Below the pieces are notes generated by a model, which ran no database searches, was not told the DNA's origin, and was given only the letters and a program-made list of their open reading frames with translations. A program made the position numbers and the translations under genes. A stretch of 64,000 bases of DNA from a virus: IMG/VR virus record IMGVR_UViG_3300032249_000925, positions 1-64,000 of that record. One strand, given 5' to 3'. Below, in pieces: positions 1-64,000 of the stretch. The number at the start of each line of letters is the position of its first letter. Positions within the stretch are counted from its first letter, which is position 1.

Positions 1-1064
1 CCACCAGTAAAATCAATACCTGTATAACCAAAAACAGGTCCTGCAAAAGTAATATTTTCATTACTATTAGTAATACTAATAGCACTGCTTGAGTCTATTA
101 GTAGCGGAATAGTTATTTGATCAACTAATGTTTGATTAACAGTATTATTTATTTTACCAGTTACTTCACATTTATATGTGTTTGTAACCGTTGTACTATT
201 ATAGTCAGTATTAGCTACTGTATAACTACTAGCAGTAGCACCACTAATTAGATCAAAAGTACCTGTACTATTAGTTTGTTTATACCACTTATATGTAGGA
301 CCTACTATATTTTGAGCAGTAGTAGTTAATATAATATTTGTAGGAGTTATAGTAGTATCTACAGCTCTTTTAAATGTAACAGCACTATTATCTATACTAA
401 AAAATGCTGCGCTATAACCTTGCGTACTTTTACTTACCATTAGTGTTCTTTCAACAGTAAGTGTTGCCCAAGAATTTGTATAACTAGCGGTAAAAGTAAC
501 ACTACCAGTATCGCTAGTTAAACCAGTAACCGCATATATACCAGTAGCACTATTTATAGTTACAACTATACCACCAGTTTGACTACCAGATTTTATACCA
601 TAAGTTGGACCCTTACCAGTAATATCTTCGCTAAAACTATACATTTTAAACACGCCGGTAGCATTAGTAAAATCGGGATTAACCCCTAATACTTCACTTG
701 GCACATTAATAGGATCATTAGTTAAAAAACCATAAATACTGGTATTTTCATCATATACTGTTCCTGAATATTCTCTGGAATAGGTATAAGTTGTAAGATC
801 AATATTTGATATGTAAGCATATCTTACATAATAAGTTTTAAAAATATCTAAGTTAGGTATAATTATCGAGGCAGTAACTGGCCCATTATATACTAAATTA
901 GTAGAATCATTAGGAGTAAATCCAAGAGTAGTACTGCACCAAACTTTAATACCTATAAGATCAGATCTTGGTGTAGTATTATTCCAATCGGTGGGGGTAC
1001 CTACTTTTAGTATTAAACTTCTAAATCCACTTATTAACAAAGCAGTTGTTGGACTTCCTGCCAT
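1..1064 (-). CDS. Tail fibre/tail-tip accessory protein, Ser/Thr-rich beta-sandwich (runs off the left window edge)
   Basis: ATG at 1064 abuts the stop of the upstream gene; open frame MAGSPTTALLISGFRSLILKVG...; Ig-like YKWYK...YKCEVTG segment; follows the central tail protein. Confidence 0.7.
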   Translation of the reverse strand, partial: MAGSPTTALLISGFRSLILKVGTPTDWNNTTPRSDLIGIKVWCSTTLGFTPNDSTNLVYNGPVTASIIIPNLDIFKTYYVRYAYISNIDLTTYTYSREYSGTVYDENTSIYGFLTNDPINVPSEVLGVNPDFTNATGVFKMYSFSEDITGKGPTYGIKSGSQTGGIVVTINSATGIYAVTGLTSDTGSVTFTASYTNSWATLTVERTLMVSKSTQGYSAAFFSIDNSAVTFKRAVDTTITPTNIILTTTAQNIVGPTYKWYKQTNSTGTFDLISGATASSYTVANTDYNSTTVTNTYKCEVTGKINNTVNQTLVDQITIPLLIDSSSAISITNSNENITFAGPVFGYTGIDFTG

Positions 1065-4000
1065 TTATTCTTCTCCTGTATCTATACCACTTAGTGGCTC
1101 TTCAAAAATTGTTTTTAGTATAAAGCTACTAAGAATACTAGTATTACTTACATTATTATTATTGTCTACTGTTCTACAAGCTACTCTATACTGTACACCT
1201 ACATCAGAAAGTCTTGGCGTAGGAAAACTTAATAAATCTATTCTACCTACTCCACGACTTTCAATAGACTTAATAAGAGTTGGATTTACAATATCCCAAA
1301 AATCCCCTGTACCGGCATTTTTATATACTCTATATTCATAAGTTTTAAAATTAGGAGTATTATTAGTAGTAAAATTTTGAGGAGTAATTACTAAGTAGTG
1401 ACTTTCTAATGTAACTACTATATTAGGGGTGTTTAAAGTATTAATAACTTTTCCTTCAACTGTTCCAAATTTTGTATCGGACCAAGGTCCACAAATTGTA
1501 CCCTCTGCATTTGTATACCTAACTCTAAATTTATATCCACTAAGACTTTTTAATCCGTTAACCCGAAAACCGCCTTCTGATTTATCTACAGTAATTAAAT
1601 TTAAACTGCTATCTGAAAAATCAGAATTACTATCTATTAATTGTAGCTGTATTTTTTGAATAATAGATACTGTGGTATTATCACCATTACTAATTGCAAT
1701 TAATAATGTATTGGTATATACTCCACTTGAAATTTCGTCAGCTATTCTACTATCGCTTGTAACACTAATAACTACTGGTATTGTTGTAATTGTTTGTAAA
1801 GTTACAGGATTATTTGTTATGGTTATGTTTGGATTAAATACTGCGTTAGTAAAACCTTCACTATAAATATCTGGTGAGTAGTCAACTAATGTTAATTTAG
1901 CACTAGTATTATTAGTAGGCTCTACTGCAAGCACTATTAATTCCTGTGACTCTGTACCTTTACCACCTACAAGCTCACCTAGCATAAATAAATTATCTGT
2001 TTCAATACTAGTAGGTAGTGTTCCAGATACTAAAACACTTGTATAATAATCAGAAGTAGTAACAGCTAATAGGTTATACGTAAGAGAAGCATTACTATTT
2101 GTTCTAATTCTAATTATATAACTTTTAGCAGTTTCTAAATATAATTCTTCTGTTAATACAATAGTAGTATTTGTAGTTCCTGCTACTATTGATTTAATTC
2201 TACCAGTACCAGTACCCCATAGTGGTACATCGTGTGAAACTCTAACTAAATCACCACGAGTACACACTAAGTATTCAAAGTCTACATTAATTGTATATAT
2301 TTCAGGACGTAGTTTAAGTTGTGCATAATGCCATTTAGCTAAGTACTCTGCTTGAGCTTGATTAGTTACACCAGGTAGTGGTAATTCTTCATAGATTTTA
2401 GCAGTTGCAGCAGTTTTTGTTGAATTATAAACTAATAATTCATACGGCTGATATGCCTGAGTTTCGTTATTAATTGTAACTCTAAATGCATCAGGAAGTT
2501 TTGCTAATATTTTTGTAGATTCAAATCCCCAACTATTGTGTGGAGTAAAATGTTGTGTAACAACAGTTCTTGGTTTATCTACTACTACAGTCCATTTACC
2601 ATTTACCATACTAGGACTAGCTAAACCTGCTGCACAAATTTCTCGCAGTACATCCATAACACTTCTAACATTAGTTAGAACATTATTATAGGTTAAATTT
2701 TTAGTTTTACAAAAAGTATGCCAGGTTTGTAGCGCTGGCAAGTCTATATATGTGTTAACATCACTTTGAGCAATAGCGTACATATTAGCAGGATGTGTTA
2801 ATACATGCCTAAATAAACTAGCAGGATTGTTAATTTGTTGATCTGCTAACCATGCGCTACCTGTCCAGTCATATCCAAGTGTGCATACTAAGGCATTTAC
2901 TCCATCAACATTACCATTTACTCTATTAGTACTTTGCAATCTAATAGCAGTTTTTGCTAAACGGCAATCTTTTGGATTAACAGTAGGCGGGTTATTTGCA
3001 TTACTATATCCTGTAACAGTATATAAGTAAACTTTATTGTATTGAATCCAATCAGTTTCTTTATCGTCATTGCTGTCATCTAATCTACGTACTCTAACAT
3101 CGTAGTAGTCTAGTGGAAGATTTTCTATAGTATAACTAGTATTAAAAGCATTTTTACGATTTTGAAAAACGTCGTTGCCCCACTCAAGAGTAAGAGCAGT
3201 AGCTGGAATAGTATTAACAGATTTTGAGCCAATAATTCTAAAAACAACACTTGCTATTCCATCTGCAGAACTTGTGAAATTTGATGCTGTTATAGTTACA
3301 CTACTTGTACCCTTATTAAGGTATATTGTTTCACTAAATTCATTATAATAATTAAACTCACCACTAATTATATCCATTAAAGTTTTTCCATCTATAGATA
3401 TACTACCTTTAAAGGTTGTGCTAAAATATACTGTATGAATTCCTGATTCAGGAACAGTAAAATTTTGAGTATGAGTCCAATCTTGTAGGAGTGTTCCACT
3501 AGAATTAGTAACTGTGATTCCTGTAACAGTAAAACTATCGTCCCTACGATCATACGTAGTAGTTGAAGGTACTATATTTTGACCAGGATTAGCAACTAAT
3601 CCTCCAGGTGTATCACTACTTAAAAGAACAGTCTTTGTATTTGAGTAGGTACTACTTGTTCCTGTTAAATTACCCGTACTTATACTAAGAGTATAATTAG
3701 TAGCGCGAACATTTTTAACAAGTGCTTTTGTAGAACTTGGACGATTATCAAAAAGTATGCCTGAACTACCACCAGTTATTGTTAAATTTAATCCAGAATA
3801 AAGTGTTGGTCTTCTATCGTCTACTTCTTCTATTCCTACATAGCTTTGAATACAGATTCTGTATAAAGTTTCAAAACCTTGAGGTATTATAGGTAGTAGG
3901 GCATAATTGCTATTAAAATATGTTGCGCTGTTTAACGCATCAACTACAGTGCTGCTTGGAGGATTAAATTTATTTTCTGTTGGTGTTCCTTCAAAAACTC

Positions 4001-5549
4001 CAATAACATTACCAGTACCTATTGCAACTATATACCATTTAAACAAAGGTGTACCATCTATATCCGGTTCTAGTATTGTAGTATTAGTTGTAGCAGGTAC
4101 ACTATATCCATTAGTTACCCAAGTAGAACTGCTGGTTGCTTTATACTGTATTTCAACTTTAGCACTACTATTAGCTGAATTGCCGTCTTTTTTATTTATT
4201 TTACGTAAACCGCCAGGAAAGCTAAATGCTAATTCAATTTTTTCACACTTATCGGTAAGTGATACAGTTGTCCATGTAGTAACGGTGCCGCCAGGGTTAT
4301 CTAGTTCGCGTTGTTGTACAGATTGTGTTACATCACGACCATACATATTATTTAGTAAAGTTTCGTCTTCGCCAGGAAAACCATATACTGTAGTAGGTAA
4401 TTGTTGATTTACGTTTATACCACTACTTGTAGTACTATTAGCATAATATTCACTAATAGGTATTAAACCTACTTGATATTCACTAATAGCAAGTGGACCA
4501 AATCCCCAAGTTAGTAATAAATTAATAATACTAGTATCTTCTTTGCTTTCAATATATGGTTGAGCAGCTAACATTGCTGCCATTCGTACTCTACCTAATA
4601 CTACAGGTATTGATCCAAATCTGTTAGCTTGATTACTACTGCCGTTAAATAAACTTAATGACGTGCCTGACCCAGGATCATTAAGTTTAGGTTGTGTAAT
4701 TGGAGCAATTGCATTTATTAACAATGCTCCAGCAACTTGTACACCTGCTGTAATTACTGCGGTAGCTGTAGCTACCGCAGCTGCAGTAGGAGGTCCGCCG
4801 CCAGCAATCATTGATGCTGCAAGCTGACCACCATATGCTTGACCAAGTTGAACTGCAATATAAATAATTGCAATTGCTACAACTACACGAACAACATCTT
4901 TGCCAGCTACTATCCTATAGTTTATGACTTGACCTTTACTAACTGTAGTAGTTGTCCACAGGTCTCTAGGCACAGGAACACCATCTATAGTAATAACCAC
5001 TCTTTCCATTAGTCTGGTAGTAATATTATACTTTTTACTAATATATTCAACAATGTTTTGAATAGTGCTGCCAGGTATTTGCCATTCAGTCGATACTAGC
5101 TGTGTTTGTAGTGGATGTGGAGCACCAGTTAACTGCACAGATTTTTCTACATATCTGTAAGTACCTTCCAGTCTTCGATTCCATTTATAGCTATCTAGGG
5201 ATTCAATAACACTGTATTCGCCTTCGCGTATGTGTAAAAATTTTTGCTCGCCAATATAAATACCTACATGTACAGGTTCGCCTAAAATATTAAATACGCA
5301 AACATCTCCTAATTTAGGATCTGTTACTTGTTCCCAAGATTCTTTAAGCAAGGCATCTTTGGTTTGTGCAACTAAATCAATAATAGTAGAATTGTCTGGA
5401 TCGGTTCCCACATACTCTGTTGCAAGACTAGGTAATTGAATACCTAGTTCTTCACAATATACAAGTACAACTAAGCCCCAGCAATCTAGGCCTGATATAG
5501 TTCTACCATTAGCTAAATAGGGTAATCCAACGTATTTATTATGCCACAT
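1065..5549 (-). CDS. Central tail/host-specificity protein: NlpC/P60 (lambda gpK-like) + gpI-like + gpJ-like fusion
   Basis: N-terminal GLDCWGLV...HVGIY NlpC/P60 motifs; FGSIPVVLGR and NPASLFRHVL gpJ-like motifs; FN3-like YKFRVRY near the C-terminus. Confidence 0.8.
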   Translation of the reverse strand: MWHNKYVGLPYLANGRTISGLDCWGLVVLVYCEELGIQLPSLATEYVGTDPDNSTIIDLVAQTKDALLKESWEQVTDPKLGDVCVFNILGEPVHVGIYIGEQKFLHIREGEYSVIESLDSYKWNRRLEGTYRYVEKSVQLTGAPHPLQTQLVSTEWQIPGSTIQNIVEYISKKYNITTRLMERVVITIDGVPVPRDLWTTTTVSKGQVINYRIVAGKDVVRVVVAIAIIYIAVQLGQAYGGQLAASMIAGGGPPTAAAVATATAVITAGVQVAGALLINAIAPITQPKLNDPGSGTSLSLFNGSSNQANRFGSIPVVLGRVRMAAMLAAQPYIESKEDTSIINLLLTWGFGPLAISEYQVGLIPISEYYANSTTSSGINVNQQLPTTVYGFPGEDETLLNNMYGRDVTQSVQQRELDNPGGTVTTWTTVSLTDKCEKIELAFSFPGGLRKINKKDGNSANSSAKVEIQYKATSSSTWVTNGYSVPATTNTTILEPDIDGTPLFKWYIVAIGTGNVIGVFEGTPTENKFNPPSSTVVDALNSATYFNSNYALLPIIPQGFETLYRICIQSYVGIEEVDDRRPTLYSGLNLTITGGSSGILFDNRPSSTKALVKNVRATNYTLSISTGNLTGTSSTYSNTKTVLLSSDTPGGLVANPGQNIVPSTTTYDRRDDSFTVTGITVTNSSGTLLQDWTHTQNFTVPESGIHTVYFSTTFKGSISIDGKTLMDIISGEFNYYNEFSETIYLNKGTSSVTITASNFTSSADGIASVVFRIIGSKSVNTIPATALTLEWGNDVFQNRKNAFNTSYTIENLPLDYYDVRVRRLDDSNDDKETDWIQYNKVYLYTVTGYSNANNPPTVNPKDCRLAKTAIRLQSTNRVNGNVDGVNALVCTLGYDWTGSAWLADQQINNPASLFRHVLTHPANMYAIAQSDVNTYIDLPALQTWHTFCKTKNLTYNNVLTNVRSVMDVLREICAAGLASPSMVNGKWTVVVDKPRTVVTQHFTPHNSWGFESTKILAKLPDAFRVTINNETQAYQPYELLVYNSTKTAATAKIYEELPLPGVTNQAQAEYLAKWHYAQLKLRPEIYTINVDFEYLVCTRGDLVRVSHDVPLWGTGTGRIKSIVAGTTNTTIVLTEELYLETAKSYIIRIRTNSNASLTYNLLAVTTSDYYTSVLVSGTLPTSIETDNLFMLGELVGGKGTESQELIVLAVEPTNNTSAKLTLVDYSPDIYSEGFTNAVFNPNITITNNPVTLQTITTIPVVISVTSDSRIADEISSGVYTNTLLIAISNGDNTTVSIIQKIQLQLIDSNSDFSDSSLNLITVDKSEGGFRVNGLKSLSGYKFRVRYTNAEGTICGPWSDTKFGTVEGKVINTLNTPNIVVTLESHYLVITPQNFTTNNTPNFKTYEYRVYKNAGTGDFWDIVNPTLIKSIESRGVGRIDLLSFPTPRLSDVGVQYRVACRTVDNNNNVSNTSILSSFILKTIFEEPLSGIDTGEE

Positions 5550-6076
5550 TAAAATAATCCTGGAAAATATCTTGGAGTAAATCCATAAGCTGGAAAAGGT
5601 TCAGTATTGTAATTAATCATGCCCAGCTGAATTTGAATACTATCACTATTATATGTTGCGCTAGTAATGTAGAACCCTGGAAAACTAGCTTCTACTACAC
5701 TTGGGGTACTACTTAATACTAGTTCTATTAATATTTTTGTAGGTTCAGTTAAGTCACTGCGAATAATTTCAATAGCTTCTGGGGTAACAAAGTTAAATCT
5801 AATACTGCAACCACTAGTGCCGTCTTGAGCTTCGCTAGGCAATAAAACTTCCATAGGTAAAAATAAGTATTCGGCGCTGCCAGGGCCTATAACGCCGTAT
5901 ACTTTTTCTGCGTCTGTGGTTAAACTACTGATTTCTTGTGTAAAAGTATCACATAATCTTAATAAGGGTGTAGTGCCACCAGCAGGATTATAAATAGTTA
6001 CTAAGGTAATTAACGTTTCTTCTGTTTCTGAAGAATACATTGCTTTAATAGCATTTGAACTTAATACTCTGCTCAT
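5549..6076 (-). CDS. Tail tip protein (DUF1833/gpL-like)
   Basis: C-terminal EPFPAYGFTPRYFPGLF typical of DUF1833; lies between Dit and NlpC/P60. Confidence 0.7.
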   Translation of the reverse strand: MSRVLSSNAIKAMYSSETEETLITLVTIYNPAGGTTPLLRLCDTFTQEISSLTTDAEKVYGVIGPGSAEYLFLPMEVLLPSEAQDGTSGCSIRFNFVTPEAIEIIRSDLTEPTKILIELVLSSTPSVVEASFPGFYITSATYNSDSIQIQLGMINYNTEPFPAYGFTPRYFPGLF

Positions 6077-6441
6077 GGTAATACTTCTAAAACTAAGTCA
6101 ATGTTCCAAAAACCTGGCGCTAAGTAAGTTAATTTGTAAAACTCACTTTCACTTTGTGGCACAATGCGTACCTCTACATAAGTATTAGTACGCGGATGCA
6201 TAAACTTAAATCTAAAAACACCTTTAATAGTATCCTTAATAAAGGTGTTTATATGATCTACTTGTTTAGTAGTTAGTATAAAACTAACATCCATAGTATT
6301 AACACGTGCGCCACGACGCCGTTGTTTAGCAGGGCCTTTATCCATTGGCGAACGCAAAACATTAATACCAACAGATTCAGTAAAACCTTTTTGAGGATAC
6401 TGTGGAAAATTATCAGCAGTAGGCCAATTAGGTACAGCCAT
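6073..6441 (-). CDS. Distal tail protein (gpM/Dit-like)
   Basis: RSPMDKGPAKQRRR and F.F.HP motifs; directly downstream of the tape measure gene. Confidence 0.7.
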   Translation of the reverse strand: MAVPNWPTADNFPQYPQKGFTESVGINVLRSPMDKGPAKQRRRGARVNTMDVSFILTTKQVDHINTFIKDTIKGVFRFKFMHPRTNTYVEVRIVPQSESEFYKLTYLAPGFWNIDLVLEVLP

Positions 6442-6442
6442 A

Positions 6443-9400
6443 TTATCTCCTTGAAATTGCGGGTTTTGTGCCGTATGTAGCAGCTAAGGTTTGTTGTACA
6501 GAACTGCCTTTAGTGGCTAATTGTTGTGCGACCATATCGCCTACTGTTACCTCAATAGTACGATTACCGCGACTGTCTACATTTTCACGTGTTTGTGCTT
6601 GCTGTCCGCTATGGTTATTGACTATTACATTAACATTGCTGCCACTAGGTTCTGCACGAACACCTAGGTTACCATTTTGATCCCGCTTTAGGGGCATAAT
6701 AGCTTCAGGTCCTGCTTCGCCCATTAAGCCTATACCTTTTGCAAATTTAAACATTGTAGGTTGATTTACTATACTATTAGTAAACATACCGCCTTTGGCA
6801 AATTCATGAACTGGATAACCTTCGTCAAATGCGCCGCCTGCGGCAAATTTATTGCCGTAACCATCAAAAGCTGCTCCTTTAGCTGCTCGGCTATAAGTAT
6901 TCATACCGTATGTACCGCTAGAACCGGTAATAGTAGCTTCTGGACCACCAATAAAACTAGATACAAAAGCAGATCCTAAAGTAGATAAAAGATTACCTCC
7001 TCCACCAGATCTTACACCTTGATACATTGCTAAAGTTGCCTGCTTTACTTCCCAGCGTAAAATATCCATTAACATTGAGTCAATTAAACTCTTAAAGTCT
7101 AGCTTACCTGTTTTTACAAAGTTAGCAATTGCGTCACCTAGTGAGTCAAAGCCTCTTTCTAGCGCACCTAAGTAAGCTTCTGTTCTTGCACTGTATTGAT
7201 AGGTAGATTGAGTAATCTCGTCAGTACTATCTTTTGATCTCTTAGCTAGTCTTATTCTTGCTTCACCTTCAGTAGTAAAGCGTTTAACTCTTTCAGCACT
7301 TTGAGCATTTTCAGCAGCATCAGGTTTAGTGCCAGTAATTTCACGATAAGTATTAAGCTGACTTTTAAGTGTAGCTAATTTAGCTTGTGCATCAGCTAAT
7401 TCTTGGCCTTCTAATCCAGCTATGCTGTAGTTAAGAGTTTCTATTTGAGAAGTTAAATTAGTTTGTGTTTCTAGATTATCAGTCACAGCAATAACTGTAA
7501 CTAATCTTTCTTCTAGCCTTTGTTTGTCTTCTTTTAAGCGCAACATTGCTTGAGGATCTGCAGTTTTACTGTTTAAGGTATCTTGTATACTATTAAGTTC
7601 TGTTTGAAGCGCTGCTTGTTCTTCTAGTAAAGCTTTTTTCTTTCTATCAGGATCTAATACTATCTTACGTTTTTCTTGTGTGTCAGTTTCTTCTTTTACT
7701 TTTTTAGCAATTTCTTCTTGTATGGATTTAATTTGAGTTCTGTACCTAAGATCAGTTTCTGCAAATTGTTGTGATTTTTCAAAATCACGAACTTGTTGCT
7801 GACTTACTAATCCTTGATCTTGTAACACTTTAAATTTATTTCGGTTAAACTGTAGTGTTTCGCTTTCTAACTCTAAGCCTATGCTGCCTAGGGTATTTCT
7901 ATATTCTATTTTTGCATTTTCTTGTGCTGCTCTATTTGTAACTTCTTCTTGTGCTTGACGAATTTTTAATAAATATTTTTCTTGTAGTTGATTTTTATCA
8001 ATTATTTCTTTATTGATTAGTAATTCTTGTTTTCGTTTAATTAAACTAGCTTCTAAATCTTTATCTTTTGCTTTTGCAGCTTGTTGAATTGCAAATTCTT
8101 GATTTGAAATCTCTTGACTAAGTTTGCGTTGTTCGCGATTTAGTGCAACTTCTAAAGTTAATGTATCGTATCTTTGTTTTTCCGCTAATGTAGTTTTATC
8201 TAGATAATTTAAACCTTGTATGCTTAATGCAAGTTGATCCGCTTGTAAGCTTATCATTCTTTCTCTTAATGCTATAGTAGCTTCTTCTGTAGCAGCTAGT
8301 CTTTCACGTTTAGTTAGTTCTTTTTCAATAGGCTCTAGTATATCTTTTTGAGCTTTAGTTAGTTCTGCTAATGCTAATTTTGAATTTCTGGTGGCTAGAG
8401 CAGTAGCTTTTTGAGCATCTAATACTGAATTTGATACTTGTGCTTGTTGTTGCATTTGTTGAGTATCTTCTTGTAAATTAGTATTTTGAACAGTTTCAAA
8501 TGTTATACTCTGTGTATTTGATGCAGCTTTAGTAAGTGCAAATTCTTGTTCTTTTTCAGCCACAGCAACTACTTTTTTACGTTCAATTAATTCTTTTTGA
8601 ACAGCCGCAATAGTAGCATTTTGAGCTTGAGTTAATTCTACTTGTGCTGATTTTGAGTCTTCAATAGTTGCATTGATAGCATTTTTACCTTGTAATATTT
8701 GTGATTGTAGCTTTGTTTCTTGAATAACTGTAGGCTCAGGTTCTTTTTTAACTACACGTTTATTAGACTCATTTGCCTGTCTTTTAAATTTAGCAGTTTC
8801 TCTATCGGCATCTAAATCTGGATCTTTAAAAGCTATTTTATTAAGCTCACCTATTGCTTTAAATTGAGTAGCCATTTTTTCTAGCTTTTCATTAATGCCA
8901 CTAATAACATCTGAATACTCTTTATTAGCAGCGGCAATAGTTTTAGTATAATCAAGTTCGTTTTGTTTTTCTCTGTTTAAGCTTTCTTGATTTGTAAGAT
9001 ATTCTGCATCTAGCATATTTCTCTTACTAAAAAATGATAGTAAGTTACTATTTAAATTAATTCTTGCTTGCTCTTTTTCAAAAGCTGCTGTTTGTAATTT
9101 ATAATTGTTATTTAGTAATTCACGTTGTTCAAAATATTTATTAGTTATATTTTTAAGTGATTGATTAGTACCTACAAGTATTGTGTCTTCTTGTTGTCTT
9201 AGTTTAATTGCAGCTTGTTGTTTTTCAAGTTTTTCAACTTCTTTTTTTGCACTAACACCTTTGGCGACACTAATCTTATTTTCAATATCTAAGTCTTCTA
9301 TTTTTCGCTCTTTTGATTTGATTTCTTGCTCTGTTTGATTAATAGATTGTTGTGTTCGTTGGGTAGTATAGCCTAGAATACTACTTTCTATACTCGCTAT

Positions 9401-12400
9401 TTTTTGTTTTGTGTCTAAAACATCTTTGTCTAATTTTAATTGTTTACTTAAATCTTCTACTCTGCCGGCAGCTTGAGCAATATTACCACGAATTCCTTCT
9501 GCAGTAAAAGCTCCTTGTAATTGTATTCTATTTGCTTCTTGTGCTGCTACTCTTTGCTGTGCAGCTAAGGTTCTTGCATCTGCTCTAGCCTTTTCATCTT
9601 CGCTAAGTTGTTGAACTTCTGTTTTAGCAGGAACTAATAGTCTGCCGCCTTCTCGTTGTTCATTTGTAACTGTTATTGTAACTTTTTCAGGTGCACTAAC
9701 AATAGTTGATTTGTTTTTGCTAGCGTCTTTAGGTTCGCTGGCTTTAAGTTCGCTAACTTTAGATTCGCTGGCTTTAAGTTCGCTAACTTTAGGTTCGCTG
9801 GCTTTAGCTTTAGGTTGTGAAATGTTATCTAAAGTATCTCTAACCGCTTGAGCTATTCTAACTTCTGATCGTGCTGCATCACGTTCTGCTTGAGTACTGT
9901 CTTTTTTCTGTTCAACAATTAATGCTTGTGTTTTTGCACTGCTTAAATCAATGCTAGCTTTTAAACGTTCCTGACTTAAAATGAGTTGTATATTGGTATC
10001 AATAGCCCTCATCTGAATTTTAATTTCTTGCTGATTAAGTCCAGTTTCTTTTTTTGCACGCTCTTCACCACTTAGTGCACCTAGAGTGGCTTTGCCAATA
10101 GTAATAGCTGCCCTTTCACTGGCATTACCTAGAGCTTGATCAATTAATCTAGAACCTTCTGCAAATGCTGATTTTAAACCTTCTGTAAAAATACTTTTGG
10201 CTTGTTCTACTTTATCTCTAGGCAATAGCTCTAAATTTTGTTGTAATTTTTGTTTTGTACTTTGATTTTTTTCTAGTTCACCTTCAATTTCTCCAAGTCG
10301 TCTACTACGCTGAGGATTAAATCCTGGGCTACTTTTTTGTTGCTGTTTTAGTTCTAATTTTTCAGTATTTAAAGACTCTGCTGCTTTATCTAAATCTCTA
10401 ATACCTCGTTCTACACTATTAATGGCTGTTACTTGTTCTAAAAAACCCTCTTTAATATCTAAAAGTTTATTAGTAAAGTTTTCGCCAAAAAATATTCCTT
10501 TTTCAGGTGATTTTGCTAAATCAATCATGGCCGCAGTAGCCATATCAATACCATCTGTTTTAAAATCCATTATGGTTTGAGCATTTAACTGAATAGCTTT
10601 AGCTAAGCTAAATAGCGGATCTGTGTTAGCCGTACCTTGAATAAAGATTTCATATGCTTTAGTTACACCTTCACTGGTAGTCTTAAAAGCCTCAAGTTTA
10701 CTACTAGCATTACCTATATTTGCAGTTAATTTTTCTAAGGCTTCTTTGCCAAGTTCTTGACCTGATTCTGTTTTAAATAATTTTTCTAGGCTGCTTTTTG
10801 ATAGTGAATCAATGCCTAATTTTGCTTTTAATTCAATTTCTGCTTTATCGCTTGTGCTTACTCTTTTAAATAATTCTAAGGCTTTTAAGGTTTCTTCAGT
10901 TAATTTTTTTGCTAGTTTAGTACTTGCATCTTGACCTATAAACCCAGCAATAAAATCAATTGGTTTATCCCAATAAAAGTTCATTTTTTCTCTGGATTCT
11001 TTAGCAGTATCTACTAGCGTATTAAAGCTATCTTTTAGCTCTGTTATAGCATTTGAAGTTGCCTTAATTCCAGCACTAGTACTACTAAATATTGCAGGTT
11101 GTTTATTAATATAGTCTATTGTACGTGTAGCACTATTAATAACTTCATCTGCATTTTCTAAAGCATCAGTAAAAGCTTGAGCTTGTTTTGTATTGCTACT
11201 AAGAATTGGATCTAATACAGCAAAAGCTATTCCAATACCAGCTACCCAACCAATTATAGGTGATACAAAAGCTTCAAATAGTATACCTGCTTCAGTTACA
11301 AAGCTTATTATTCTTGCTAAAGTTTTAGTAACGAAACCATCAACTTTGCCTAAACTTTTACCTGCTGCTGCAACTGCCGCATCTGCTGCTTCTACAGCGG
11401 CACCTATGCCCTCTTTTTGCGTTTTTCCAGAAACCTGTGATAAAATATCTAGTTTTGTAGCCTTGCTACCTGCTTTTTCACTAAGTTTTTCTCTAGCGGT
11501 AGCACCTATATTAGTTTTTTCAATTGTTTCTATACTTTGTTGTTCTGCAGCCTTTAATTGTTCAACTTTTTTAATACGTAATTCTTCTTGTTTAATTAGA
11601 TTACTTAATATTACTTCTTCTTTTTCTAGTAGTAACATTCTGTCACGTTCTGCTTTAGTTATAGCCTGTGCACGTTTAGGATCTTTTGCTATATCGTCTA
11701 AAGCAATATACTCTCTGGTAATTCTATTTAAATCTTGTTTTGCTTTTTTAAGTTGCTCATCGCCTAAAGCTTGGTCAGGCTGTTTAGTAACTGCGGTATA
11801 AGTAGTAGTTCTAGTACGTTTACTAGTTTGTGAAAATTCTTCTCTGGCTTTTTGTGTTATTTTTTCTTGTAGTTCTAGTTCTTGTTTAAGAGCATCTACA
11901 TTAGAGCTTTTGTTAACACGAGACACTAAACTTTCACTAAATAGTGTATTAATATCTGCTGCTGCAGCTTTGGCTTTAGCTGCAGAATCTACTAAACCTT
12001 TTTGCCAGTCACCTAATGCAGGTAATGCCATACCAGTTAATTTTGCACCTATACCTACAATAGCTGCTGTAAGTAAGGTACTATTATTAGCAAATAGATT
12101 AGCAAAAGGAACAATAAACTTATTAGTAATTTCTAAAAAAGTTTGACCTAAATTTTTAAGTGAAGCTTCTAATTCTTTATAAGGATTTGCTGGCAGATTA
12201 ATATCGCCAAATTTATCTGAACCTTCTTTTAAAACAGCATTAGCAAATGCTTGGCGTCTTTCAAAATCAGTTAGTTGACTAGCAGCTTTACCTATTTTAC
12301 GAGCATATTCATCAGTAGCTGGACCAATTTTAGTAAATAAACCTAGTTCGTCTAGTAATTCAGGCTCTAGTTTAGTAATACCGCGACTTAATCTGCTTAG

Positions 12401-12964
12401 TGCATCGGTCATGTCAACGCCTAGAGCTTGTGATGCGTTTTTAGCTACCTTAGTTAACTCCATCATTTGTTTACTAGACAATCCTGCAGCTGTACCTTTT
12501 GTAGTAGCTTCCATAGCTTCACGTAAAGATATTGCTCCGCCAGCAGCTTTTACCATATTTTGTGATAGTGCACCTAGTGCAATACCACTTCTTGCTCCAA
12601 GCTGATTCATACCTTCTACCATGGTAGTAGTATCCATGGCACTTTTTAAAGCATTAAATGCAACCATAGCAGCATAAGTATTAGCTGCTACAGTTGCATA
12701 CAGTTTAACTAAACCGCCTAAACCTTGCTGTTCATTAGCAAAATCTCTTGCACTAGCACCAGTTAAACCACTAGCGCCACGAGCACGACCATACTGTGTG
12801 CTTTCAGCAACTAATCCAGAAGCAGGTTTTTTTGATGCTAGCATATCTGCAGCTTTACTGGCGCGCTGCATATTATCCGCTACTTTGGCAGATCCATCAA
12901 TAACTTTTTCTAAGCTACCATCGCTATTAAATTTAAGAGTAAAATTAACTGTTTGACCGGCCAT
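6443..12964 (-). CDS. Tape measure protein
   Basis: ~2170 aa coiled-coil; T5 pb2-like N-terminus (GITKLEPELLDELG); lambda-type C-terminus (FAKGG, MGEAGPEAIMPL); ATG 12964 has a GGAG RBS. Confidence 0.9.
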   Translation of the reverse strand: MAGQTVNFTLKFNSDGSLEKVIDGSAKVADNMQRASKAADMLASKKPASGLVAESTQYGRARGASGLTGASARDFANEQQGLGGLVKLYATVAANTYAAMVAFNALKSAMDTTTMVEGMNQLGARSGIALGALSQNMVKAAGGAISLREAMEATTKGTAAGLSSKQMMELTKVAKNASQALGVDMTDALSRLSRGITKLEPELLDELGLFTKIGPATDEYARKIGKAASQLTDFERRQAFANAVLKEGSDKFGDINLPANPYKELEASLKNLGQTFLEITNKFIVPFANLFANNSTLLTAAIVGIGAKLTGMALPALGDWQKGLVDSAAKAKAAAADINTLFSESLVSRVNKSSNVDALKQELELQEKITQKAREEFSQTSKRTRTTTYTAVTKQPDQALGDEQLKKAKQDLNRITREYIALDDIAKDPKRAQAITKAERDRMLLLEKEEVILSNLIKQEELRIKKVEQLKAAEQQSIETIEKTNIGATAREKLSEKAGSKATKLDILSQVSGKTQKEGIGAAVEAADAAVAAAGKSLGKVDGFVTKTLARIISFVTEAGILFEAFVSPIIGWVAGIGIAFAVLDPILSSNTKQAQAFTDALENADEVINSATRTIDYINKQPAIFSSTSAGIKATSNAITELKDSFNTLVDTAKESREKMNFYWDKPIDFIAGFIGQDASTKLAKKLTEETLKALELFKRVSTSDKAEIELKAKLGIDSLSKSSLEKLFKTESGQELGKEALEKLTANIGNASSKLEAFKTTSEGVTKAYEIFIQGTANTDPLFSLAKAIQLNAQTIMDFKTDGIDMATAAMIDLAKSPEKGIFFGENFTNKLLDIKEGFLEQVTAINSVERGIRDLDKAAESLNTEKLELKQQQKSSPGFNPQRSRRLGEIEGELEKNQSTKQKLQQNLELLPRDKVEQAKSIFTEGLKSAFAEGSRLIDQALGNASERAAITIGKATLGALSGEERAKKETGLNQQEIKIQMRAIDTNIQLILSQERLKASIDLSSAKTQALIVEQKKDSTQAERDAARSEVRIAQAVRDTLDNISQPKAKASEPKVSELKASESKVSELKASEPKDASKNKSTIVSAPEKVTITVTNEQREGGRLLVPAKTEVQQLSEDEKARADARTLAAQQRVAAQEANRIQLQGAFTAEGIRGNIAQAAGRVEDLSKQLKLDKDVLDTKQKIASIESSILGYTTQRTQQSINQTEQEIKSKERKIEDLDIENKISVAKGVSAKKEVEKLEKQQAAIKLRQQEDTILVGTNQSLKNITNKYFEQRELLNNNYKLQTAAFEKEQARINLNSNLLSFFSKRNMLDAEYLTNQESLNREKQNELDYTKTIAAANKEYSDVISGINEKLEKMATQFKAIGELNKIAFKDPDLDADRETAKFKRQANESNKRVVKKEPEPTVIQETKLQSQILQGKNAINATIEDSKSAQVELTQAQNATIAAVQKELIERKKVVAVAEKEQEFALTKAASNTQSITFETVQNTNLQEDTQQMQQQAQVSNSVLDAQKATALATRNSKLALAELTKAQKDILEPIEKELTKRERLAATEEATIALRERMISLQADQLALSIQGLNYLDKTTLAEKQRYDTLTLEVALNREQRKLSQEISNQEFAIQQAAKAKDKDLEASLIKRKQELLINKEIIDKNQLQEKYLLKIRQAQEEVTNRAAQENAKIEYRNTLGSIGLELESETLQFNRNKFKVLQDQGLVSQQQVRDFEKSQQFAETDLRYRTQIKSIQEEIAKKVKEETDTQEKRKIVLDPDRKKKALLEEQAALQTELNSIQDTLNSKTADPQAMLRLKEDKQRLEERLVTVIAVTDNLETQTNLTSQIETLNYSIAGLEGQELADAQAKLATLKSQLNTYREITGTKPDAAENAQSAERVKRFTTEGEARIRLAKRSKDSTDEITQSTYQYSARTEAYLGALERGFDSLGDAIANFVKTGKLDFKSLIDSMLMDILRWEVKQATLAMYQGVRSGGGGNLLSTLGSAFVSSFIGGPEATITGSSGTYGMNTYSRAAKGAAFDGYGNKFAAGGAFDEGYPVHEFAKGGMFTNSIVNQPTMFKFAKGIGLMGEAGPEAIMPLKRDQNGNLGVRAEPSGSNVNVIVNNHSGQQAQTRENVDSRGNRTIEVTVGDMVAQQLATKGSSVQQTLAATYGTKPAISRR
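9727..9806 (-). repeat. 30-bp in-frame tandem repeat (~2.7 copies) in the tape measure gene
   Basis: Unit ctttag(g/a)ttcgctggctttaagttcgctaa at 9727, 9757 and 9787 (partial), encoding KVSELKASE(P/S). Confidence 0.9.
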
Positions 12965-13021
12965 TGTGCGCTCCAAGAGTTTTTAGTACACAAAAAATAA
13001 TTCAAATTTTTATGTATACCA

Positions 13022-13050
13022 ATTATAACATATAGGCAATAAGGTGTCAA
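13022..13050 (-). promoter_or_regulatory. sigma70 promoter for the tape measure/tail tip operon
   Basis: Minus strand TTGACA-17bp-TATAAT. Confidence 0.8.
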
Positions 13051-13064
13051 TATAAAAATTTTTT

Positions 13065-13104
13065 AACAATAAAAAACCCGCTATTAAGCGGGTTTTTTAT
13101 TGTT
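13065..13104. terminator. Bidirectional intrinsic terminator
   Basis: 18-bp perfect inverted repeat aacaataaaaaacccgct-atta-agcgggttttttattgtt. Confidence 0.85.
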
Positions 13105-13425
13105 GATCTGTTCACTACGAATGCCGTCTATGGTTTTGATTAGTTGAAAAATAAATTTTTTATCTACTAAATCAGTAATCTCTAAGTACTCAAATATATC
13201 TTGAATACCTACTAAGCTTTTACCTAAATAGATGCCATTCATACCTTCCCATTGATCTTGCAGTAGTCTATAAACTAACAATGCTTGTTGCAATTCTATG
13301 GGTAAATCTTCAAATTCAATTGGAATTTCAGATTCAATAGGCTCATTACCCATTTGCTCACATATTTCAAAATATGTAGCCTTAGTTACACTAAGATTAC
13401 TATTTTGCATATAATTATTGAGCAA
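13084..13425 (-). CDS. Tail assembly chaperone, C-terminal (gpT-like) frame reached by -1 frameshift
   Basis: Frame is open from the slippery site at 13464 to its stop; located upstream of the tape measure gene. Confidence 0.8.
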   Translation of the reverse strand: MLNNYMQNSNLSVTKATYFEICEQMGNEPIESEIPIEFEDLPIELQQALLVYRLLQDQWEGMNGIYLGKSLVGIQDIFEYLEITDLVDKKFIFQLIKTIDGIRSEQINNKKPA

Positions 13426-13430
13426 AGTAT

Positions 13431-13850
13431 TTATTTGTTGGAATTGCTCGTTGAAAAGTTTCCCAAGTCGCCTACTTGTTCAGTAATCCAAGCATCAAAA
13501 TTGCTAGAATTTTTCATTAAGTAGAGGGCATTTTCATTTGAAAACTGCAAGTAGTCTTCTAAGTCTTGTCCAGTAAGATCTACTGGTGCAAGTTGCTCTA
13601 GATACTTTAGTTTAAGTCCAGACCAGCCTTTAATAGCGTTTTGAACGTATAATTCTAAAAACAGCTCGTCATCAAATTCTTCTTGTGGTTGGCGGTTTTT
13701 AAAAGTAGTTTTAGTAGATTTTTTGCGAATATTAATTAGTGTTTCGCGAGATAAAAAACTAAGTTGTAGTTTAAAATCAGGCATACCAGGATATTCAATT
13801 TCTACAGATTTTGATGGTACTAGTAGTGTTTTAAGTGAAAGTGTTGTCAT
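13431..13850 (-). CDS. Tail assembly chaperone (gpG-like)
   Basis: Between tail tube and tape measure genes; IKGWSGL motif; ends just after GGGAAAC. Confidence 0.85.
   Translation of the reverse strand: MTTLSLKTLLVPSKSVEIEYPGMPDFKLQLSFLSRETLINIRKKSTKTTFKNRQPQEEFDDELFLELYVQNAIKGWSGLKLKYLEQLAPVDLTGQDLEDYLQFSNENALYLMKNSSNFDAWITEQVGDLGNFSTSNSNK
13458..13464 (-). promoter_or_regulatory. -1 programmed ribosomal frameshift heptamer GGGAAAC
   Basis: TTG GGA AAC in frame 0; the -1 frame reads KLFNEQFQQINTLLNNYMQ into the downstream ORF without a stop. Confidence 0.85.
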
Positions 13851-13866
13851 AGGAACCTTTGTTGGT

Positions 13867-13898
13867 AAAGAAACCAGAGCCTAAACTCTGGTTTCTTT
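13867..13898 (-). terminator. Hairpin/terminator after the major tail gene
   Basis: aaagaaaccagag-cctaaa-ctctggtttcttt. Confidence 0.7.
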
Positions 13899-13919
13899 TG
13901 AGTTAAATTATTAAATTAC

Positions 13920-15185
13920 TTATGGTATGATGATGTTTGTGGGGCTATAATATTTAAGTGATACTTCGTTACTTAGAGCAATATCAAAAGTATTACTAGC
14001 AGTGTAACTTTGAGCAGTAAAGTTAATTGTAGTAGACATAACCTGTTGTGTAGCAATTGTAGGAATACCTAGTACTACTGCAGGTAGGTCAATATCTACT
14101 CTAGTCTCATTACTAGCTCCGCCAATAGATAACACAATTTCAAATGCAGGACTGACGTCTGTTACTGAATTTTTAAGCATGTCTGCTAATAGCGTTGCAC
14201 TATAATTTGCACCAGTACCACTACGTAAGTAAGCATTTAAAGTACCAGTAATACTGCGTGTACCTGTAAAGTATGTGCAGGGCTGATTAACAATACCTAA
14301 GTTAGCAGGCGTTAAGTAACTAACATTATTAGCAAATACAATGCTACCACCAGTTAGTGGAACAGTATAGGTTTTGCTAGCAACAGTAGCTACAGTAGCA
14401 GCGTTAATATTTGACTTTAAAGTCATGGTACTTAATTTATTAGCAATATAAGGTGCTGCAGTAATTTTATTCCTAAAGCTACCAGCTGTTATTCCGCCAC
14501 TCATTGAATTAGTTACTGCACCAGTTGATGGACCATCAGTAATAGTTATTTTAGTTGTAGGTTGTATTAGTCGAGTAGCTTTACCAGTCCAAGCAATTGT
14601 TGCAATTGCATCTAGTCCAAAATCAATAGTAGCTGTGTCTAATGTACAGTTTTCAATAAAGAATGTGGTGTCCTCAAACACAATAATTAAACCAAATTTT
14701 TGTAGCTGGTGAACCTGTGAATTGGTTACTACTACTTCAGCGTAGCTGGGTGTAGTAATTGAAGATCCGGTACTAGCAACTACAGGAGCAGTTTCTGACC
14801 AAGCACCGCCAGCACCAGTTGCATTATCAATTTTTGTAGCACTAAACATTGCGTTCCATAATACGCGTTCTTCAGCAGTAACTCTACCTAGAGTAACTGC
14901 AGGTGTGTTATTATCAGCTGGACGAATATATGTAGTAAAGCTAAAATCAACTGGATTAAGTGCGGTATTAAACTGGCGTTGACCACGTGTTGGCTCAGGG
15001 CCAGATTCGTTTAGTGTAACTGTTTCTGAAGAAGTATTTTGACTAAAACTAAATCCATCTAGTACTTGAATTTCTTGGATAGTGTCTGCTGTATTATTAG
15101 TAGCTGCTGTAGTAATTGCGCCAGTATTTATATCTACGTTTGTAGTAAAGAACACTCTGGCGTTACGTAATAAATTATATGACAT
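13920..15185 (-). CDS. Major tail tube protein (T5 pb6-like)
   Basis: LLRNARVF, EIQVLDGFSFSQ, FNTALNPVDFSFTTYIRP, FTGTRSITGTLNAYL resemble T5 pb6. Confidence 0.85.
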   Translation of the reverse strand: MSYNLLRNARVFFTTNVDINTGAITTAATNNTADTIQEIQVLDGFSFSQNTSSETVTLNESGPEPTRGQRQFNTALNPVDFSFTTYIRPADNNTPAVTLGRVTAEERVLWNAMFSATKIDNATGAGGAWSETAPVVASTGSSITTPSYAEVVVTNSQVHQLQKFGLIIVFEDTTFFIENCTLDTATIDFGLDAIATIAWTGKATRLIQPTTKITITDGPSTGAVTNSMSGGITAGSFRNKITAAPYIANKLSTMTLKSNINAATVATVASKTYTVPLTGGSIVFANNVSYLTPANLGIVNQPCTYFTGTRSITGTLNAYLRSGTGANYSATLLADMLKNSVTDVSPAFEIVLSIGGASNETRVDIDLPAVVLGIPTIATQQVMSTTINFTAQSYTASNTFDIALSNEVSLKYYSPTNIIIP

Positions 15186-15261
15186 TTTACCATTCCTTTT
15201 TGTTAATGCTTAAAACGCATAAACTAGATCTTTATCTGTTACGGCATTTTAGCATGGTTGC

Positions 15262-15699
15262 TTATGGTACGGCGTAACGTACCTGTAAGTTTATCTCGCC
15301 TACAGCATAAGGTGCTAGTAGGCCTTCATCTGTTGTAATGGACTGAATCATTATTTCCGCAGTTTGTAGACCTGTTGTAGTATTATAAACAAGTCTATCT
15401 AAGCCATCCAAGGTATATTCAATATCTTGCAATAGTAGTTCTAGCTGACTAGCGCTGTTTTCACCATGACAGTAGATTTTAATACTAACGCCTAAAAATG
15501 CCCACTTAAAATTACTGGGATGATATTCACGTAATTCTGTACCTGGTGAAATGTACACGCTAGGAAAATCTTGTACTTCGTCCCAAAATTTTAGTTTTGG
15601 TACAACGTTGTTAAATAGGTTTACATTATAAGGAGGTGTACCGTTAATCTTTTTTAGTTCTGTAGCTAAACTATTAACAATACTTATGCGTCTGCTCAT
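15262..15699 (-). CDS. Tail terminator protein (T5 p142-like)
   Basis: SITTDEGLLAPYAVGEINLQVRY motif; position. Confidence 0.8.
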   Translation of the reverse strand: MSRRISIVNSLATELKKINGTPPYNVNLFNNVVPKLKFWDEVQDFPSVYISPGTELREYHPSNFKWAFLGVSIKIYCHGENSASQLELLLQDIEYTLDGLDRLVYNTTTGLQTAEIMIQSITTDEGLLAPYAVGEINLQVRYAVP

Positions 15700-17417
15700 A
15701 CTAATACGGCCCTTAATCTATTTTGTACTTTGGTTTCAGCAATTTCTCTGATTGACTTGCTTATAAGAAGTTTTGGATCTCTAGTTCTTGGATATTCTTG
15801 ACGACCGCCAGTACTAAAAGTAGCATAAGGGTTACGCATATAAGTATAAAATGCTGTAATCATGCCCTGTCTGCTTTCACTTAGTCGCTCTACTTTAACA
15901 CTTTCAGCAAATCTACCCGTACGCAAATTTAATATGTTTTTGCTATTACCAGTACCCATGTTTTGTTTTATTTGGTCTGTTAATTTTGCATTGATTAAAT
16001 TTTGTAAATTTAGTAAATTTATCTGTTGATTGCCATCAACTACTGTTGTAGCAGAACTAGAACTTCCTTTATTTTTATTAGACATGCCAGGTGATATTTT
16101 TTGATCTTTTCCTTTAACTTGAATTAAGCTATCTGTTCCTATTTTAGAACTAGTAGCTTTTGAGTTTGATCCTTTATATTTTTTATTAGTCATTGCTGAA
16201 ACAATATAATTTTCTACTGTTTCTTTAAGAGTTGGTGATAAACGCAGACCTTTAAATACAAACTCAAAATTATTTACTATTGCAGTCTTAAATTCTTTGG
16301 CTAAGTCTCTATAAGATTTATTTAATTTAGCCTTTAATGCTGCATCTATATTAGCTAATTCGCTGGTTGATAATGACCCCGAATTAATAACTGACGGCAT
16401 AGTTTGTAGATATGATATTCCTAGCGATAATCCTAATTTATTAGGATCTGCATAATCAGCATTTACTTCTAAATTCCAATTACTGTGTCCAGTATTTACT
16501 GCAAAGTCATCTAATAAACCCGGTGCATCTATGCTATTATTAAATAATATTAATGATGCCATTTGTATTAGTGGAGTATTTATACCTATTATTTTGCTAC
16601 CACTTTTTAGTCCTGTGTGTCCTGCAGCAGCAAAATTACCTGCTAAAAATTTTCCGGAATTTACATTAATTTGTATACTATATTCATTATATAACTGACT
16701 TATAAGACTTTGTGTTATTACATTATGTACATTATCTGTTATACTACTAAAACTTGGTAATGTTACAAATAGGCTTGTTGAACTATTAAAATTACTAATA
16801 ATAGTTTGTGGGTCAGATATTTTACAAACACCTATAGCCTTAAATGTCTGAGATAATTTTGCACCTATAATTCGTAGTTTATTTTCTGCTGTAGTATCTG
16901 CTATATCTATAGCTAATCCGGCTAAGGCCTTTACTACTTCGTTGCTTAAAACAGTTATTTTATTACTAATATCTACTATTTTTGTAGATTTAGTAATAGT
17001 AGTATTAAGCTTATTAAGAGTTTTAGTAATAAGGTTATTTTTGTTATTTAGAATGTAATTATATACTAAAGTATATTCTTCTAAAAACCCAAAATTTTTA
17101 TGTTTAAGTTCGCTAAAAAATACATTCTGTTCTTGTATAGAAGTACCTTCATTGCGCGTTATAGTTAAACTATTTAAATATCCGGCTATTTTTTCCTGAG
17201 AATTACTAGGATGTAATTCTTTTAACATTTCATCTATAATTATTTCTACATTAATTAGATAAAATACAGGTAAATTGTCTTCGACTATTTTTCTAAAATT
17301 ATCCCCTAGTTTAGTAGCAGTATTTTTAATTCTATCAGCTACTAATCTTTGATTGTCAGCATCTAATTTTTCTCTGCTGCCTAATAATATTTGTAAAAAG
17401 GCCCCGGCATTATTCAT
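15696..17417 (-). CDS. Tail completion/neck protein (T5 p143-like C-terminal domain) with long N-terminal extension
   Basis: C-terminal RTGRFAESV...YTYMRNPY...RDPKLLISKSIREIA; position. Confidence 0.65.
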   Translation of the reverse strand: MNNAGAFLQILLGSREKLDADNQRLVADRIKNTATKLGDNFRKIVEDNLPVFYLINVEIIIDEMLKELHPSNSQEKIAGYLNSLTITRNEGTSIQEQNVFFSELKHKNFGFLEEYTLVYNYILNNKNNLITKTLNKLNTTITKSTKIVDISNKITVLSNEVVKALAGLAIDIADTTAENKLRIIGAKLSQTFKAIGVCKISDPQTIISNFNSSTSLFVTLPSFSSITDNVHNVITQSLISQLYNEYSIQINVNSGKFLAGNFAAAGHTGLKSGSKIIGINTPLIQMASLILFNNSIDAPGLLDDFAVNTGHSNWNLEVNADYADPNKLGLSLGISYLQTMPSVINSGSLSTSELANIDAALKAKLNKSYRDLAKEFKTAIVNNFEFVFKGLRLSPTLKETVENYIVSAMTNKKYKGSNSKATSSKIGTDSLIQVKGKDQKISPGMSNKNKGSSSSATTVVDGNQQINLLNLQNLINAKLTDQIKQNMGTGNSKNILNLRTGRFAESVKVERLSESRQGMITAFYTYMRNPYATFSTGGRQEYPRTRDPKLLISKSIREIAETKVQNRLRAVLV

Positions 17418-17989
17418 GTATAATCTACTCTATACTGATCTAACACTCTGCGAATATGTGCAGGCAGTGTAGTTGTTGATATATACTCAATTTGTATATT
17501 ATTAGTACCAGGCGCTTTACTGCTGTGTATACTCATATCGTTTTTACGATAGTAGGTTACCATATCCATTATAGCTAAACCTAAATCTGGTGGCACATCG
17601 TCCCAACCGCCGTAATAGGTAACACGATAGCCCCTAACCTGTGGTCTAAAAACAGGAGTTGCTATGCTAACTAAATTGTCGCCATCTTGAACCCAGTCTA
17701 CGTATTGTACTAGTGGAACATAATTTTGTCCATAATTTTCACTATAAGCAAAATCAACAATACTAACTAATGGTGTTTCTGTAAGTAGTATAGTATTGAA
17801 TCCGCCTGAAAATACTTCTACTTTAGGTACATCAGGTAATGCAAAGTAATCTACAAATGTTCTGCCACAGTAATTTTTTACAAACTGACTTATTCTAGTA
17901 ATAAGTGCATCAATTTCAGCATCATAGTTTGTGCTTTTAATTCCTGCATAAGTTTTATACTCTGTGCGAGTAATTAAGTTATAAGCCAT
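17414..17989 (-). CDS. Head completion/head-tail connector protein
   Basis: LITRTEYKTYAGI, YYGGWDDVPPDL, LPAHIRRVLDQYR; follows the capsid gene. Confidence 0.85.
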   Translation of the reverse strand: MAYNLITRTEYKTYAGIKSTNYDAEIDALITRISQFVKNYCGRTFVDYFALPDVPKVEVFSGGFNTILLTETPLVSIVDFAYSENYGQNYVPLVQYVDWVQDGDNLVSIATPVFRPQVRGYRVTYYGGWDDVPPDLGLAIMDMVTYYRKNDMSIHSSKAPGTNNIQIEYISTTTLPAHIRRVLDQYRVDYT

Positions 17990-18001
17990 TATTACTCCTT
18001 A

Positions 18002-18060
18002 TGTCTTTTAAATAGCTTCCGTAAAAGCTATTTAAAAGACAGGGCTTTTCAGCCCTGTCT
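18002..18060 (-). terminator. Tandem hairpins after the capsid gene
   Basis: tgtcttttaaatagctt/aagctatttaaaagaca overlapping agacagggct-tttc-agccctgtct. Confidence 0.7.
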
Positions 18061-18077
18061 AATGGTTTAACTAAATA

Positions 18078-20066
18078 TCAAGCAAAGATTAGTCTAGAAA
18101 CACCTGGACCATAGTTACTTGTAACTTGCGCAAAACCAGTACGTAAGCTAGCAACCATAACACGGCGCTGTGTTTCAACTAGTTCTTGTGTATCAATACG
18201 TAGACCACGTTGATTACCAATTACGAAGTTGCCTGGAGCAATACAGAAAGCACCAATGTTATTAAATGTTGTGCCTGCTGTAGTTGTAGTACCATCTAGC
18301 TCGCCACTAACTAGTACTGGGCTGTTACCAATTTGGCCGATTTGACCTGTTAGTAATGTAGCTGAAGGACCAACTTGGTTCATAGTCTGGAATACTGTGT
18401 CTTCTAGTAGATTGTAGTAGATATTGGTATTAACAACATAAACTACATCTGCTGGATCAAGACCCCAAACTCCAAGTTGTCTACGTAGTGAACGTAAATT
18501 AGCAACTGTAACTGCTGTAGTGGCACCAGTAATTGAAGTAGTATTAGCGGTTGCACTACCACCTACACCACCAATTGCCCAAGTACCTAAACCAACAACT
18601 GGGTCGCCACTAGTAGCACCAGGTGCTGTGTTACCACCACCACGTAGGATTGCTTTATCAACTGCACGAGCAACGCGACGAATCATGCCATCACGAATTA
18701 CAGGCATAATAGCAAGAAGGCTATCTTCCTCTTCTTCGTAAGCTGTGTACTCGTTGGTAGCAACTTTGTACGCGCTTAATGTGACTTCTTTAATTGCATG
18801 TATTTGACTAGTACCAGCACTAGCACTAGCACCAAAACTTGTGTTATCAACCCAAGTAGCGCTACCTGCTTCTGGATTAACTGGAATCTTCATTACGTTA
18901 GTTTGCATAGCAATCTGACGGAATAGTGGTGCAACTACTAGTCTACGACGAACTTCAGCTTCCATTGATAGTGAAACTTCTTGTTCCCAAGTAGCATTAG
19001 GTAAGTGTGGGCCTTGGCCACTACCAGCATATTTTTGAACTAAGTCATAACCAAATTTGGTAGACTCAATTGGCTTGTTAGCCATTTTAGCTAGTAGAAC
19101 TGCTTTTTCTTTGTCTGCGTAGCTTAGTTCATTCTTGTCACTAGCAAAATGCATACGTGACTTTTGAACAGCTTCTAGTTCTTGAGCTTTTTCTTTTAGT
19201 GCAGCTTCTAGACCAGCAATTGCGCTTTTTTGTGTTTCTTGTTCAGCAGCAAAGCGCTTTTCAACTTCTGCTAGTAAACGCTCAGCACCTGTATCAACTG
19301 TTTGTACAGTTGCAACAGCTGCTTTAATTTTAGCGTCAAAATCAGCTGCAGCTTTTTCAGCAGCTGCTTTTTCAACAGCAGCTTTTTCTTGTGCGTCTGT
19401 AATGTGTTTTGCTGCTAGTTGAGCAGCTTTTTCAGCAGCCTCAGCTACTAACTGTTCGATCTGTTTTGAATCCATGTTCAATTCCTTTATAGTTTCGCCA
19501 TTTGCTACTGTAGAGGAGTCTAGCTCTTTAGCTGATTCCGATTTAAGTGCAAATTGCAGTTTGAAAGACCTTAGTTCTTCACTTGTATCAAAAGATTTAG
19601 ATAAACTAAAAATGGTGTTTTGGTTTGCGGGTACAGAAACTACAGAAATTTCGTGTAGTTCTAGTTCTTTAACAACAAACAGCTCAGTAGCTGAATCATA
19701 TTGTGCGTCTATAATGCGAAAGCCGATACTAAAAGCAGTTAATACGCCGTCTTTTATTAAATTAAAGACGTCTTCTGCAGCTGCAGAAATTCTTGCCTTA
19801 ATCCATAAACCTTTATCATCTACTCTATGTTCTATCATTCTACCAACTGGTTGGCAATGCTCATGGTAAGCTAAAATTACTGGATTTTTTAAGTAATTTT
19901 CCATGCCTTTTTGCCAAACTTTAGCTGAAACAACGTCGCCTTGCCTATCCATGTCTATGGTACTTGCGTAACCTTCGACCATAATTGAGTCAATTGTTTC
20001 ACTAGCTGTTGGTAGATCCATGCTTTTAGTAAAAGCACTAGTTAAGTGTAATACTTTATCTACCAT
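18078..20066 (-). CDS. HK97-type prohead protease fused in frame to major capsid protein (internal capsid start likely at 19475)
   Basis: VEGYAST...NPVILAYH...FSIGF...LHEISVVSVPAN protease motifs, then coiled-coil delta domain and HK97 capsid fold; AAGGAA 6 nt before the internal ATG 19475. Confidence 0.9.
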   Translation of the reverse strand: MVDKVLHLTSAFTKSMDLPTASETIDSIMVEGYASTIDMDRQGDVVSAKVWQKGMENYLKNPVILAYHEHCQPVGRMIEHRVDDKGLWIKARISAAAEDVFNLIKDGVLTAFSIGFRIIDAQYDSATELFVVKELELHEISVVSVPANQNTIFSLSKSFDTSEELRSFKLQFALKSESAKELDSSTVANGETIKELNMDSKQIEQLVAEAAEKAAQLAAKHITDAQEKAAVEKAAAEKAAADFDAKIKAAVATVQTVDTGAERLLAEVEKRFAAEQETQKSAIAGLEAALKEKAQELEAVQKSRMHFASDKNELSYADKEKAVLLAKMANKPIESTKFGYDLVQKYAGSGQGPHLPNATWEQEVSLSMEAEVRRRLVVAPLFRQIAMQTNVMKIPVNPEAGSATWVDNTSFGASASAGTSQIHAIKEVTLSAYKVATNEYTAYEEEEDSLLAIMPVIRDGMIRRVARAVDKAILRGGGNTAPGATSGDPVVGLGTWAIGGVGGSATANTTSITGATTAVTVANLRSLRRQLGVWGLDPADVVYVVNTNIYYNLLEDTVFQTMNQVGPSATLLTGQIGQIGNSPVLVSGELDGTTTTAGTTFNNIGAFCIAPGNFVIGNQRGLRIDTQELVETQRRVMVASLRTGFAQVTSNYGPGVSRLIFA

Positions 20067-20075
20067 ATTCTCTCC

Positions 20076-21263
20076 TTAGTCTGTATTAGTCGTACTAGGC
20101 CTGCCACCTTGTGCTGGATTAACAGCACTGCCAGCAATATTTGCAGGAATCCTTAGTTCGTCTTGACCCTCAATTGTTGCATAGCGTAATTCTTGTCTGG
20201 CTTCATTTGGTGTAATAATACCGCCATTTACTAGTGAAACGTGATAGCTAGCAATGTCTTTAACATCTGGTTGTAGTGCACTTACACTAGCCGTAATTGC
20301 GTCAATATCATAACCAAAAAATCTTTCTAGCGCACTAGTATATTTTCTGATAATTGGTAGTACAGTTTCTAAGTAGAACAATCTTAAATTGGGTGAAATA
20401 TTAGCGTTATTGCCGCCGTCTACTAGTAGTGGTGGTACGCCAATACACTGCATAACTAGCTTGTTGTGTGTTTGTATAGCTTGATCAAAATCCATGTCTT
20501 TGAAATTTTGATTGCTAATCTGATGTGGTTTTAATCCGCTGTCTAGGATTACTGGGCGCTTACCACCAGTTCTGCTATTGTATCGTTGCAGCCAGTGCTG
20601 TATAGTTTTTTCTTTAGCTACTTGCGATAGTGTATTATCACTGGTAAGCACTAAGCCAAATACTGCACCATTATCAAAAAATTGTTGTTGAAATTGATGC
20701 ATGCTTTGTAGTACACTAATGCTATTTTGCGCTGCTTCTAGCCTACTAGCGCCACGATAAATACTGCGTGAACTTAAATCTCTAAAGTGAAATACCTCAG
20801 TTTCAGGAAACTCTATCCAGCCGCTGTAGCGGTAGCCGCGAATAAATGTTTTTTGATCTGTAAGTATTTCTACATGATCTGCTGGCAAGTGGTACATAAA
20901 CGTACCATCAAAATGTATGAATACATTGCCTTCTAAAATAAGATCAGTAAAAATTGCTTGACGAAATTCTTGTGCGCTTTGATAAGGATTAGGTCTATAG
21001 TTAAGTAAGGTATTTAGTTGTTTTTGTCTAACACCACTTACTATGCCATCATACATTTTATCTTTAATATCGTAGTCTAGTGAGCTGCACGCACTAACTA
21101 CTAGATTAATACTACGATTAACAGACTGCAGTTCTTGGAAGGCTTGCTTATACAACAGTTTACTGGTTGTATTTACATGCGTGCCTTCTTGTTGTGCAAT
21201 TCTAACTTGTGCTGGATTTAGTTTTTCACGAATCCAGCCCACACTATTTGTAATCCAACCCAT
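20076..21263 (-). CDS. Portal protein (HK97 family, T5 pb7-like)
   Basis: LLNYRPNPYQS, FFDNGAVFG, GIITPNEARQEL; ATG 21263 with AGGA RBS. Confidence 0.9.
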   Translation of the reverse strand: MGWITNSVGWIREKLNPAQVRIAQQEGTHVNTTSKLLYKQAFQELQSVNRSINLVVSACSSLDYDIKDKMYDGIVSGVRQKQLNTLLNYRPNPYQSAQEFRQAIFTDLILEGNVFIHFDGTFMYHLPADHVEILTDQKTFIRGYRYSGWIEFPETEVFHFRDLSSRSIYRGASRLEAAQNSISVLQSMHQFQQQFFDNGAVFGLVLTSDNTLSQVAKEKTIQHWLQRYNSRTGGKRPVILDSGLKPHQISNQNFKDMDFDQAIQTHNKLVMQCIGVPPLLVDGGNNANISPNLRLFYLETVLPIIRKYTSALERFFGYDIDAITASVSALQPDVKDIASYHVSLVNGGIITPNEARQELRYATIEGQDELRIPANIAGSAVNPAQGGRPSTTNTD

Positions 21264-21271
21264 AGTTTTTC

Positions 21272-21703
21272 CTAACAAAATTCGCTAAAGAAACTTCCAT
21301 AGCTTTGCTTAGGAACAGCACTACCACCACCAGCAATTTTTTCACGCTGAATTTCAATCCAACGCGCTTGTTTACTTTCACTGCCAGGTTTGGGAGTTTT
21401 ACCGTACACACCATGAAGCGCTATATGATGAGGATTACATAGGGTGTAAACTTGTTCATATAACTCACTACGATGCTCACTAATAAACTCGTCTCTAACA
21501 GCTAAAATTCCTTCATCAGTTGAAATATCATAACTTTTACGGCGTGCCCAGTTTTCTAGCAACAAGGTTACGCTGTGCAGGTGATGTAATTCCAAGTCCT
21601 GACTTGTGTTGCAAATGTAGCAATGATCTTGCTTTTCATAAGCCGACTTGGCTTTATCTCTAACGTGTTTAACGGGTATACGTTTGTTTGTATTTTTTGC
21701 CAT
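21272..21703 (-). CDS. HNH nicking endonuclease (packaging-associated, T5-type)
   Basis: CYIC...LELHH...TLCNPHHIALH; between terminase and portal. Confidence 0.8.
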   Translation of the reverse strand: MAKNTNKRIPVKHVRDKAKSAYEKQDHCYICNTSQDLELHHLHSVTLLLENWARRKSYDISTDEGILAVRDEFISEHRSELYEQVYTLCNPHHIALHGVYGKTPKPGSESKQARWIEIQREKIAGGGSAVPKQSYGSFFSEFC

Positions 21704-22144
21704 TTACTTTAGTGAACTGCGAAGCATCCACGAATGTTTTTTGTGTGCGTCCTGACGATCTGCTAAAAAGTTTGACAAGCCATGATCGCCAAAAGTTTCT
21801 GCTACCGCAAACAATTGCTGAAATTTCATTGCCATCATGTCGCTGTCCATAAGCAGTTCTTGCAACATACTACGCCAATCACCAGGCATATTTTCGTCCA
21901 TAATATAACTAAGGCGACTAAAGTTGCTTAAACTAGCAGGTGTAGTAATTTGTAGCGCGCGAAGTTCTTCAGCATAAGTATCAATTGACCCATACACTTC
22001 TGTATAGATATGCTCAAATAACTCGTGCAGTTGACCAAATAACATTCCTTCTACATTCCAGTGAAAGTTAGCTGCTTTTAAGTAAAAGCTAAATTCGCTG
22101 GCAAAAGCGCGTTGCAGTTCTAGGTAGTACTCTGACTTTTCCAT
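21704..22144 (-). CDS. dps: Dps family ferritin-like DNA protection protein
   Basis: FHWNVEG..F..LHELFE.IY....D..AE..R...HKKHSWMLRS. Confidence 0.9.
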   Translation of the reverse strand: MEKSEYYLELQRAFASEFSFYLKAANFHWNVEGMLFGQLHELFEHIYTEVYGSIDTYAEELRALQITTPASLSNFSRLSYIMDENMPGDWRSMLQELLMDSDMMAMKFQQLFAVAETFGDHGLSNFLADRQDAHKKHSWMLRSSLK

Positions 22145-22177
22145 TTTTAGGACTCAGTAATTTTTTATAATACTGGT

Positions 22178-22206
22178 ATTGTACACCCAAAGCACCAACA
22201 AGTCAA
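22178..22206 (-). promoter_or_regulatory. sigma70 promoter for dps/head operon
   Basis: Minus strand TTGACT-17bp-TACAAT. Confidence 0.6.
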
Positions 22207-22223
22207 CGTAAATTTTTTATGAC

Positions 22224-23513
22224 CTAGATAGTATAGGTGTATAGTGCATAACGGATTGCATCAGCCATATGTGAGTATTTATCGTGCACTGGCCGCTCGC
22301 GCTGCAAGTTTTCACGATTATCCCAGCGGTACTGATCCATAACGTCTAAGACATTTTGGCAATGTGGAGCTACTTTAAGTTTGTTAGTTTCTACTAGTGT
22401 TTGCACATAGGCAATACCAGGTAAAATATCTTTTTTAGCCTTGGTAGTACTAATATTATAAGTATAAGCAAGGTCGCCGGCAAATTGTGCTGCTGCCGAA
22501 TCAATAAATACTACTTCTACTTGCCACTTGTCTAAGTATTCGCGAAATGCTACAGCATGCTTGTCAGTGGTAGCTTCACTTTTTAAGTACTCGTCTACAA
22601 TATGAAAGCAATCACTAACAGGATTATAGCTGATAACCACGAAAGCAGTAGCATCGCGGTAGCCAGGATCGCAGCCAGCAATGTACTCGCAGCCGTCTTG
22701 GTGTTGGTATTCACAAACGCTTGCCTCACGATTAAAATTATAAATCTGACCCTCAAACACATTAAAGCTAGCCAAGTACTCCTGCTCAAATTCAGCTTTT
22801 GACATCGATCGTTTGGCTTCCTGCACATCCGACTCAGCCATACGCGAATTTTCAGTATAGTCAGCGGTTATACTACACCACTCTGGGTAGTCTGGACTAA
22901 AACCGCGTTGATAAAATTTACTAAACCAGTTTTGTTGACCGCGGGGTGTGCTGATAAAGATTGCTTTTGAATTAGGTCGGTCTAGTGTAGGGCGCAACTG
23001 CACATTAAATGCTGATTCGCCGTCGCTGCCTAGCGCGGCCTCGTCAAATAAGATAATTTGATAGCTGCGTCCAACGGTGGAGTCCACTGTGCTTAACGAG
23101 CCCATGCGAATTGTACTACCATTTGACAATTCTACCACTTTGTCTTTTAAGTTATCGCGCTCTACTTCCAAGTCAAAGTGTCTGATAAACTTACGTTGCA
23201 GTTCAAAAGAAATCGAACTCAAGTTATAATTTGGCGAAATAATAAGCACATTGCATTTGGGAACTAATGAGACTAGCTGCGCAATAATATTAGCAATGTA
23301 AGTTTTGCCAAGTCGTCTGGCAAGTGCAGCGCAAACAAACCTGTACTTAGGATTATTGATTGCGTTTATTAGTGCAATCTGTGGGCGATTCATGGTGTCC
23401 CAAGCACCCAATAATTTTAAGTAATTTTCAATTGGTAATTTAATAAAACGGGATTCTAGTGCAAACTCTGTGATTTCATCGCAGTCTACATCGTCACGGG
23501 AGACTTTAAGCAT
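22224..23513 (-). CDS. terL: Terminase large subunit
   Basis: ARRLGKT Walker A, ILFDEAA Walker B, ISTPRG, GCDPG nuclease, HMADAIRYA. Confidence 0.95.
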   Translation of the reverse strand: MLKVSRDDVDCDEITEFALESRFIKLPIENYLKLLGAWDTMNRPQIALINAINNPKYRFVCAALARRLGKTYIANIIAQLVSLVPKCNVLIISPNYNLSSISFELQRKFIRHFDLEVERDNLKDKVVELSNGSTIRMGSLSTVDSTVGRSYQIILFDEAALGSDGESAFNVQLRPTLDRPNSKAIFISTPRGQQNWFSKFYQRGFSPDYPEWCSITADYTENSRMAESDVQEAKRSMSKAEFEQEYLASFNVFEGQIYNFNREASVCEYQHQDGCEYIAGCDPGYRDATAFVVISYNPVSDCFHIVDEYLKSEATTDKHAVAFREYLDKWQVEVVFIDSAAAQFAGDLAYTYNISTTKAKKDILPGIAYVQTLVETNKLKVAPHCQNVLDVMDQYRWDNRENLQRERPVHDKYSHMADAIRYALYTYTI

Positions 23514-23995
23514 TATAGTTTGTCTCCTAATAGTTTAGAAATAAGTGCTCCGTACTTGGTACCGTCGCCGCCTTCGTTGATTTGCACGTTTACTTGCGAT
23601 TTAGGTCCGGCTCGTTCTTGGCGCAGTTTTTCTAACTGAATTTCACGGTCTAGCAATTCCATTGACATTTTATGTGATAGTGCTAATAGCTCAGCAATGT
23701 CTTTGTTCGACCCTACGTCTGCCTCCTCCATTTCCTGAAACTTGCGCTTTAGGACCGCGTCCATTGCCGATCGCATTTTAAAACGATTGTTAAAGCCCAA
23801 GTCAAAGAATACTTGGTTGATATAAGCTTTGACCTCTCGGCGGGCTAAAATTCCCGATACGCTTTCTACAGGCAAGCACAAGTTATCAGCCACAGCACGT
23901 GCATCTTGGCATTGAAGGTAGCAATTTGCCACTTCTAACGCTTCAGGCGAAATGGCTAGCACCTCGGCAGGTGCTGTGGTTGGGCTCAGGTTCAT
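23513..23995 (-). CDS. terS: Terminase small subunit (T5-type)
   Basis: ISPEALEVANCYL...GFNNR...NVQIN; immediately upstream of terL. Confidence 0.75.
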   Translation of the reverse strand: MNLSPTTAPAEVLAISPEALEVANCYLQCQDARAVADNLCLPVESVSGILARREVKAYINQVFFDLGFNNRFKMRSAMDAVLKRKFQEMEEADVGSNKDIAELLALSHKMSMELLDREIQLEKLRQERAGPKSQVNVQINEGGDGTKYGALISKLLGDKL

Positions 23996-24312
23996 TTTCG
24001 TAACTTTTCTTCTAAGATAACAATACGTTCACGATTTTGGTGGATTAGCTCACGATTGGCTAAGATTTCTTTTTCCAAGTCCTGGCGTAGCTTTTCACGT
24101 GCTAATTCAGCACCTGAATTATTAGCTTGTTTATTATCACTGGTAACTACTAGTGAAATTTTGCCGTTTAAAATAGTAACGTCGTGTTGTAGGTTTTGCA
24201 GTGCACTCATCAAGTACACTACACAGGTAAATAACAGTGGTAACAGTGCAAAAGTAATTTTTTCAATTAGCTGACCTTTGGCATGTGCTTCTTGTAGTTT
24301 TTCATCACTCAT
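23992..24312 (-). CDS. Membrane-anchored coiled-coil protein
   Basis: One TM segment (FALLPLLFTCVVYLM) followed by a heptad-rich region. Confidence 0.55.
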   Translation of the reverse strand: MSDEKLQEAHAKGQLIEKITFALLPLLFTCVVYLMSALQNLQHDVTILNGKISLVVTSDNKQANNSGAELAREKLRQDLEKEILANRELIHQNRERIVILEEKLRK

Positions 24313-25310
24313 TACAGTCTCCTGATAAGGTTATATTTAAATATTTGCCAGCACTTTTCCCACGACCAGCGATAGCTAGCTACTAAAACTACATGACGTG
24401 GAATTGACAGCGCACGCACTACTGCCAGCTTAAGATCTGGGCTAGTATAGCCAGTTCTGTCTAATTCAATAACGTCTTGTGGACCACAAACTGGATAAGC
24501 TGCCACTGGTGTGCCGCAAGCCATTGCCTCCAACATTACAATACCAAAAGTATCCCAACGGCTGGTAAATACTAAACAATCTGCTTGTTGATAGTATTGG
24601 GCCAAAGCCTTGCCGGTTTTTACGCCCACAAATTCCACCTCAGGATACTTTTGCTGCAAGTAGTCTAGCTGCGGCCCATCGCCTACTACAATCTTTTTAG
24701 CACCTAAATAGTCCAGTTTACAAAAATCTTCGCAACTTTTCTCCACACTCACCCTGCCAACCCACAGTAATGTAGGATAAGGTGTTTGGCGAGGTTCTTC
24801 CAACGGATAAAACTGTTGACGATCCACACCACGAGTCCAAGGCACAATGTCACCACAAAAACCTTGTTGCTTAAGTTCGTTAACCATGCTGACTGTAGTA
24901 GTCAACACTTTGCCCGAATGCTTGTGAAACCAGCGCAAGTACCTGTAGGTCCACGATTGGGGAATGCCATAGTAACGTTTAAGTGCTTCTGGAATTTTGG
25001 TGTGGTAGCTGGTATTGTATCGCCAACCATGCCGGTCCATCCAGCATCTAGCAGCTAAACCTAGTGGGCCTTCAGTGGCAATATGCACATATTGAGGATT
25101 TATCTGCTCCAGTTTCTTGCCAATTTGACGAGGCCACGATAACCTAATATCACTGTAGCCAGGAGCACCAACATTAGGGAACTGCCGGGGATCACAATAT
25201 ACAATATCGTAGCCAGCGCGATTTGCCTCGCGTTCCAAGTTGTGGAACGTTGTAACCACTCCGTTAACTTGCTGGGGTACATTATCCGTTACTACTAGTA
25301 TTGTTTTCAT
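24312..25310 (-). CDS. GT4 glycosyltransferase, Agt-like (diacylglycerol glycosyltransferase candidate)
   Basis: QVNGVVTT, HIATEGPLG, YHTKIPE, RGVD, VGRVSVEK, DTFGIVMLEAMACGTPVAA. Confidence 0.8.
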   Translation of the reverse strand: MKTILVVTDNVPQQVNGVVTTFHNLEREANRAGYDIVYCDPRQFPNVGAPGYSDIRLSWPRQIGKKLEQINPQYVHIATEGPLGLAARCWMDRHGWRYNTSYHTKIPEALKRYYGIPQSWTYRYLRWFHKHSGKVLTTTVSMVNELKQQGFCGDIVPWTRGVDRQQFYPLEEPRQTPYPTLLWVGRVSVEKSCEDFCKLDYLGAKKIVVGDGPQLDYLQQKYPEVEFVGVKTGKALAQYYQQADCLVFTSRWDTFGIVMLEAMACGTPVAAYPVCGPQDVIELDRTGYTSPDLKLAVVRALSIPRHVVLVASYRWSWEKCWQIFKYNLIRRL

Positions 25311-26043
25311 GTTTAATAATCTTCCAGTTGCCGTCGACAGTTTCTACTAGTGCAGTACACGACTCTACCCAATCGCCCGAATTCATATAACCTACAGTAC
25401 CTACTACTTTAATCTCAGCTTGGTGAATATGACCGCAAATAACGCCGCTAAAGTTGCGTTTGTGGGCATATTTAGTAATAGTTTCTTCAAACTGCCAAAT
25501 AAAGTTGGTGGCACGTTTTACCCTAGACTTTAACCACTGTGATAAACTCCAGTAGCCAAAGCCTAAGCGATGTCGCCACTGGTTAAAGTGGGTATTTAGA
25601 CCTAAAACAAAATCATAAGCACTGTCGCCTAGCCAAGCTAACCAAGGTGCTAAGCGGGTAATACCATCAAACATATCGCCGTGTGTAACTAACCAGCGGC
25701 GACCTTGTAGGTCGAGGTACTCACACTGGTTTACTACTTCAATTCTGCCAAATTTTAAGCCGTAGCTGATTAGTGGACGAAGAAACTCATCGTGATTGCC
25801 GGCTACGTAGATTACACGGGTTTTTTCACGATTGGCTTTTGCTAAAACATGACGCACTACATTAGTGTGTTGGTTGGCCCAGCGTAGCTTGTTTTGCTTG
25901 ACTTTCCAACCGTCAATAATGTCGCCGACTAAATAAAGTTGGTCGCAAGTGTTGGACTTTAAAAATTGACTTAAGTACTCAGCTTTGCAGGCACGGGTAC
26001 CTAAGTGCACGTCGCTGATAAAAATAGCCTTGTAGTGTGCCAC
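25282..26043 (-). CDS. Metallophosphoesterase of the LpxH/PlcP family (phospholipase C candidate)
   Basis: ISDVHLG, LVGDIIDGW, GNHDE, HGDMFD, YWSLS, CGHIH, NSGDWVESCTALVE. Confidence 0.85.
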   Translation of the reverse strand: MAHYKAIFISDVHLGTRACKAEYLSQFLKSNTCDQLYLVGDIIDGWKVKQNKLRWANQHTNVVRHVLAKANREKTRVIYVAGNHDEFLRPLISYGLKFGRIEVVNQCEYLDLQGRRWLVTHGDMFDGITRLAPWLAWLGDSAYDFVLGLNTHFNQWRHRLGFGYWSLSQWLKSRVKRATNFIWQFEETITKYAHKRNFSGVICGHIHQAEIKVVGTVGYMNSGDWVESCTALVETVDGNWKIIKHENNTSSNG

Positions 26044-26045
26044 GG

Positions 26046-26198
26046 TTATTTGCCGGACTTGTTGTAGAGATCAAATAAGGTTTTTACCTTTTCCTCTAAA
26101 ACACCTAGACGCATATCTGCTTTGGCAAAAAGCACCACAATCATAATAAACGCCACAAATACTGGCCAAGCTTTTAGCATTAGTTCGATAATTTCCAT
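26046..26198 (-). CDS. Small membrane protein
   Basis: GGAGG RBS; hydrophobic WPVFVAFIMIVVLFA followed by a short coiled coil. Confidence 0.6.
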   Translation of the reverse strand: MEIIELMLKAWPVFVAFIMIVVLFAKADMRLGVLEEKVKTLFDLYNKSGK

Positions 26199-26218
26199 GG
26201 TAACCTCCAGTTTACTAG

Positions 26219-26247
26219 AGTATAACACTTTAGGACTAGTATGTCAA
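26219..26247 (-). promoter_or_regulatory. Late-operon sigma70 promoter
   Basis: Minus strand TTGACA-17bp-TATACT. Confidence 0.7.
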
Positions 26248-26501
26248 CTACAAAAAATTTTGTGCTACTCCAAAAAATTTTCTTGAATTTATTTGCCAAT
26301 CAGTGTATAATATTATTTTTGGGAGAAAGTTATGTGGCGGCTGTGGGCTAAGGCACCGAAAGTTTTGTGGAAATTTTCTTAAAGTTGGCCGTGAGGGAGG
26401 GCCCATATAGTTATAACAATTATAACGTCTAATAACCCCCCTATTTTATAACTATTATTAAATCTATAATTGTTATAAAATCTATAATGGTCATAAAATC
26501 C

Positions 26502-26558
26502 CTGCGACAATATGTCGCACCCTTTGGGCTTGCATTTCTGAATTGACTGGCCTATAAT
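26502..26558 (+). promoter_or_regulatory. Pre-early promoter with upstream palindrome; near-duplicate at ~27617-27672
   Basis: tgcgacaatatgtcgca palindrome then TTGCAT-17bp-TATAAT; second copy tgcgtcaatgtgtcgca...ttgcat...tataat. Confidence 0.7.
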
Positions 26559-26593
26559 TACTACATCGAAACAGCACTCAAAGGGAGAGCAAA

Positions 26594-26920
26594 ATGGCAG
26601 AAAAAGCCGTAAACTATAGCCCTGAGCAAACCGCTCAGGTAATCGCGGATTATACCGCTGGTGTTAGCGTGGAGAGCATTGCATTGGCAATGGGTAAATC
26701 CGTTCGCTCAATCGTTGCTAAACTGTCACGCGAAGGTGTGTATCAGAAAAAAGCATACAAAACCAAAACGGGTGAACCCGTTGTGAAAAAAGATGCTCAT
26801 GCTGATGCAATCGGCGCAATCTTGCGCTTGCCTGAGAATGACATTGAGTCATTGACTAAGGCTAACAAGAGCGCGCTTAAGGCGATCTTTGAAGCATTGG
26901 CTAATTCCAAGCCAATCTAA
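26594..26920 (+). CDS. T5 A2-like DNA-binding protein, copy 1
   Basis: HTH-like KSVRSIVAKLSREGVY and IESLTKANK resemble T5 A2; GGGAG RBS. Confidence 0.7.
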   Translation: MAEKAVNYSPEQTAQVIADYTAGVSVESIALAMGKSVRSIVAKLSREGVYQKKAYKTKTGEPVVKKDAHADAIGAILRLPENDIESLTKANKSALKAIFEALANSKPI

Positions 26921-26942
26921 TCTAAACTAGGATAACGAACCC

Positions 26943-27305
26943 ATGACCGTCGCAACACTAAATGCCACAATTCAGGCTCAGGCGACTAAGATATGGGTTC
27001 GTTATACTAACATTTACACTAGGCTTGCATTGTTTCCGATGCCCGTTATTAAACTTAATAACAGACTGACTAAGACTGCTGGCCGTTGTTTTATGGAAGC
27101 TAACGTAATAGATCTTGGTACTAAATTCTTTAACAATAACTATGAGCGTATGCTTGCCGAAATTATGGTACATGAAATAGCACATCAGGTTGACTATAAT
27201 CTTAATGGTGTACCAGCAGGCAATCGTTGGCATGGTAAAACCTGGCAGGATATTATGCTAAACTATGGCGTAGAGCCTAACACTTATCACGACATGGAAT
27301 TATAA
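26943..27305 (+). CDS. SprT-like zinc metalloprotease
   Basis: RLTKTAG, HEIAH, HGKTWQ. Confidence 0.8.
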   Translation: MTVATLNATIQAQATKIWVRYTNIYTRLALFPMPVIKLNNRLTKTAGRCFMEANVIDLGTKFFNNNYERMLAEIMVHEIAHQVDYNLNGVPAGNRWHGKTWQDIMLNYGVEPNTYHDMEL

Positions 27306-27511
27306 TGTTAGCATGGATTGGCACAATTGCCAGCATAGCGGGATCTTTTCTGGTTGCAATGGGCGTAATGAATTGGGGTTATATATGCTTTGCGACTGGA
27401 TCAATAAGCTGGCTAATAATTGCACTAATGCGACGAGATAAAGCATTGGGCACACTTAATGGGGCCTTTTTAATAGCTAATACGATCGGCATTGTTAATT
27501 ATGTAATTTAA
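27305..27511 (+). CDS. Small multi-pass membrane protein
   Basis: Three hydrophobic helices. Confidence 0.65.
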   Translation: MLAWIGTIASIAGSFLVAMGVMNWGYICFATGSISWLIIALMRRDKALGTLNGAFLIANTIGIVNYVI

Positions 27512-27518
27512 AACGACC

Positions 27519-27583
27519 GGGTGTTGCAAAAAAACAACACCGCTGGCGCCAAATTATAACATATAATTTGGGAGCGTGTCAAG
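27519..27583 (-). repeat. Leftward promoter-hairpin element, copy 1
   Basis: Minus strand TTGACA-18-TATAAT; -10 inside palindrome CCAAATTATA-n3-TATAATTTGG; then GGCGCC and a GGTGTTG/CAACACC hairpin. Confidence 0.8.
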
Positions 27584-27698
27584 AGGGTGGGCAAAAATAC
27601 CACACTAGGGAAAACCCTGCGTCAATGTGTCGCACCCCTAGGGCTTGCATTCTCTGAAAATCGGCGTATAATAGTCTACATGGATCGGAGACAAAACG

Positions 27699-27866
27699 AT
27701 GGCAACTAAACTACACTTGGCGCTGGCAATGAAAAAAGCCAGCAAACCAGATAATCGGGCGCATAAGCCACTATTTGTGAATAGCCCATTTAAGCCAAAG
27801 GTTATTCCCAATAAAAAACAAAGCAAATTGGCTAAACTGTTTAATGGTTGGGGTTTTGATGACTAA
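27699..27866 (+). CDS. Small basic protein (55 aa), weakly ArfA-like
   Basis: Not in the ORF track; GGAG RBS; MATKLHLALAMKKASKPDNRAHKPLFVNSPFKPKVIPNKKQ... Confidence 0.55.
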   Translation: MATKLHLALAMKKASKPDNRAHKPLFVNSPFKPKVIPNKKQSKLAKLFNGWGFDD

Positions 27867-28056
27867 ATTCAAATTGATTGAGGAAGCCGCAAGGTTTGAA
27901 ACGTCGCAATTAAAACGCGATGAATTGATTTATTTTGTAGAATCTGTTAAAATGCACGAGATGATGGAATTAGATTATCCGGCTTTAGTAAAACGCATTG
28001 AGCGTACTGCTAAACACTTGGTTGACGTTGCACAATTTTTTGATAAAGGAGAGTAA
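27859..28056 (+). CDS. Hypothetical protein
   Basis: ORF overlapping the previous stop. Confidence 0.55.
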   Translation: MTKFKLIEEAARFETSQLKRDELIYFVESVKMHEMMELDYPALVKRIERTAKHLVDVAQFFDKGE

Positions 28057-28057
28057 T

Positions 28058-28240
28058 ATGATGTACATGGCAAAAAGCATTAACGACGATAATATCACTT
28101 CAATGGGTAATAGCATTGAGGAAATTTGGCAAGACTTGCAATTTGCCTTTGAATTGTCAGACGAAGAATTTGATGATTTAGAATGGTTTGAGATTGAACC
28201 AATTAAGGTAACCCGTAAATTGGAATTCGTTATTGAATAA
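28058..28240 (+). CDS. Hypothetical acidic protein
   Basis: AAGGAG RBS; Asp/Glu-rich. Confidence 0.65.
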   Translation: MMYMAKSINDDNITSMGNSIEEIWQDLQFAFELSDEEFDDLEWFEIEPIKVTRKLEFVIE

Positions 28241-28247
28241 ATAACGA

Positions 28248-28392
28248 GCAGGTGTTGTAAAAATACAACACCTGCGGCGCCAAAATTATAACATATAATT
28301 TTGGGACGTGTCAAGCAAAATTTGAAAAATTTGTGTTGTATTTATACAACGCTTGGCGCCAAAATTATACCACGGCAAAAATTTTTTGTCAA
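28248..28392 (-). repeat. Leftward promoter-hairpin elements, copies 2 and 3 (tandem)
   Basis: TTGACA-18-TATAAT and TTGACA-17-TATAAT, each followed by GGCGCC and a GTTGTA/TACAAC hairpin. Confidence 0.8.
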
Positions 28393-28487
28393 TAGGGGTT
28401 TCCCCTACTGTTGTATTTTTGCACTTCTTGGCACAACCCGATTTTTCGTGTATAATTCTCTACATGGACACAACGCAAGGCGACAAG

Positions 28488-28967
28488 ATGATTAAGCGTA
28501 TCGCAATTTATGACATGGACGGAACAATCGTAGACTCGTCGCATCGTTACCGGACCATTTTAACCGATCAAGGTGAGCGAATTGATATTGGCTATTGGCG
28601 AGATAATCAGCACTTGGCAATGTTGGATGGCCTATTGCCATTGGCTAATAAATTCTGGGATGACCTGGACGATCCAGAGTGTTATACAATTATTGCGACT
28701 GCGCGTGTAATGAATGAACCCGATTGGGAATTTTTAAATACTAAATTGGGAATGCCTGATTATGTTATTTCGCGTACTCGCGATGACCAGCAATCAGGTT
28801 CCACGCTAAAGATTAACGGTTTGATCGAATGCTTTAAAACTGCTAATATCAATTTAGCTAATATGCAAGATGTTGTTTTCTATGAGGACAATGTGCAGTA
28901 TTTAAAAGCGGTATGCGATTATTTTAATATTCGTGGCGAGTATATTCCAAGTAAACAAGGACATTAA
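28488..28967 (+). CDS. dmp: Deoxynucleoside-5'-monophosphatase (HAD family, T5 Dmp-like)
   Basis: YDMDGTIVDSSHR, LLPL, ATARVM, FYEDN resemble T5 Dmp. Confidence 0.75.
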   Translation: MIKRIAIYDMDGTIVDSSHRYRTILTDQGERIDIGYWRDNQHLAMLDGLLPLANKFWDDLDDPECYTIIATARVMNEPDWEFLNTKLGMPDYVISRTRDDQQSGSTLKINGLIECFKTANINLANMQDVVFYEDNVQYLKAVCDYFNIRGEYIPSKQGH

Positions 28968-28968
28968 A

Positions 28969-29064
28969 ATGACTAACGGAAACGATCCTGATAAAATTGT
29001 TTTTTATGCACTAATTGCCAGCACATTGGCAGTTGCTTATCTTGTTTTTACCGGAGCGGTATAA
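28969..29064 (+). CDS. 31-aa membrane peptide
   Basis: AAGGA RBS; IVFYALIASTLAVAYLVF; stop overlaps the next ATG. Confidence 0.55.
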   Translation: MTNGNDPDKIVFYALIASTLAVAYLVFTGAV

Positions 29065-29429
29065 TGAAAGCATGGAATGAATTAAACCGATTGGAACAAT
29101 TGGCAATAACCCATTGGGATCTTTATAAAGACGCGCATGGGGTGCGTCCGCGTTGGCTTGATACTAGCCAATGGGATGAATCAGATTTTGAATTGGCGGT
29201 TACTGAATTGTATACTATTTGCGATCGCAATGAGCGTATGCGAATTGCTGATGAATCGGCCGCATTTGAAGTTGTCAAAACGCGCATTGCTGCATTGCAA
29301 GAAATGCATGGTTTTGATTGGAATGAAGCCGTTAATTGGTTACACGCTGAATACGAAACTAATGGCGATCAGGGTTATTTAGAGTTTCAATTGGGCATTG
29401 CATACGGTGCTCTTACCTTAAAGGATTGA
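29064..29429 (+). CDS. Hypothetical phage protein
   Basis: WDLYKDAHGVRPR motif seen in phage hypotheticals; GGAG RBS. Confidence 0.65.
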   Translation: MKAWNELNRLEQLAITHWDLYKDAHGVRPRWLDTSQWDESDFELAVTELYTICDRNERMRIADESAAFEVVKTRIAALQEMHGFDWNEAVNWLHAEYETNGDQGYLEFQLGIAYGALTLKD

Positions 29430-29638
29430 TCATGGATTTTTTAAATTATGACATTCTAGACTGTTGTGGTGCTTATGGTCGCAAGGCCAATTGGGACGAT
29501 TGGGTTAATGGCCTAGACTTTAAAATTATTGATGGTCCGTATTTTAGCATTAAAGATTGCAAGGAATTAAGCAAGGAATATGACGAATTGCATTTTCGTT
29601 CTGCAATGGGAATTGAATTCCGGGTGTATTTAAAATAA
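29426..29638 (+). CDS. Hypothetical phage protein
   Basis: GAYGR...DW..G.DF.I..GPY.SI motif. Confidence 0.6.
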   Translation: MIMDFLNYDILDCCGAYGRKANWDDWVNGLDFKIIDGPYFSIKDCKELSKEYDELHFRSAMGIEFRVYLK

Positions 29639-29646
29639 ATAACGAA

Positions 29647-29795
29647 ATGTGTTGCAAAAAAACAACACATGGCGCCAAAATTATACCATATAATTTTGGG
29701 ACGTGTCAAGAAAAATTTTGTAAATTTTTCGTGCTGTTGTATTTATACAACAGCTGACGCGCCAAAATTATACCACCAAAAAATTTTTTTGTCAA
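29647..29795 (-). repeat. Leftward promoter-hairpin elements, copies 4 and 5 (block resembles 28248-28392)
   Basis: Same tandem architecture; hairpins ATGTGTTG/CAACACAT and GCTGTTGTAT/ATACAACAGC. Confidence 0.8.
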
Positions 29796-29899
29796 TAGGG
29801 GAAAACCCCTATGTTGTATTTTTGCACTTCCTGGCACTTGGCGAATTTTCGTGGTATTATCTTAACTCGGCGTCGTGCCGTGGCTAACCCTTATCTATC

Positions 29900-30601
29900 G
29901 TGGCTAAAAAACAGTTTTTTGCAATTCTCGACACTGAAACCACTTGCAACGATACCGTTGCAGATTTTGCAATTGTTATTTGTGATCGTAATGGTCGCAT
30001 TTACAATAAATGCGCGGTTTTGGTTCGCAATCATTTTGATGCAATGGATCTTTTTTATGACAAAACAAAAAGCAATCAAGAAATGTGGTCGCGTGAATAT
30101 GCAAGCAAAAAGCAAACCCAATACTTTGCAATGCTTGATTCAGGTTCGCGGCAATTGGCGTCTGTTGCCGCAATCAATGGTTGGATTCAAAAAGCCATTG
30201 GCAAATACAACCCTACATTAACCGCCTACAATCTGGCTTTTGATAAACAGAAATGCCAAAATACTGGCATTGATCTTTCGGGTTTTGCTGAATCGTTTTG
30301 TTTATGGCAAGCGGCTATTGGCAATATTTGCAAAAAACAATATCGTCAATTTGCACTTGACAATCATTTGTTTAATGCTCCGACTAAGCACGGCAATATG
30401 TCGATTAAATCGACTGCTGAATCTGTTTTTGCGTTTTTAAATGGTCAATTTGTTGAAGAGCCACATACTGCATTAGAAGATGCACAAGACTTTGAGTTGC
30501 CAATTCTGGTAAACATTCTCAAAAAACGCAATTGGCGTGACAATATCATTGCACATGACTGGAAAAAATTTCAAGTCAAAGATTTTTACAAGGCAATCTA
30601 A
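29900..30601 (+). CDS. DEDDh 3'-5' exonuclease
   Basis: LDTETT, AYNLAFD, HTALEDA. Confidence 0.85.
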   Translation: MAKKQFFAILDTETTCNDTVADFAIVICDRNGRIYNKCAVLVRNHFDAMDLFYDKTKSNQEMWSREYASKKQTQYFAMLDSGSRQLASVAAINGWIQKAIGKYNPTLTAYNLAFDKQKCQNTGIDLSGFAESFCLWQAAIGNICKKQYRQFALDNHLFNAPTKHGNMSIKSTAESVFAFLNGQFVEEPHTALEDAQDFELPILVNILKKRNWRDNIIAHDWKKFQVKDFYKAI

Positions 30602-30602
30602 A

Positions 30603-30944
30603 ATGGAAAATTTAGCATATTACACTAAATTTCTGGGGTTGAAAAGCCCTGTTGAATTGACGCTTAAAACCGAGCACAATAAACATTCGGATGCAGTTTA
30701 TTGGCCTAAATTTTCCAACAAAGGCAATTTAAAAGCGCATAAAATTGTAGTATACCTGGGCAATCAAACCCCTAATTCTCGACGTACCCTAGACGAATTG
30801 ATCGCGCACGAATTGATTCACGCTTGGCAACAAGAAAACAATATAGCCGAATTTCACGGGCTTAATTTTCGTATGCTTGCAATTCAAATGAGCGACGAAT
30901 TTAATTTGCCTAATATTTACCTTGCTGATTTAGACCTCGAATAA
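30603..30944 (+). CDS. SprT-like/zincin metallopeptidase
   Basis: LIAHELIHAWQ...HG..F. Confidence 0.7.
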   Translation: MENLAYYTKFLGLKSPVELTLKTEHNKHSDAVYWPKFSNKGNLKAHKIVVYLGNQTPNSRRTLDELIAHELIHAWQQENNIAEFHGLNFRMLAIQMSDEFNLPNIYLADLDLE

Positions 30945-31004
30945 TTCACACTTGATTAACCCATCCCAACCCTGTATAATATTAACTTAACTGGAGAAAA
31001 CGCA

Positions 31005-31331
31005 ATGGCTGAAAAAACTGTAAACTATACCCCTGAGCAAACCCTGAATCTGATTGCTGATTACAAAAACGGATTTACCGTTGAGGAATTGGCTTTGCAA
31101 TTCGGCAAATCGGTTCGCTCAATTGTTGCTAAACTCTCGCGTGAGGGCGTTTACGAAAAGAAAACCTATAAAACAAAAACCGGCGAAGCAGTTGTTAAAA
31201 AAGACGCGCACGCTGATGCAATTGGTGCAATTCTCCGATTGCCAGAAAATGACATTGAATCCTTGACCAAGGCTAATAAATCGGCATTAAAAGCCATTTT
31301 TGACGCATTGGCTAATTCAAAACCCATTTAA
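31005..31331 (+). CDS. T5 A2-like DNA-binding protein, copy 2
   Basis: Near-identical C-terminal half to 26594..26920; own TTGATT-17-TATAAT promoter and GGAG RBS. Confidence 0.75.
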   Translation: MAEKTVNYTPEQTLNLIADYKNGFTVEELALQFGKSVRSIVAKLSREGVYEKKTYKTKTGEAVVKKDAHADAIGAILRLPENDIESLTKANKSALKAIFDALANSKPI

Positions 31332-31341
31332 TCGGGTATTT

Positions 31342-31369
31342 AATAAAACCGGCAATTGCCGGTTTTATT
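31342..31369. terminator. Bidirectional terminator
   Basis: Perfect palindrome aataaaaccggcaattgccggttttatt. Confidence 0.8.
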
Positions 31370-31376
31370 TTATCTA

Positions 31377-31545
31377 TATCGTTTTAAAATTTATAACGAT
31401 CGCGGCGCCGATTATACTTGTATAATCGGGGACGTGTCAAGAGGTTTTGCAAAAATACAACATAGGGACTTACCCTAATAGTCGTCTTAAATTTTGGAAC
31501 GATGTGGCGCCAAAATTATACCATAATTTTGGCGGACGTGTCAAG
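31377..31545 (-). repeat. Leftward promoter-hairpin elements, copies 6 and 7
   Basis: TTGACA-18-TATAAT with palindromes CCGATTATAC/GTATAATCGG and CGCCAAAATTAT/ATAATTTTGGCG; GGCGCC follows. Confidence 0.75.
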
Positions 31546-31549
31546 GGCT

Positions 31550-31820
31550 GGTGCAAAAATACAACATAGGGACAAACCCTAATAGGGTAAACCCTGAGGG
31601 CAAAATTTGCCGTTGTTTTTTTACCACACTGCACTTTTTGCCGTTGTTTTTTTACCACGGTAAAATATACCTGCTAAATTTTGCTACGATTGTGCACCGC
31701 AGCAAAAGGGCAAAATGCCCCTGCGCCAGTGCAAAAACTAGTGCAAATTCTTGTGGGTGCCCGGCGCCAGTGGCGAGTCAAGTGCAAATTCTTGAGGGTT
31801 ACAAGTGCAAAAACTTGCAG
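31550..31820. repeat. Noncoding repeat cluster (injection-stop-signal-like candidate)
   Basis: 22-bp direct repeat tttgccgttgtttttttaccac at 31606 and 31637; agtgcaaa x4; agtgcaaattcttg x2; gcgccagtg x2; TAGGG..CCCT inverted repeats. Confidence 0.6.
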
Positions 31821-31976
31821 TTGAATGTGTGGGTCAATCACTGTATAATAATATCTTAGACAGTTAGGAACCGATACAAACTTAGCCAGACCCTAGTAAT
31901 TTTGATCTTGATATCGACAACTGAACAGCGTATAATAGAATCTTCAACAGCGCAGAAACCAAAACACAAAGGACAT

Positions 31977-32288
31977 ATGATGACTGACAAAACTGTAAAC
32001 TACACCCCAGAGCAGACCGCTACCGTTATCGGACTTTACACCACAGGCAGCTCTGTGGAGATAATCGCCGAGCAGATGGGCAAAAGCGTGCGGTCGATTG
32101 TGGCAAAACTCTCCCGTGAGGGAGTGTACATCCCTAAGACCGCGGCTAAGGGTCAGGGCCGAGTTACTAAGGCCGACCTGATCGGTCGCCTTGCCAACAA
32201 GTTTGAGATTGATGCCACCGAAATCTCCAGCCTTGAAAAGGCTGGCATGGGTGCTCTAGAGCTCCTGGTGCAAAAAGCCGGGGCATGA
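31977..32288 (+). CDS. T5 A2-like DNA-binding protein, copy 3
   Basis: KTVNYTPEQT...KSVRSIVAKLSREGVY...SSLEKA; AAGGA RBS. Confidence 0.7.
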   Translation: MMTDKTVNYTPEQTATVIGLYTTGSSVEIIAEQMGKSVRSIVAKLSREGVYIPKTAAKGQGRVTKADLIGRLANKFEIDATEISSLEKAGMGALELLVQKAGA

Positions 32289-32313
32289 CATACCGGGGAG
32301 AAGAAATTTAATC

Positions 32314-32342
32314 TTGATTCTTCTCCCCAAACCCTGTATAAT
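32314..32342 (+). promoter_or_regulatory. sigma70 promoter of the large ncRNA candidate
   Basis: TTGATT-17bp-TATAAT; -35 overlapped by inverted repeat ggggagaagaa/ttcttctcccc. Confidence 0.75.
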
Positions 32343-32348
32343 ATTATT

Positions 32349-32923
32349 ATAGACAGTTAGGAAAGCGCGAGTCAACGACTAAGGCGCAGATACCAGTAAA
32401 CGTACCACTACCCCGCCTAGAAGCCAATGTATAGCTAGCAATTTGTAGTGCCAAGTACAAGTACTGACGACTGTTTTATCTCAATGGGTGACAGCGGCGC
32501 AGATTTGCTGCAGCGTCTTAATTGTGGAGAACTTATGTTAAGGCCGAGCCACAGCCCTGAGCAAAGAATTAAAATCCTGGACTGCTAAGACTCGCTATCT
32601 AAGGGAGGTCAGGTGGTTGTAAATACCTAAACTTACCAAGTTGTCTAGAACTTGTAAATAATTTAGACGGTATCCAAGCAACCTCAATCTGGTGTGCAAC
32701 TAGAGCAGTACTGTCCAGCGGTTAGGCCCGCTGGTTAAAATATAGGCCCAGGGTCAATGACGCAGTGTGCTAGTGCTTGCGCTAGTTGCTCTGCTAGACC
32801 CAACGCGGAATGACAGGCTACCGTAGCAAAGCGCTTTGCGAAAACCATGTCGGACCAGCATTAAAAACTGTTTACAGTTCAAAACCCCGCAAGGCGACGG
32901 CCTTAGCGGGGTTTTGTTTTTTT
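32349..32923 (+). ncRNA. Large structured noncoding RNA candidate (~575 nt)
   Basis: Bounded by a promoter and a terminator; no ORF of 60 aa or more; 5'/3' closing helix and several long-range complementary segments. Confidence 0.65.
32881..32923 (+). terminator. Intrinsic terminator
   Basis: aaaaccccgcaagg-cgacgg-ccttagcggggtttt followed by a T-tract. Confidence 0.85.
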
Positions 32924-32945
32924 GCTCAGCTTTTCATTTTTTAAG

Positions 32946-33011
32946 GTAGTCTGTTTTTGGAGGCAGACTACGGCGCCAATATTATACAGTGCAAAACCTA
33001 TTTGTGTCAAG
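32946..33011 (-). repeat. Leftward promoter-hairpin element, copy 8
   Basis: TTGACA-18-TATAAT, GGCGCC, hairpin GTAGTCTG/CAGACTAC. Confidence 0.7.
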
Positions 33012-33105
33012 TAAAAATTTTTTGTCTGACCCTAAAGCGTGGCAAATCGTCACCCAACAAAAAGCCCCAAGCAACTTTCGCTGTATGGGGCGCTTTAGGG
33101 TCAGA

Positions 33106-33429
33106 TTACGCTTTTTGGCAGTTATTTTCACTTAAACGGGTTTCTAGGACTTGTAGGATGCCTTTATTGACCTTTTCTAGACTTTCTAGGAGTTCGGGAT
33201 CCATTTTAAGCAGTTTAGCGATGTTTTCTATGTGTTCTGCCTTTTTGGTAGGTACTTCACCGCGTTTGTTTAAGTAGGTTTTCTTTTGGTAAACACCTAA
33301 ACTGCTGAGCTTGGCAATAATGCTGCGCTCCGGCACCTCGAGCTCCTGCGCGATTTTTTGGACGTGAATGCCAGTTTTGTACTGTTCAACCAGACGGTCA
33401 GTAATTTCTTTAGTATATTTCAAGTACAT
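33106..33429 (-). CDS. A2-like HTH protein, copy 4 (divergent)
   Basis: RSIIAKLSSLGVYQKKTY...KKAEH...LESLEKVNK. Confidence 0.7.
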   Translation of the reverse strand: MYLKYTKEITDRLVEQYKTGIHVQKIAQELEVPERSIIAKLSSLGVYQKKTYLNKRGEVPTKKAEHIENIAKLLKMDPELLESLEKVNKGILQVLETRLSENNCQKA

Positions 33430-33435
33430 CTCCTA

Positions 33436-34227
33436 TTAATCTTCCCAAGGCAATTTAAGCTTACCCTGGGGCATTTTAACATTAGTTTTTTCTGTGGACC
33501 CTAAAGCGTCAAAGACTTCGCCAGTTACCAGTGGCTTGGGCATCACATCCCAATTTTGTGGGTCTAGGATCATCAACTCAGTTCTAAGGCTAGGATGTGC
33601 AACCCAGATTTGGCACATAACGGTGCTCAACAATACCGGAGCTCCAGCAAATTGTGTGGCCGCCAAGCCATGCAGCTTCCATTGACTAGTAGGTTTGTTT
33701 TGCTCACCAGCTTTAGGTCCGGTTCTGGCGGTTAAGCCAAAATTTCGGATCTGGATTAGCTCTTCTGACCCTAAACCTAAACAATCTCCCCGATACTGCA
33801 TAACTTCCAACAATTCCTTATGCACTAAGCTGTCCAACCCTTCAAGCTCCCAACAATGATAGGGAATTCCTTGGTGTCGTTTCATGCCTGCTAGGACTAG
33901 TGGGACCAATTGGCTATAATTTCTACCCCACTCCGAACTCTGCGTTTTGACTAGGGCTCCACGCTTTAACTGAGTACAAACTCTCCACAAGCCTAAGTCC
34001 CAGTTGCTGGTAATGTTTTTGCGTGCTGTAGCTCGGGGGTCTAGGCGATTGTCGTCAAGTGGGACTGCCTGCCAGGTTCCAAAGTAGGCGCAAATTTGGG
34101 GCAGCATCCACAGCCCGTAAAGTTGGAGTTGGTGCTCTTCAGCTTGCTTTAGCAAATCTTCTTGATTTAAGTTGTAATAAGCGTCAAAAGGTATTAGCTT
34201 AATGTCATTTGATTTTAATTTTAGCAT
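33436..34227 (-). CDS. T5 D2-like protein
   Basis: YSQLVPLVL, QIWVAHPSLR, PLVTGEVF, LPW C-terminus resemble T5 D2. Confidence 0.7.
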   Translation of the reverse strand: MLKLKSNDIKLIPFDAYYNLNQEDLLKQAEEHQLQLYGLWMLPQICAYFGTWQAVPLDDNRLDPRATARKNITSNWDLGLWRVCTQLKRGALVKTQSSEWGRNYSQLVPLVLAGMKRHQGIPYHCWELEGLDSLVHKELLEVMQYRGDCLGLGSEELIQIRNFGLTARTGPKAGEQNKPTSQWKLHGLAATQFAGAPVLLSTVMCQIWVAHPSLRTELMILDPQNWDVMPKPLVTGEVFDALGSTEKTNVKMPQGKLKLPWED

Positions 34228-34259
34228 ATATTATAAGAAACAATTTGCCTTAGTTGTAG

Positions 34260-34397
34260 GAAATTTTTTAACTGTGTAAACTGCGAAAACTTGCACATTA
34301 CAAAAGCTGAATTTTATTAACGCTCTCCCCGTGGGGCTCAGGCGAGAGCTATAAAATTTGCTTTTTTATGTTTTCTAGTTTACTTGTAAAAAATTTC
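34260..34397. other. 138-nt imperfect hairpin in the D2 leader
   Basis: Nested complementary arms gaaatttttt/aaaaaatttc, gtaaact/agtttac, gaaaac/gttttc, aaaagc/gctttt, aattttat/ataaaatt, gctctc/gagagc. Confidence 0.7.
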
Positions 34398-34467
34398 TTT
34401 GTTTACATCTCACTAGATTTAACAATATTATAGCATAGATTTTGTTATTAGTAAAGGTGTATTTTTA

Positions 34468-34767
34468 TCAATGCTCCTCATTTTGATATGAGCTAATATG
34501 GCTGTCGAAATATTCTGGGAAATCTAAGTCAATGTTGTTGCCGTGGTCGTGTTCGTAGATCCAGTTTAAGGTATACTCAAATAGTTCTGGGCCTAGTAGT
34601 TGTTCGACCAGATCATCATATGCCCTATGCACAGGGCCGTAGTAGTTGACCTCGTTGTCTTGGTCTAAGAGCTTAAATGCCCTAGTAAGTTCTTGGTCTA
34701 CTAGTTGCGCTTGCTTGACAGTTTCGACGTATTGTTTGGCAACTTGAAATTTAGTAAGTTTACTCAT
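34468..34767 (-). CDS. Hypothetical protein
   Basis: ORF in a tightly packed minus-strand early cluster. Confidence 0.6.
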   Translation of the reverse strand: MSKLTKFQVAKQYVETVKQAQLVDQELTRAFKLLDQDNEVNYYGPVHRAYDDLVEQLLGPELFEYTLNWIYEHDHGNNIDLDFPEYFDSHISSYQNEEH

Positions 34768-34914
34768 AGTGATCTTTTAGGGTCCAGTGTTTGTAGGTTT
34801 CAGGTTCTGTAACGAGTTGGCGACTCCAGTTGAGAAGTTGCCAGCGCAAGTCGGCTTCTGTATGCGGCAGCTTGGCTGCTGCTAGTCGGATAAGTTCTGC
34901 TTGTTCAAATTTAG

Positions 34915-35316
34915 TCATTGTTTAGCTTTAGTAGGTTTGTTGCGAATAGGTGTATTTTTGTACACTACGTAGCCTGCAGCCAGGGTAAGTGGTAGTGCAA
35001 CACTAAGCGGAACGCACATTAACACTCCTAGATTATTAACAGCAGCAGCAGTCCATAGAGTAGCGTTTACTCTGTTAATATAATCCTGAGTTTGTGGTTC
35101 AAACCTGTGGATATTGGCAAGAATCAACATTTTGCTTACCGTAGCACCTACAAAACCAAGTGGATTTAATTCATATCCTGCTCCTGACTCAATTACAGCA
35201 ACTGTAGTAAGGGTATCAAGTATAGCAGCTTCTTTTGCATTAGGTACTGTAATAGTGCTGCAACCGGCGGTAAGCATGGATAAAATAACTAGTAGCGCGA
35301 TAATTTTACTACGCAT
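34915..35316 (-). CDS. Putative lipoprotein/membrane protein
   Basis: Signal peptide with lipobox LTAG-C; further hydrophobic segments. Confidence 0.6.
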   Translation of the reverse strand: MRSKIIALLVILSMLTAGCSTITVPNAKEAAILDTLTTVAVIESGAGYELNPLGFVGATVSKMLILANIHRFEPQTQDYINRVNATLWTAAAVNNLGVLMCVPLSVALPLTLAAGYVVYKNTPIRNKPTKAKQ

Positions 35317-35323
35317 ATACCAC

Positions 35324-35530
35324 CTATTGCCGAAAGTGCTCACGAATACGTTCTGCAGCTAGCGGCGCGGTTTGGCTATGCAGTGTAATCTTAACGCACT
35401 GTTCAACCACTAAGTTGCCAAACTTTTGAAGCGTGTCGTCATTAACACCTTGGGTAGTAAAACCCGCTTGCTGGTGCAACAGCTTCCACTGCTCACTAAA
35501 CATTGTTGTCACTTTCTTCGTGCATATCAA
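35324..35530 (-). CDS. Hypothetical protein
   Basis: QAGF...LQKFGNLVVEQC...IREHF phage motif. Confidence 0.55.
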   Translation of the reverse strand: MICTKKVTTMFSEQWKLLHQQAGFTTQGVNDDTLQKFGNLVVEQCVKITLHSQTAPLAAERIREHFRQ

Positions 35531-35645
35531 CCACGCTTTGTAACACGTTGTTGATTAGCTGGTTTAAGGTAATGTCCTGCTCATGTGCTAGCCGCATTAA
35601 CCTAAAAAGTTCGTTATCGTCAAGATCTAGTTCAATGGTTTCCAT
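35496..35645 (-). CDS. Small ribbon-helix-helix-like protein
   Basis: IELDLDDNELFRLMRLAHEQDITLNQLI; GGAG RBS. Confidence 0.55.
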   Translation of the reverse strand: METIELDLDDNELFRLMRLAHEQDITLNQLINNVLQSVVDMHEESDNNV

Positions 35646-35833
35646 TAGTGATAGTCTCCCATACAGTGTTGGATTAGGTAATTGTATACTGGTGTGTGGT
35701 CTAAGATCCATTGACCCTCAGGCGTTAAACCTCCAAAAGCTTTGTTTGGTGAGTGCCACCAAGCCCTAACAAAGTCCGGGCCTAATAGTCCCTCTAGCAT
35801 TAAGTCACAGCGTTGTTTTAAAATTTCTTGCAT
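35645..35833 (-). CDS. Xre/MbcA/ParS antitoxin C-terminal-like domain protein
   Basis: WWHSPNKAFGGLTP motif. Confidence 0.55.
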   Translation of the reverse strand: MQEILKQRCDLMLEGLLGPDFVRAWWHSPNKAFGGLTPEGQWILDHTPVYNYLIQHCMGDYH

Positions 35834-36207
35834 TAAGAGTGTTCCACATAAGTATCCCAAGTAATCTTAGGGTTGTCACGTTCGTATAGTTCTACTAGCT
35901 GGTCTAGTGTCCAAACGTCGTCAGTTTCAAAGGTATCCAGCCAGCGACCAAACCTGCACCAGTCTAGACTAAGCATAGGCGGCACACCAAGTTCCTCGCC
36001 GCGTGGGTCACTAGTGCCCATCACATCAATTCTACCACAACTATAGTTGTCAGTAATTAATTCCATTTTGTAGTGCTCACCAGCTTTGCGTCCAGTATAT
36101 GGATTGTCCTGTTCTTGTACGTGATGTTCTAGTGTGGTCAAACCGCGCTTACGATACCAGTCTAGGCTGACTGGCCCCATCCAGTTTGTAGAGTACTTAA
36201 CCTTCAT
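35833..36207 (-). CDS. Hypothetical protein
   Basis: Translationally coupled ORF. Confidence 0.6.
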   Translation of the reverse strand: MKVKYSTNWMGPVSLDWYRKRGLTTLEHHVQEQDNPYTGRKAGEHYKMELITDNYSCGRIDVMGTSDPRGEELGVPPMLSLDWCRFGRWLDTFETDDVWTLDQLVELYERDNPKITWDTYVEHS

Positions 36208-36539
36208 GCTATTAACCAGTTAATTTTGTCTTTGAGCATTATAGTTTCAATACCATCATACTCCTTGATAATAAACTCCTGCCCCTGTTTAATCCAGGTC
36301 AACTTAAGGCCATCAAATCCGCGAAAGGCAACTTCTGGATGTGCGTGCTCAAGGTATAAACGGGCAGCATACTCAGCCTCGTGCTCTTGTTCGCTACCAC
36401 AATCAGTGCCCAACCAGCGCAAGTAGTGACCAATAAGTTCACGATCAAACATAGTTTCAGGATACCAAGTAGCCCAAGCCGTGCCCCAATCGTCGCTGTG
36501 GATAATGGCTACTTCACCGTTTAACACATATTTTTGCAT
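36204..36539 (-). CDS. Hypothetical phage protein
   Basis: VAI..S..WG.AW.TW...F.I.EYDG.E motif. Confidence 0.65.
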   Translation of the reverse strand: MQKYVLNGEVAIIHSDDWGTAWATWYPETMFDRELIGHYLRWLGTDCGSEQEHEAEYAARLYLEHAHPEVAFRGFDGLKLTWIKQGQEFIIKEYDGIETIMLKDKINWLIA

Positions 36540-36814
36540 TAGTTTAGGTTCCTGTTAGGTGGTTCGTTGTCTAAAAAGTCTATAAGCTTTTGTTGCATTT
36601 CGGGAGACAGTTCTTGGAAACTATCCTCAGTAACTGGGCGACTTTGCTTAGCAAATTCGCCCGACTTAAACATACGCTGAAGTTCTGCAATAAATTCGTC
36701 TAGCTCGGCCTGCGTACCGTCAAATTCGTCAAAACAACCCGGCGCAAATTCTAGTTGCATTTGTTCAGGATTAGAGTCTTCAGGCTCAGTAATATCATCA
36801 AACTTTCGCATCAT
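36539..36814 (-). CDS. Hypothetical acidic protein
   Basis: FAPGCFDEFDGTQAELDE; AGGAG RBS. Confidence 0.6.
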   Translation of the reverse strand: MMRKFDDITEPEDSNPEQMQLEFAPGCFDEFDGTQAELDEFIAELQRMFKSGEFAKQSRPVTEDSFQELSPEMQQKLIDFLDNEPPNRNLN

Positions 36815-37260
36815 CAGACTCCTGTTTTTTATCCAACAACCACGTCATATGCTCGATTTCATCCCAGTAAAGCTGCAGTGCAGTGATGCGGTCTACTTGG
36901 TACAATTCCATTACTGCTTCTAGTGCTTGTTTGTTCATCAGTCTAATTCTCCAGTAGGTACACCGGTGCACACAAGAATATCTGCAAGCATATACAGTGC
37001 TTCAAGAATCTCGGCATCAGTTAAAAAATCTTTAAGTGGACTACCACATTGTTCCTGCCATACAGCATGGACAACTTTTTCTGCTAAATGTTTATTCACC
37101 GCGCAACTCCTTATCCTGTTTGCCTACTTCGTAGGCAGCTTTAAGCCACGGCAGCATTTTGTCATACAACTCTTCGTTGTTGCCAAGATCCTCCAGCAGT
37201 CGCTCAGCACGAAAACCAAAGCCTTCTAGCTCATAAAACCAGGCGTAAAACGCCTCTAAA

Positions 37261-37455
37261 TTATTCGGCATTGTTATCCTCCACTACTTCCCACATACGC
37301 ATATAAAAATGATTACCGTAGCTTTCACGTACTTCGTCAGGATAACCTGCCCAGTACAGCCAGTTGTCTACATCCGGATCTTTAGTGCTATCCCAGATCT
37401 GCGGAAATCCATACCGCCAACCGCCCGGCGGGTCAATCCATAGTTTTTTAGTCAT
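37261..37455 (-). CDS. Hypothetical phage protein
   Basis: IDPPGGWRYGFP motif. Confidence 0.65.
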   Translation of the reverse strand: MTKKLWIDPPGGWRYGFPQIWDSTKDPDVDNWLYWAGYPDEVRESYGNHFYMRMWEVVEDNNAE

Positions 37456-37610
37456 ATAGTTTTACCGTCCTTAAGTTTACATTCGCCAACAGCTTTACTA
37501 GCACAACGACTAAACTTTACACACCAATCGTTATATGTTTTAGCCAGGTTAGAACCTGGTGGATGGCCCGCATTATGATGATGTTTACAGTCCTTACAAT
37601 GTTTGTTCAC
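37452..37610 (-). CDS. Small Cys/His-rich protein
   Basis: CKDCKHH...C...C...C. Confidence 0.5.
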   Translation of the reverse strand: MNKHCKDCKHHHNAGHPPGSNLAKTYNDWCVKFSRCASKAVGECKLKDGKTI

Positions 37611-37700
37611 TGCTATGCCCTTTTCAAAGTATAATATATTATAGCACAAACACAAAGGGCATTCAACTGCAAAATATTGCCGCTGAATGCCCCCAAGGTG

Positions 37701-37889
37701 TTACTGATACTTATCTTCTGGTGGTTCAAACTCAAACCATTCGTGCACTTCATTCATTACATTATGTAGTACTTGCTCAACAATTTGATCTCTACTAGGT
37801 TGTTCTGTGTACTTAAAGCTGCGGTAAACGCCGGTTTGTACGCCGTCTTCAATGCAACGCTCTAGTAGTTTTAATATGTTAGCTTTCAT
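37701..37889 (-). CDS. Hypothetical protein
   Basis: GAGG RBS; ORF. Confidence 0.6.
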   Translation of the reverse strand: MKANILKLLERCIEDGVQTGVYRSFKYTEQPSRDQIVEQVLHNVMNEVHEWFEFEPPEDKYQ

Positions 37890-37961
37890 ACATACCTCAA
37901 TTATTTTCTAGCAGGACAATTCCGGCCCTCTTTACAGTTATGATTACAGGGCGGGCAAGTT

Positions 37962-38231
37962 TTAGTGTAGTCCATAGTGTTTAAGAATTGCTTGATCAAC
38001 TTTTTCCTCGTCTAATAGTGCTAATTTAGCTTGTAGTGCACATTGCCTAATAATGTTTTCACCAAACAACATTAACATTAGTTCAATTTTTTGTTCTTCT
38101 GAAAACTTTGCCAGTTGCGGATTGTTTAGCTGCATATGTGCACTGTAGGCAGCTTCCTGCATAGGCTTAGGCATTTGAGGAATTTGTGGCTTTTGTTGTG
38201 GCAATAGTTGTTGTAATACTTGATCAATCAT
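37962..38231 (-). CDS. Hypothetical protein
   Basis: Coupled ORF. Confidence 0.55.
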   Translation of the reverse strand: MIDQVLQQLLPQQKPQIPQMPKPMQEAAYSAHMQLNNPQLAKFSEEQKIELMLMLFGENIIRQCALQAKLALLDEEKVDQAILKHYGLH

Positions 38232-38434
38232 CGGACTAGGCCGCCTTTGTTGTTAATACCCTTAAGGTCATTGAGGTTAAATACAGGAAAATAGTGTCCT
38301 TTATGCATTGGTACAATAGTACGAGTAACCTGCTTGCTAGCAGCTTCACCACAAGGCATACACAATTTTTTAGTGTGTTTAAGTGCCCAACGGCGCGGAT
38401 CTACTGGTTCATCACAACGGCGACAATTATGCAT
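38228..38434 (-). CDS. Zn-finger protein
   Basis: CRRC...CMPC, PMHK. Confidence 0.6.
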   Translation of the reverse strand: MHNCRRCDEPVDPRRWALKHTKKLCMPCGEAASKQVTRTIVPMHKGHYFPVFNLNDLKGINNKGGLVR

Positions 38435-38598
38435 TTGTTTTATCTTTAGTGTGGTTTTTAATCTGTTCGTATTGCTCTGGAGTTAGTGGCCCATCGTCTT
38501 CAGGATAATGCGGCTGCTGTTGTTGCATCATACGGTATACACGATTACGGCTAGTTCGTTGACTTGCAACACTCATCATTTGTTGCAGTATTTGACGT

Positions 38599-38943
38599 TT
38601 ACGCATTATTATCTCTGTTTATTAACTGCTTAGTAAGTTTTTTAATATGATTGTATAGTAGATTATATACTCCACGCTGCCCCGGCAGCCAATCTGGTTT
38701 TAGCATTAGTGTAGTTTCTTCGTCTTTGGTAACTAGAATTGGTTTATCTTCGCCGTTAAACCAACGTATTTTGCACATAACAAGTGTACATATTGGAGGA
38801 TTTGCTGGATTACCTTCATCGTCTTTTTCCGGACCTAAAGCTAAGCGAATCCCACCAGTTTGTTCTACTTTATCAAGTACAGTTCTTGGTAAGTCAACTA
38901 CCGTAATCGGTTCAAAATCTTTAGTATAAATAACAACATTCAC
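38599..38943 (-). CDS. Hypothetical protein
   Basis: GAGGA RBS, upstream promoter. Confidence 0.6.
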   Translation of the reverse strand: MNVVIYTKDFEPITVVDLPRTVLDKVEQTGGIRLALGPEKDDEGNPANPPICTLVMCKIRWFNGEDKPILVTKDEETTLMLKPDWLPGQRGVYNLLYNHIKKLTKQLINRDNNA

Positions 38944-38998
38944 GGTAAGTCCTCACTAACAAATAATATTATAGCAGGATTAGCTATAAAAATCAAGA

Positions 38999-39679
38999 TT
39001 AAATACTAAAAGTTTCTTCTGAAATGGTTTCTGGAAAAAACGCATTTACAGTAACGGGCGCAACTAACCTAAGTTGTTGTAGCACTAGCTTGGCAATTTC
39101 ACGATGTTCTTTTTGTGTAGTAATATCCAGGCGTTGCTGTAGGTAAAAAATCCAACTGCGCAGTGTACCATTCATGTACATTTTACTAGGCGTTAAGCCC
39201 TCAGGTAATATGGCTCTGGCCTGCTCTTTGGCTATACCATGATCTAATGCCCACTCATAGACTTCAGTAGTTTTTCTAATAAGTGTATCTTGCAGAATTT
39301 CCCATTGATATGCTGTTTGTCTTTGCTTATCATTGTTGTAGTCAGTATCAATTGATGCTTGACGATTTTTTAAATCTTGAAACCTACACTCGCGTTGCTG
39401 TAATTTGCCTAGGCTATTTACATCTGCATAGCGCTGCGAAAACTCTTGAAAACTAAAACTACGATGGCGCAAAATCTGTCGGGCAATATCACGGGTAGTA
39501 GTAATTTCCAAACACACATTAGCCATTTCAAATGGTGACACATGTCCGTGTTTGATCATGTACTGCAATAATCCAGTAATATTTTTATTGTCTTGATTTT
39601 TAGGATTACTGACTCTAGCAATGTAAGCAATTTGCTCGTCAATATCCGGTGTTGCCCATTTAATTTTAACTTCTTGCAT
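38999..39679 (-). CDS. thyX: FAD-dependent thymidylate synthase
   Basis: HVSPFE, RQILRHRSFSFQEFSQRY, ARAILP. Confidence 0.95.
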   Translation of the reverse strand: MQEVKIKWATPDIDEQIAYIARVSNPKNQDNKNITGLLQYMIKHGHVSPFEMANVCLEITTTRDIARQILRHRSFSFQEFSQRYADVNSLGKLQQRECRFQDLKNRQASIDTDYNNDKQRQTAYQWEILQDTLIRKTTEVYEWALDHGIAKEQARAILPEGLTPSKMYMNGTLRSWIFYLQQRLDITTQKEHREIAKLVLQQLRLVAPVTVNAFFPETISEETFSI

Positions 39680-39686
39680 TTGCGTC

Positions 39687-40124
39687 CTATGTATAAAATA
39701 CGTGATTACCAATTTTATCTGTGCGTTCTAGCCTGCGCCAATTGGGCTTGACTTTTGTGTTGTGATAGTACATAGCAGGTGTTGTTGACACTTCTGGATT
39801 TAACATTACTAGTTTAGCTAAGTGTAGGCTTTCTGTCCAAGCCTGTTTATCTAAAATAGGCTTGTATTTACTTTTAGTCCAACTAAACTGCCCACGTTGA
39901 TAAACTACACCACAAATACTGTCGCGAAATTTACCGCTAGCAACTCTATTAAGCGTAACTTTAGCTACTGCTAGTTTTCCACGAAGTGATTCTCCACGAG
40001 CTTCGTGATAAATATTTTTAGCCAAACAAACAGTTTCGTCATTATAAACCCAAGACTTAGGTATAGGTGCTGAATCAATTAATTGTGGAAATGCTAACAA
40101 GCTTAATATTAGGAATTTTATCAT
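39687..40124 (-). CDS. Cell wall hydrolase (SleB/Hydrolase_2 family)
   Basis: CLAKNIYHEARGE...VTLNRV...QFSW...IGNHVFY; signal peptide. Confidence 0.9.
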   Translation of the reverse strand: MIKFLILSLLAFPQLIDSAPIPKSWVYNDETVCLAKNIYHEARGESLRGKLAVAKVTLNRVASGKFRDSICGVVYQRGQFSWTKSKYKPILDKQAWTESLHLAKLVMLNPEVSTTPAMYYHNTKVKPNWRRLERTDKIGNHVFYT

Positions 40125-40282
40125 TGTTATACCCTAAATTTTTGTTAAATTTAACACTATTAATTATAGCATAGGCAATAAACAAAATCAAGTTAATTTT
40201 GTTAAACCCAGTGTTAAAAAAATTTACATATTGTTTTTTGTTTATTGGTTATGTTATAATTTACAAAATCAGGAGAATTATA

Positions 40283-40459
40283 ATGGACAATTATGTTGAA
40301 CAACTAGAAAGGTTAATTGTTAAAGAGCTGCTGCCAGTATATGAAAAATATAATTGCGAACATGGATTAACTAATAGTAATAATATACCTGAAAATTTAT
40401 TGCAAAACATAAAACGCAAACAACAAATACCTGCGTTGCTAAAACCAAAACAAATTTAA
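40283..40459 (+). CDS. Hypothetical protein
   Basis: AGGAG RBS. Confidence 0.55.
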   Translation: MDNYVEQLERLIVKELLPVYEKYNCEHGLTNSNNIPENLLQNIKRKQQIPALLKPKQI

Positions 40460-40523
40460 AGTTGACAACAAAAACAAAGTGTTGTATAATATTAAAACTA
40501 TCCACTTATTTATTTAAATTATA

Positions 40524-40973
40524 ATGACTACCACTTTTACCACAAAGCTTCCAGAAATTAATACTACATTTAACACAATGGACGGCCCTGTTACTATTCC
40601 GGCTTTTAAAGCCGAAGACCTTAAACAACAAAAGTTTCAATTTACTAATGTTAGCTTTACAACAAACGCATTAAAATATGACGAAGACAAGCCGCCAATG
40701 AATTTACTAAGCCGAGAAGCCTTAGAGCAAACCGCAAAAGTAATGGCATTTGGCAAAGAAAAGTATGATGCACACAATTGGCGCAAAGGCTTTGCCTGGA
40801 GCCGACCCTTAAGCGCAGCAATGCGGCATATTATGGCATTTAACGATGGCGAAAACAAAGACCCCGAATCGGGCTTATCGCATCTAGCACATGCTGCTTG
40901 CTGTATTATGTTCCTTTTAGAATTTGAGAAAACTCACCAAGAACTAGATGATCGTTTCAAACCAATTAAATAA
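40524..40973 (+). CDS. dATP/dGTP diphosphohydrolase-domain protein (DUF5664-like)
   Basis: KYDEDK, FGKEKYDAHNWRKG, DPESGLSHLAHAACC. Confidence 0.8.
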   Translation: MTTTFTTKLPEINTTFNTMDGPVTIPAFKAEDLKQQKFQFTNVSFTTNALKYDEDKPPMNLLSREALEQTAKVMAFGKEKYDAHNWRKGFAWSRPLSAAMRHIMAFNDGENKDPESGLSHLAHAACCIMFLLEFEKTHQELDDRFKPIK

Positions 40974-41178
40974 TAAACTTGTTCGTGAACTTGTAGGCAC
41001 TAGAAAAGACTTAGCTGCCGCTTGTGAAGATTTAGGCCTTAGCTTTGAACAAGTAACAAAACAAGGCGGGCCCGGTGTACCACAGTGTACACACTGCGGC
41101 CGCTGGGAATTTAAACTAATCCCAGACTTAGACAATAATCCAATCTGCAAGTACTGCAGAGACATAGAAGGTATGTAA
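40948..41178 (+). CDS. Zn-ribbon protein
   Basis: CTHC...CKYC. Confidence 0.55.
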   Translation: MIVSNQLNNKLVRELVGTRKDLAAACEDLGLSFEQVTKQGGPGVPQCTHCGRWEFKLIPDLDNNPICKYCRDIEGM

Positions 41179-41237
41179 TTATTTTTGCAATAGCCTATTT
41201 AGGTATTGCACAACCCCGGGCTATGTGCCCATAACAC

Positions 41238-41257
41238 AATCTTGCTTTTAGGAGATT
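41238..41257 (+). promoter_or_regulatory. ROSE-like RNA thermometer hairpin
   Basis: AATCTTGCT-TTT-AGGAGATT: UUGCU pairs with the SD with a bulged G, directly before a sHsp ATG. Confidence 0.6.
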
Positions 41258-41260
41258 TCG

Positions 41261-41677
41261 ATGACTTTTGATGTTAGACTATTAAATCGTGCCCTGGTTG
41301 GGTTTGATGACTTTTTTAATGCTTTTGAAACACGCCATGCAAATCAGCTAAACACTAACTATCCTCCATATAATGTAATTAAATTTGGTGAAAATGACTA
41401 CATTATTGAAATGGCGGTCGCTGGTTTTAAACGTGATGAAATTACTATTGAACTAGAAAATGATGTGCTTAGTATTCGTGGTGTTAAACGCGATCAGAAA
41501 CCGGATACTGCACAGTATATATACCATGGACTAGGCAGTCGTGGATTTCAACGACAGTTTACACTGCATAATAACTTAGTAATAAAAGATGCCATCTTAG
41601 AAGATGGTATTCTTAAAGTACTAATCTTACACGTAATTCCAGAGGATAAAAAACCAAAACTAATTAAGATTAACTAA
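41261..41677 (+). CDS. Small heat shock protein (Hsp20, IbpA-like)
   Basis: YPPYNV, IEMAVAGF, YIYHGLGSRGFQRQF, LEDGIL. Confidence 0.95.
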   Translation: MTFDVRLLNRALVGFDDFFNAFETRHANQLNTNYPPYNVIKFGENDYIIEMAVAGFKRDEITIELENDVLSIRGVKRDQKPDTAQYIYHGLGSRGFQRQFTLHNNLVIKDAILEDGILKVLILHVIPEDKKPKLIKIN

Positions 41678-41736
41678 AAACTAATCTTGACAGGGCGGGT
41701 ATAATTTGTTATAATATATCTTTATCGGAGAATATT

Positions 41737-41922
41737 ATGGCTGGTTATACCCGCGATTTTTTGATTCAAGCATATGTTAGTCGTTATGAACCACTAGGAT
41801 TGGAAGCAGTAGAATCGCTATATAAACTTGCTGAAGCAGCTTATACTAAGTACGGCAAAGATAAATTTCGTGCTTATGCAAGCCTTGACGCAGAAACCCT
41901 ACGAAAATACAAAGGAAAATAA
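41737..41922 (+). CDS. Hypothetical protein
   Basis: TTGACA promoter and GGAG RBS. Confidence 0.6.
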   Translation: MAGYTRDFLIQAYVSRYEPLGLEAVESLYKLAEAAYTKYGKDKFRAYASLDAETLRKYKGK

Positions 41923-41923
41923 A

Positions 41924-42220
41924 ATGACTTATACACCTCAAGGTTGGATTGTTGTTGAAATTACAAGTGTTACAGGCGAAAAAATTGAAAAAGTTTTAGC
42001 TACTTGGGGCATTGATCAATGGAAGCTAAACAGCGGCAATAAGTACGCAGAAGAATTGCCAGACCGCTGGAAATTCCATGGCTATAGTGGTAGTATCTAT
42101 GTGTGCTATAAAGATAGCTATGGCACATCAGCATTTATACAAGATATTTACGACGACTTTGAACGTCAACTAAACCTAAGTGGAGGCAGTATTAAAATTG
42201 TAGACAAGTATAATGTTTGA
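41924..42220 (+). CDS. Conserved phage hypothetical protein
   Basis: YTPQGW...WKLNSG...FHGYSGSIY.C motif. Confidence 0.65.
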   Translation: MTYTPQGWIVVEITSVTGEKIEKVLATWGIDQWKLNSGNKYAEELPDRWKFHGYSGSIYVCYKDSYGTSAFIQDIYDDFERQLNLSGGSIKIVDKYNV

Positions 42221-43226
42221 TCAAACTGTGCAACGCATTGGTTTTGCCTGCAAAATTCAAGAATCGCAAGGCAAAGCTAATCCTAGCCTAAATACTAAAA
42301 CTACTACACTTACTTGGCTTAACAAACAAACACGCGATGTAGCAGTTGAGCGACTGTATGAAATTGCTGAACAAAATATTCAAGCACTACAACGTCAGCT
42401 TGTGTGGGTTGCTGCTCAACCAAAACACCTGCGTATGTTTAGATTGAGCAGCGATTTGCTGCCTGCGTATACTCATGAGGACTGGATGTGGGCCTACTTT
42501 GAACCTAGTATGGTTAAACTACTAGAAACTGGATTTGCAAAAGTAGGTGACTTAGCACGCAAACACGACATTAAAATCAGCTTTCACCCAGGTCAATTTT
42601 GTGTGTTAGCTAGTGAAAATCCCAATGTAGTAGAGAACTCAATTCAAGAATTCGAATATCACTGTGACATAATTCGTTACATGGGATATGGTCAACAATT
42701 TCAAGACTTTAAGTGCAATGTGCATATTGGCGGCAAGCTAGGTCCTGAAGGTATTAAACAAGCTGTGCGTAAACTTAGTCGCGAAGCACGCAACACACTA
42801 ACTATTGAAAATGCAGAATTTACGTGGGGCCTTGATGCCAGTCTTGAACTTGTGGATACTTGTGCTCTTGTTGTGGACATTCATCACCACTGGATTAACA
42901 CTGGTGAGTATTTGGATTGCAATGACCCTAAGCTAGAGCAAGTTTTAGAAAGCTGGCGCGGAGTCAGACCTACGCTACACTACAGTGTTAGCCGAGAAGA
43001 TCTACTCATTGATCATGATCCAAATGTCCTGCCCAATCTCAAAGAACTAAAGCTACAAGGATTTACTAGTGCTAAACTTAGAGCACATAGTGACTACTAC
43101 TGGAATAGTGCTGTTAATACCTGGGCTATGAGTTTTTTACCACGTTTTGACATTATGTGCGAGTCTAAAGAAAAGAATTTAGCCAGCCATGAATTTGCAA
43201 AATTTGCACTTGATTTTGCTTGCTAA
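42213..43226 (+). CDS. uvsE: UV-damage endonuclease
   Basis: RIGFACK, FRLSSDLLP, SFHPGQF, NVHIGG, LTIEN, DIHHH, RAHSDY, DIMCESKEK. Confidence 0.9.
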   Translation: MFDQTVQRIGFACKIQESQGKANPSLNTKTTTLTWLNKQTRDVAVERLYEIAEQNIQALQRQLVWVAAQPKHLRMFRLSSDLLPAYTHEDWMWAYFEPSMVKLLETGFAKVGDLARKHDIKISFHPGQFCVLASENPNVVENSIQEFEYHCDIIRYMGYGQQFQDFKCNVHIGGKLGPEGIKQAVRKLSREARNTLTIENAEFTWGLDASLELVDTCALVVDIHHHWINTGEYLDCNDPKLEQVLESWRGVRPTLHYSVSREDLLIDHDPNVLPNLKELKLQGFTSAKLRAHSDYYWNSAVNTWAMSFLPRFDIMCESKEKNLASHEFAKFALDFAC

Positions 43227-43246
43227 TTGTAGTATAATTTAAATAT

Positions 43247-43328
43247 GCCCCTTGATCAAGGGAAAATCTGGTCGAGCAATTAGTTCGCGGCACATCCAGA
43301 CACGGCGGCTAAACCCTTAGGCCGCTAC
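43247..43328 (+). ncRNA. Small structured RNA or 5' leader candidate
   Basis: Follows TTGATT-17-TATAAT; three GC-rich stems before the next ATG. Confidence 0.35.
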
Positions 43329-43342
43329 TAACAAAGCATTTT

Positions 43343-43942
43343 ATGGAACTAATTAACGATAGCGATGTTTGGATTAACTGTCCCACAGAGCACTTATGGG
43401 TATATGATAAACTTATTTTAGCAAAAAAGCTAGGATATAGTGCTGGTCCTGCTGGTATTTGTGTACCTAAAGCAGACTGGTATGTAGTAAGACCAATTAC
43501 TAATTGTCGTATGATGGGACTAGGCGCATATAGGGCTTGGTTAGTGCCGGACAAGGACACTATTCCAGATGGATATTTTTGGTGTGAATGGTTTAGTGGT
43601 AGACATATTACCATAGACTATAATTTTGGTCAACAAGGTTTAACAGCAGAAGGTATAAAATTTACTGGTTCCTTAAACAGATTTTCTAGTTGGGAAAAGA
43701 TTAAATACATTTACAAATTGCCAGATTGTTTGCAACAAGTAGCCAATGCTAGTAAGTGGTTAAACATTGAGTTAATTGATGGTAAGATTATTGAAGTACA
43801 CCTAAGATACAACGATGATTTTTCTGGACATAATGGTAGCATAATATGGCCTGTATGGGCGGACAAAAAAATTAGTCAGCCATCTAACACTAAATTTATA
43901 GAAAATGCCTGCGGCGCTAGACAGGGATTTTGGTATAAATAA
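43343..43942 (+). CDS. Hypothetical protein (possibly ATP-grasp-like)
   Basis: VRPITN, FWCEWFSGRH, NIELIDGKIIEVHLR. Confidence 0.6.
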   Translation: MELINDSDVWINCPTEHLWVYDKLILAKKLGYSAGPAGICVPKADWYVVRPITNCRMMGLGAYRAWLVPDKDTIPDGYFWCEWFSGRHITIDYNFGQQGLTAEGIKFTGSLNRFSSWEKIKYIYKLPDCLQQVANASKWLNIELIDGKIIEVHLRYNDDFSGHNGSIIWPVWADKKISQPSNTKFIENACGARQGFWYK

Positions 43943-43952
43943 AGGACATAAC

Positions 43953-44276
43953 ATGAGTCGTACACTAAAAGACAAAAAATGGAAACTTAAATTTCCTGAA
44001 TTAGACTATAGATTTGATAGCATTAAAATTACTAGCGATAATAGTTATAGTATTAGGTATATTCAACTACCTGGTGTAAAGCCCAAAAAGAAACGAGAAT
44101 TAGATACTGATTGGCACTGGCTTAATACAACGCCTAGTTGGTGGACTCGCCTAACCATGAATCGTCCACAGCGTCGTGCAGGACATATGTGGGAACAAAA
44201 AGTTTTACTAGAAACTGATTTAGAAATAACTGATCCTCCTGGTGTGGGACATAAACCGCACGTATATTATTATTAA
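43953..44276 (+). CDS. Hypothetical basic protein
   Basis: AAGGA RBS; TPSWW...RP.RR. Confidence 0.6.
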   Translation: MSRTLKDKKWKLKFPELDYRFDSIKITSDNSYSIRYIQLPGVKPKKKRELDTDWHWLNTTPSWWTRLTMNRPQRRAGHMWEQKVLLETDLEITDPPGVGHKPHVYYY

Positions 44277-44278
44277 TT

Positions 44279-44370
44279 AGAGAGTTGGCTGAGCGGCCGA
44301 AGGCAGCGGTTTGCTAAACCGTCGTATGCAGCGATGTGTACCGTGGGTTCGAATCCCACACTCTCTGCCA
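44279..44370 (+). tRNA. tRNA-Ser(GCT)
   Basis: Cloverleaf with long variable arm, anticodon loop TTGCTAA, GTTCGAATC, encoded CCA. Confidence 0.95.
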
Positions 44371-44378
44371 CAAATACT

Positions 44379-44690
44379 ATGAGCAGTAAAAGACAACAAG
44401 TAACAGCAATTATATACGACAAACGTGGGCGCGTGCTTAGCGTTGGACAGAATAGCTACATAAAGTCGCATCCTGTTCAAGCTCGGCACGCTAAACGCGT
44501 TGGTAAAGAACACCATATTTATCTACACGCAGAAATTGCAGCTATTACCCGTTGCCAAGACATTAGTCGTGCACACAAAATATTCGTTACTAGATATGAT
44601 GCTAATGGCAATCCTACCCTAGCCAAGCCCTGTGAAATATGTTGCAGCGCTATTAGTGTTACACCAATTAAAATTATAGAACATACTTAG
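44379..44690 (+). CDS. Zn-dependent deaminase (cytidine/dCMP deaminase fold)
   Basis: LHAE...KPCEIC. Confidence 0.8.
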   Translation: MSSKRQQVTAIIYDKRGRVLSVGQNSYIKSHPVQARHAKRVGKEHHIYLHAEIAAITRCQDISRAHKIFVTRYDANGNPTLAKPCEICCSAISVTPIKIIEHT

Positions 44691-44699
44691 GAGAGCACT

Positions 44700-44951
44700 A
44701 TGCCATGTATGCGATGCAGCAATGGTAAATATAAATACGGCGAACATGGCGACTGTATGTTTGATACACTAGCTAAATGTAAAGCGGCCGCGGCCGCTAT
44801 TCATATTAGTGAACCAGGACCACATGGTCCAATACCAGCAGGAAAAGATATGACACCAGTTCAACCTGTACAGCCCACAAACCCTATGCATGACCCAATG
44901 TGTCAATGTGCTGGGTGTAAGGGTATGTATCCTAAATATCCCACAAAATAA
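44700..44951 (+). CDS. Small Cys-rich protein
   Basis: AGGAG RBS; Cys clusters at both ends. Confidence 0.55.
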   Translation: MPCMRCSNGKYKYGEHGDCMFDTLAKCKAAAAAIHISEPGPHGPIPAGKDMTPVQPVQPTNPMHDPMCQCAGCKGMYPKYPTK

Positions 44952-44953
44952 TC

Positions 44954-45268
44954 ATGGACGCGTATACACAAAAAATTAGTGAGTACAATACTGCACTAGA
45001 TAAGATTATTGAAAAAGCTCAAAACCTAAAACGCGGCGATAGTGTAAGCTGGAACAGCAGCGGCGGCACAGCACGCGGAAAGATTACTAAAATAATTACT
45101 AGTGGCAGCGAGCAAGTACCAAATAGTAGTTTTAAAATTACTGGCACTGAGGAAGATCCCGGCGCTCTTATCAGAGTTTACGCTAAAGATGGTGATGTAT
45201 ACAAACCTACAGATACAATTGTAGGACATAAAGTAAAAACTTTAACAAAAATACCTAATCTAGATTAA
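44954..45268 (+). CDS. DUF2945/Tudor-like domain protein
   Basis: GDSVSWNSSGGTARGKITKI...VGHK. Confidence 0.6.
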   Translation: MDAYTQKISEYNTALDKIIEKAQNLKRGDSVSWNSSGGTARGKITKIITSGSEQVPNSSFKITGTEEDPGALIRVYAKDGDVYKPTDTIVGHKVKTLTKIPNLD

Positions 45269-45278
45269 AGGAACTAAC

Positions 45279-45464
45279 ATGATCAGATATGAACAAGTAG
45301 AAAGTTATGTAGATGAAATGCCAGAAAAACCGCCTAATCCTAAAACAGGGCGAGATGAAGACGACATGCCACAAGGCGGTGCAGAAACCATGCAAATCAA
45401 CATTGTTGACCGCGGTGGAGTTACACACGAAGGCGATATGGGTCGCCTAGGCAAAAGCGAATAA
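45279..45464 (+). CDS. Hypothetical protein
   Basis: AAGGA RBS. Confidence 0.55.
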   Translation: MIRYEQVESYVDEMPEKPPNPKTGRDEDDMPQGGAETMQINIVDRGGVTHEGDMGRLGKSE

Positions 45465-45504
45465 GCCTTAATTATTTGCAACACACAACACACAAGGATA
45501 TAAT

Positions 45505-45732
45505 ATGAATCCCTTTGAATTACGAACAAAATTACTAGAGATGGCCACAGACCATCTTAAACGTCAACATGAAATTAACTGCGACTTTGCCAAAGAAAGT
45601 TTTTCGCAGATGATTAAAACTGGTCAAGCTATTCAACAAGACTATCAAAAGTATATGCCTAAAATGTATACTTTTGAAGATGTGGTTAGCGAAGCACAAA
45701 AGCTATACGGGTTTGTCAATAATGCTAAGTAA
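45505..45732 (+). CDS. Hypothetical phage protein
   Basis: NPFELR..LL.MA...A.KLY.FV motif. Confidence 0.65.
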   Translation: MNPFELRTKLLEMATDHLKRQHEINCDFAKESFSQMIKTGQAIQQDYQKYMPKMYTFEDVVSEAQKLYGFVNNAK

Positions 45733-45883
45733 ATTGTGGCATAACCTACAGCAGCTATTTAAACCTTATGATCTTGACGATTATATCCGTGATTGTGACC
45801 CTAAAGACATTATGGAGCTAGAAGCTCGTATGCGTAACTGGGAACGCTACCAGCACGGCATGGATTTTCGTAACAGCTATTGA
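45722..45883 (+). CDS. DUF3563-like small protein
   Basis: DDYI...DIMELEARMRNWER. Confidence 0.45.
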   Translation: MLSKLWHNLQQLFKPYDLDDYIRDCDPKDIMELEARMRNWERYQHGMDFRNSY

Positions 45884-45892
45884 GATAATACA

Positions 45893-46027
45893 ATGAATAA
45901 ATATGAATGTGAAGTTTGTGGCAATGTGCATGACGAAGCAGTAGACGGCAAGTGGGACGAGTTACCACAGTTCTACTTGTGCCCTGAATGTGGATGCCAC
46001 AAAGACGAATACTTTTTAGTAGAGTAA
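45893..46027 (+). CDS. Rubredoxin
   Basis: Not in the ORF track; MNKYECEVCGNVHDE...WDELP...CPECG. Confidence 0.85.
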   Translation: MNKYECEVCGNVHDEAVDGKWDELPQFYLCPECGCHKDEYFLVE

Positions 46028-46060
46028 TAAAAGCCGCAAGTTAACCGCTTGCGGCTTTTA
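46028..46060 (+). terminator. Intrinsic terminator
   Basis: taaaagccgcaag/cttgcggcttttа-type inverted repeat followed by T-rich tract. Confidence 0.8.
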
Positions 46061-46181
46061 TTTTGACTATTTAATTTATAACTAGTAATGTGACAAGTTT
46101 TGTCGTATAGAAATAAAATTATAATTTTTAAGAAAATATTCGCACAAAAACACGTATAATTTTGGTAAAAAAATTAAGACA

Positions 46182-46210
46182 TTGACTTTTAATGCTCAAC
46201 ACTGTATAAT
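46182..46210 (+). promoter_or_regulatory. sigma70 promoter of the fibre operon
   Basis: TTGACT-17bp-TATAAT. Confidence 0.75.
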
Positions 46211-46326
46211 ATTAAAAGTTACAAAAATAATAACTAACTAGCATAGTTGGTTAAACACCAGATAATACTTGTTAGTATTATCTATTATTATAAACCCTAA
46301 AAAATAATAATAACAAGGGGAATATT

Positions 46327-47091
46327 ATGGCAGAAGTTTTAAGCCCAGGTGGCATGATGATGGCTGGCGGAGACGGCGGTCTTGGTTTTGGTAGTGGTGG
46401 TGGTTTAATTGGTGGTCTTATTCTTGGCAGCCTACTACGTAACAATGGCAATCTACTTGGCAACGACGGCGCAGCTGCAGGTGGTGCAGTATTACGTAGC
46501 CCTCCAGAACAAGTAACAGCAAATATGTCACTAATGCAAAGCATTGGTCAAGTTGACAAAGCAGTAGCTGTTAGTACAGCTGCAATGGAAGCTAGTCAAG
46601 CTAATCAAAGTATTGGCCTTACTAATCAATTTAATAGCGTAACAGGTTCATTAGCAACTCGTGTTGAAGGTGTTAAAGATACAGTTAACAGTAATAGTGT
46701 TGCACTAATGCAGCAACTTAACACAGTTAACACAAATCTGTTAACTGGTTTTAATCAAACACAACAAGTTGTTCAAAATGATGGTGATAAAACTCGTGCA
46801 CTAATTACTGCACAGTACGAAGCTACACTTAATCGTCAGCTTTCAGACGCTAATGCAGCAGTTATTGCGCTACAAAATCGTTTTGAAAATGCTGAACGTG
46901 CACGCGGTATTGAAGTTAATACAACTACTACCGTTAATCAAATGCAGCAACAAACTCAACAGCAACAACAATATGGCCATTTAGCAAATCTAATTTACGG
47001 ATTAGGTCAAAACATTACTAACGGCGCAATTAACGTTGGTAGCGGAACACTTACCGCCAACCCAACTAACACAAATACAAGCATTCGGTAA
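46327..47091 (+). CDS. Gly-rich hydrophobic N-terminus + long coiled-coil protein of unknown function
   Basis: GLGFGSGGGLIGGLILGSLL followed by Asn/Gln-rich heptads (DGDKTRALI). Confidence 0.75.
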   Translation: MAEVLSPGGMMMAGGDGGLGFGSGGGLIGGLILGSLLRNNGNLLGNDGAAAGGAVLRSPPEQVTANMSLMQSIGQVDKAVAVSTAAMEASQANQSIGLTNQFNSVTGSLATRVEGVKDTVNSNSVALMQQLNTVNTNLLTGFNQTQQVVQNDGDKTRALITAQYEATLNRQLSDANAAVIALQNRFENAERARGIEVNTTTTVNQMQQQTQQQQQYGHLANLIYGLGQNITNGAINVGSGTLTANPTNTNTSIR

Positions 47092-47108
47092 TCCTGAAGC
47101 AAGTAAAC

Positions 47109-47142
47109 AGCCCCTTCAGTCAAAAGCTTTAGGGGCTTTTTT
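47109..47142 (+). terminator. Intrinsic terminator within the fibre operon
   Basis: agcccct...aggggct followed by ttttt. Confidence 0.65.
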
Positions 47143-47156
47143 ATAAGGATTACAAA

Positions 47157-47654
47157 ATGGCTCAACAGCAACAACAACGACAAGGAATGCCTTTTGGTTT
47201 TCCTATGACTCCTTATATAGCACCAGGAGCCCCAATTATACCGCCTTGGTGCCCTCCGCCTTTTCCAGATCATGATCTATTTATTAGATATAATCCACCT
47301 GGACCTCCCGGCCCGCCCGGACCCGAAGGCCCGCCAGGCCCGCCTGGACCACAGGGTCCCCCTGGTTCGCTGGCAAACTTGCCGGTTACCTTAGTAGATT
47401 CGGCAACTTATGCTGCTAGTAATGATGACTACTTTATTGGAGTAATTTTTGATGGCAGCACTACAATTACTTTGCCCGTTGGTACTCTTGGTAAAATATT
47501 TATTATCAAGGATAGCACGGGCGATGCACTGGCTAATCCAATTACGGTGGTTGCGCTTGCTAGTACCATTGATGGTGCGGCAAACTACATAATTGATTCG
47601 CCTTGGGGCTCCATTGGCCTTATATACAATGGAATTGAATGGAACGTAACTTAA
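47157..47654 (+). CDS. Collagen-like protein with C-terminal beta-sandwich fibre-tip domain
   Basis: (GXX)7 GPP-rich repeat; ITLP...GK.F.IKD..G...I...TIDG...L.YNG.EW. Confidence 0.75.
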   Translation: MAQQQQQRQGMPFGFPMTPYIAPGAPIIPPWCPPPFPDHDLFIRYNPPGPPGPPGPEGPPGPPGPQGPPGSLANLPVTLVDSATYAASNDDYFIGVIFDGSTTITLPVGTLGKIFIIKDSTGDALANPITVVALASTIDGAANYIIDSPWGSIGLIYNGIEWNVT

Positions 47655-47679
47655 CAGCCTGATAAAAAGGAATAATAAA

Positions 47680-48084
47680 ATGGCTTTTAATTCTCCCTTA
47701 GCTTCACCCACCAGTTATGGTGTGGTTGAAATCGGTACCGGTATTTCAGTAACCAACGGTGTGATCTCGGTCGCGCCAAATGGTCAAGTAAATACTTTTC
47801 TTGTCAACAACGCAGCTAGTCCATATACACTAGACAGTGCAGGCACTACACCTAACTACTATCTTGGAGTTGTAGGAACTGGTGCTGCTATTACTATCAA
47901 CCTTACAGCCGGAGTAGATGGCCGTGAAGTTGTAATTAAATCTGAAGCTACTAATACTAGTGACATTACAATTGTGCCTAACGGTGCAGAAACAATTGAA
48001 AATGCTGCTACATACCCAATCTTAGCTGTTACCGATGGTAGTGTAACGCTAGTTTTCCGTGGATCAAACTGGAACGCAGTTTAA
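47680..48084 (+). CDS. Fibre protein (fibre repeat + paralogous tip domain)
   Basis: YGVVEIGTGISVTNGVIS; ITINL...GRE.VIK...ETIE...TLVFRGSNW. Confidence 0.7.
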   Translation: MAFNSPLASPTSYGVVEIGTGISVTNGVISVAPNGQVNTFLVNNAASPYTLDSAGTTPNYYLGVVGTGAAITINLTAGVDGREVVIKSEATNTSDITIVPNGAETIENAATYPILAVTDGSVTLVFRGSNWNAV

Positions 48085-48100
48085 TTAACCGGGGGTTAGT

Positions 48101-48574
48101 ATGAGTTATACCAGACCCCCAGCATCTACCCTTGCAGGTGTTGCCTTAAAGCAGACACCTGCTCCCAGTACTCAGGCCTTAGTTCCTGTAGTATTAGATG
48201 CTGAAATTGCTACTGCTGGGCAACTTGGTGTTGTACAAGTAGGCAGTGGTTTATCAATTACTCCGCAAGGAGTATTAAGTGCTACGACTAGTAGCAGCTT
48301 ATTTGCAGTAAAAATAGTTTCTGCAAATTACATGGTAGTTGCTAATGACTATTATATTGGCGCTATTAAAAAAGATATTACCATAACACTTCCCCTAGGT
48401 GTAACTGGTAAAGTATATGTAGTAAAAAACGAAGAAAATGGCGAAATTACCGTAACTGGTAGTGCTGGCCAAAAAATAGACGGCAGTGTTTCTGAAAAAT
48501 TAAGTACCAATAAATCACTAATGGTTATATTTAATGGTACTGAGTGGCAATCTATTGCCAAAAATAATAGTTAA
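48101..48574 (+). CDS. Fibre protein (fibre repeat + paralogous tip domain)
   Basis: LGVVQVGSGLSITPQGVLS; ITLP...GKVYVVKN...KIDG...IFNGTEW. Confidence 0.7.
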   Translation: MSYTRPPASTLAGVALKQTPAPSTQALVPVVLDAEIATAGQLGVVQVGSGLSITPQGVLSATTSSSLFAVKIVSANYMVVANDYYIGAIKKDITITLPLGVTGKVYVVKNEENGEITVTGSAGQKIDGSVSEKLSTNKSLMVIFNGTEWQSIAKNNS

Positions 48575-48594
48575 CCCTTTAACCTTAAATTAAA

Positions 48595-48786
48595 ATGTTT
48601 ACCAACGATATTTCTAGCCTAACAGTTAATCAAATTAGCGCAGTTGAAAGCGCAGTTGAATCCCTAGACGACTTAATTGAATCTACTACCACTTTTGTTA
48701 AACAAGGTGGTCAAAGTTACAGAACTTTTTTAGAAGATCGCAAACAAGTAATTGCAAAAATCTTTAATTTACCAAACTGCAAATAG
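48595..48786 (+). CDS. Hypothetical protein
   Basis: ORF after the fibre genes. Confidence 0.5.
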   Translation: MFTNDISSLTVNQISAVESAVESLDDLIESTTTFVKQGGQSYRTFLEDRKQVIAKIFNLPNCK

Positions 48787-48865
48787 ACAAAAATTTTCAA
48801 CTTGAAATTTGCTAATGATTAGGGTATAATACTTATTCTATGGGAAATTTTAACACAGCAAAACT

Positions 48866-49081
48866 ATGCAAAAACCAAACCGCTTTGATTTTGAGCAACA
48901 AATGATGGATTGCTGGGGTGTAGTAGATGACATTAAAACCATCTACTATCTCCAAGACTTGCGAGATAGTACAGAAGACGAAATGCAGAATTTACTGCTA
49001 GGTTTGTTTACAATGTATCAGGTCAAGTTTGAAATTTTGCAAAAAATGTTTGAGGACTTGGTTCACAGCAAACAGTTGTAA
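48866..49081 (+). CDS. Conserved phage hypothetical protein
   Basis: RFDFEQQMMDCWGVVDDI. Confidence 0.65.
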   Translation: MQKPNRFDFEQQMMDCWGVVDDIKTIYYLQDLRDSTEDEMQNLLLGLFTMYQVKFEILQKMFEDLVHSKQL

Positions 49082-49151
49082 ACGGGTAGCTACTTGGCAA
49101 TACTGTCAAGTAGCACCATACCAAAGCCTAGTTTATCTGGGCTTTGGTATG

Positions 49152-49450
49152 GTTGTATGAAACAAGCCGAAAGGCGCGCTGGACGTGGGTTCGACTCCCA
49201 CCTGGTCCACCAAAAGCACATATAGTTGTCCTAGATGAAAGAAACCTCTGAGGGCTCTAGCGGGGATTATTGTGTGCTTCTGATGGGCCAGTCATGGTTT
49301 CGACAGTGTGATAAGTATGCAAGTGGACAACTCGGTAGGCGATCTCCGCAAAAGAAGCAAACTATATAAATGCCAACGATGAGGTATTTGCTCTAGCCGC
49401 TTAAGCTAGTGCCGAGGTATGCCCCCGCCTTGTAACCAAGGGGGGCTTTT
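49152..49450 (+). ncRNA. ssrA: Circularly permuted (two-piece) tmRNA, tag ANDEVFALAA
   Basis: T-arm and acceptor 3' strand ...GGTTCGACTCC...CTGGTCCACCA (ends 49212) precede the 5' strand GGGCCAG..TTCGAC (49285), giving a G3:U70 pair; ATAAAT-GCC resume site; tag ORF 49372-49404. Confidence 0.9.
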
Positions 49451-49465
49451 TATCGGATAAATCTT

Positions 49466-50098
49466 ATGGCTAACAAAAAACTTGATAGTGATGATTTTAT
49501 GCTGGACACAGGTCTTAGCCGAGGATTTCGTAAATCTGGTTCTGCTATCTACGAGTTCTACCTAAGTGGAACTATTACAGGACCTGAAGACTATATTGAG
49601 TGGTTTAACACTATTCGTAGTGCAGGACCACAAGACGAAGTAAAAATTTATATTAACAGCAGCGGCGGCGATTTAAATTGTGCACTACAATTTATGCGTG
49701 TACTTAGTGAAACACAGGCCACTGTTATTTGTAGTGTTGAAGGCAGTTGCATGAGTGCTGCTACAATGATCTTTTTATGTGCTGATGTATTTGAGGTTAC
49801 TCCACACAGTTTATTTATGTTTCATAACTACAGCGGCGGCATTTTTGGCAAAGGCGGCGAGATCTATGATCAAGCTGTTTTTGAACGTGAGTGGTCTAAG
49901 CAGTTTTTACAGCATATTTACAAAAATTTCTTAACCAGCAAAGAAATTGATAGTTTACTAGAAAACAAAGACTTGTGGCTACACAGCGAAGAAGTAAGTA
50001 ATCGTGTAGAAAAATTGTGTGAAGCTAGAACTAAGGAACAAGAAGATGCTCGTAACGCCCTGTCAGGGGATTTGCAAGATGAATCCAACAACGAATAA
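49466..50098 (+). CDS. clpP: ClpP-like protease
   Basis: IYINSSGG, CMSAATMIF, FMFHN, DLWL. Confidence 0.85.
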   Translation: MANKKLDSDDFMLDTGLSRGFRKSGSAIYEFYLSGTITGPEDYIEWFNTIRSAGPQDEVKIYINSSGGDLNCALQFMRVLSETQATVICSVEGSCMSAATMIFLCADVFEVTPHSLFMFHNYSGGIFGKGGEIYDQAVFEREWSKQFLQHIYKNFLTSKEIDSLLENKDLWLHSEEVSNRVEKLCEARTKEQEDARNALSGDLQDESNNE

Positions 50099-50228
50099 GT
50101 GTATTGGGTGTTTTAGAACACTAGAAGAAATTACTGACTGGACTAGTTATACAGAACAACAAAGATTGGATGTAATGCAAAGGTTGTATTATGAAAACGA
50201 TTTTGTCTTTGTTCGACTACAGCGGTAA
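50046..50228 (+). CDS. DUF1289 Cys-rich protein
   Basis: TPCQGIC...CIGCFRTLEEI..W. Confidence 0.75.
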   Translation: MLVTPCQGICKMNPTTNKCIGCFRTLEEITDWTSYTEQQRLDVMQRLYYENDFVFVRLQR

Positions 50229-50754
50229 TTGGCCTAAGTACTACCGCGAAGCTGGTTACAATGTACTACAAGTAGATATTAAACATGATATTGATATTCT
50301 AGAGCTACAACCCGAGGATTTGCCTAAAGAAATTTATGGTATTTTAGCAGCTCCGCCTTGCACAGACTTTGCTGGCAGTGGCGCACAATATTGGAAACAA
50401 AAAGATCTAGACGGCAGAACTGATCAAAGCTTAAAGCTAGTAGACAAAGTTTTGCGAATGGTAGACTACTATAATCCACAATTCTGGGCACTAGAAAATC
50501 CAGTTGGCAGACTACAAAAACTGCGTCCTGAATTGGGCGATCCCTGGTATTTTCAGCCACACTGGTTTGGAGATGCCTATACCAAGAAAACTGGATTATG
50601 GGGCAAGTTTAACCGTGACTTGCCTAAGTCTCCGGTAGAGCCTGACCCTAATTCGTGGATAATGAAACTGGGGGGCAAATCGGAACGAACTAAAGAATTA
50701 CGATCAATGACACCGCTGGGATTTGCTTTTGCATTTTTCCTAGCTAATCCATAG
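50191..50754 (+). CDS. DNA cytosine-C5 methyltransferase (short phage type)
   Basis: LSLFDYSG, AAPPCTDF, LENPVG, YTKKT. Confidence 0.8.
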   Translation: MKTILSLFDYSGNWPKYYREAGYNVLQVDIKHDIDILELQPEDLPKEIYGILAAPPCTDFAGSGAQYWKQKDLDGRTDQSLKLVDKVLRMVDYYNPQFWALENPVGRLQKLRPELGDPWYFQPHWFGDAYTKKTGLWGKFNRDLPKSPVEPDPNSWIMKLGGKSERTKELRSMTPLGFAFAFFLANP

Positions 50755-50762
50755 AGGTTAAT

Positions 50763-51356
50763 ATGGCGGAAACTTATACGCCCACAACGGGCATGGCAAC
50801 AGCAGCTAAGCGTGCGCTTAAATGGCGTGAAGAAGGCTATCCTGGTGGCACACTAGTAGGCCTAGCCAGAGCTAATCAACTTAAAAATCGTGAACCACTA
50901 AGCGCTAGTGTTGTGCTTAGAATGCATAGTTTTTTTAGCAGACACGAAGTAGATAAGCGCGCAACTGGTTTTAATAGCGGCGAAGAGGGCTTTCCTAGCA
51001 AAGGTAGAGTAGCTTGGGATTTATGGGGCGGCGATGGCGGCCAGACCTGGGCAGAGGCTAAACGCAATCAGATTATGCGTGATCGTGAAGGCAAAGCAAT
51101 AAAATTAGTTAAGATTAGTACAAAATCTACTATGCCACAGTATATGTTAGATGTAGTAGCACAGTATTTAGAAGACTATGCAAATGAAAATATTAGTGAA
51201 AGCCTAGAAGCATTTGGTCAATTTATGTATCATGCTGAATTACTTAGAAATTGTCACTTAGATATTTACTTACTAGACCTACACATGGTTGAACAACCAT
51301 ATCGTGATATATTAGTAAATGTATTTATGGAACTAGAAAGCAAATACGACGATTAA
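50763..51356 (+). CDS. Conserved phage hypothetical protein
   Basis: GGTLVGLARANQL...RMHSFFSRH...AWDLWGG. Confidence 0.65.
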   Translation: MAETYTPTTGMATAAKRALKWREEGYPGGTLVGLARANQLKNREPLSASVVLRMHSFFSRHEVDKRATGFNSGEEGFPSKGRVAWDLWGGDGGQTWAEAKRNQIMRDREGKAIKLVKISTKSTMPQYMLDVVAQYLEDYANENISESLEAFGQFMYHAELLRNCHLDIYLLDLHMVEQPYRDILVNVFMELESKYDD

Positions 51357-51405
51357 GTTTGTGTCCCCGTGTGTGCTTGTAGCACTATCGGGGACTTTTT
51401 ATTTA

Positions 51406-51482
<77 letters not shown>

Positions 51483-51486
51483 GAAA

Positions 51487-51562
51487 CTGCCCATAGCTCA
51501 GTGGATAGAGCAACAGCCTTCTAAGCTGTTGGTCGAAGGTTCGATTCCTTCTGGGCAGGCCA
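51487..51562 (+). tRNA. tRNA-Arg(TCT)
   Basis: Loop CTTCTAA; encoded CCA. Confidence 0.95.
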
Positions 51563-51568
51563 AACAAT

Positions 51569-51643
51569 TCCTTAGTAGCTCAGCGGTAGAGCAGCAGACT
51601 GTTAATCTGTTGGTCCGTGGTTCGATCCCACGCTGGGGAGCCA
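51569..51643 (+). tRNA. tRNA-Asn(GTT)
   Basis: Loop CTGTTAA; encoded CCA. Confidence 0.95.
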
Positions 51644-51650
51644 AATTTAT

Positions 51651-51724
51651 GCCGGTGTAGTATAATGGCAGTGCGGCGGTCTCCAAAACCGCTAGTGGTG
51701 GTTCGATTCCATCCACCGGTGCCA
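51651..51724 (+). tRNA. tRNA-Trp(CCA)
   Basis: Loop CTCCAAA; encoded CCA. Confidence 0.9.
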
Positions 51725-51821
51725 ATTGCCTTGCCACCACAAAAATTATTTTCTTGAAAATAATAGTTAACTTTGCTATAATATTTGTTCTCGGAAATTA
51801 TTTTTAAAAAGGACCAAGCAC

Positions 51822-52136
51822 ATGAAAATTTATTTTGGATCGCAAGAAAAAGATGTAGTACTTGATACTGATGGTATGTTTTACACTGAAGCTGAACCAG
51901 ACTTCTACTTTTACTACGGCCTAGAATTTGGAACTAATCCTGGCGGTACTAATGAAGTAATGATTTTTGATGGTTGTGAGCGTGCCGTTCCTGTAGACAT
52001 TGAGTCTGTTCCTGCATTAATTGAAGCTCTTCAGCGCTGTTATGATATGCATCAACAGATTGAGCATGCTGAACAGCTAAAACTTAATATAGAAGACGAC
52101 AACTACGAAACCGCTATCGTTTTTGATGACGAATAA
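51822..52136 (+). CDS. Hypothetical acidic protein
   Basis: Promoter and AAGGA RBS. Confidence 0.6.
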   Translation: MKIYFGSQEKDVVLDTDGMFYTEAEPDFYFYYGLEFGTNPGGTNEVMIFDGCERAVPVDIESVPALIEALQRCYDMHQQIEHAEQLKLNIEDDNYETAIVFDDE

Positions 52137-52371
52137 TCCTATTAAAGAATTGTTATTTGAATTAGGTACTAGTAGTCAAGAAATTACTCTTGACTACTTA
52201 CACAAAGTTAATAAGCTGTTGCTAAACCACGGTGTTGATCTTAAAACTTATGGTCATATATTTAACTTTTTAGAGTACTTAGAAGAAAATAATTGTGTTA
52301 AAATACACAAAGATAATAACAAAGACGTTTTTGTATTAACAGGACTACATAACTATGGCAAAAACATCTAG
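52123..52371 (+). CDS. Hypothetical protein
   Basis: Coupled ORF. Confidence 0.55.
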   Translation: MMTNNPIKELLFELGTSSQEITLDYLHKVNKLLLNHGVDLKTYGHIFNFLEYLEENNCVKIHKDNNKDVFVLTGLHNYGKNI

Positions 52372-52735
52372 TAAAGGCAAACAAGCCTGCTACGACCTTT
52401 ATAAAAGTAAACAAACTTGGAAACACAATCGTGAACGCAAACTACTGCGTGCACTACAAAAAAATCCTGGTAATAGCAAACAAATTGAAGCTGCTATAAA
52501 AAACATTACATATAGGCGTAAAACACCCAACTCCACAATCTGGAATAAAACTAGAATTCGTGAAGCACAACTAATACGACAAGTATGCGGCAGTTGTCCA
52601 CATGATATATTTAGTAGTAATTCTAAAATTGCAGATTCTACACTAGCAAGTTTAAGAACTAACTTTAACCCTAAAGCGTTGCAAGCGCAAACAGTTAGTT
52701 TTAAGCTAGGGGATAGAGCCATATGGAAACTGTAA
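52355..52735 (+). CDS. Hypothetical basic protein
   Basis: NRERKL.R.L..NP.N...YRRKTP; AGGA RBS. Confidence 0.6.
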   Translation: MAKTSSKGKQACYDLYKSKQTWKHNRERKLLRALQKNPGNSKQIEAAIKNITYRRKTPNSTIWNKTRIREAQLIRQVCGSCPHDIFSSNSKIADSTLASLRTNFNPKALQAQTVSFKLGDRAIWKL

Positions 52736-52983
52736 CCCTATACCTAATCTTTTGTATAACCACTTCGATTTGTTGTTTATATGAAATAATTTGGCCCGCT
52801 ATGCGGGGCGCTAAACAAGAAGGCATTGTAAATCCATTTACTGAACAACCACTACTAAGTTCAATAGTATTTTTTATAATTAATGCGTTGTTTGCACCTA
52901 TAATTATTTTTGTACTATTTGTTCCTAAAATGTTTGAACAAGCCAGCTTAGGAATCAACAAAGCAATTAGAGAAGCCAAATAA
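52723..52983 (+). CDS. Membrane protein
   Basis: Two hydrophobic segments. Confidence 0.6.
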   Translation: METVTLYLIFCITTSICCLYEIIWPAMRGAKQEGIVNPFTEQPLLSSIVFFIINALFAPIIIFVLFVPKMFEQASLGINKAIREAK

Positions 52984-53046
52984 CACACTTGAATTTGCAA
53001 TCAATTGTTGATATAATATTATTTCTGTTGCAATAAAGGATTTAAG

Positions 53047-53319
53047 ATGAAACTTATGCAATTTATGTACACAAAAACCAATGGTGATAAAAGTGATCGC
53101 GCTATTGTTGTTACACAAGAGCCTACTCACCTAATTGCTGGCTTTGATGTTAGTGAGTTGCCTGAAATAGAATTTGAAGTATTTACTCGTGAAATGCGCG
53201 AACTAAAAAATCGTCAACATGAAGAAATGCTAGAACTTGTAGCAAAGCACGATCTAAAGCACAACTATCGTCAGTTTACTCCAAGTAAAATGACTAATGT
53301 AACTACTGAACTTATTTAA
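53047..53319 (+). CDS. Hypothetical protein
   Basis: F.YTK..G..S.R...NYRQF; AAGGA RBS. Confidence 0.65.
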   Translation: MKLMQFMYTKTNGDKSDRAIVVTQEPTHLIAGFDVSELPEIEFEVFTREMRELKNRQHEEMLELVAKHDLKHNYRQFTPSKMTNVTTELI

Positions 53320-53328
53320 GGAAATATT

Positions 53329-53691
53329 ATGACACAATGGAATGACGAACTCAAAGCTAATGTAATTAAAATGTATCAAGACGCAGAGCCAACGCCTGAG
53401 TCTAGTACTGAAATTATCAAAGACATTGCCGAAGAAATTGAAGCCTCGCCTAACGGCGTTCGTATGGTACTAGTTCAAGCCGGTGTTTATGTTAAAAAAG
53501 ATGCAACAGCCGCTAAGCCTAGTGGTGATAAAAAAGCTGCTGGTGATGCACCTAAACGTGTAAGCAAAGAATCCTCAATTGCTGATCTCAAAGCTGCAAT
53601 TGAAGCTAAAGGTGCTCCGGTTGATGACGACATTCTTGGCAAACTGACTGGCAAAGCAGCAGTGTACTTTTTGAGTGTGCTTAAAGCATAA
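53329..53691 (+). CDS. T5 D3-like DNA-binding protein
   Basis: MTQWNDELK...SPNGVRMVLVQAGVYVKK...KLTGKAAVYF. Confidence 0.75.
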   Translation: MTQWNDELKANVIKMYQDAEPTPESSTEIIKDIAEEIEASPNGVRMVLVQAGVYVKKDATAAKPSGDKKAAGDAPKRVSKESSIADLKAAIEAKGAPVDDDILGKLTGKAAVYFLSVLKA

Positions 53692-53735
53692 AAATAGGCA
53701 GCCTAGTGCTGCCTTTTGTTATTTAAGGATGTATT

Positions 53736-54359
53736 ATGGCTCGTAAACGCACTGAACTTGAACAAGAACGCATGACTGACGCTAATATTGAGCGCGTTAT
53801 TGGCTTGCTTGAACCTAAAGAGCAAGGCGTTAAACCTATTACTAAAAAAGATGCTTGCCAAATCTTAGGCATGAGCTATAATACTACCAGGCTTGATCAA
53901 ATTATTCAAACACACAAGGACCGCAAGGAGAAGACTGCTAAACGCAGAGCTGAAAAACGCGGCAAACCTATTACACTAGACGAAGTACAGTTTATAATTC
54001 AAAGCTATCTTGCTGGCGAGCCTGTAAGTGAAATCAGCAATAATACCTATCGCGGCACTCAGCTTATTAAGCAAGTTCTAGATACACACAATGTGCCTGT
54101 TCGTAAAAGTAGCCCAGACTATTTTAAGCCTGAGTTAATTCCTGAAGGTGCTATGCAAGACAAATTTGTTATAGGCGAAGTAGTGTACAGTGCTCGTTAT
54201 GATTCTATGTGCAAAATACAAGCAGAACAAACACATCCAGAATATGGTTGGATTTATCGAGTATGGCTGCTTAGCGAGCGCTGGTTACAAAGCGCATATC
54301 AACCAGCTTGTGAATTAGCTAGTCTTAAACATTTGCGTGAACTAGGAATTAAAGTTTAA
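53736..54359 (+). CDS. Conserved T5-like hypothetical DNA-binding protein
   Basis: TKKDACQILGMSYNTTRL; YL.GEPVSEI. Confidence 0.65.
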   Translation: MARKRTELEQERMTDANIERVIGLLEPKEQGVKPITKKDACQILGMSYNTTRLDQIIQTHKDRKEKTAKRRAEKRGKPITLDEVQFIIQSYLAGEPVSEISNNTYRGTQLIKQVLDTHNVPVRKSSPDYFKPELIPEGAMQDKFVIGEVVYSARYDSMCKIQAEQTHPEYGWIYRVWLLSERWLQSAYQPACELASLKHLRELGIKV

Positions 54360-54646
54360 TGGATTCAAATATTCTATATGAAAAATTAATTGAGGAAAAC
54401 TTAGATAAAGGTTTTCAGGTTAGGCTAGTAGTCAATGACTTTAAAGACGTTACTTACCTACAGCTTAGAAAATATTTTTTAAGCTATGAAGGTGACTGGA
54501 TTCCTAGTCGCGAAGGTGTAAGTATTCCCGCCTCACTACAAAATATCTATAGTTTGCTAGACGGATTATTTGATATTTGTAGTCAAGCAGAAGGTGAAGA
54601 AATTATTAAAAGCTATGCTCGTCAGTTACTAGAAAAACCTACTTGA
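54359..54646 (+). CDS. PC4-like ssDNA-binding protein
   Basis: VRLVVNDFKDVTYLQLRKYF...W.PSREGVSIP. Confidence 0.7.
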   Translation: MDSNILYEKLIEENLDKGFQVRLVVNDFKDVTYLQLRKYFLSYEGDWIPSREGVSIPASLQNIYSLLDGLFDICSQAEGEEIIKSYARQLLEKPT

Positions 54647-54698
54647 TTTTAGCCCATTAAACTGGTATAATATATTATATTTTGAATAAGGAAATATC

Positions 54699-55331
54699 TT
54701 GAAACAAACCGTTGCAATTTTTGTTCATGATCCTGTGTGTGAAGTAGAGTGTGCACTTGCTATGGAAGCCGCACTTGAAGATAAATTTGAAGTAAAACTA
54801 TTTGGCATTGAAGATCTTAACAGTAAATTTTTGCTTAATGTAAATATTTTGGCTTTTCCTGGCGGTATTGGTGAAAGTGATCAGTTTGATGAAATTTTTG
54901 AGCCAGATCATGTTGACGCAGTTCGTGACTTTGTTAGTGATGGTGGCAAATATTTAGGTATTTGTATGGGCGCTTACTGGGCTGGCAGCTATTACTTTGA
55001 TATTCTTCACGGTATTGAGCCTGTGCGATATATTTCTCAAACAGATGCAGACATTATAACCGAAGGCCCTACCCTTGCTTGTGTAGAGTGGAATGGCAAA
55101 CAAGAAGATATGTATTTTTATGATGGCTGCGCTTTTGTTGGTAACTTAAGTTTTATTGATGTTATTGCTACTTATGCCAACGGCGATGCAATGGCAGTTT
55201 ATCAAAACACAGTAGGTTTGATTGGTTGTCATCCAGAAAGCGAACAGTGGTGGTATGAGCTAGATGACTTTGTTGGTTGGCACGAAGGGTATCATAATCA
55301 ACTTTTTTGTGAGTTTGTGGAAGGTCTATGA
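54699..55331 (+). CDS. BPL_N / class I glutamine amidotransferase-like protein
   Basis: FPGG, GGKYLGICMGAY, GCHPE. Confidence 0.75.
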   Translation: MKQTVAIFVHDPVCEVECALAMEAALEDKFEVKLFGIEDLNSKFLLNVNILAFPGGIGESDQFDEIFEPDHVDAVRDFVSDGGKYLGICMGAYWAGSYYFDILHGIEPVRYISQTDADIITEGPTLACVEWNGKQEDMYFYDGCAFVGNLSFIDVIATYANGDAMAVYQNTVGLIGCHPESEQWWYELDDFVGWHEGYHNQLFCEFVEGL

Positions 55332-56281
55332 CAATTAAACAGTATCTAGATAGTGCAAGTCAGGCTTATTATGCAGGCTCGCCTATTATTAGTGATGTGC
55401 AATTTGATCGCCTAGCCGAAATTGCAAAATATTCGGCTGTAGGCGCTCAAGCTACAGGCGCTAAGGCTAAACATTACTATCCTATGTACTCGCTACAAAA
55501 GCACTATGAGGATGAAGGCAAGGCCAATCCACTAGCAGGCATGGGCGATATTAGCATGAGTGTTAAACTAGACGGCGCTGCTATTAGCTTGCTTTATGTA
55601 GACGGTCAACTAGTACAAGCGCTTACTCGCGGTGATGGAGTAGAAGGTCAACTAATTACTGACAAGCTGCTTAGTAGCACTAGTCTAGTTCCGCATACTA
55701 TTTTATCTAAAAAAATAGTACAAATTACTGGCGAGATTGTAGCACCTAATCATATTCCTAATGCTAGAAACTATGCTGCTGGTAGTCTTAATCTAAAAGA
55801 TGCGGACGAGTTTGCTACTCGTGCAATTAGTTTCTTTGCCTATAATGTATCACCTAATTTTCATGATACATATGACAAAGATATGGTTCACCTAAAAATG
55901 TTAGGATTTAATACAGTTCAGGAAACTGATCTAGAAAAAATCTATCCTACTGACGGCGTGGTATTTAGACTTAACAATAATAAAAAATTTGAAGAACTTG
56001 GCTATACTAGTAAACATCCTCGCGGTGCTTATGCTCGTAAAGAACGTGCTGATCATGTAGAGACTAAATTGCTAGATGTTGAATGGCAAGTTGGCAAGTC
56101 TGGTAAGGTAACACCAGTAGCAATCTTAGAACCTGTGTTAATAGGTGATGCTATGGTTAGCAGAGCTACATTAAATAATCCAGGCTTTATTGAAGCACTA
56201 GGCCTAGAAATTGGTGATACTGTAGCGGTAGTACGCAGCGGAGAAATAATTCCCTGCATTTTACACAAGGTAGAGGCATAG
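55328..56281 (+). CDS. ligA: NAD-dependent DNA ligase, subunit A (split)
   Basis: KLDG, TRGDG, DGVV, VEWQVGKSG.VTPVA, RSGEIIP. Confidence 0.9.
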   Translation: MTIKQYLDSASQAYYAGSPIISDVQFDRLAEIAKYSAVGAQATGAKAKHYYPMYSLQKHYEDEGKANPLAGMGDISMSVKLDGAAISLLYVDGQLVQALTRGDGVEGQLITDKLLSSTSLVPHTILSKKIVQITGEIVAPNHIPNARNYAAGSLNLKDADEFATRAISFFAYNVSPNFHDTYDKDMVHLKMLGFNTVQETDLEKIYPTDGVVFRLNNNKKFEELGYTSKHPRGAYARKERADHVETKLLDVEWQVGKSGKVTPVAILEPVLIGDAMVSRATLNNPGFIEALGLEIGDTVAVVRSGEIIPCILHKVEA

Positions 56282-56347
56282 AAAATTTTCACTTGCAAAA
56301 CCTAGCCTAATACTGTATAATACATTATTAAATTTAAAAAACGCACA

Positions 56348-57109
56348 ATGAAGATCAAAATTCCCACTAATTGTCCGTGTTGTGAATATACCCTAGAGCT
56401 TGTTAACGATCAACTTTTTTGTCGTAACCAAGCCTGTGGTGCACAGTTAGGTAAAAAATTAGAGCATTTTTGTAAAACATTGGGCATCAAAGGCATGGGT
56501 GCTAAAACCCTAGAAAAACTTCAACTAAGTGATATTACTGAAATTTACTATCTTGAGCTTGACGAAATTATCAAAGCACTAGGCAGTGAAAAAATTGCAG
56601 TAAAACTATTAGATGAGATTAATCGTTCTCGTAACAGTGATTTAGCAACCATACTGCCTGCTTTTAGTATTCCGCTTGTAGGTAACACAGCAGCACAAAA
56701 AATTAGCAAAGTAGTGCATAGCATTGATGAGATTACCCAAGAACAGTGTAAACAAGCAGGTCTAGGAGAAAAAGTTACTAATAATCTAATCTCTTGGCTA
56801 GAGACAGATTTTCAAGAAATGAAAGAGTTCTTGCCATTCTCTTTTACAGTAGATAATAAACCAGTAGCCAATGCAATCGGCGAAGTTGTTTGCATAACTG
56901 GTAAGTTAACTTCATTTAAAACCAAATCAGAAGCCACAAAAGCACTAGAAAATGCAGGTTTTAAAGTTACTGATTCAGTAACTAAACAAACTAATTATCT
57001 AGTAGATGAAGATAATAAAGGCAGTTCAAAACGTATTAAAGCCGATCAGCTCGGTATTACAATCATCAAAAACTTATTACACTTCTTAAACGAGAAAAAA
57101 TATGACTGA
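56348..57109 (+). CDS. ligB: NAD-dependent DNA ligase, subunit B (Zn finger, HhH, BRCT)
   Basis: PTNCPCC, IKGMG, VCITGKL, SSK...A..LG. Confidence 0.9.
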   Translation: MKIKIPTNCPCCEYTLELVNDQLFCRNQACGAQLGKKLEHFCKTLGIKGMGAKTLEKLQLSDITEIYYLELDEIIKALGSEKIAVKLLDEINRSRNSDLATILPAFSIPLVGNTAAQKISKVVHSIDEITQEQCKQAGLGEKVTNNLISWLETDFQEMKEFLPFSFTVDNKPVANAIGEVVCITGKLTSFKTKSEATKALENAGFKVTDSVTKQTNYLVDEDNKGSSKRIKADQLGITIIKNLLHFLNEKKYD

Positions 57110-57848
57110 AAAACTTAAAAAATGGTCCGACGAAGCCGTTGCTCAACTTCTACAAATTGTAGGACATGAGTCTCCTGTATCGGTTTCTAAAGTTGAACAA
57201 GCCGCCGAAGCACTTGACGTTAGCACACGTAGTGTAGCTGCAAAACTACGTCAACTAGACCATGAAGTAGTTAGCATGGCAAAAGAAAAAGTTAGCGCAT
57301 TTACCGAAGACGAAGGTAATGCACTTGCTAATTTTGTTAATAGCAATGCCAATGTATTTACCTACAAACAAATTGCAGAAAAATTTGCTGATGGCAAATT
57401 TACAGCTAAACAAATTCAGGGCAAACTACTTGCTCTAGAAATGACTGGCAGCGTTAAAGCTGCTGAAAAAGTTGAAGTAGCACGTAGCTATACAGAAGCC
57501 GAAGAAAACAAGTTTGTTCAGATGGCTGAGCGCGGTAGCTTTATTGAAGATATTGCACAAGCTCTTGGTAAAACTGTTGCTTCAGTTCGTGGTAAAGCAC
57601 TTAGCCTTACTCGTAAAGGCCAAATTGCAAAAATTCCAGTACAACGCGAATCACACGCTAAAGACCAAGTAGATCCAATCGTTGCACTTGGTGAGCGTAT
57701 TACAACTATGACTGTTGCAGAAATTGCAGCTAAAGTTGATAAAACTGAGCGAGGTCTACGCACCCTGCTTACACGTCGCGGCATTAATGTTGCTGACTAC
57801 AAAGGAGCCGATAAAAAGGCTAAAGCAGAAGCTAAACTAGCTGCTTAA
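57102..57848 (+). CDS. T5 D5-like DNA-binding protein
   Basis: RSVAAKLR, KQIQGKLLALE, SVRGKALSL, RGLRTLLTRRG; after ligB. Confidence 0.8.
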   Translation: MTEKLKKWSDEAVAQLLQIVGHESPVSVSKVEQAAEALDVSTRSVAAKLRQLDHEVVSMAKEKVSAFTEDEGNALANFVNSNANVFTYKQIAEKFADGKFTAKQIQGKLLALEMTGSVKAAEKVEVARSYTEAEENKFVQMAERGSFIEDIAQALGKTVASVRGKALSLTRKGQIAKIPVQRESHAKDQVDPIVALGERITTMTVAEIAAKVDKTERGLRTLLTRRGINVADYKGADKKAKAEAKLAA

Positions 57849-57862
57849 ATCCCTTTAAACAG

Positions 57863-57899
57863 CAGGGCCGGGAGTTTTTATAGGCTCCCGGCCTTTTTT
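57863..57899 (+). terminator. Intrinsic terminator
   Basis: ggccgggagt...gctcccggcc followed by tttttt. Confidence 0.8.
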
Positions 57900-57916
57900 A
57901 CTTTGGAAACCAGTAA

Positions 57917-58216
57917 ATGAAAGTTACAATTACATATCACGATTCAGAATCGTTTACTGTTGAAGAAGTAGTAAAACAAGCAGTTCATAATTATGGCCGT
58001 TTAGCTCAGGTAGACGTAATGCCTGATTCTACAATGGCCTATGATCATATCTATTTTGGTTTGCAACAATTAGTTACTCATGAACAGCTAAGTATGTTGT
58101 TTGATAAAGGTTCTAGTTATCAGCAAGATATTAAACGTCTGCGTAATCAAATTATTTACAAAGTAACAGAAATTATAGACCAAGTAATAGTAGATAATGA
58201 ATCTAAGGTAGGTTAA
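57917..58216 (+). CDS. Hypothetical protein
   Basis: ORF before the helicase. Confidence 0.6.
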   Translation: MKVTITYHDSESFTVEEVVKQAVHNYGRLAQVDVMPDSTMAYDHIYFGLQQLVTHEQLSMLFDKGSSYQQDIKRLRNQIIYKVTEIIDQVIVDNESKVG

Positions 58217-58217
58217 T

Positions 58218-59600
58218 ATGGATGTTTCAGCCGTAGTCTTAAACAAACTGCTTCAAGAGCAGAGCCTAGATATTTGGGCTAAGCTAAAGCTAGTGTTTTT
58301 AGATCCGGCTTACTCGTCCTTGTATAGTGTTATCAATAAGCATTATGAAAAGTATAATGCACTTCCAAATTTTGATGACCTAGAACTTACATTGCGAGAA
58401 GGTCCTGCATCAAAAATATTAGCTACGCTAAAATTAACAGAAATTCCGGACGTAACAGCAGAAATAGCACTTGATGCACTTATAGATCAATATACGCAAA
58501 ATGAAACTGTAAAACTACTAGATAAATTTGTGGATAAGCTTCCACTATACGATTCAAATGAAATAAAAGAAAACTTAGCATCAATTGCACTAGTAATTGA
58601 AGAAAAAACGCATACTAGTGAAAAAGTGTTTACTATGGCTGATATAATGCTTTTTCAACATCCTGAAGATTTAGAAAAAGAACGCGTTTATCTTGGCCTT
58701 AATAATACTTTTGATAGTGTGCTTGGTGGTGTTGCTAGACAAGAACTTATCTTAATTGGCGGTAAACGAGGCAGCGGTAAAAGTATTACTTGTAGTAATA
58801 TTTTTATTAATCAATACGAAGCTGGAAACAGCAGTATTTATTTTAGTATTGAAATGACTGCCTACGAAACTATGCAACGAAACTTAGCAATCTTAGCTAA
58901 TGTAAATTTGCAAAATTTAAAGCAAAACAAACTAACTGATCAAGAAATATTACAAGTAGTACAAGCTAGAGCTTCAATGTTTGAAGGCGCGGAGTCTGTA
59001 GCCGATGAGTTTTTACGTCACAGAGACAGATTTAAATTTGAAGAAACTTTAGTTAGAAACTTTAAACTAAAACCCGATAATCAAATGATTATTGTTGATG
59101 ACAGAGATTTGACCCTAGGCGCTATTGATTTGCACATTGGTAAAACTAAAGCTAAATTTGGTGATAAACTATCAGTTGTAGTTGTAGATTATTTAAATCA
59201 AATTGTTATAGAGGGCAATAGTCAATACGATTGGCAACCACAAATCGAAGTCTCAAAGAAATTAAAAAACTTAGCTAGAAAATACGAAGTAGTTATTGTA
59301 AGTCCTTATCAAATTGATGCTAGTGGTGAAGCCAGATTCGCCAAAGGCATTTTAGATGCAGCAGATATAGCATTAGTAATGGAAGCACATGAAAAAGATG
59401 CACAAGCAATTAGTTTTGAAACAACAAAGATTCGTGGGGGAAAAGAGATGGCATTTACATGCCCTATTAATTGGGACACACTTAGAATTGCCCCCCAAAG
59501 CATTGATCAACCATCTAAAAAAGAACCTGTTAAAAAAGCAAATAAAAAAACAAATAATCAAACACAAGAACTCGCAACTGATTTACCTTGGGACGCGTAG
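58218..59600 (+). CDS. Replicative DnaB-like helicase (T5 D6-like)
   Basis: GGKRGSGKS, FSIEM, VVDYLNQI, SPYQID. Confidence 0.9.
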   Translation: MDVSAVVLNKLLQEQSLDIWAKLKLVFLDPAYSSLYSVINKHYEKYNALPNFDDLELTLREGPASKILATLKLTEIPDVTAEIALDALIDQYTQNETVKLLDKFVDKLPLYDSNEIKENLASIALVIEEKTHTSEKVFTMADIMLFQHPEDLEKERVYLGLNNTFDSVLGGVARQELILIGGKRGSGKSITCSNIFINQYEAGNSSIYFSIEMTAYETMQRNLAILANVNLQNLKQNKLTDQEILQVVQARASMFEGAESVADEFLRHRDRFKFEETLVRNFKLKPDNQMIIVDDRDLTLGAIDLHIGKTKAKFGDKLSVVVVDYLNQIVIEGNSQYDWQPQIEVSKKLKNLARKYEVVIVSPYQIDASGEARFAKGILDAADIALVMEAHEKDAQAISFETTKIRGGKEMAFTCPINWDTLRIAPQSIDQPSKKEPVKKANKKTNNQTQELATDLPWDA

Positions 59601-59602
59601 AG

Positions 59603-60454
59603 ATGGATCCCGTTTTAGACCTGATTCAAAAAAACGGATTGCAATTCCAGGTATCCGGTCGCGACTATTTAATCAAATGTTTAAACCCAGAGCATCCGGA
59701 TACAAATCCTAGTTTTCGTGTAGACAAAATAAGTGGAATAGCACATTGTTTTAGTTGTGGATTTAAAACTAATATATTCAAATATTATGGAATTTTTAGT
59801 AACCCTATACCCATAAAAATTGCTAAACTAAAAGAAAAACTGCAAGATTTAAAAATGCAAGCACACGGTGTAGACCTTCCTGCAGGCGCTACACCGTTTA
59901 CTAAAACTTTTAGAGGCATTAGCCAACAAACTCTAAAACATTTTGAAGCTTTTTACACTAATCAAGTAGAAAAACTACAAGATAGAATTATTTTTCCTAT
60001 AAAAGATATAACTGGAAAAACTGCAGTATATGTTGCTAGACATATGCTATCAAACGGTAATCCTAGATATATTAATTATCCTAGCAAAGTTCAAATGCCT
60101 ATTTTTCCTGCACAAATACCAGGAGGGTATAAAAGTTTAGTAATTGTAGAAGGCATATTTGATATGCTAAATCTTTATGATAAAGGTTTAAAAAATGTAG
60201 CTTGTGCATTTGGCACAAATACCCTACAAGCAGACACAAAACTAAAAATGTTTCCGTATAAAGCTCAGGGCATTAGTCATATATACATATTATTTGACGG
60301 AGACGATGCAGGAAAAAAAGCAGCTGAAAGTTTAAAACTAACGCTTGAACAACTAGAATTTATAGTTGAAATTATTAAATTGCCAGACGGAACTGATCCA
60401 GGTGATTTAGATCAGATTAATGTACAAAGCATTGCAGAATATATTAAAAAATAA
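59603..60454 (+). CDS. DNA primase (CHC2 zinc finger + TOPRIM)
   Basis: CLNPEH...HCFSCG, VEGIFD, FDGDDAG, DPG. Confidence 0.9.
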   Translation: MDPVLDLIQKNGLQFQVSGRDYLIKCLNPEHPDTNPSFRVDKISGIAHCFSCGFKTNIFKYYGIFSNPIPIKIAKLKEKLQDLKMQAHGVDLPAGATPFTKTFRGISQQTLKHFEAFYTNQVEKLQDRIIFPIKDITGKTAVYVARHMLSNGNPRYINYPSKVQMPIFPAQIPGGYKSLVIVEGIFDMLNLYDKGLKNVACAFGTNTLQADTKLKMFPYKAQGISHIYILFDGDDAGKKAAESLKLTLEQLEFIVEIIKLPDGTDPGDLDQINVQSIAEYIKK

Positions 60455-60504
60455 CTTGATTATTCTAGCCAAATACGCTATAATAAAGTATTACTGGAGA
60501 AATT

Positions 60505-62787
60505 ATGAAAAAAGTTGCGCTAATAGACAAAGCACCAAATCGCACTAGATATAGTGAATATTTCAATTTTGACTTTGATCACTATCATATGAGTGATGTG
60601 CCTATTACAAAACTGTTGAAAAAAGACGTTACACTGCAGTTTGATGCAGAGCCTTATGATTTAATTATACTTGTAGGTGCTGAAGCTGCAAAAGAATATG
60701 CTAAAATTACTAGTGTAACTAATTATGCAGGCCAACTAGTTAACGAAAAATTTGTTTGTATTACAAATCCAGCAATGTTAGCTTTTAAACCTGAAGGCAA
60801 ACCTGATTTTCAACGTGCTGTAGACAAAATTCTTAAATATTATAATGATAGCATTGTTGCACCTAGTACTGGTGATTTTAGCGGTATTGATAACACAGAC
60901 CAAGCAAAAGCGTACTTAAAAGAAATCTTAGCAAATGCACAAGGATATGTTGCCTGGGATACAGAAACTACTAGTTTGTACCCTAGAGATGGATATGTAC
61001 TAGGCGTTAGTTTAACCTATAAAGCCAAACAAGGCAGATATGTTATTACAGACTGCATGGATGAGGAGTGCATAGATTTACTGCAACAAATTGCCAATAA
61101 ATTTTATACCATTTTTCATAATATGAAATTTGACTATAAAATGATTAACTATCACTTAGGCATTAATTTTCCTCGTGATAGAGTGCACGATACTATGGTT
61201 ATGCACTATGTACTAGATGAAACAGATAGTCATGGGCTAAAACAACTAGCATTAAAATACACAGACTATGGCGATTATGACAGTGCACTAGATGATTTTA
61301 AAAAGAGTTATTGCAGTCAATACAATATTTTGCAAGAAAACTTTAGCTATGACTTAATTCCTTTTGAAATTATTAGCGAATATGCCGCAATTGACACAGC
61401 CGTAACTTTTGAGTTATTTCACAAATTTTGGCCTATTGTGCAGGCTAATGAAAAATTTACTTGGGTATATAAAAATTTACTAGTAGACGGTACATTATTT
61501 TTAATGGATATGGAAGAAGTAGGTATTCCAATCTGTAAAGATCGTATGCACAGAGCTAACCTTTACCTAGACGATGAAATTCAGCGTGCTAAAGAAGTAG
61601 TATTTAGTTTTGATGCAGTTAAACAGTTTGAACAAGCTAGTGGAAAAATCTTTAATCCTAACAGCGTAATGCAATTACGTGAAGTATTATTTGACTACTT
61701 GGGCCTAGAGCCTACTGGCAAGAAAACTGGTACTGGTGCAGTTTCAACCGATGCTGAAGTATTGGCACAACTAGCCGAAGAACATGAGCTGCCAGGCGCA
61801 ATTTTAAAAGTGCGACAACTAGGCAAAATTCAAAATACTTATATTCAAAAAATCTTACCGGAGTTAGACAAAGATGGGCGAATTCGTACAAATTTTAATC
61901 TTATTTTTACCACTAGTGGCCGGTTGTCTAGTAGTGGCAAATTTAACGCTCAGCAGATTCCACGTGATAATCCAATCATCAAAGGATGTATCCGCGCACC
62001 ACAGGGATATAAAATAGTATCACAAGATTTAGCTACTGCTGAAATGTACTATGCTGCTGTACTTAGCGGCGACAAAAACCTGCAACAAGTATTTAGTAGC
62101 GGCGGAGATTTTCATAGCACAATTGCTAAAATGGTATTTAACCTGCCCTGTCCCGTAGAAGCGGTTAAAAAAGAATATACTAGTATGAGGCAAAGTGCAA
62201 AAGCAATTAGTTTTGGTATTCTTTATGGTAGTGGTGCAAATAAAGTTTCACAAACTGTAAGTAAAGCAACTGGCGAAGTATATCCAGTTGAGCAAGCTCG
62301 TGAAGATATTAAAGCGTATTTTGGTAAATTTAGCAGGCTAAAACATTGGCTAGACGAGCGCAAAAGTTTTATTGAACAAAATGGGTTTACTTATAGCTTT
62401 TTTGGCAGAAAACGCAGATTATCTAATGTGTTTAGCAGTGATAAAGGTATTGCAGCTCATGAAGTACGCAGCGGTATTAATGCAGAAGTACAGTCACTAG
62501 CCAGTGATGTTAATTTACTTGGAGCTATGCGAACTGCCAAGCATATCAAACAAGAAAAACTAGATGCAAAAATCTTTATGCTTGTACATGATTCTATTGT
62601 AGCACTGGTAAAAGACGAACACGTTGCGCAGTATTGCAAAATACTTAAATTAAATACTCAGTATGATCATGGCTGTAGTATTCCTGGTACGCCTATTGGT
62701 GTAGATCAAGATATAGGCGAAGACTATAGCTTTGGTGATTTTGAGGTACGCTATGAATTTGCTGGAGATAAGTTGGCCCGTATTTAG
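60505..62787 (+). CDS. polA: DNA polymerase family A with 3'-5' exonuclease
   Basis: WDTETT, HNMKFD, TTSGRLSS, DLATAE, RQSAKAISFGILYG, LVHDS. Confidence 0.95.
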   Translation: MKKVALIDKAPNRTRYSEYFNFDFDHYHMSDVPITKLLKKDVTLQFDAEPYDLIILVGAEAAKEYAKITSVTNYAGQLVNEKFVCITNPAMLAFKPEGKPDFQRAVDKILKYYNDSIVAPSTGDFSGIDNTDQAKAYLKEILANAQGYVAWDTETTSLYPRDGYVLGVSLTYKAKQGRYVITDCMDEECIDLLQQIANKFYTIFHNMKFDYKMINYHLGINFPRDRVHDTMVMHYVLDETDSHGLKQLALKYTDYGDYDSALDDFKKSYCSQYNILQENFSYDLIPFEIISEYAAIDTAVTFELFHKFWPIVQANEKFTWVYKNLLVDGTLFLMDMEEVGIPICKDRMHRANLYLDDEIQRAKEVVFSFDAVKQFEQASGKIFNPNSVMQLREVLFDYLGLEPTGKKTGTGAVSTDAEVLAQLAEEHELPGAILKVRQLGKIQNTYIQKILPELDKDGRIRTNFNLIFTTSGRLSSSGKFNAQQIPRDNPIIKGCIRAPQGYKIVSQDLATAEMYYAAVLSGDKNLQQVFSSGGDFHSTIAKMVFNLPCPVEAVKKEYTSMRQSAKAISFGILYGSGANKVSQTVSKATGEVYPVEQAREDIKAYFGKFSRLKHWLDERKSFIEQNGFTYSFFGRKRRLSNVFSSDKGIAAHEVRSGINAEVQSLASDVNLLGAMRTAKHIKQEKLDAKIFMLVHDSIVALVKDEHVAQYCKILKLNTQYDHGCSIPGTPIGVDQDIGEDYSFGDFEVRYEFAGDKLARI

Positions 62788-63280
62788 ACTTGGTGAACAT
62801 AAGCCTACTATAGAAAATAACCTTGTCTACTATTCAAAAGAATACGTAGACAAGGAGTCACTAGAAACTAGAATAGGTTTACGTATTGTAGATGATAAAT
62901 CTGTGCAAGGAAGTACACTAGGGCTACGTAGGCTAGTTATTACAGGCGCTAGACTTTTTCCTATACGACAAGCTATATACTTTTTAGGTGATTTGATTAA
63001 AATAGCCAAACAAACTACATGGTTTATTGATAACACCGGAAAAGTATTTCAGTATAGAAAATCTAGTCGCGCCAAGCTGACTGCATACAAGATTAAAAAA
63101 GTTTTGCCGCTTGAGGGTATGGGTGCTATTATCGAAGTGCAAGGTCTACCACAACGATTTAAATGTATGTATGCACCTAAACCAGAGCAATATTATGCAG
63201 GCATACTTCGTTGGGGTTTAAGCTATGTATTATACGGATTTTATGATGAACAATTTAAAGCAACATATAGGTTAGTATAA
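62753..63280 (+). CDS. Conserved T5-like hypothetical protein
   Basis: Between pol and D10; TLGLRRL, FIDNTGKVF. Confidence 0.7.
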   Translation: MNLLEISWPVFRLGEHKPTIENNLVYYSKEYVDKESLETRIGLRIVDDKSVQGSTLGLRRLVITGARLFPIRQAIYFLGDLIKIAKQTTWFIDNTGKVFQYRKSSRAKLTAYKIKKVLPLEGMGAIIEVQGLPQRFKCMYAPKPEQYYAGILRWGLSYVLYGFYDEQFKATYRLV

Positions 63281-64000
63281 TGGCTAAAGCAATTATAAGT
63301 AACAGAATTTACTTAGATAACCCTGGTGTAGAAGAAACCAAGCAAATTATAAAAACGCTTACCTATAAAATTCACAAAGACACGGGAAGTAAGCAATTTA
63401 GTACTGTAGAAACTATCAGAAACTATAAAATTTTACCTAAAAACGTATTAAGTATACCACAAGGACGATTAGATTTAGTTCCTAAAAATTACGAAATTAT
63501 AGAAAAACGCACACAAGTACCAGCACCTTTTCCTGAAACTAAATTTCCACTACGTGATACGCAACAAGTAGTTTATGATGAAGTTACAGATACGTGTTTT
63601 ATTAATGCTTTAGTTGGTTGGGGCAAAACTTTTACTGCACTGCATCTTGCTAAAAAATTTGGTCAAAAAACACTAGTAGTTACACACACTACCGCACTAC
63701 GCGATCAGTGGCGTGAAGAAGTAGAAATATTGTTTGGTATGCGTGCAGGAGTTATTGGTGGTGGTGGCCTAGATTGGGAAGATCATGCTATTACAATAGC
63801 CAATGTTCAAACACTGGTAAAACACAGCGCAAAATTAGCAAAAGAATTTGGCACAATAATCTTAGACGAAGCACATCACTGTCCTGCTAGTACATTTTCG
63901 CAACTAATAGATGATTTTCATGCCCGTTATAGAATAGCACTTAGTGGAACTATGATTCGTAAAGACGGCAAACACATAATGTTTGCAGACTTTTTTGGTC
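63280..64000 (+). CDS. Superfamily 2 helicase (T5 D10-like), truncated by the window edge
   Basis: MAKAIISNRIY; VGWGKT, ILDEAHH, LSGT. Confidence 0.9.
   Translation, partial: MAKAIISNRIYLDNPGVEETKQIIKTLTYKIHKDTGSKQFSTVETIRNYKILPKNVLSIPQGRLDLVPKNYEIIEKRTQVPAPFPETKFPLRDTQQVVYDEVTDTCFINALVGWGKTFTALHLAKKFGQKTLVVTHTTALRDQWREEVEILFGMRAGVIGGGGLDWEDHAITIANVQTLVKHSAKLAKEFGTIILDEAHHCPASTFSQLIDDFHARYRIALSGTMIRKDGKHIMFADFFG

Follow-up and report, generated by a model that had tools for sequence, protein, structure and literature searches.

Why would a phage carry eight consensus promoters that point against its genes and drive no open reading frame (ORF) of their own? The window that we analyzed (64,000 nucleotides, positions 1 to 64,000 of IMG/VR record IMGVR_UViG_3300032249_000925) comes from an uncultured lake relative of phage T5. 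The original prediction placed eight minus-strand copies between 27519 and 33011, and all eight are there (Table 1), each built as TTGACA, a spacer of 17 or 18 nt, TATAAT, 1-3 nt, and then GGCGC. Perfect matches to TTGACA-N16-19-TATAAT occur 11 times in the window, as compared to 0.11 expected from shuffles; eight of the 11 are on the minus strand at 27.5-33.0 kb, and GGCGC follows all eight of these. The 99-kb genome contains GGCGCC nine times, and seven of these are inside units. A TG extension precedes the -10 box in six of the eight units, and several have A/T-rich DNA upstream; given these elements and the consensus boxes, very efficient capture of polymerase is expected. The units look like genuine, selected sigma-70 promoters.

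Other parts of the prediction also held. No minus-strand ORF with a plausible start lies behind any of the eight units (the listed minus-strand ORFs at 27985-28314 and 29473-29709 "start" at the TTG of the -35 box itself), and the units are antisense to pre-early-type genes on the plus strand. These plus-strand genes are real: they include a homologue of dmp and A2/D5-like proteins. The -10 box lies within a covarying palindrome in five units, and the four arm pairs that had been quoted are in units 1, 2, 4, 6, and 7. The claim that a hairpin follows GGCGC in every copy was correct only in part. The hairpin is clearly stable in units 1, 2, 4, 5, and 8 (z of -2.6 to -6.6 against shuffles), marginal in unit 3, and reduced to a weak AU-rich stem in units 6 and 7.

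Table 1. Features of the locus, in window coordinates. The higher coordinate of each unit is where its -35 box ends on the minus strand; z compares folding to shuffles.
Feature	Position	Strand	Details
Unit 1	27519-27582	-	-35 box 27577-27582; -10 box 27553-27558; GCGCC (plus strand) 27546-27550; -10 palindrome CCAAATTATA/TATAATTTGG
Unit 1 hairpin	27520-27541		T-rich tail; fold -16.9 kcal/mol, z -3.25
Unit 2	28248-28314	-	-35 box 28309-28314; -10 box 28285-28290; GCGCC 28277-28281; -10 palindrome with 11-bp arms
Unit 2 hairpin	28248-28275		12-bp; starts 8 nt past the stop of the plus-strand gene ending at 28240; fold -22.9 kcal/mol, z -6.6
Unit 3 (type B)	28330-28392	-	-35 box 28387-28392; GCGCC 28356-28360; in tandem with unit 2; A6T5 spacer; no -10 palindrome; weak hairpin, z -1.1
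Unit 4	29647-29709	-	built like unit 2; GCGCC 29672-29676
Unit 4 hairpin	29647-29670		T-rich tail; 9 nt past the stop at 29638; z -4.1
Unit 5 (type B)	29733-29795	-	GCGCC 29759-29763; in tandem with unit 4; sole copy reading GGCGCG, not GGCGCC; 9-bp hairpin, z -3.5
Unit 6	31377-31440	-	GCGCC 31405-31409; covarying palindrome over -10 box CCGATTATAC/GTATAATCGG; weak AU-rich stem, z +0.5
Canonical bidirectional terminator after unit 6	31342-31369		
Unit 7	31482-31544	-	GCGCC 31507-31511; palindrome with 12-bp arms CGCCAAAATTAT/ATAATTTTGGCG; weak stem, z -0.8; then a small hairpin (TAGGG..CCCTA) with T-rich tail
Unit 8	32946-33010	-	GCGCC 32973-32977; hairpin GTAGTCTG/CAGACTAC, z -2.6; outermost copy, orthologous across relatives
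Bidirectional terminator after unit 8	32880-32915		
dmp homologue	28488-28967	+	T5 pre-early gene, 5'-deoxyribonucleotidase; tblastn E 6e-10
A2/D5-like DNA-binding protein, paralogue 1	26594-26920	+	phrog_1725, phrog_323
A2/D5-like paralogues 2 and 3	31005-31331; 31980-32288		phrog_1725, phrog_323
Sense promoter, dmp cassette	28428-28456	+	11/12 match, AT-rich discriminator
Further sense promoters, similar	29831-29860; 30952-30980; 31821-31849; 31908-31936; 32314-32342		
iss-like array	31690-31830	-	four CAAG(A/T)(A/T)TTTGCACT repeats
Promoter-less CACTG-GCGC sites in iss-like array	GCGCC at 31723 and 31764		two sites

According to a genome comparison, gene order is collinear with T5 and in the same orientation. 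The units sit at positions that correspond to the terminal repeat of T5, which is the first-injected DNA, and they are found nowhere else in the genome; because of this placement and the collinearity, the labels "pre-early" and "two-step injection" that had been applied to the locus are reasonable. T5 itself lacks the units, and its dmp is on the minus strand rather than the plus strand. In the present genome, the sense promoter of the dmp cassette is back to back with unit 3, with 36 nt between the -35 boxes. The A2/D5-like paralogues are similar to T5 A2 (BLASTP E 0.006) and may bind the palindromes or the iss-like repeats.

The unit design is a family trait, kept in about a hundred related phage contigs. 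From more than 100 IMG/VR contigs we collected 420 distinct units, which we refer to as the family. We found no published description of promoter-hairpin units, and their function is apparently undescribed. Nearly all units of any contig share one orientation, against the small genes, with 152 kb of ORF length opposite the units versus 34.5 kb on the same strand. A 15-mer search gave at least 119 hits with the real sequence and 14 with a control that has one T fewer. Strong promoters have GGCGC after them in 344 of 415 cases on the unit strand but in none of 86 on the gene strand; in the 8 nt downstream of the -10 box, GC content is 0.65 on the unit strand and 0.36 for gene-strand promoters. 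As the original prediction proposed, structure appears to be selected: the downstream hairpin is present in 81% of family units (4% of shuffles) and the -10 palindrome in 67% (2.5% of shuffles), and both persist in homologous genomes despite changes in sequence, with 95 distinct arm pairs for the palindrome. The hairpins are mostly long perfect stems with loops of 3-4 nt. In 81% of units a sense stop codon is within 60 nt of the hairpin (median 12 nt), and divergent sense promoters are most often 20-60 nt away from the unit. Internal mismatches in the hairpins, read on the promoter strand, are more often A.C than G.T (33 versus 14, p about 0.01 by our own binomial estimate), so the sense RNA tolerates G.U pairs.

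Our preferred explanation, which we hold only tentatively, is that the units are real sigma-70 promoters with a GC-rich discriminator that, together with the hairpin, form a natural "terminator plus reverse promoter." Each pre-early cassette would thereby have its own brake or boundary, which DNA topology or nicks might gate. Each unit would be a self-contained regulatory module, convergent to its cassette and at its 3' end. We infer from the sequence that the units are used as promoters, and they would be read by the host's sigma-70 RNA polymerase. Polymerase that is bound to or starting from a unit would collide head-on with rightward polymerases from the sense promoters, while the adjacent hairpin would serve as a cap for two transcripts, the sense mRNA at its 3' end and the leftward RNA at its 5' end. 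If the hairpin fails to stop the leftward polymerase, then antisense shut-off of the pre-early genes might result as well, plausibly once the injected DNA has been repaired and supercoiled. The fixed, GC-rich GGCGC separates the -10 box from the start site and should make opening depend on supercoiling and host physiology, as at rRNA-type promoters; the sense promoters differ in having AT-rich discriminators.

The rrnB P1 promoter of E. coli reads TATAAT-GCGCC-ACC; with a discriminator of the GCGCC type, open complexes are short-lived and respond to supercoiling, ppGpp/DksA, and the initiating NTP. The units share the strong core elements, the A/T-rich upstream DNA, and the type of discriminator with rrn P1 promoters, and their sensitivity to such signals is putative. 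The spacer of rrn P1, however, is 16 bp long, its -35 box departs from the consensus, and its product is rRNA; in the units, GGCGC is 0-4 nt further downstream and nothing is driven. The antisense arrangement also has a parallel in phage lambda, whose OOP RNA overlaps the end of the cII coding sequence and triggers cleavage by RNase III. Lambda pO is likewise a constitutive promoter, convergent and just past an early gene, that makes a short structured antisense RNA (predicted in the present phage). But OOP occurs once rather than eight or more times, and because the hairpin here is about 12 nt beyond the stop codon, antisense overlap would require read-through. The layout at the gene's 3' end is identical to that of a synthetic part, the "unidirectional terminator plus reverse promoter," which represses a gene in proportion to the strength of the antisense promoter, with polymerase collisions and antisense RNA as the tested mechanism; repression is cancelled if the terminator also stops the antisense polymerase (Brophy and Voigt 2016, PMC4731013). 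The synthetic part was engineered as one constitutive copy, whereas the phage units are natural, arrayed, and have additional conserved features, and the two differ in whether the hairpin should stop the antisense polymerase.

Several observations do not fit a brake easily. It does not require the exact GGCGC or the covarying -10 palindrome. Units 6, 7, and 8 face canonical bidirectional terminators, which puts the genes beyond out of reach of any brake by these units. A boundary would have no need of tandem units that enclose no gene, and a simple U-tract would be a cheaper sense terminator. Also, a very strong antisense promoter without a gate would harm the phage's own first genes, so a gate must be assumed.

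Alternatively, the RNA products might be what matters, as abundant short RNAs (5' GCGCC and then the hairpin) that act as decoys, primers, or regulators. By our reading, every unit in the window meets a T-rich-tailed hairpin or a canonical terminator within about 80 nt, and in the family T makes up 3.4 of the 10 nt after the hairpin on the promoter strand versus 2.0 of 10 on the sense strand. But this T-richness may be just the reverse complement of the region of the sense stop codon, and a canonical terminator is present in only 17% of family units by +45 nt and in 32% by +122 nt. The sequences of the hairpins vary between genomes, with no conserved RNA sequence; the loops are too small for kissing contacts; the mismatch asymmetry favors folding of the sense strand; and the units have no match in Rfam. 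We consider functional short RNAs to be quite improbable, and the earlier suggestion of decoy sRNAs of ~40 nt is weakened by the scarcity of early terminators, the small loops, and the lack of a conserved RNA sequence.

The original prediction also compared the units to the promoter-early stem-loops (PeSLs) of T4-type phages (PMC2839356, PMC4122927). Both are short composites of a stem-loop and a near-perfect sigma-70 promoter, occur in many copies in a variable region that is rich in small ORFans, and persist as a class among related phages. A PeSL, however, is a terminator and then the promoter of the next gene, all in the sense direction, while the present unit has its promoter inverted, its hairpin downstream, and no gene to drive; PeSLs also lack GGCGC, the -10 palindrome, and the confinement to the terminal-repeat position. 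We doubt that the units are chiefly PeSL-like recombination anchors for cassette swaps, with promoter and hairpin kept because identity promotes exchange. They do bound small ORFan cassettes of the variable region, and one relative (L024) has an additional unit where its gene content differs. Also, shared 8-mers are more frequent among the hairpin regions of one contig (23%) than among those of different contigs (6.6%), as exchange or gene conversion predicts. But L004 and L100, which are about 90% identical and the closest relatives, differ by two indels, in a 5' leader and inside a gene, neither of which is at a unit, and recombination by itself leaves the inverted orientation and GGCGC unexplained. 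In a low-power test, alignment blocks ended at gene borders, with 1.1 ends per 100 nt inside units versus 11 per 100 nt in other intergenic DNA.

The main rival to a transcriptional brake, which we consider unlikely, is that the units act mainly as DNA and are dispersed, promoter-bearing relatives of the injection-stop/nick region of T5. G/GCGC, which has palindromes to its left and right, would either be nicked strand-specifically or be the target of the protein that acts there; polymerase binding would be an added layer or else the step under the nick's control. Relaxed injected DNA would open more easily if the non-template strand were nicked at the start site. For the sense genes that strand is the template, and their transcripts would stop at the nick, just past the hairpin. 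T5 has single-strand nicks on one strand only, with consensus R/GCGCRGG (PMC3517423; PMC10644984), and GGCGC matches the R/GCGC core, always on the minus strand of a genome that runs in the same direction as T5. In the T5 record AY543070, one nick lacks the note "identified by consensus"; it is on the minus strand, inside the iss region, and reads TTTGCACAAAA/GCGC followed by a perfect palindrome with 9-bp arms and preceded by TTTGCAC repeats. Among our units lie an iss-like TTTGCAC array and two promoter-less CACTG-GCGC-plus-palindrome sites, one of which (31723, TTTTTGCACTG/GCGCAGGGGCA..TGCCC) is built like the mapped T5 site. In relatives, this motif favors the unit strand by 22:1. The core of the iss-like repeats, GGTTTTGCACTG, is also in the spacer of unit 8, and homologues of T5's split NAD-ligase and flap-endonuclease are present in the genome.

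On the other hand, the T5 nick sites have no promoter and are few and dispersed genome-wide; the nick sites here are putative. The base after GGCGC is C, instead of the RGG of T5, in seven of eight units, and the YGTAAY box that precedes each of the four annotated T5 nicks by about 35 nt is missing from the units. Just one of those four has a strong hairpin. BLAST against the T5 iss region found no similarity beyond short motifs. The genome has no HNH gene, and no link to an enzyme can be made. Nor would nicking explain the conservation of perfect -35 and -10 boxes.

Finally, the units could be an array on the first-injected DNA that captures host proteins, with very high-affinity sites for RNA polymerase and palindromes for abundant DNA-binding proteins. 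Other bound factors would be ParB and Fur-like factors in some relatives; in T5, the counterpart would be the DnaA boxes, which Davison proposed as the stop signal (10.1101/866236). Such an array would act on the entering DNA as a ratchet, an anchor, or a shield, or would drain factors from the host, and transcripts would be by-products. In general, consensus boxes with a GC-rich initial sequence favor tight binding and slow escape of polymerase, and we expect the same of the units. The number of sites fits this reading: the present locus has eight units, and that of one relative has up to 14 motif matches in a stretch of about 9 kb. The tandem units hint that dosage counts, and the confinement to the terminal-repeat position fits as well. 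A polymerase drain would be harmful, however, to a phage that depends on the host polymerase throughout, and a binding ratchet needs neither a fixed orientation nor GGCGC. If up to 2 mismatches are allowed, the 300 nt after family units contain 34 parS sites, of which 32 fall by +80 nt, as compared to about 0.03 expected by our own estimate. In some relatives, the hairpin slot repeatedly holds Fur-like and other operator-like palindromes. These palindromes suggest protein binding on DNA instead of a brake, and along with the nick-core match and the iss-like array they point to a role at the level of DNA or protein. But the window has no parS, the main hairpin class fits no operator that we could name, and long perfect stems with such short loops look more like nucleic-acid hairpins than like operators. 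We rate capture as improbable. Three things had been overlooked in the first reading of the locus: the nick motif of T5, the array of iss-like repeats, and the occurrence of protein-binding palindromes in the hairpin slot of some relatives.

The window contains 11 perfect promoters (TTGACA and TATAAT separated by 16-19 nt), as compared with an expectation of 0.11. Eight of these are minus-strand promoters within 27.5-33.0 kb, and 1-3 nt past each comes GGCGC. This agrees with the original prediction of eight backward consensus promoters that open with GGCGC. We call the eight, together with the hairpin that may follow, units 1 to 8. Sigma-70 promoters have the hexamers TTGACA and TATAAT 16-18 nt apart (the optimum is 17), and a TGn extension or an A/T-rich UP region is optional. 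The eight units match the -35 and -10 boxes at 12 of 12 positions, and their spacers measure 17 or 18 nt. In six, the -10 box has the TG extension, and units 2, 4 and 8 have A/T-rich runs upstream. Judged by their sequences, the units look like sigma-70 promoters. GGCGC is followed by C in seven units and by GT in unit 5, and seven of the nine GGCGCC sites in the whole genome are inside units. As was also anticipated, the units drive no ORF: no credible minus-strand ORF lies downstream of any of them. The plus-strand cassette genes have homologues and (by eye) ribosome-binding sites.

The full viral contig is 99,362 bp, of which the window is the first 64 kb, and its ends overlap by about 124 bp, which indicates a circle. 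Its gene order and orientation are those of phage T5, and 26.5-33 kb of the window is the position of the T5 terminal repeat, which is the first DNA to be injected. T5-type phages are the classic case for two-step DNA injection and for site-specific nicks. We know of no mechanism for the T5 stop signal, for the nicks, or for the shut-off of the pre-early genes. The pre-early gene dmp of T5 has a homologue among the cassettes, on the opposite strand as compared to T5. All of the cassette genes, including this one, point away from the presumed leading end (rightward). In T5, transcription of dmp, A1, and A2 is leftward; in the cassette region of the window, only the gene-less units have leftward polarity. 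The nearest cultured phages are T5-like, with proteins that are 35-46% identical, and neither the region nor a two-unit stretch had a match among 50,697 cultured phage records (megablast and blastn).

Positions and strands of the units and of other features of the window
Feature	Position	Strand	Remarks
Unit 1	27519-27582	minus	
Unit 2	28248-28314	minus	
Unit 3	28330-28392	minus	
Unit 4	29647-29709	minus	
Unit 5	29733-29795	minus	
Unit 6	31377-31440	minus	
Unit 7	31482-31544	minus	
Unit 8	32946-33010	minus	
iss-like array	31690-31830	minus	
Direct repeat	31609-31660		two copies
Three A2/D5-like DNA-binding paralogues	26594-26920, 31005-31331, 31980-32288	plus	~105 aa; phrog_1725 'DNA binding protein', phrog_323 'transcriptional regulator, D5-like'
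TAGGG(G) module	28393-28422, 29795-29826	plus	
TAGGG(G) module	31581-31552, 31477-31448	minus	
dmp homologue	28488-28967	plus	
ORF-free stretch	32314-32923	plus	bidirectional terminator at 32880-32915
Tail, head, portal, terminase genes	12-24 kb	minus	
662-aa ORF	18078-20066	minus	
Gene block	33-40 kb	minus	
tRNAs, ligase, helicase, primase, polymerase, flap nuclease	from 40 kb	plus	

The units belong to a large family. The 15-mer TATAATTTTGGCGCC occurs in at least 119 stretches from IMG/VR, while a control 15-mer with one T fewer occurs in 14. Among the 119 matches listed, 106 have the full motif, in as many as 14 copies each, and the copies within any one stretch are nearly all co-oriented. 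A further scan brought the collection to 420 distinct units. The family's stretches are 65-91% identical to the terminase-to-cassette region of the window. In these loci, ORFs opposite the units total 152 kb, versus 34.5 kb on the same strand. GGCGC follows 344 of 415 strong promoters on the unit strand but none of 86 on the gene strand, and the first 8 nt past the -10 box have a GC content of 0.65 on the unit strand versus 0.36 for gene-strand promoters of the same loci. The gene-strand promoters are ordinary, with an AT-rich discriminator and then a ribosome-binding site and a start codon. Often one of them is back to back with a unit, and the spacing between the two -35 boxes peaks at 20-60 nt. 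In bacterial genomes, we found the full motif only as scattered single promoters, mostly in GC-rich taxa and at about the estimated chance number; these matches gave neither a clue to the host nor a link to rRNA or tRNA (6 of 122 were near a tRNA).

The original prediction also put the -10 box within a palindrome in five copies and a hairpin downstream of every copy. The palindromes are in units 1, 2, 4, 6 and 7, with arms of 10-12 bp, and the quoted arm pairs are all present. Across the family, a palindrome spans the spacer, -10 box, and discriminator in 67% of units, as compared to 2.5% with shuffled spacers. Its two arms change together, in 95 distinct pairs, in line with the proposed covariation. 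The GG of GGCGC is usually where the stem closes. The downstream hairpin fares less well in the window: five or six units have a good one, not all eight. For the 50 nt from GGCGC, units 1, 2, 4, 5 and 8 fold far better than shuffled sequences (z of -2.6 to -6.6), unit 3 is marginal, and units 6 and 7 are no better than shuffles. In the family, 81% of units have the hairpin, versus 4% of shuffles. Its start is 3-9 nt away from GGCGC (counted from the first G), its median stem is 11 bp, and its loop is mostly 3-4 nt. Hairpin 8-mers are shared more within contigs (23%) than between contigs (6.6%).

The hairpin usually lies at the end of the sense gene, with the stop codon of the sense ORF within 60 nt in 81% of family units (the median is 12 nt). 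Nevertheless, units 3, 5 and 7 are in tandem with no intervening gene, and units 6 and 8 are beyond canonical terminators, so the hairpin is part of the unit and not simply of the gene. Intrinsic terminators consist of a GC-containing hairpin directly followed by a U-tract. As a general rule, the hairpins are not of this type: only 17% of family units have a canonical terminator by +45 nt in the promoter direction, and for the sense direction the share is 4%. There are 3.4 T per 10 nt after the hairpin in the promoter direction and 2.0 in the sense direction. Within the window, a standard terminator rule accepts units 1, 2 and 4 in the promoter direction and none of the eight in the sense direction. 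An Rfam search found no family at the gathering score and only sub-threshold, terminator-like matches near 32880-32970. Internal mismatches of the stems, read on the promoter strand, are more often A.C (33) than G.T (14). This suggests that G.U pairs are tolerated in RNA from the sense strand, although strand-biased mutation could mimic it. The units might make functional small RNAs of their own; fewer features are explained this way, and we consider it very unlikely. A cis-antisense RNA of the OOP type overlaps the coding 3' end of the convergent gene; for the units, whose hairpin starts a median of 12 nt past the stop codon, such an overlap would depend on read-through.

Any model must involve the binding of polymerase, because hundreds of diverged copies have kept the hexamers and their spacing at consensus. 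The simplest model to draw on most of the features is that each cassette ends in a convergent reverse promoter joined to a hairpin. GC-rich discriminators are known to make promoters dependent on supercoiling and growth state. Stringent-type promoters have a GC-rich stretch between the -10 box and the start, and the units have GGCGC there, which distinguishes them from the AT-rich sense promoters. GGCGC should therefore make the reverse promoter depend on supercoiling and on host growth. This offers a possible gate, by which the promoter would be silent on DNA that has just been injected and is still relaxed, and active later. It would then repress the convergent gene, much as in a synthetic part that combines a terminator with a reverse promoter. 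That part represses the upstream gene through antisense RNA and colliding polymerases; a stronger promoter represses proportionally more, and repression is lost if the terminator also stops the antisense polymerase (PMC4731013). But the brake model does not explain why GGCGC is exact, why there is a palindrome at the -10 box, or why some units face strong terminators. We give it somewhat less than an even chance.

We also tried two other kinds of promoter. The mirrored TATAAT has neither a -35 box nor a TG extension (by eye) that would make a sense-direction promoter. A hairpin promoter of the N4 type or a single-strand promoter of the F-plasmid type does not fit either, as the palindrome does not include the -35 box and we see no gene for a virion polymerase.

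The nicks of T5 DNA are confined to one strand, and their consensus is R/GCGCRGG (PMC3517423; PMC10644984). In AY543070, the nick that lacks a "by consensus" note is placed on the minus strand within the injection-stop region (iss), where AAAA/GCGC and then a perfect palindrome come at the end of a run of ATTTGCACA repeats. The minus strand of the window has an iss-like array of four CAAG(A/T)(A/T)TTTGCACT repeats and two sites with CACTG-GCGC and a palindrome, one of which reads GCGCAGGGGCA..TGCCC. From its sequence, this array looks like a counterpart of that part of the T5 iss which has the repeats, the nick, and the palindrome. Furthermore, the spacer of unit 8 holds the same core as the iss-like repeats. 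Given this core and how the array is built, GGCGC plus a palindrome is common to the units and to a likely homologue of the T5 stop-and-nick region. In relatives, GGTTTTGCACTG-GCGC with a palindrome favours the unit strand by 22:1. A role at the level of DNA, with the units as relatives of nick sites or of the stop region, would cover GGCGC, the strand bias, and the palindromes. It leaves the promoter unexplained, and we consider it unlikely.

A more specific idea is that the units are nick sites embedded in promoters. The genome is oriented as in T5, and on the minus strand every unit, as well as both iss-type sites, has a purine/GCGC (G-GCGC). A strand-specific nick of the T5 type at G/GCGC would fall at the transcription start site of the reverse promoter, and the nicked strand would be the template for the sense gene. 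On nicked, relaxed, injected DNA, sense transcripts would end just past their 3' hairpin. The nick would also set the state of the reverse promoter, and ligation and supercoiling after full entry would flip that state. If so, pre-early expression would run on a purely topological clock, and the long-unexplained nicks and palindrome-rich iss of T5 would have a concrete function. On the other hand, the units lack the RGG of the extended consensus, for which GCGCAGGG was found only at the iss-type site at 31723, and they lack the YGTAAY box of T5 nicks. BLAST between the T5 iss and this region of the window gave no alignment beyond 9-13-mers, and the T5 terminal repeat has no units of this type. 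We found no candidate for the nickase and no HNH domain in the genome; a tblastn search with T5 ORFs found no A1 homologue. Overall, we see only a slim chance that the units are nick sites embedded in promoters.

As for T5 itself, all four annotated nicks (one in stretch L120 at 9700-9800, those at T5 positions 22337 and 39747 in stretch L121, and 78574 in stretch L122) have a box, (C)RYGTAAY, 34-36 nt upstream of R/GCGCRGG. The four other matches to R/GCGCRGG in the first 110 kb of T5 have neither the box nor a nick annotation, so nick recognition in T5 looks bipartite. Also, between unit 7 and the iss-like array there is a direct repeat of GCCGTTGTTTTTTTACCAC, whose two copies are 31 nt apart.

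The palindromes might instead capture proteins. Among the 300 nt after each family unit, there are 34 parS sites (with up to two mismatches), of which 32 are within +80 nt; our own estimate of the expected number is about 0.03. Fur-like cores, too, are clustered directly 3' of GGCGC in the family. Locus L016 and 23 other loci of the family have a near-perfect parS, TGTTTCACGTGAAACA, within +80 nt of the GGCGC of a unit; in L016, parS often comes after a palindrome that is similar to a Fur box, AAATGCGAATCATTCGCATTT, and that itself resembles the T5 iss repeats. The window has no parS. Its main class of hairpin, GTGTTGYA..TRCAACAC, is shared with nine other loci, and neither this class nor its other hairpins match an operator that we can name. 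The three A2/D5-like proteins, one of which weakly resembles T5 A2, are candidate binders of this class. Capture explains fewer of the features, and we rate an array for protein capture as quite unlikely.

The nearest described element is the PeSL (promoter-early stem-loop) of T4-type phages (PMC2839356, PMC4122927). Like a PeSL, the units join a stem-loop to a near-consensus promoter and recur in a variable region. In a PeSL, however, the stem-loop is upstream and the promoter is co-oriented and drives the next ORF, while in the units the hairpin is downstream. The units fail the defining test of orientation, as their promoter is inverted and drives nothing. By analogy to PeSLs, the original prediction raised the possibility that the units are recombination anchors. 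One of the more distant contigs does have a breakpoint at a unit, but in the closest pair of relatives the breakpoints are elsewhere. We could not demonstrate any enrichment of breakpoints at units, with a census of block ends that was low in power. Anchors would also explain fewer features, and we doubt this idea strongly.

These various roles are not mutually exclusive. We view the units as a composite promoter/stem-loop boundary element, and there is a real chance that they are more than that. Our literature searches found no description of this design. In the first-injected DNA of this lake lineage, a conserved and countable element joins a perfect host promoter to interchangeable palindromes and to the core motif of the nicks. 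As brakes or boundaries, the units would be a natural counterpart of the synthetic-biology part and a new way for a phage to time its first genes. If they are sites for nicks or for protein capture, then old questions about T5 could be tested with simple constructs. Their sequences also suggest compact, portable, and very strong promoter-and-stop modules.

We also noticed some other elements. First, TAGGG(G)-loop-(C)CCCTA and then TGTTGTATTTTTGCA make up a second recurring module, which directly precedes a -35 box and is co-oriented with that promoter. It looks like the classical (PeSL-like) arrangement of a stem-loop and a promoter, or like an UP element. The arms of hairpins 1-5 are likewise made of TGTTGTA, the half-motif of this module. 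Second, about 570 nt without ORFs, with a promoter of their own and a strong terminator, are a candidate for a long non-coding RNA. The promoter and leader at the start of this stretch (CCCTGTATAATATT...TAGACAGTTAGGA) resemble those at 31821-31870. Third, the N-terminal part of the 662-aa ORF is similar to the T5 prohead protease and the C-terminal part to the T5 major head protein. Based on these similarities, it is a protease-capsid fusion; in T5 these are two separate genes.

Follow-up and report, generated by a model that had tools for sequence, protein, structure and literature searches.

An uncatalogued, modular RNA gene family with a pseudoknotted junction in uncultured freshwater T5-like phages

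Positions 32314-32923 of the DNA analysed here (the window, which comprises the initial 64 kb of an IMG/VR virus record of 99,362 bp that has terminal repeats) contain a non-coding RNA gene of ~570 nt with its own promoter and terminator. The RNA is a chain of modules and not one end-to-end fold. Its class is absent from Rfam 15 and constitutes an uncatalogued, widespread modular family of uncultured freshwater T5-like phages; our literature searches found no description of it. Within this family the window locus is a reduced member, in which two units are fused and which has neither a hammerhead nor a tRNA. GOLLD, ROOL and other large structured RNAs of phages are abundant, and we know of none with a known function.

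Genomic setting of the RNA locus

The host genome of the RNA locus is that of an uncultured freshwater T5-like phage. Its large terminase shows 49% identity to that of ~115-kb T5-like vibriophages and is also matched by hundreds of Salmonella and Escherichia T5-like phages, and the window has the customary kinds of head, tail, polymerase and helicase genes. Since the terminal repeat is collapsed in the assembly, the position of the locus relative to it is not readable from the record. The locus is bounded by the stop codon of a small + strand gene (32288) and by a block of - strand genes (from 33106). It lies in a GC-richer stretch, as the first-pass annotation of this DNA had noticed (0.485 in 32001-33000 versus about 0.31-0.44 elsewhere in the window), and it is faced by the convergent promoter that the same annotation had pointed out, a perfect consensus on the - strand at 33010-32981.

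In all 20 loci with enough flanking sequence the RNA occupies the same slot, between A2-like small DNA-binding genes and a gene for a 263-aa protein. Upstream there are two small paralogous genes in the same orientation, and a third paralogue and the 263-aa gene converge from downstream (20/20). The earlier description of these flanks as A2-like is valid at the profile level only, since the small paralogues match phrog_1725 weakly (E 1e-5 to 7e-7; T5 A2 itself matches this profile at 4e-52) and pairwise BLAST returned nothing. The -10 box and initial transcribed sequence of the RNA promoter recur at 31844-31864, ahead of the neighbouring A2-like gene; this gene also has tandem promoters. A palindromic hairpin read from the sequence follows the upstream A2-like gene (32295-32328, + strand); its 3' arm overlaps the -35 box of the RNA promoter and both arms are kept in relatives. 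The 263-aa neighbour had no match in Pfam, PHROG, PDB sequences or the Atlas. Nor did its AlphaFold2 model (pLDDT 78.6) match a known fold in comparisons with Foldseek (best E 1.3) and VIA-align (best Z 3.9).

Promoter, terminator and coding potential

The RNA gene begins with a sigma-70-type promoter on the + strand (32314-32342; -35 box 32314-32319, -10 box 32337-32342) that agrees with the consensus at 10 of 12 positions, is invariant in five homologues and has a predicted start near 32349. It ends with an intrinsic terminator (32881-32923, + strand) comprising a stem, 32881-32890/32906-32915, and a U run. This stem is present in the computed fold of the window sequence, is 100% paired among the homologues with one compensatory pair, and is kept with compensatory changes in relatives; a simple terminator scanner had missed it because its loop exceeds 8 nt. 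An A run flanks the terminator, which is therefore likely to be bidirectional. The promoter and the terminator that had been proposed for the unit are thus both confirmed.

The claim that the unit is devoid of open reading frames of at least 60 aa also held on both strands: the largest frame in 32289-32956 has 46 aa and none is conserved, the short frames being broken in several members of the group of close homologues described below (the window clade). Conservation of small peptides would have been another way to account for the region, and a 25-aa frame over the junction and a 34-aa frame on the minus strand (32595-32699) are indeed open in most clade members. Both frames, however, are hit by stops or frameshifts in several members. 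Variable columns are spread over the three codon positions as 16/14/13, showing no periodicity, and the lengths of most indels are not divisible by three (1 mod 3 in 137 of 206 internal gap runs). The junction hairpin likewise differs in length by non-multiples of three across the family. These data indicate that conserved small ORFs do not explain the region, and we regard a peptide-coding origin of the conservation as extremely unlikely.

Covariance-model scans against Rfam 15 used the window, 15 relatives and one compact relative, with gathering as well as permissive thresholds. They cover ROOL, GOLLD, RNase P, tmRNA, 6S, group I and II introns, twister, pistol, hatchet, HDV-like ribozymes and riboswitches, and no match was found inside 32345-32880 even at E<=10. 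The sole matches around the locus, in a permissive scan of 32200-33100, were terminator look-alikes at 32845-32968, and the relatives yielded terminator look-alikes and a 16-bit partial hammerhead in one locus (L024). The single-sequence folding energy was not unusual either (z -1.8 on the + strand, -2.3 on the - strand). Since there was no Rfam match and the folding z was ordinary, the case for a structured RNA was built on comparison with relatives.

Homologues and extent of the family

The 128-aa protein encoded upstream of the RNA led to nine related viral contigs, of which four carry a full-length RNA homologue at 81-91% identity; the more distant contigs have only a ~70-nt core in common. 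A pattern derived from this core identified 48 stretches in IMG/VR, and a relaxed pattern identified 88 in metagenome contigs, giving 136 loci. The whole RNA, including the 3' half, is present in 14 sequences, which make up the window clade. These sequences are 80-90% identical overall, similar to the flanking genes, and long invariant blocks persist in them.

Among 185,579 bacterial and archaeal species genomes there was a single match, on a 2.9-kb MAG contig that is probably a mis-binned piece of phage. Cultured phages gave no match in blastn or megablast searches with the locus or with the 10 kb around it, and none in a tblastn search with the upstream 128-aa protein. The labelled runs and records with family sequences come from lakes, freshwater and wastewater, and a few contigs are labelled 'marine metagenome'.

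Modular structure in the window clade

We described the RNA of the window clade by a model of 81 base pairs. Over the 14 sequences, 99.1% of the cells are standard pairs and 13 pairs (39 cells) have changed on both sides; none of 500 shuffles reached the observed values, and when the partners were slid by 1-3 columns only 0-2 pairs showed two-sided change. One-sided changes are almost all to or from G-U. On the opposite strand such changes would be A.C mismatches, indicating that the + strand RNA is the selected molecule. Together with the Rfam result, the 13 covarying pairs uphold the proposal of the first-pass annotation that this is a discrete, structured non-coding unit of a new class. The single fold closed end to end that it had envisaged, on the lines of ROOL, is to be replaced by a modular model, the modules being concatenated here and transcribed and processed separately in relatives.

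The first module is a 5' domain of 130 nt (32350-32478, + strand). Its closing helix, 32352-32358/32469-32475, encloses the nested helices 32394-32397/32463-32466, 32402-32405/32455-32458 and 32406-32411/32445-32450, and these four helices are 100% paired with three compensatory pairs. The innermost of them, CACTAC/GTAGTG, had been noticed by eye; it is kept in 14/14 sequences and shows no variation, so that the alignment is consistent with it without lending covariation. Relatives retain the closing helix, some of them with C-G in place of A-U, and in about 25 distant loci the profile match runs from the promoter as far as the junction. The domain is homologous to stand-alone units of distant relatives ('RNA-1'), which have their own promoter, closing stem and U tract. 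Two long-range helices that had been proposed to start in this region are refuted. In the presumed closing helix of the entire RNA (32351/32866) the outer four pairs are disrupted; the 5' strand has 32469-32475 as its partner, and the 3' strand belongs to a covarying local hairpin, 32866-32879. In GCGAGTC/GACTCGC (32367/32589) the two central pairs are broken in 9 of the 14 sequences.

The 5' domain is followed by the junction, treated separately below, and by a linker hairpin (32576-32613, + strand) with the stem 32576-32580/32609-32613, which is 100% paired and has covarying inner pairs. The third conserved module (M2-like; 32614-32685, + strand) consists of a helix, 32623-32627/32669-32673, around a long hairpin, 32633-32657, each with one compensatory pair (helices 11 and 12). 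This module resembles the one that follows the junction in relatives, and the resemblance suggests that the two are homologous. The suggested helix GTCTAG/TTAGAC (32643-32648/32663-32668) falls within this module. It is 98% paired, with one compensatory pair, but it constitutes the loop of the better supported hairpin 32633-32657.

Next comes a 3' domain specific to the clade (32686-32862, + strand), with an invariant block at 32692-32714, a hairpin at 32715-32734 and a further invariant block at 32738-32747. The hairpin, CCAGCGG/CCGCTGG, was a pairing of the first-pass annotation that proved sound, with three compensatory pairs (helix 13). The rest of the domain contains the helix 32751-32755/32797-32801 around local hairpins and a distal part, 32803-32862. 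This helix, GGGTC/GACCC, had been read as one side of a pseudoknot. It is kept in 10/14 sequences, absent in four and without covariation, and in the consensus fold of the nine closest sequences it is nested around the local hairpins and forms no pseudoknot; the real pseudoknot of the RNA lies elsewhere, at 32495-32497/32544-32546. The pairing GCAACTAG/CTAGTTGC (32696-32703/32782-32789) fared similarly, being kept in 10/14 sequences and absent in four, with no covariation, and the inner extension proposed for it fails, since it has A.C mismatches in 4/10. This pairing and GGGTC/GACCC are present only where the 3' domain is. The 3' domain is confined to the window clade (in IMG/VR its 3' block occurs only in four clade contigs) and is partly replaced or deleted in L054, L072/L078, L111 and L147. 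A small hairpin, 32866-32879 (+ strand, helix 14), precedes the terminator and shows a compensatory CG to GC change in four sequences.

Several long-range pairings predicted by RNAalifold were dropped, namely those of the junction 5' strand with 32616-32627, of 32470-32475 with 32664-32669, and of 32387-32392 with the distal 3' part. They were not adopted because they never covary and clash with junction pairs that covary throughout the family; the pairing of the junction 5' strand with 32616-32627 is in addition impossible in distant relatives. We also rejected a hammerhead relic in the window, as the likeness at 32688-32696 exists only in the window's own sequence and is absent from the clade.

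The invariant pseudoknotted junction

The core that is found in all 136 loci is a pseudoknotted junction of ~70 nt (32486-32557, + strand), single-copy in the phage genome. It is closed by the helix 32486-32489/32554-32557. Inside, a 3-bp helix, 32490-32492/32515-32517, brackets a variable hairpin (32498-32513), and a 5-bp helix, 32523-32527/32549-32553, has a loop that holds an optional mini-hairpin (32532-32542). The strand just before the variable hairpin, 32495-32497, forms three base pairs with the 3' part of the loop of the 5-bp helix, 32544-32546. As this pairing crosses the other helices, it constitutes a pseudoknot.

Among 89 distinct junction sequences, the 15 pairs are formed in 1335 of 1335 cells, a value reached by none of 500 shuffles. 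Only four cells deviate from the common pair, and all four are compensatory: in L093, L112 and L120 a G-C pair of the pseudoknot has become A-U, and the fourth change lies in the 5-bp helix of L060. Much of the invariance of the junction is ascertainment, since the search pattern fixed 28 of its bases, but the pattern of the metagenome scan left the pseudoknot columns free. Whatever its sequence and length, which both vary, the variable hairpin folds in every case, and it covaries across loci. Conserved unpaired runs also occur in the junction. Framed as they are by helices, these invariant runs give the junction the look of a specific binding pocket or an active site.

Split units, hammerhead and tRNA in relatives

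The relatives reveal how the modules can be separated. In the majority of the distant loci the 5' domain forms a unit by itself, equipped with a promoter and with a terminal helix that runs into a U tract; immediately behind it lies a second promoter, again of consensus type. The second transcript of relatives is predicted to start a few bases before the junction. In the window clade this second promoter is missing and both units are fused. In relatives the junction is followed by a module similar to 32614-32685, by a canonical hammerhead core and by a variable 3' part of 480-740 nt that is rich in mutually complementary short motifs. The hammerhead is of type I, with GUC in 27 of 30 strict cases and covariation in helices I, II and III. 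Its helix III carries an insertion of 50-70 nt, which explains the Rfam score of only 16 bits. Many relatives also contain a tRNA-Glu(UUC), at varying junctions between modules, and two contain a tRNA-Tyr. Neither the hammerhead core (CUGAUGA ... GAAA) nor a tRNA occurs in any of the 14 window-clade sequences, the nearest tRNAs in the window (44279 and 51406-51724) are at least 11 kb from the RNA locus, and there is no tRNA-Glu anywhere in the window phage genome.

The absence of tRNA, hammerhead and second promoter raises the question of whether a tRNA-Glu/hammerhead processing cassette is decaying at the window locus, which would still be transcribed but have no function of its own. The variability of the 3' domain and its partial deletion in some members would fit such decay, as would the lack of tRNA-Glu in the phage. 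Yet compensatory changes inside the clade point to ongoing selection for structure, long invariant blocks have been retained at an overall identity no different in kind from that of the flanking genes, and the junction and the 5' domain are kept also in relatives that have no tRNA. We therefore consider decay improbable.

Expression in lake metatranscriptomes

Part of the sequence is present in six RNA runs. For four lake or freshwater metatranscriptomes from three studies, we placed assembled contigs on 31000-34500. The contigs from these RNA libraries are 85-99% like the window and together cover 32384-32859. In run X16 a single 464-nt contig (32388-32853) has a depth of 661 on the RNA, compared to 2.7-7.7 on the flanking genes, and the several contigs of the other runs have depths of 120-281 versus 3-15 (X17), 16-67 versus 6-7 (X15) and 14-33 versus 2-5 (X18); these are contig depths, which cannot rank genes, from libraries that DNA may contaminate, and RNA ends, strand, level and cleavage are not readable from them. 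One contig each in X17 and X18 spans from the upstream gene into the 5' domain, so read-through or a shared abundant message is possible. A 'skip' of 32563-32610 in two runs and uncovered bins were seen in the contigs, and we place no reading on them. Overall, the contig data give moderate support for an accumulated RNA and are not proof of its transcription.

The contigs bear on the idea that the junction is a new self-cleaving ribozyme that cuts at its own 5' edge, freeing the 5' domain in the window clade and, in relatives, trimming the leader bases to leave a 5'-OH. The compact, invariant pseudoknotted core with its conserved unpaired runs would suit a ribozyme, the family already uses a hammerhead, and the junction is placed exactly where the second transcript of relatives starts, which here is the joint of the fused units. 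RNA-library contigs nevertheless cross 32480-32486 in three runs, although partial cleavage is still compatible with them. Moreover, no known ribozyme class matches, and a binding site would be equally invariant. Self-cleavage at the junction thus seems to us a slim prospect.

They also bear on whether the conserved element works as DNA, as an injection stop signal like the T5 iss, an origin or an operator array, with its hairpins forming cruciforms. In T5 the + strand pre-early genes are followed by a non-coding iss region of ~1 kb, for which a role as a DNA signal has been described, and the window element resembles it as a non-coding stretch after a block of pre-early-type genes in a T5-like phage. 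Unlike iss, the element is framed precisely by a promoter and a terminator and shows covariation of the RNA type, and the T5 FST/iss region gave no sequence, motif or Rfam match, nor was there a profile match to T5 1-12000. The strand-specific, G-U-tolerant pair changes fit RNA, the pseudoknot and the hammerhead of relatives are sensible only as RNA, and RNA-library contigs cover the locus. A function as DNA is accordingly very unlikely.

Comparison with large structured phage RNAs

ROOL, GOLLD and OLE form RNA-only homo-oligomers, as a cage or a ring. ROOL is encoded in phages and prophages, often beside tRNA islands, and in GOLLD the 3' region is universally conserved and the 5' region less so, with tRNA genes sometimes lying between the parts (PMC12286853). 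The window RNA resembles these large ornate phage RNAs but belongs to neither GOLLD nor ROOL, and the kinship to them that had been suggested earlier did not survive the covariance-model scans. Like GOLLD (RF01998), it is a large structured phage RNA with one conserved and one variable part, and tRNA-Glu lies between modules, though here only in relatives. It differs from GOLLD in that no covariance-model match was found in the window or in 15 relatives, no tRNA is near the window copy, and the polarity is reversed, the 5' part being conserved and the 3' part variable. ROOL (RF03087) is comparable in length (580-660 nt versus about 570 nt), phage origin, multiple helices with a pseudoknot, and abundance in RNA data. 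In contrast to ROOL, the window RNA matches no ROOL model, has no tRNA island beside it and lies in an early or pre-early region between A2-like genes, and its modules are transcribed or cleaved separately in relatives.

Type I hammerhead ribozymes of phages belong to Rfam clan CL00010 (Perreault et al. 2011, PMC3088659). Distant members of our family share with them the canonical core, the GUC and three covarying helices, whereas the window RNA and its 13 closest relatives have no hammerhead core.

By analogy, the RNA might be a protein-free, self-assembling homo-oligomer, a cage or ring like those of ROOL, GOLLD and OLE, in which loop-loop contacts hold the modules. Its size, its phage origin and the tRNAs between modules of relatives parallel GOLLD and ROOL (PMC12286853). 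Invariant palindromic hexamers are found in apical regions at 32434-32439 and 32644-32649, and CTAG occurs seven times in the RNA versus 2.2 expected from composition. The palindrome at 32644 is broken in L072/L078, though, and CTAG is frequent throughout the window; the enrichment of CTAG and of palindromes is too slight to count as evidence. Neither the sequence nor the covariance models link the RNA to ROOL or GOLLD, and hammerhead and tRNA processing cut the RNA of relatives, which fits separable modules better than one cage protomer. Assembly into an oligomer is in our judgement unlikely.

Discussion

The comparative data show that the locus is a structured RNA gene of an uncatalogued modular family, and the reading that we favour, and hold to be probably correct as a whole, adds to this that the RNA may act early and in trans through a docking junction. 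Of the parts universal in the family the window copy has all three, the 5' domain, the junction and what looks like the third module; its 3' third is specific to the clade. Host-type RNA polymerase would transcribe the locus from the consensus-like promoter, and the intrinsic terminator would end an RNA of ~570 nt. In most relatives the 5' domain would be made from its own promoter, and a second, longer RNA would start at the junction, cut itself by its hammerhead and often carry a tRNA-Glu. The window clade has fused both units and lacks hammerhead and tRNA. There is no downstream gene on the + strand, and the conserved parts are kept with or without tRNA or ribozyme, which argues for a trans-acting RNA and not for a leader or a tRNA precursor. 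The ordinary single-sequence folding energy and the dispensability of the 3' domain in some clade members stand on the other side.

As to function, it is possible, but rather doubtful, that the RNA is a stable and abundant trans-acting molecule of early infection whose junction docks a protein or ligand for host take-over or counter-defence; this is suggested by analogy. The invariant junction would then be the place where a small ligand or a protein, of phage or host, binds specifically, and the variable 3' parts may be accessory cargo or a scaffold. A bolder version, to which we give a smaller chance, is that the junction is a new functional element, which would be a self-cleaving ribozyme of a new class or else bind a host or phage factor with high affinity, and would form the core of an abundant early RNA on which an entire lineage of freshwater T5-like phages relies for take-over or counter-defence, with hammerhead, tRNA-Glu and 3' domains as interchangeable cargo.

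The family provides an independent case of a large phage RNA beside GOLLD and ROOL, with an unusually clear anatomy of a tiny invariant core and separable modules, and its position among the earliest genes of T5-like phages is constant. It also contains natural 'experiments', in which transcription is fused or split, the hammerhead is present or absent, and tRNA-Glu is present or absent. With so small a core and such natural variants, the question of what these RNAs do becomes approachable.

Transcription units on either side of the RNA

The structured RNA gene is faced by a putative convergent unit on the minus strand (33010-32878), which comprises a promoter, a GGCGCC motif, a hairpin and a terminator shared with the RNA. 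The promoter at 33010 is perfect, matching the consensus at 12/12 positions, and is followed by GGCGCC and then by the hairpin at 32944-32969, after which the unit enters the RNA's terminator from the opposite side. Transcription from this promoter would yield a separate RNA of ~95 nt. In distant relatives, the minus-strand promoter and GGCGCC are also conserved 3' of the RNA.

Upstream of the RNA, the A2-like gene has tandem promoters at 31821-31849 and 31908-31936, both within 31821-31980, and its start codon is likely at 31977 rather than 31902. The first of these promoters and that of the RNA have the -10 element and initial transcribed bases in common (31844-31864 and 32337-32357, respectively).

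The minus-strand gene at 33436-34227, which adjoins the RNA, encodes a 263-aa protein that was found beside the RNA in all 20 of 20 related contexts at 32-89% identity. Searches of Pfam, PHROG and PDB returned no match to it. The AlphaFold2 model predicts a largely helical protein (pLDDT 78.6), and fold comparison with this model gave nothing exceeding Z 3.9.

Insertions and repeats in related loci

Five members of the clade sharing the whole RNA (L027, L125, L148, L111 and L147) carry a ~60-70-nt insertion directly 3' of the pseudoknotted junction (L027:2550-2620; columns 233-300 of alignment A2, which covers clade members). The insertion contains a hairpin and a ~15-nt unit that occurs two or three times in tandem, and is absent from the window. 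In distant relatives such as L024, L020, L041 and L033, the long 3' region beyond the hammerhead contains many copies of a 9-nt motif, in both direct and reverse-complement orientation. Helix III of the relatives' hammerhead is itself built from this motif, which also forms the arms of a hairpin terminating minus-strand genes in the window (33027-33100). The motif may serve as a DNA operator too.

Translation genes and a possible host clue

The tRNA set of the whole phage genome (the window, L154 and L155) is limited to five (Ser, Met, Arg, Asn and Trp), and tRNA-Glu was not found in it. In many relatives, the homologous RNA locus has tRNA-Glu embedded in it, and occasionally tRNA-Tyr (L107, L127). 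Among species genomes, the sole match was L151 (CAZDRR010000094.1), a 2.9-kb contig of a Candidatus Saccharibacteria MAG, most likely a phage fragment that was wrongly binned. The phage also encodes a tmRNA (49080-49495) with the ARAGORN-assigned tag ANDEVFALAA. It matches two Rfam models, betaproteobacterial and permuted tmRNA, and the betaproteobacterial match is a possible clue to the host.
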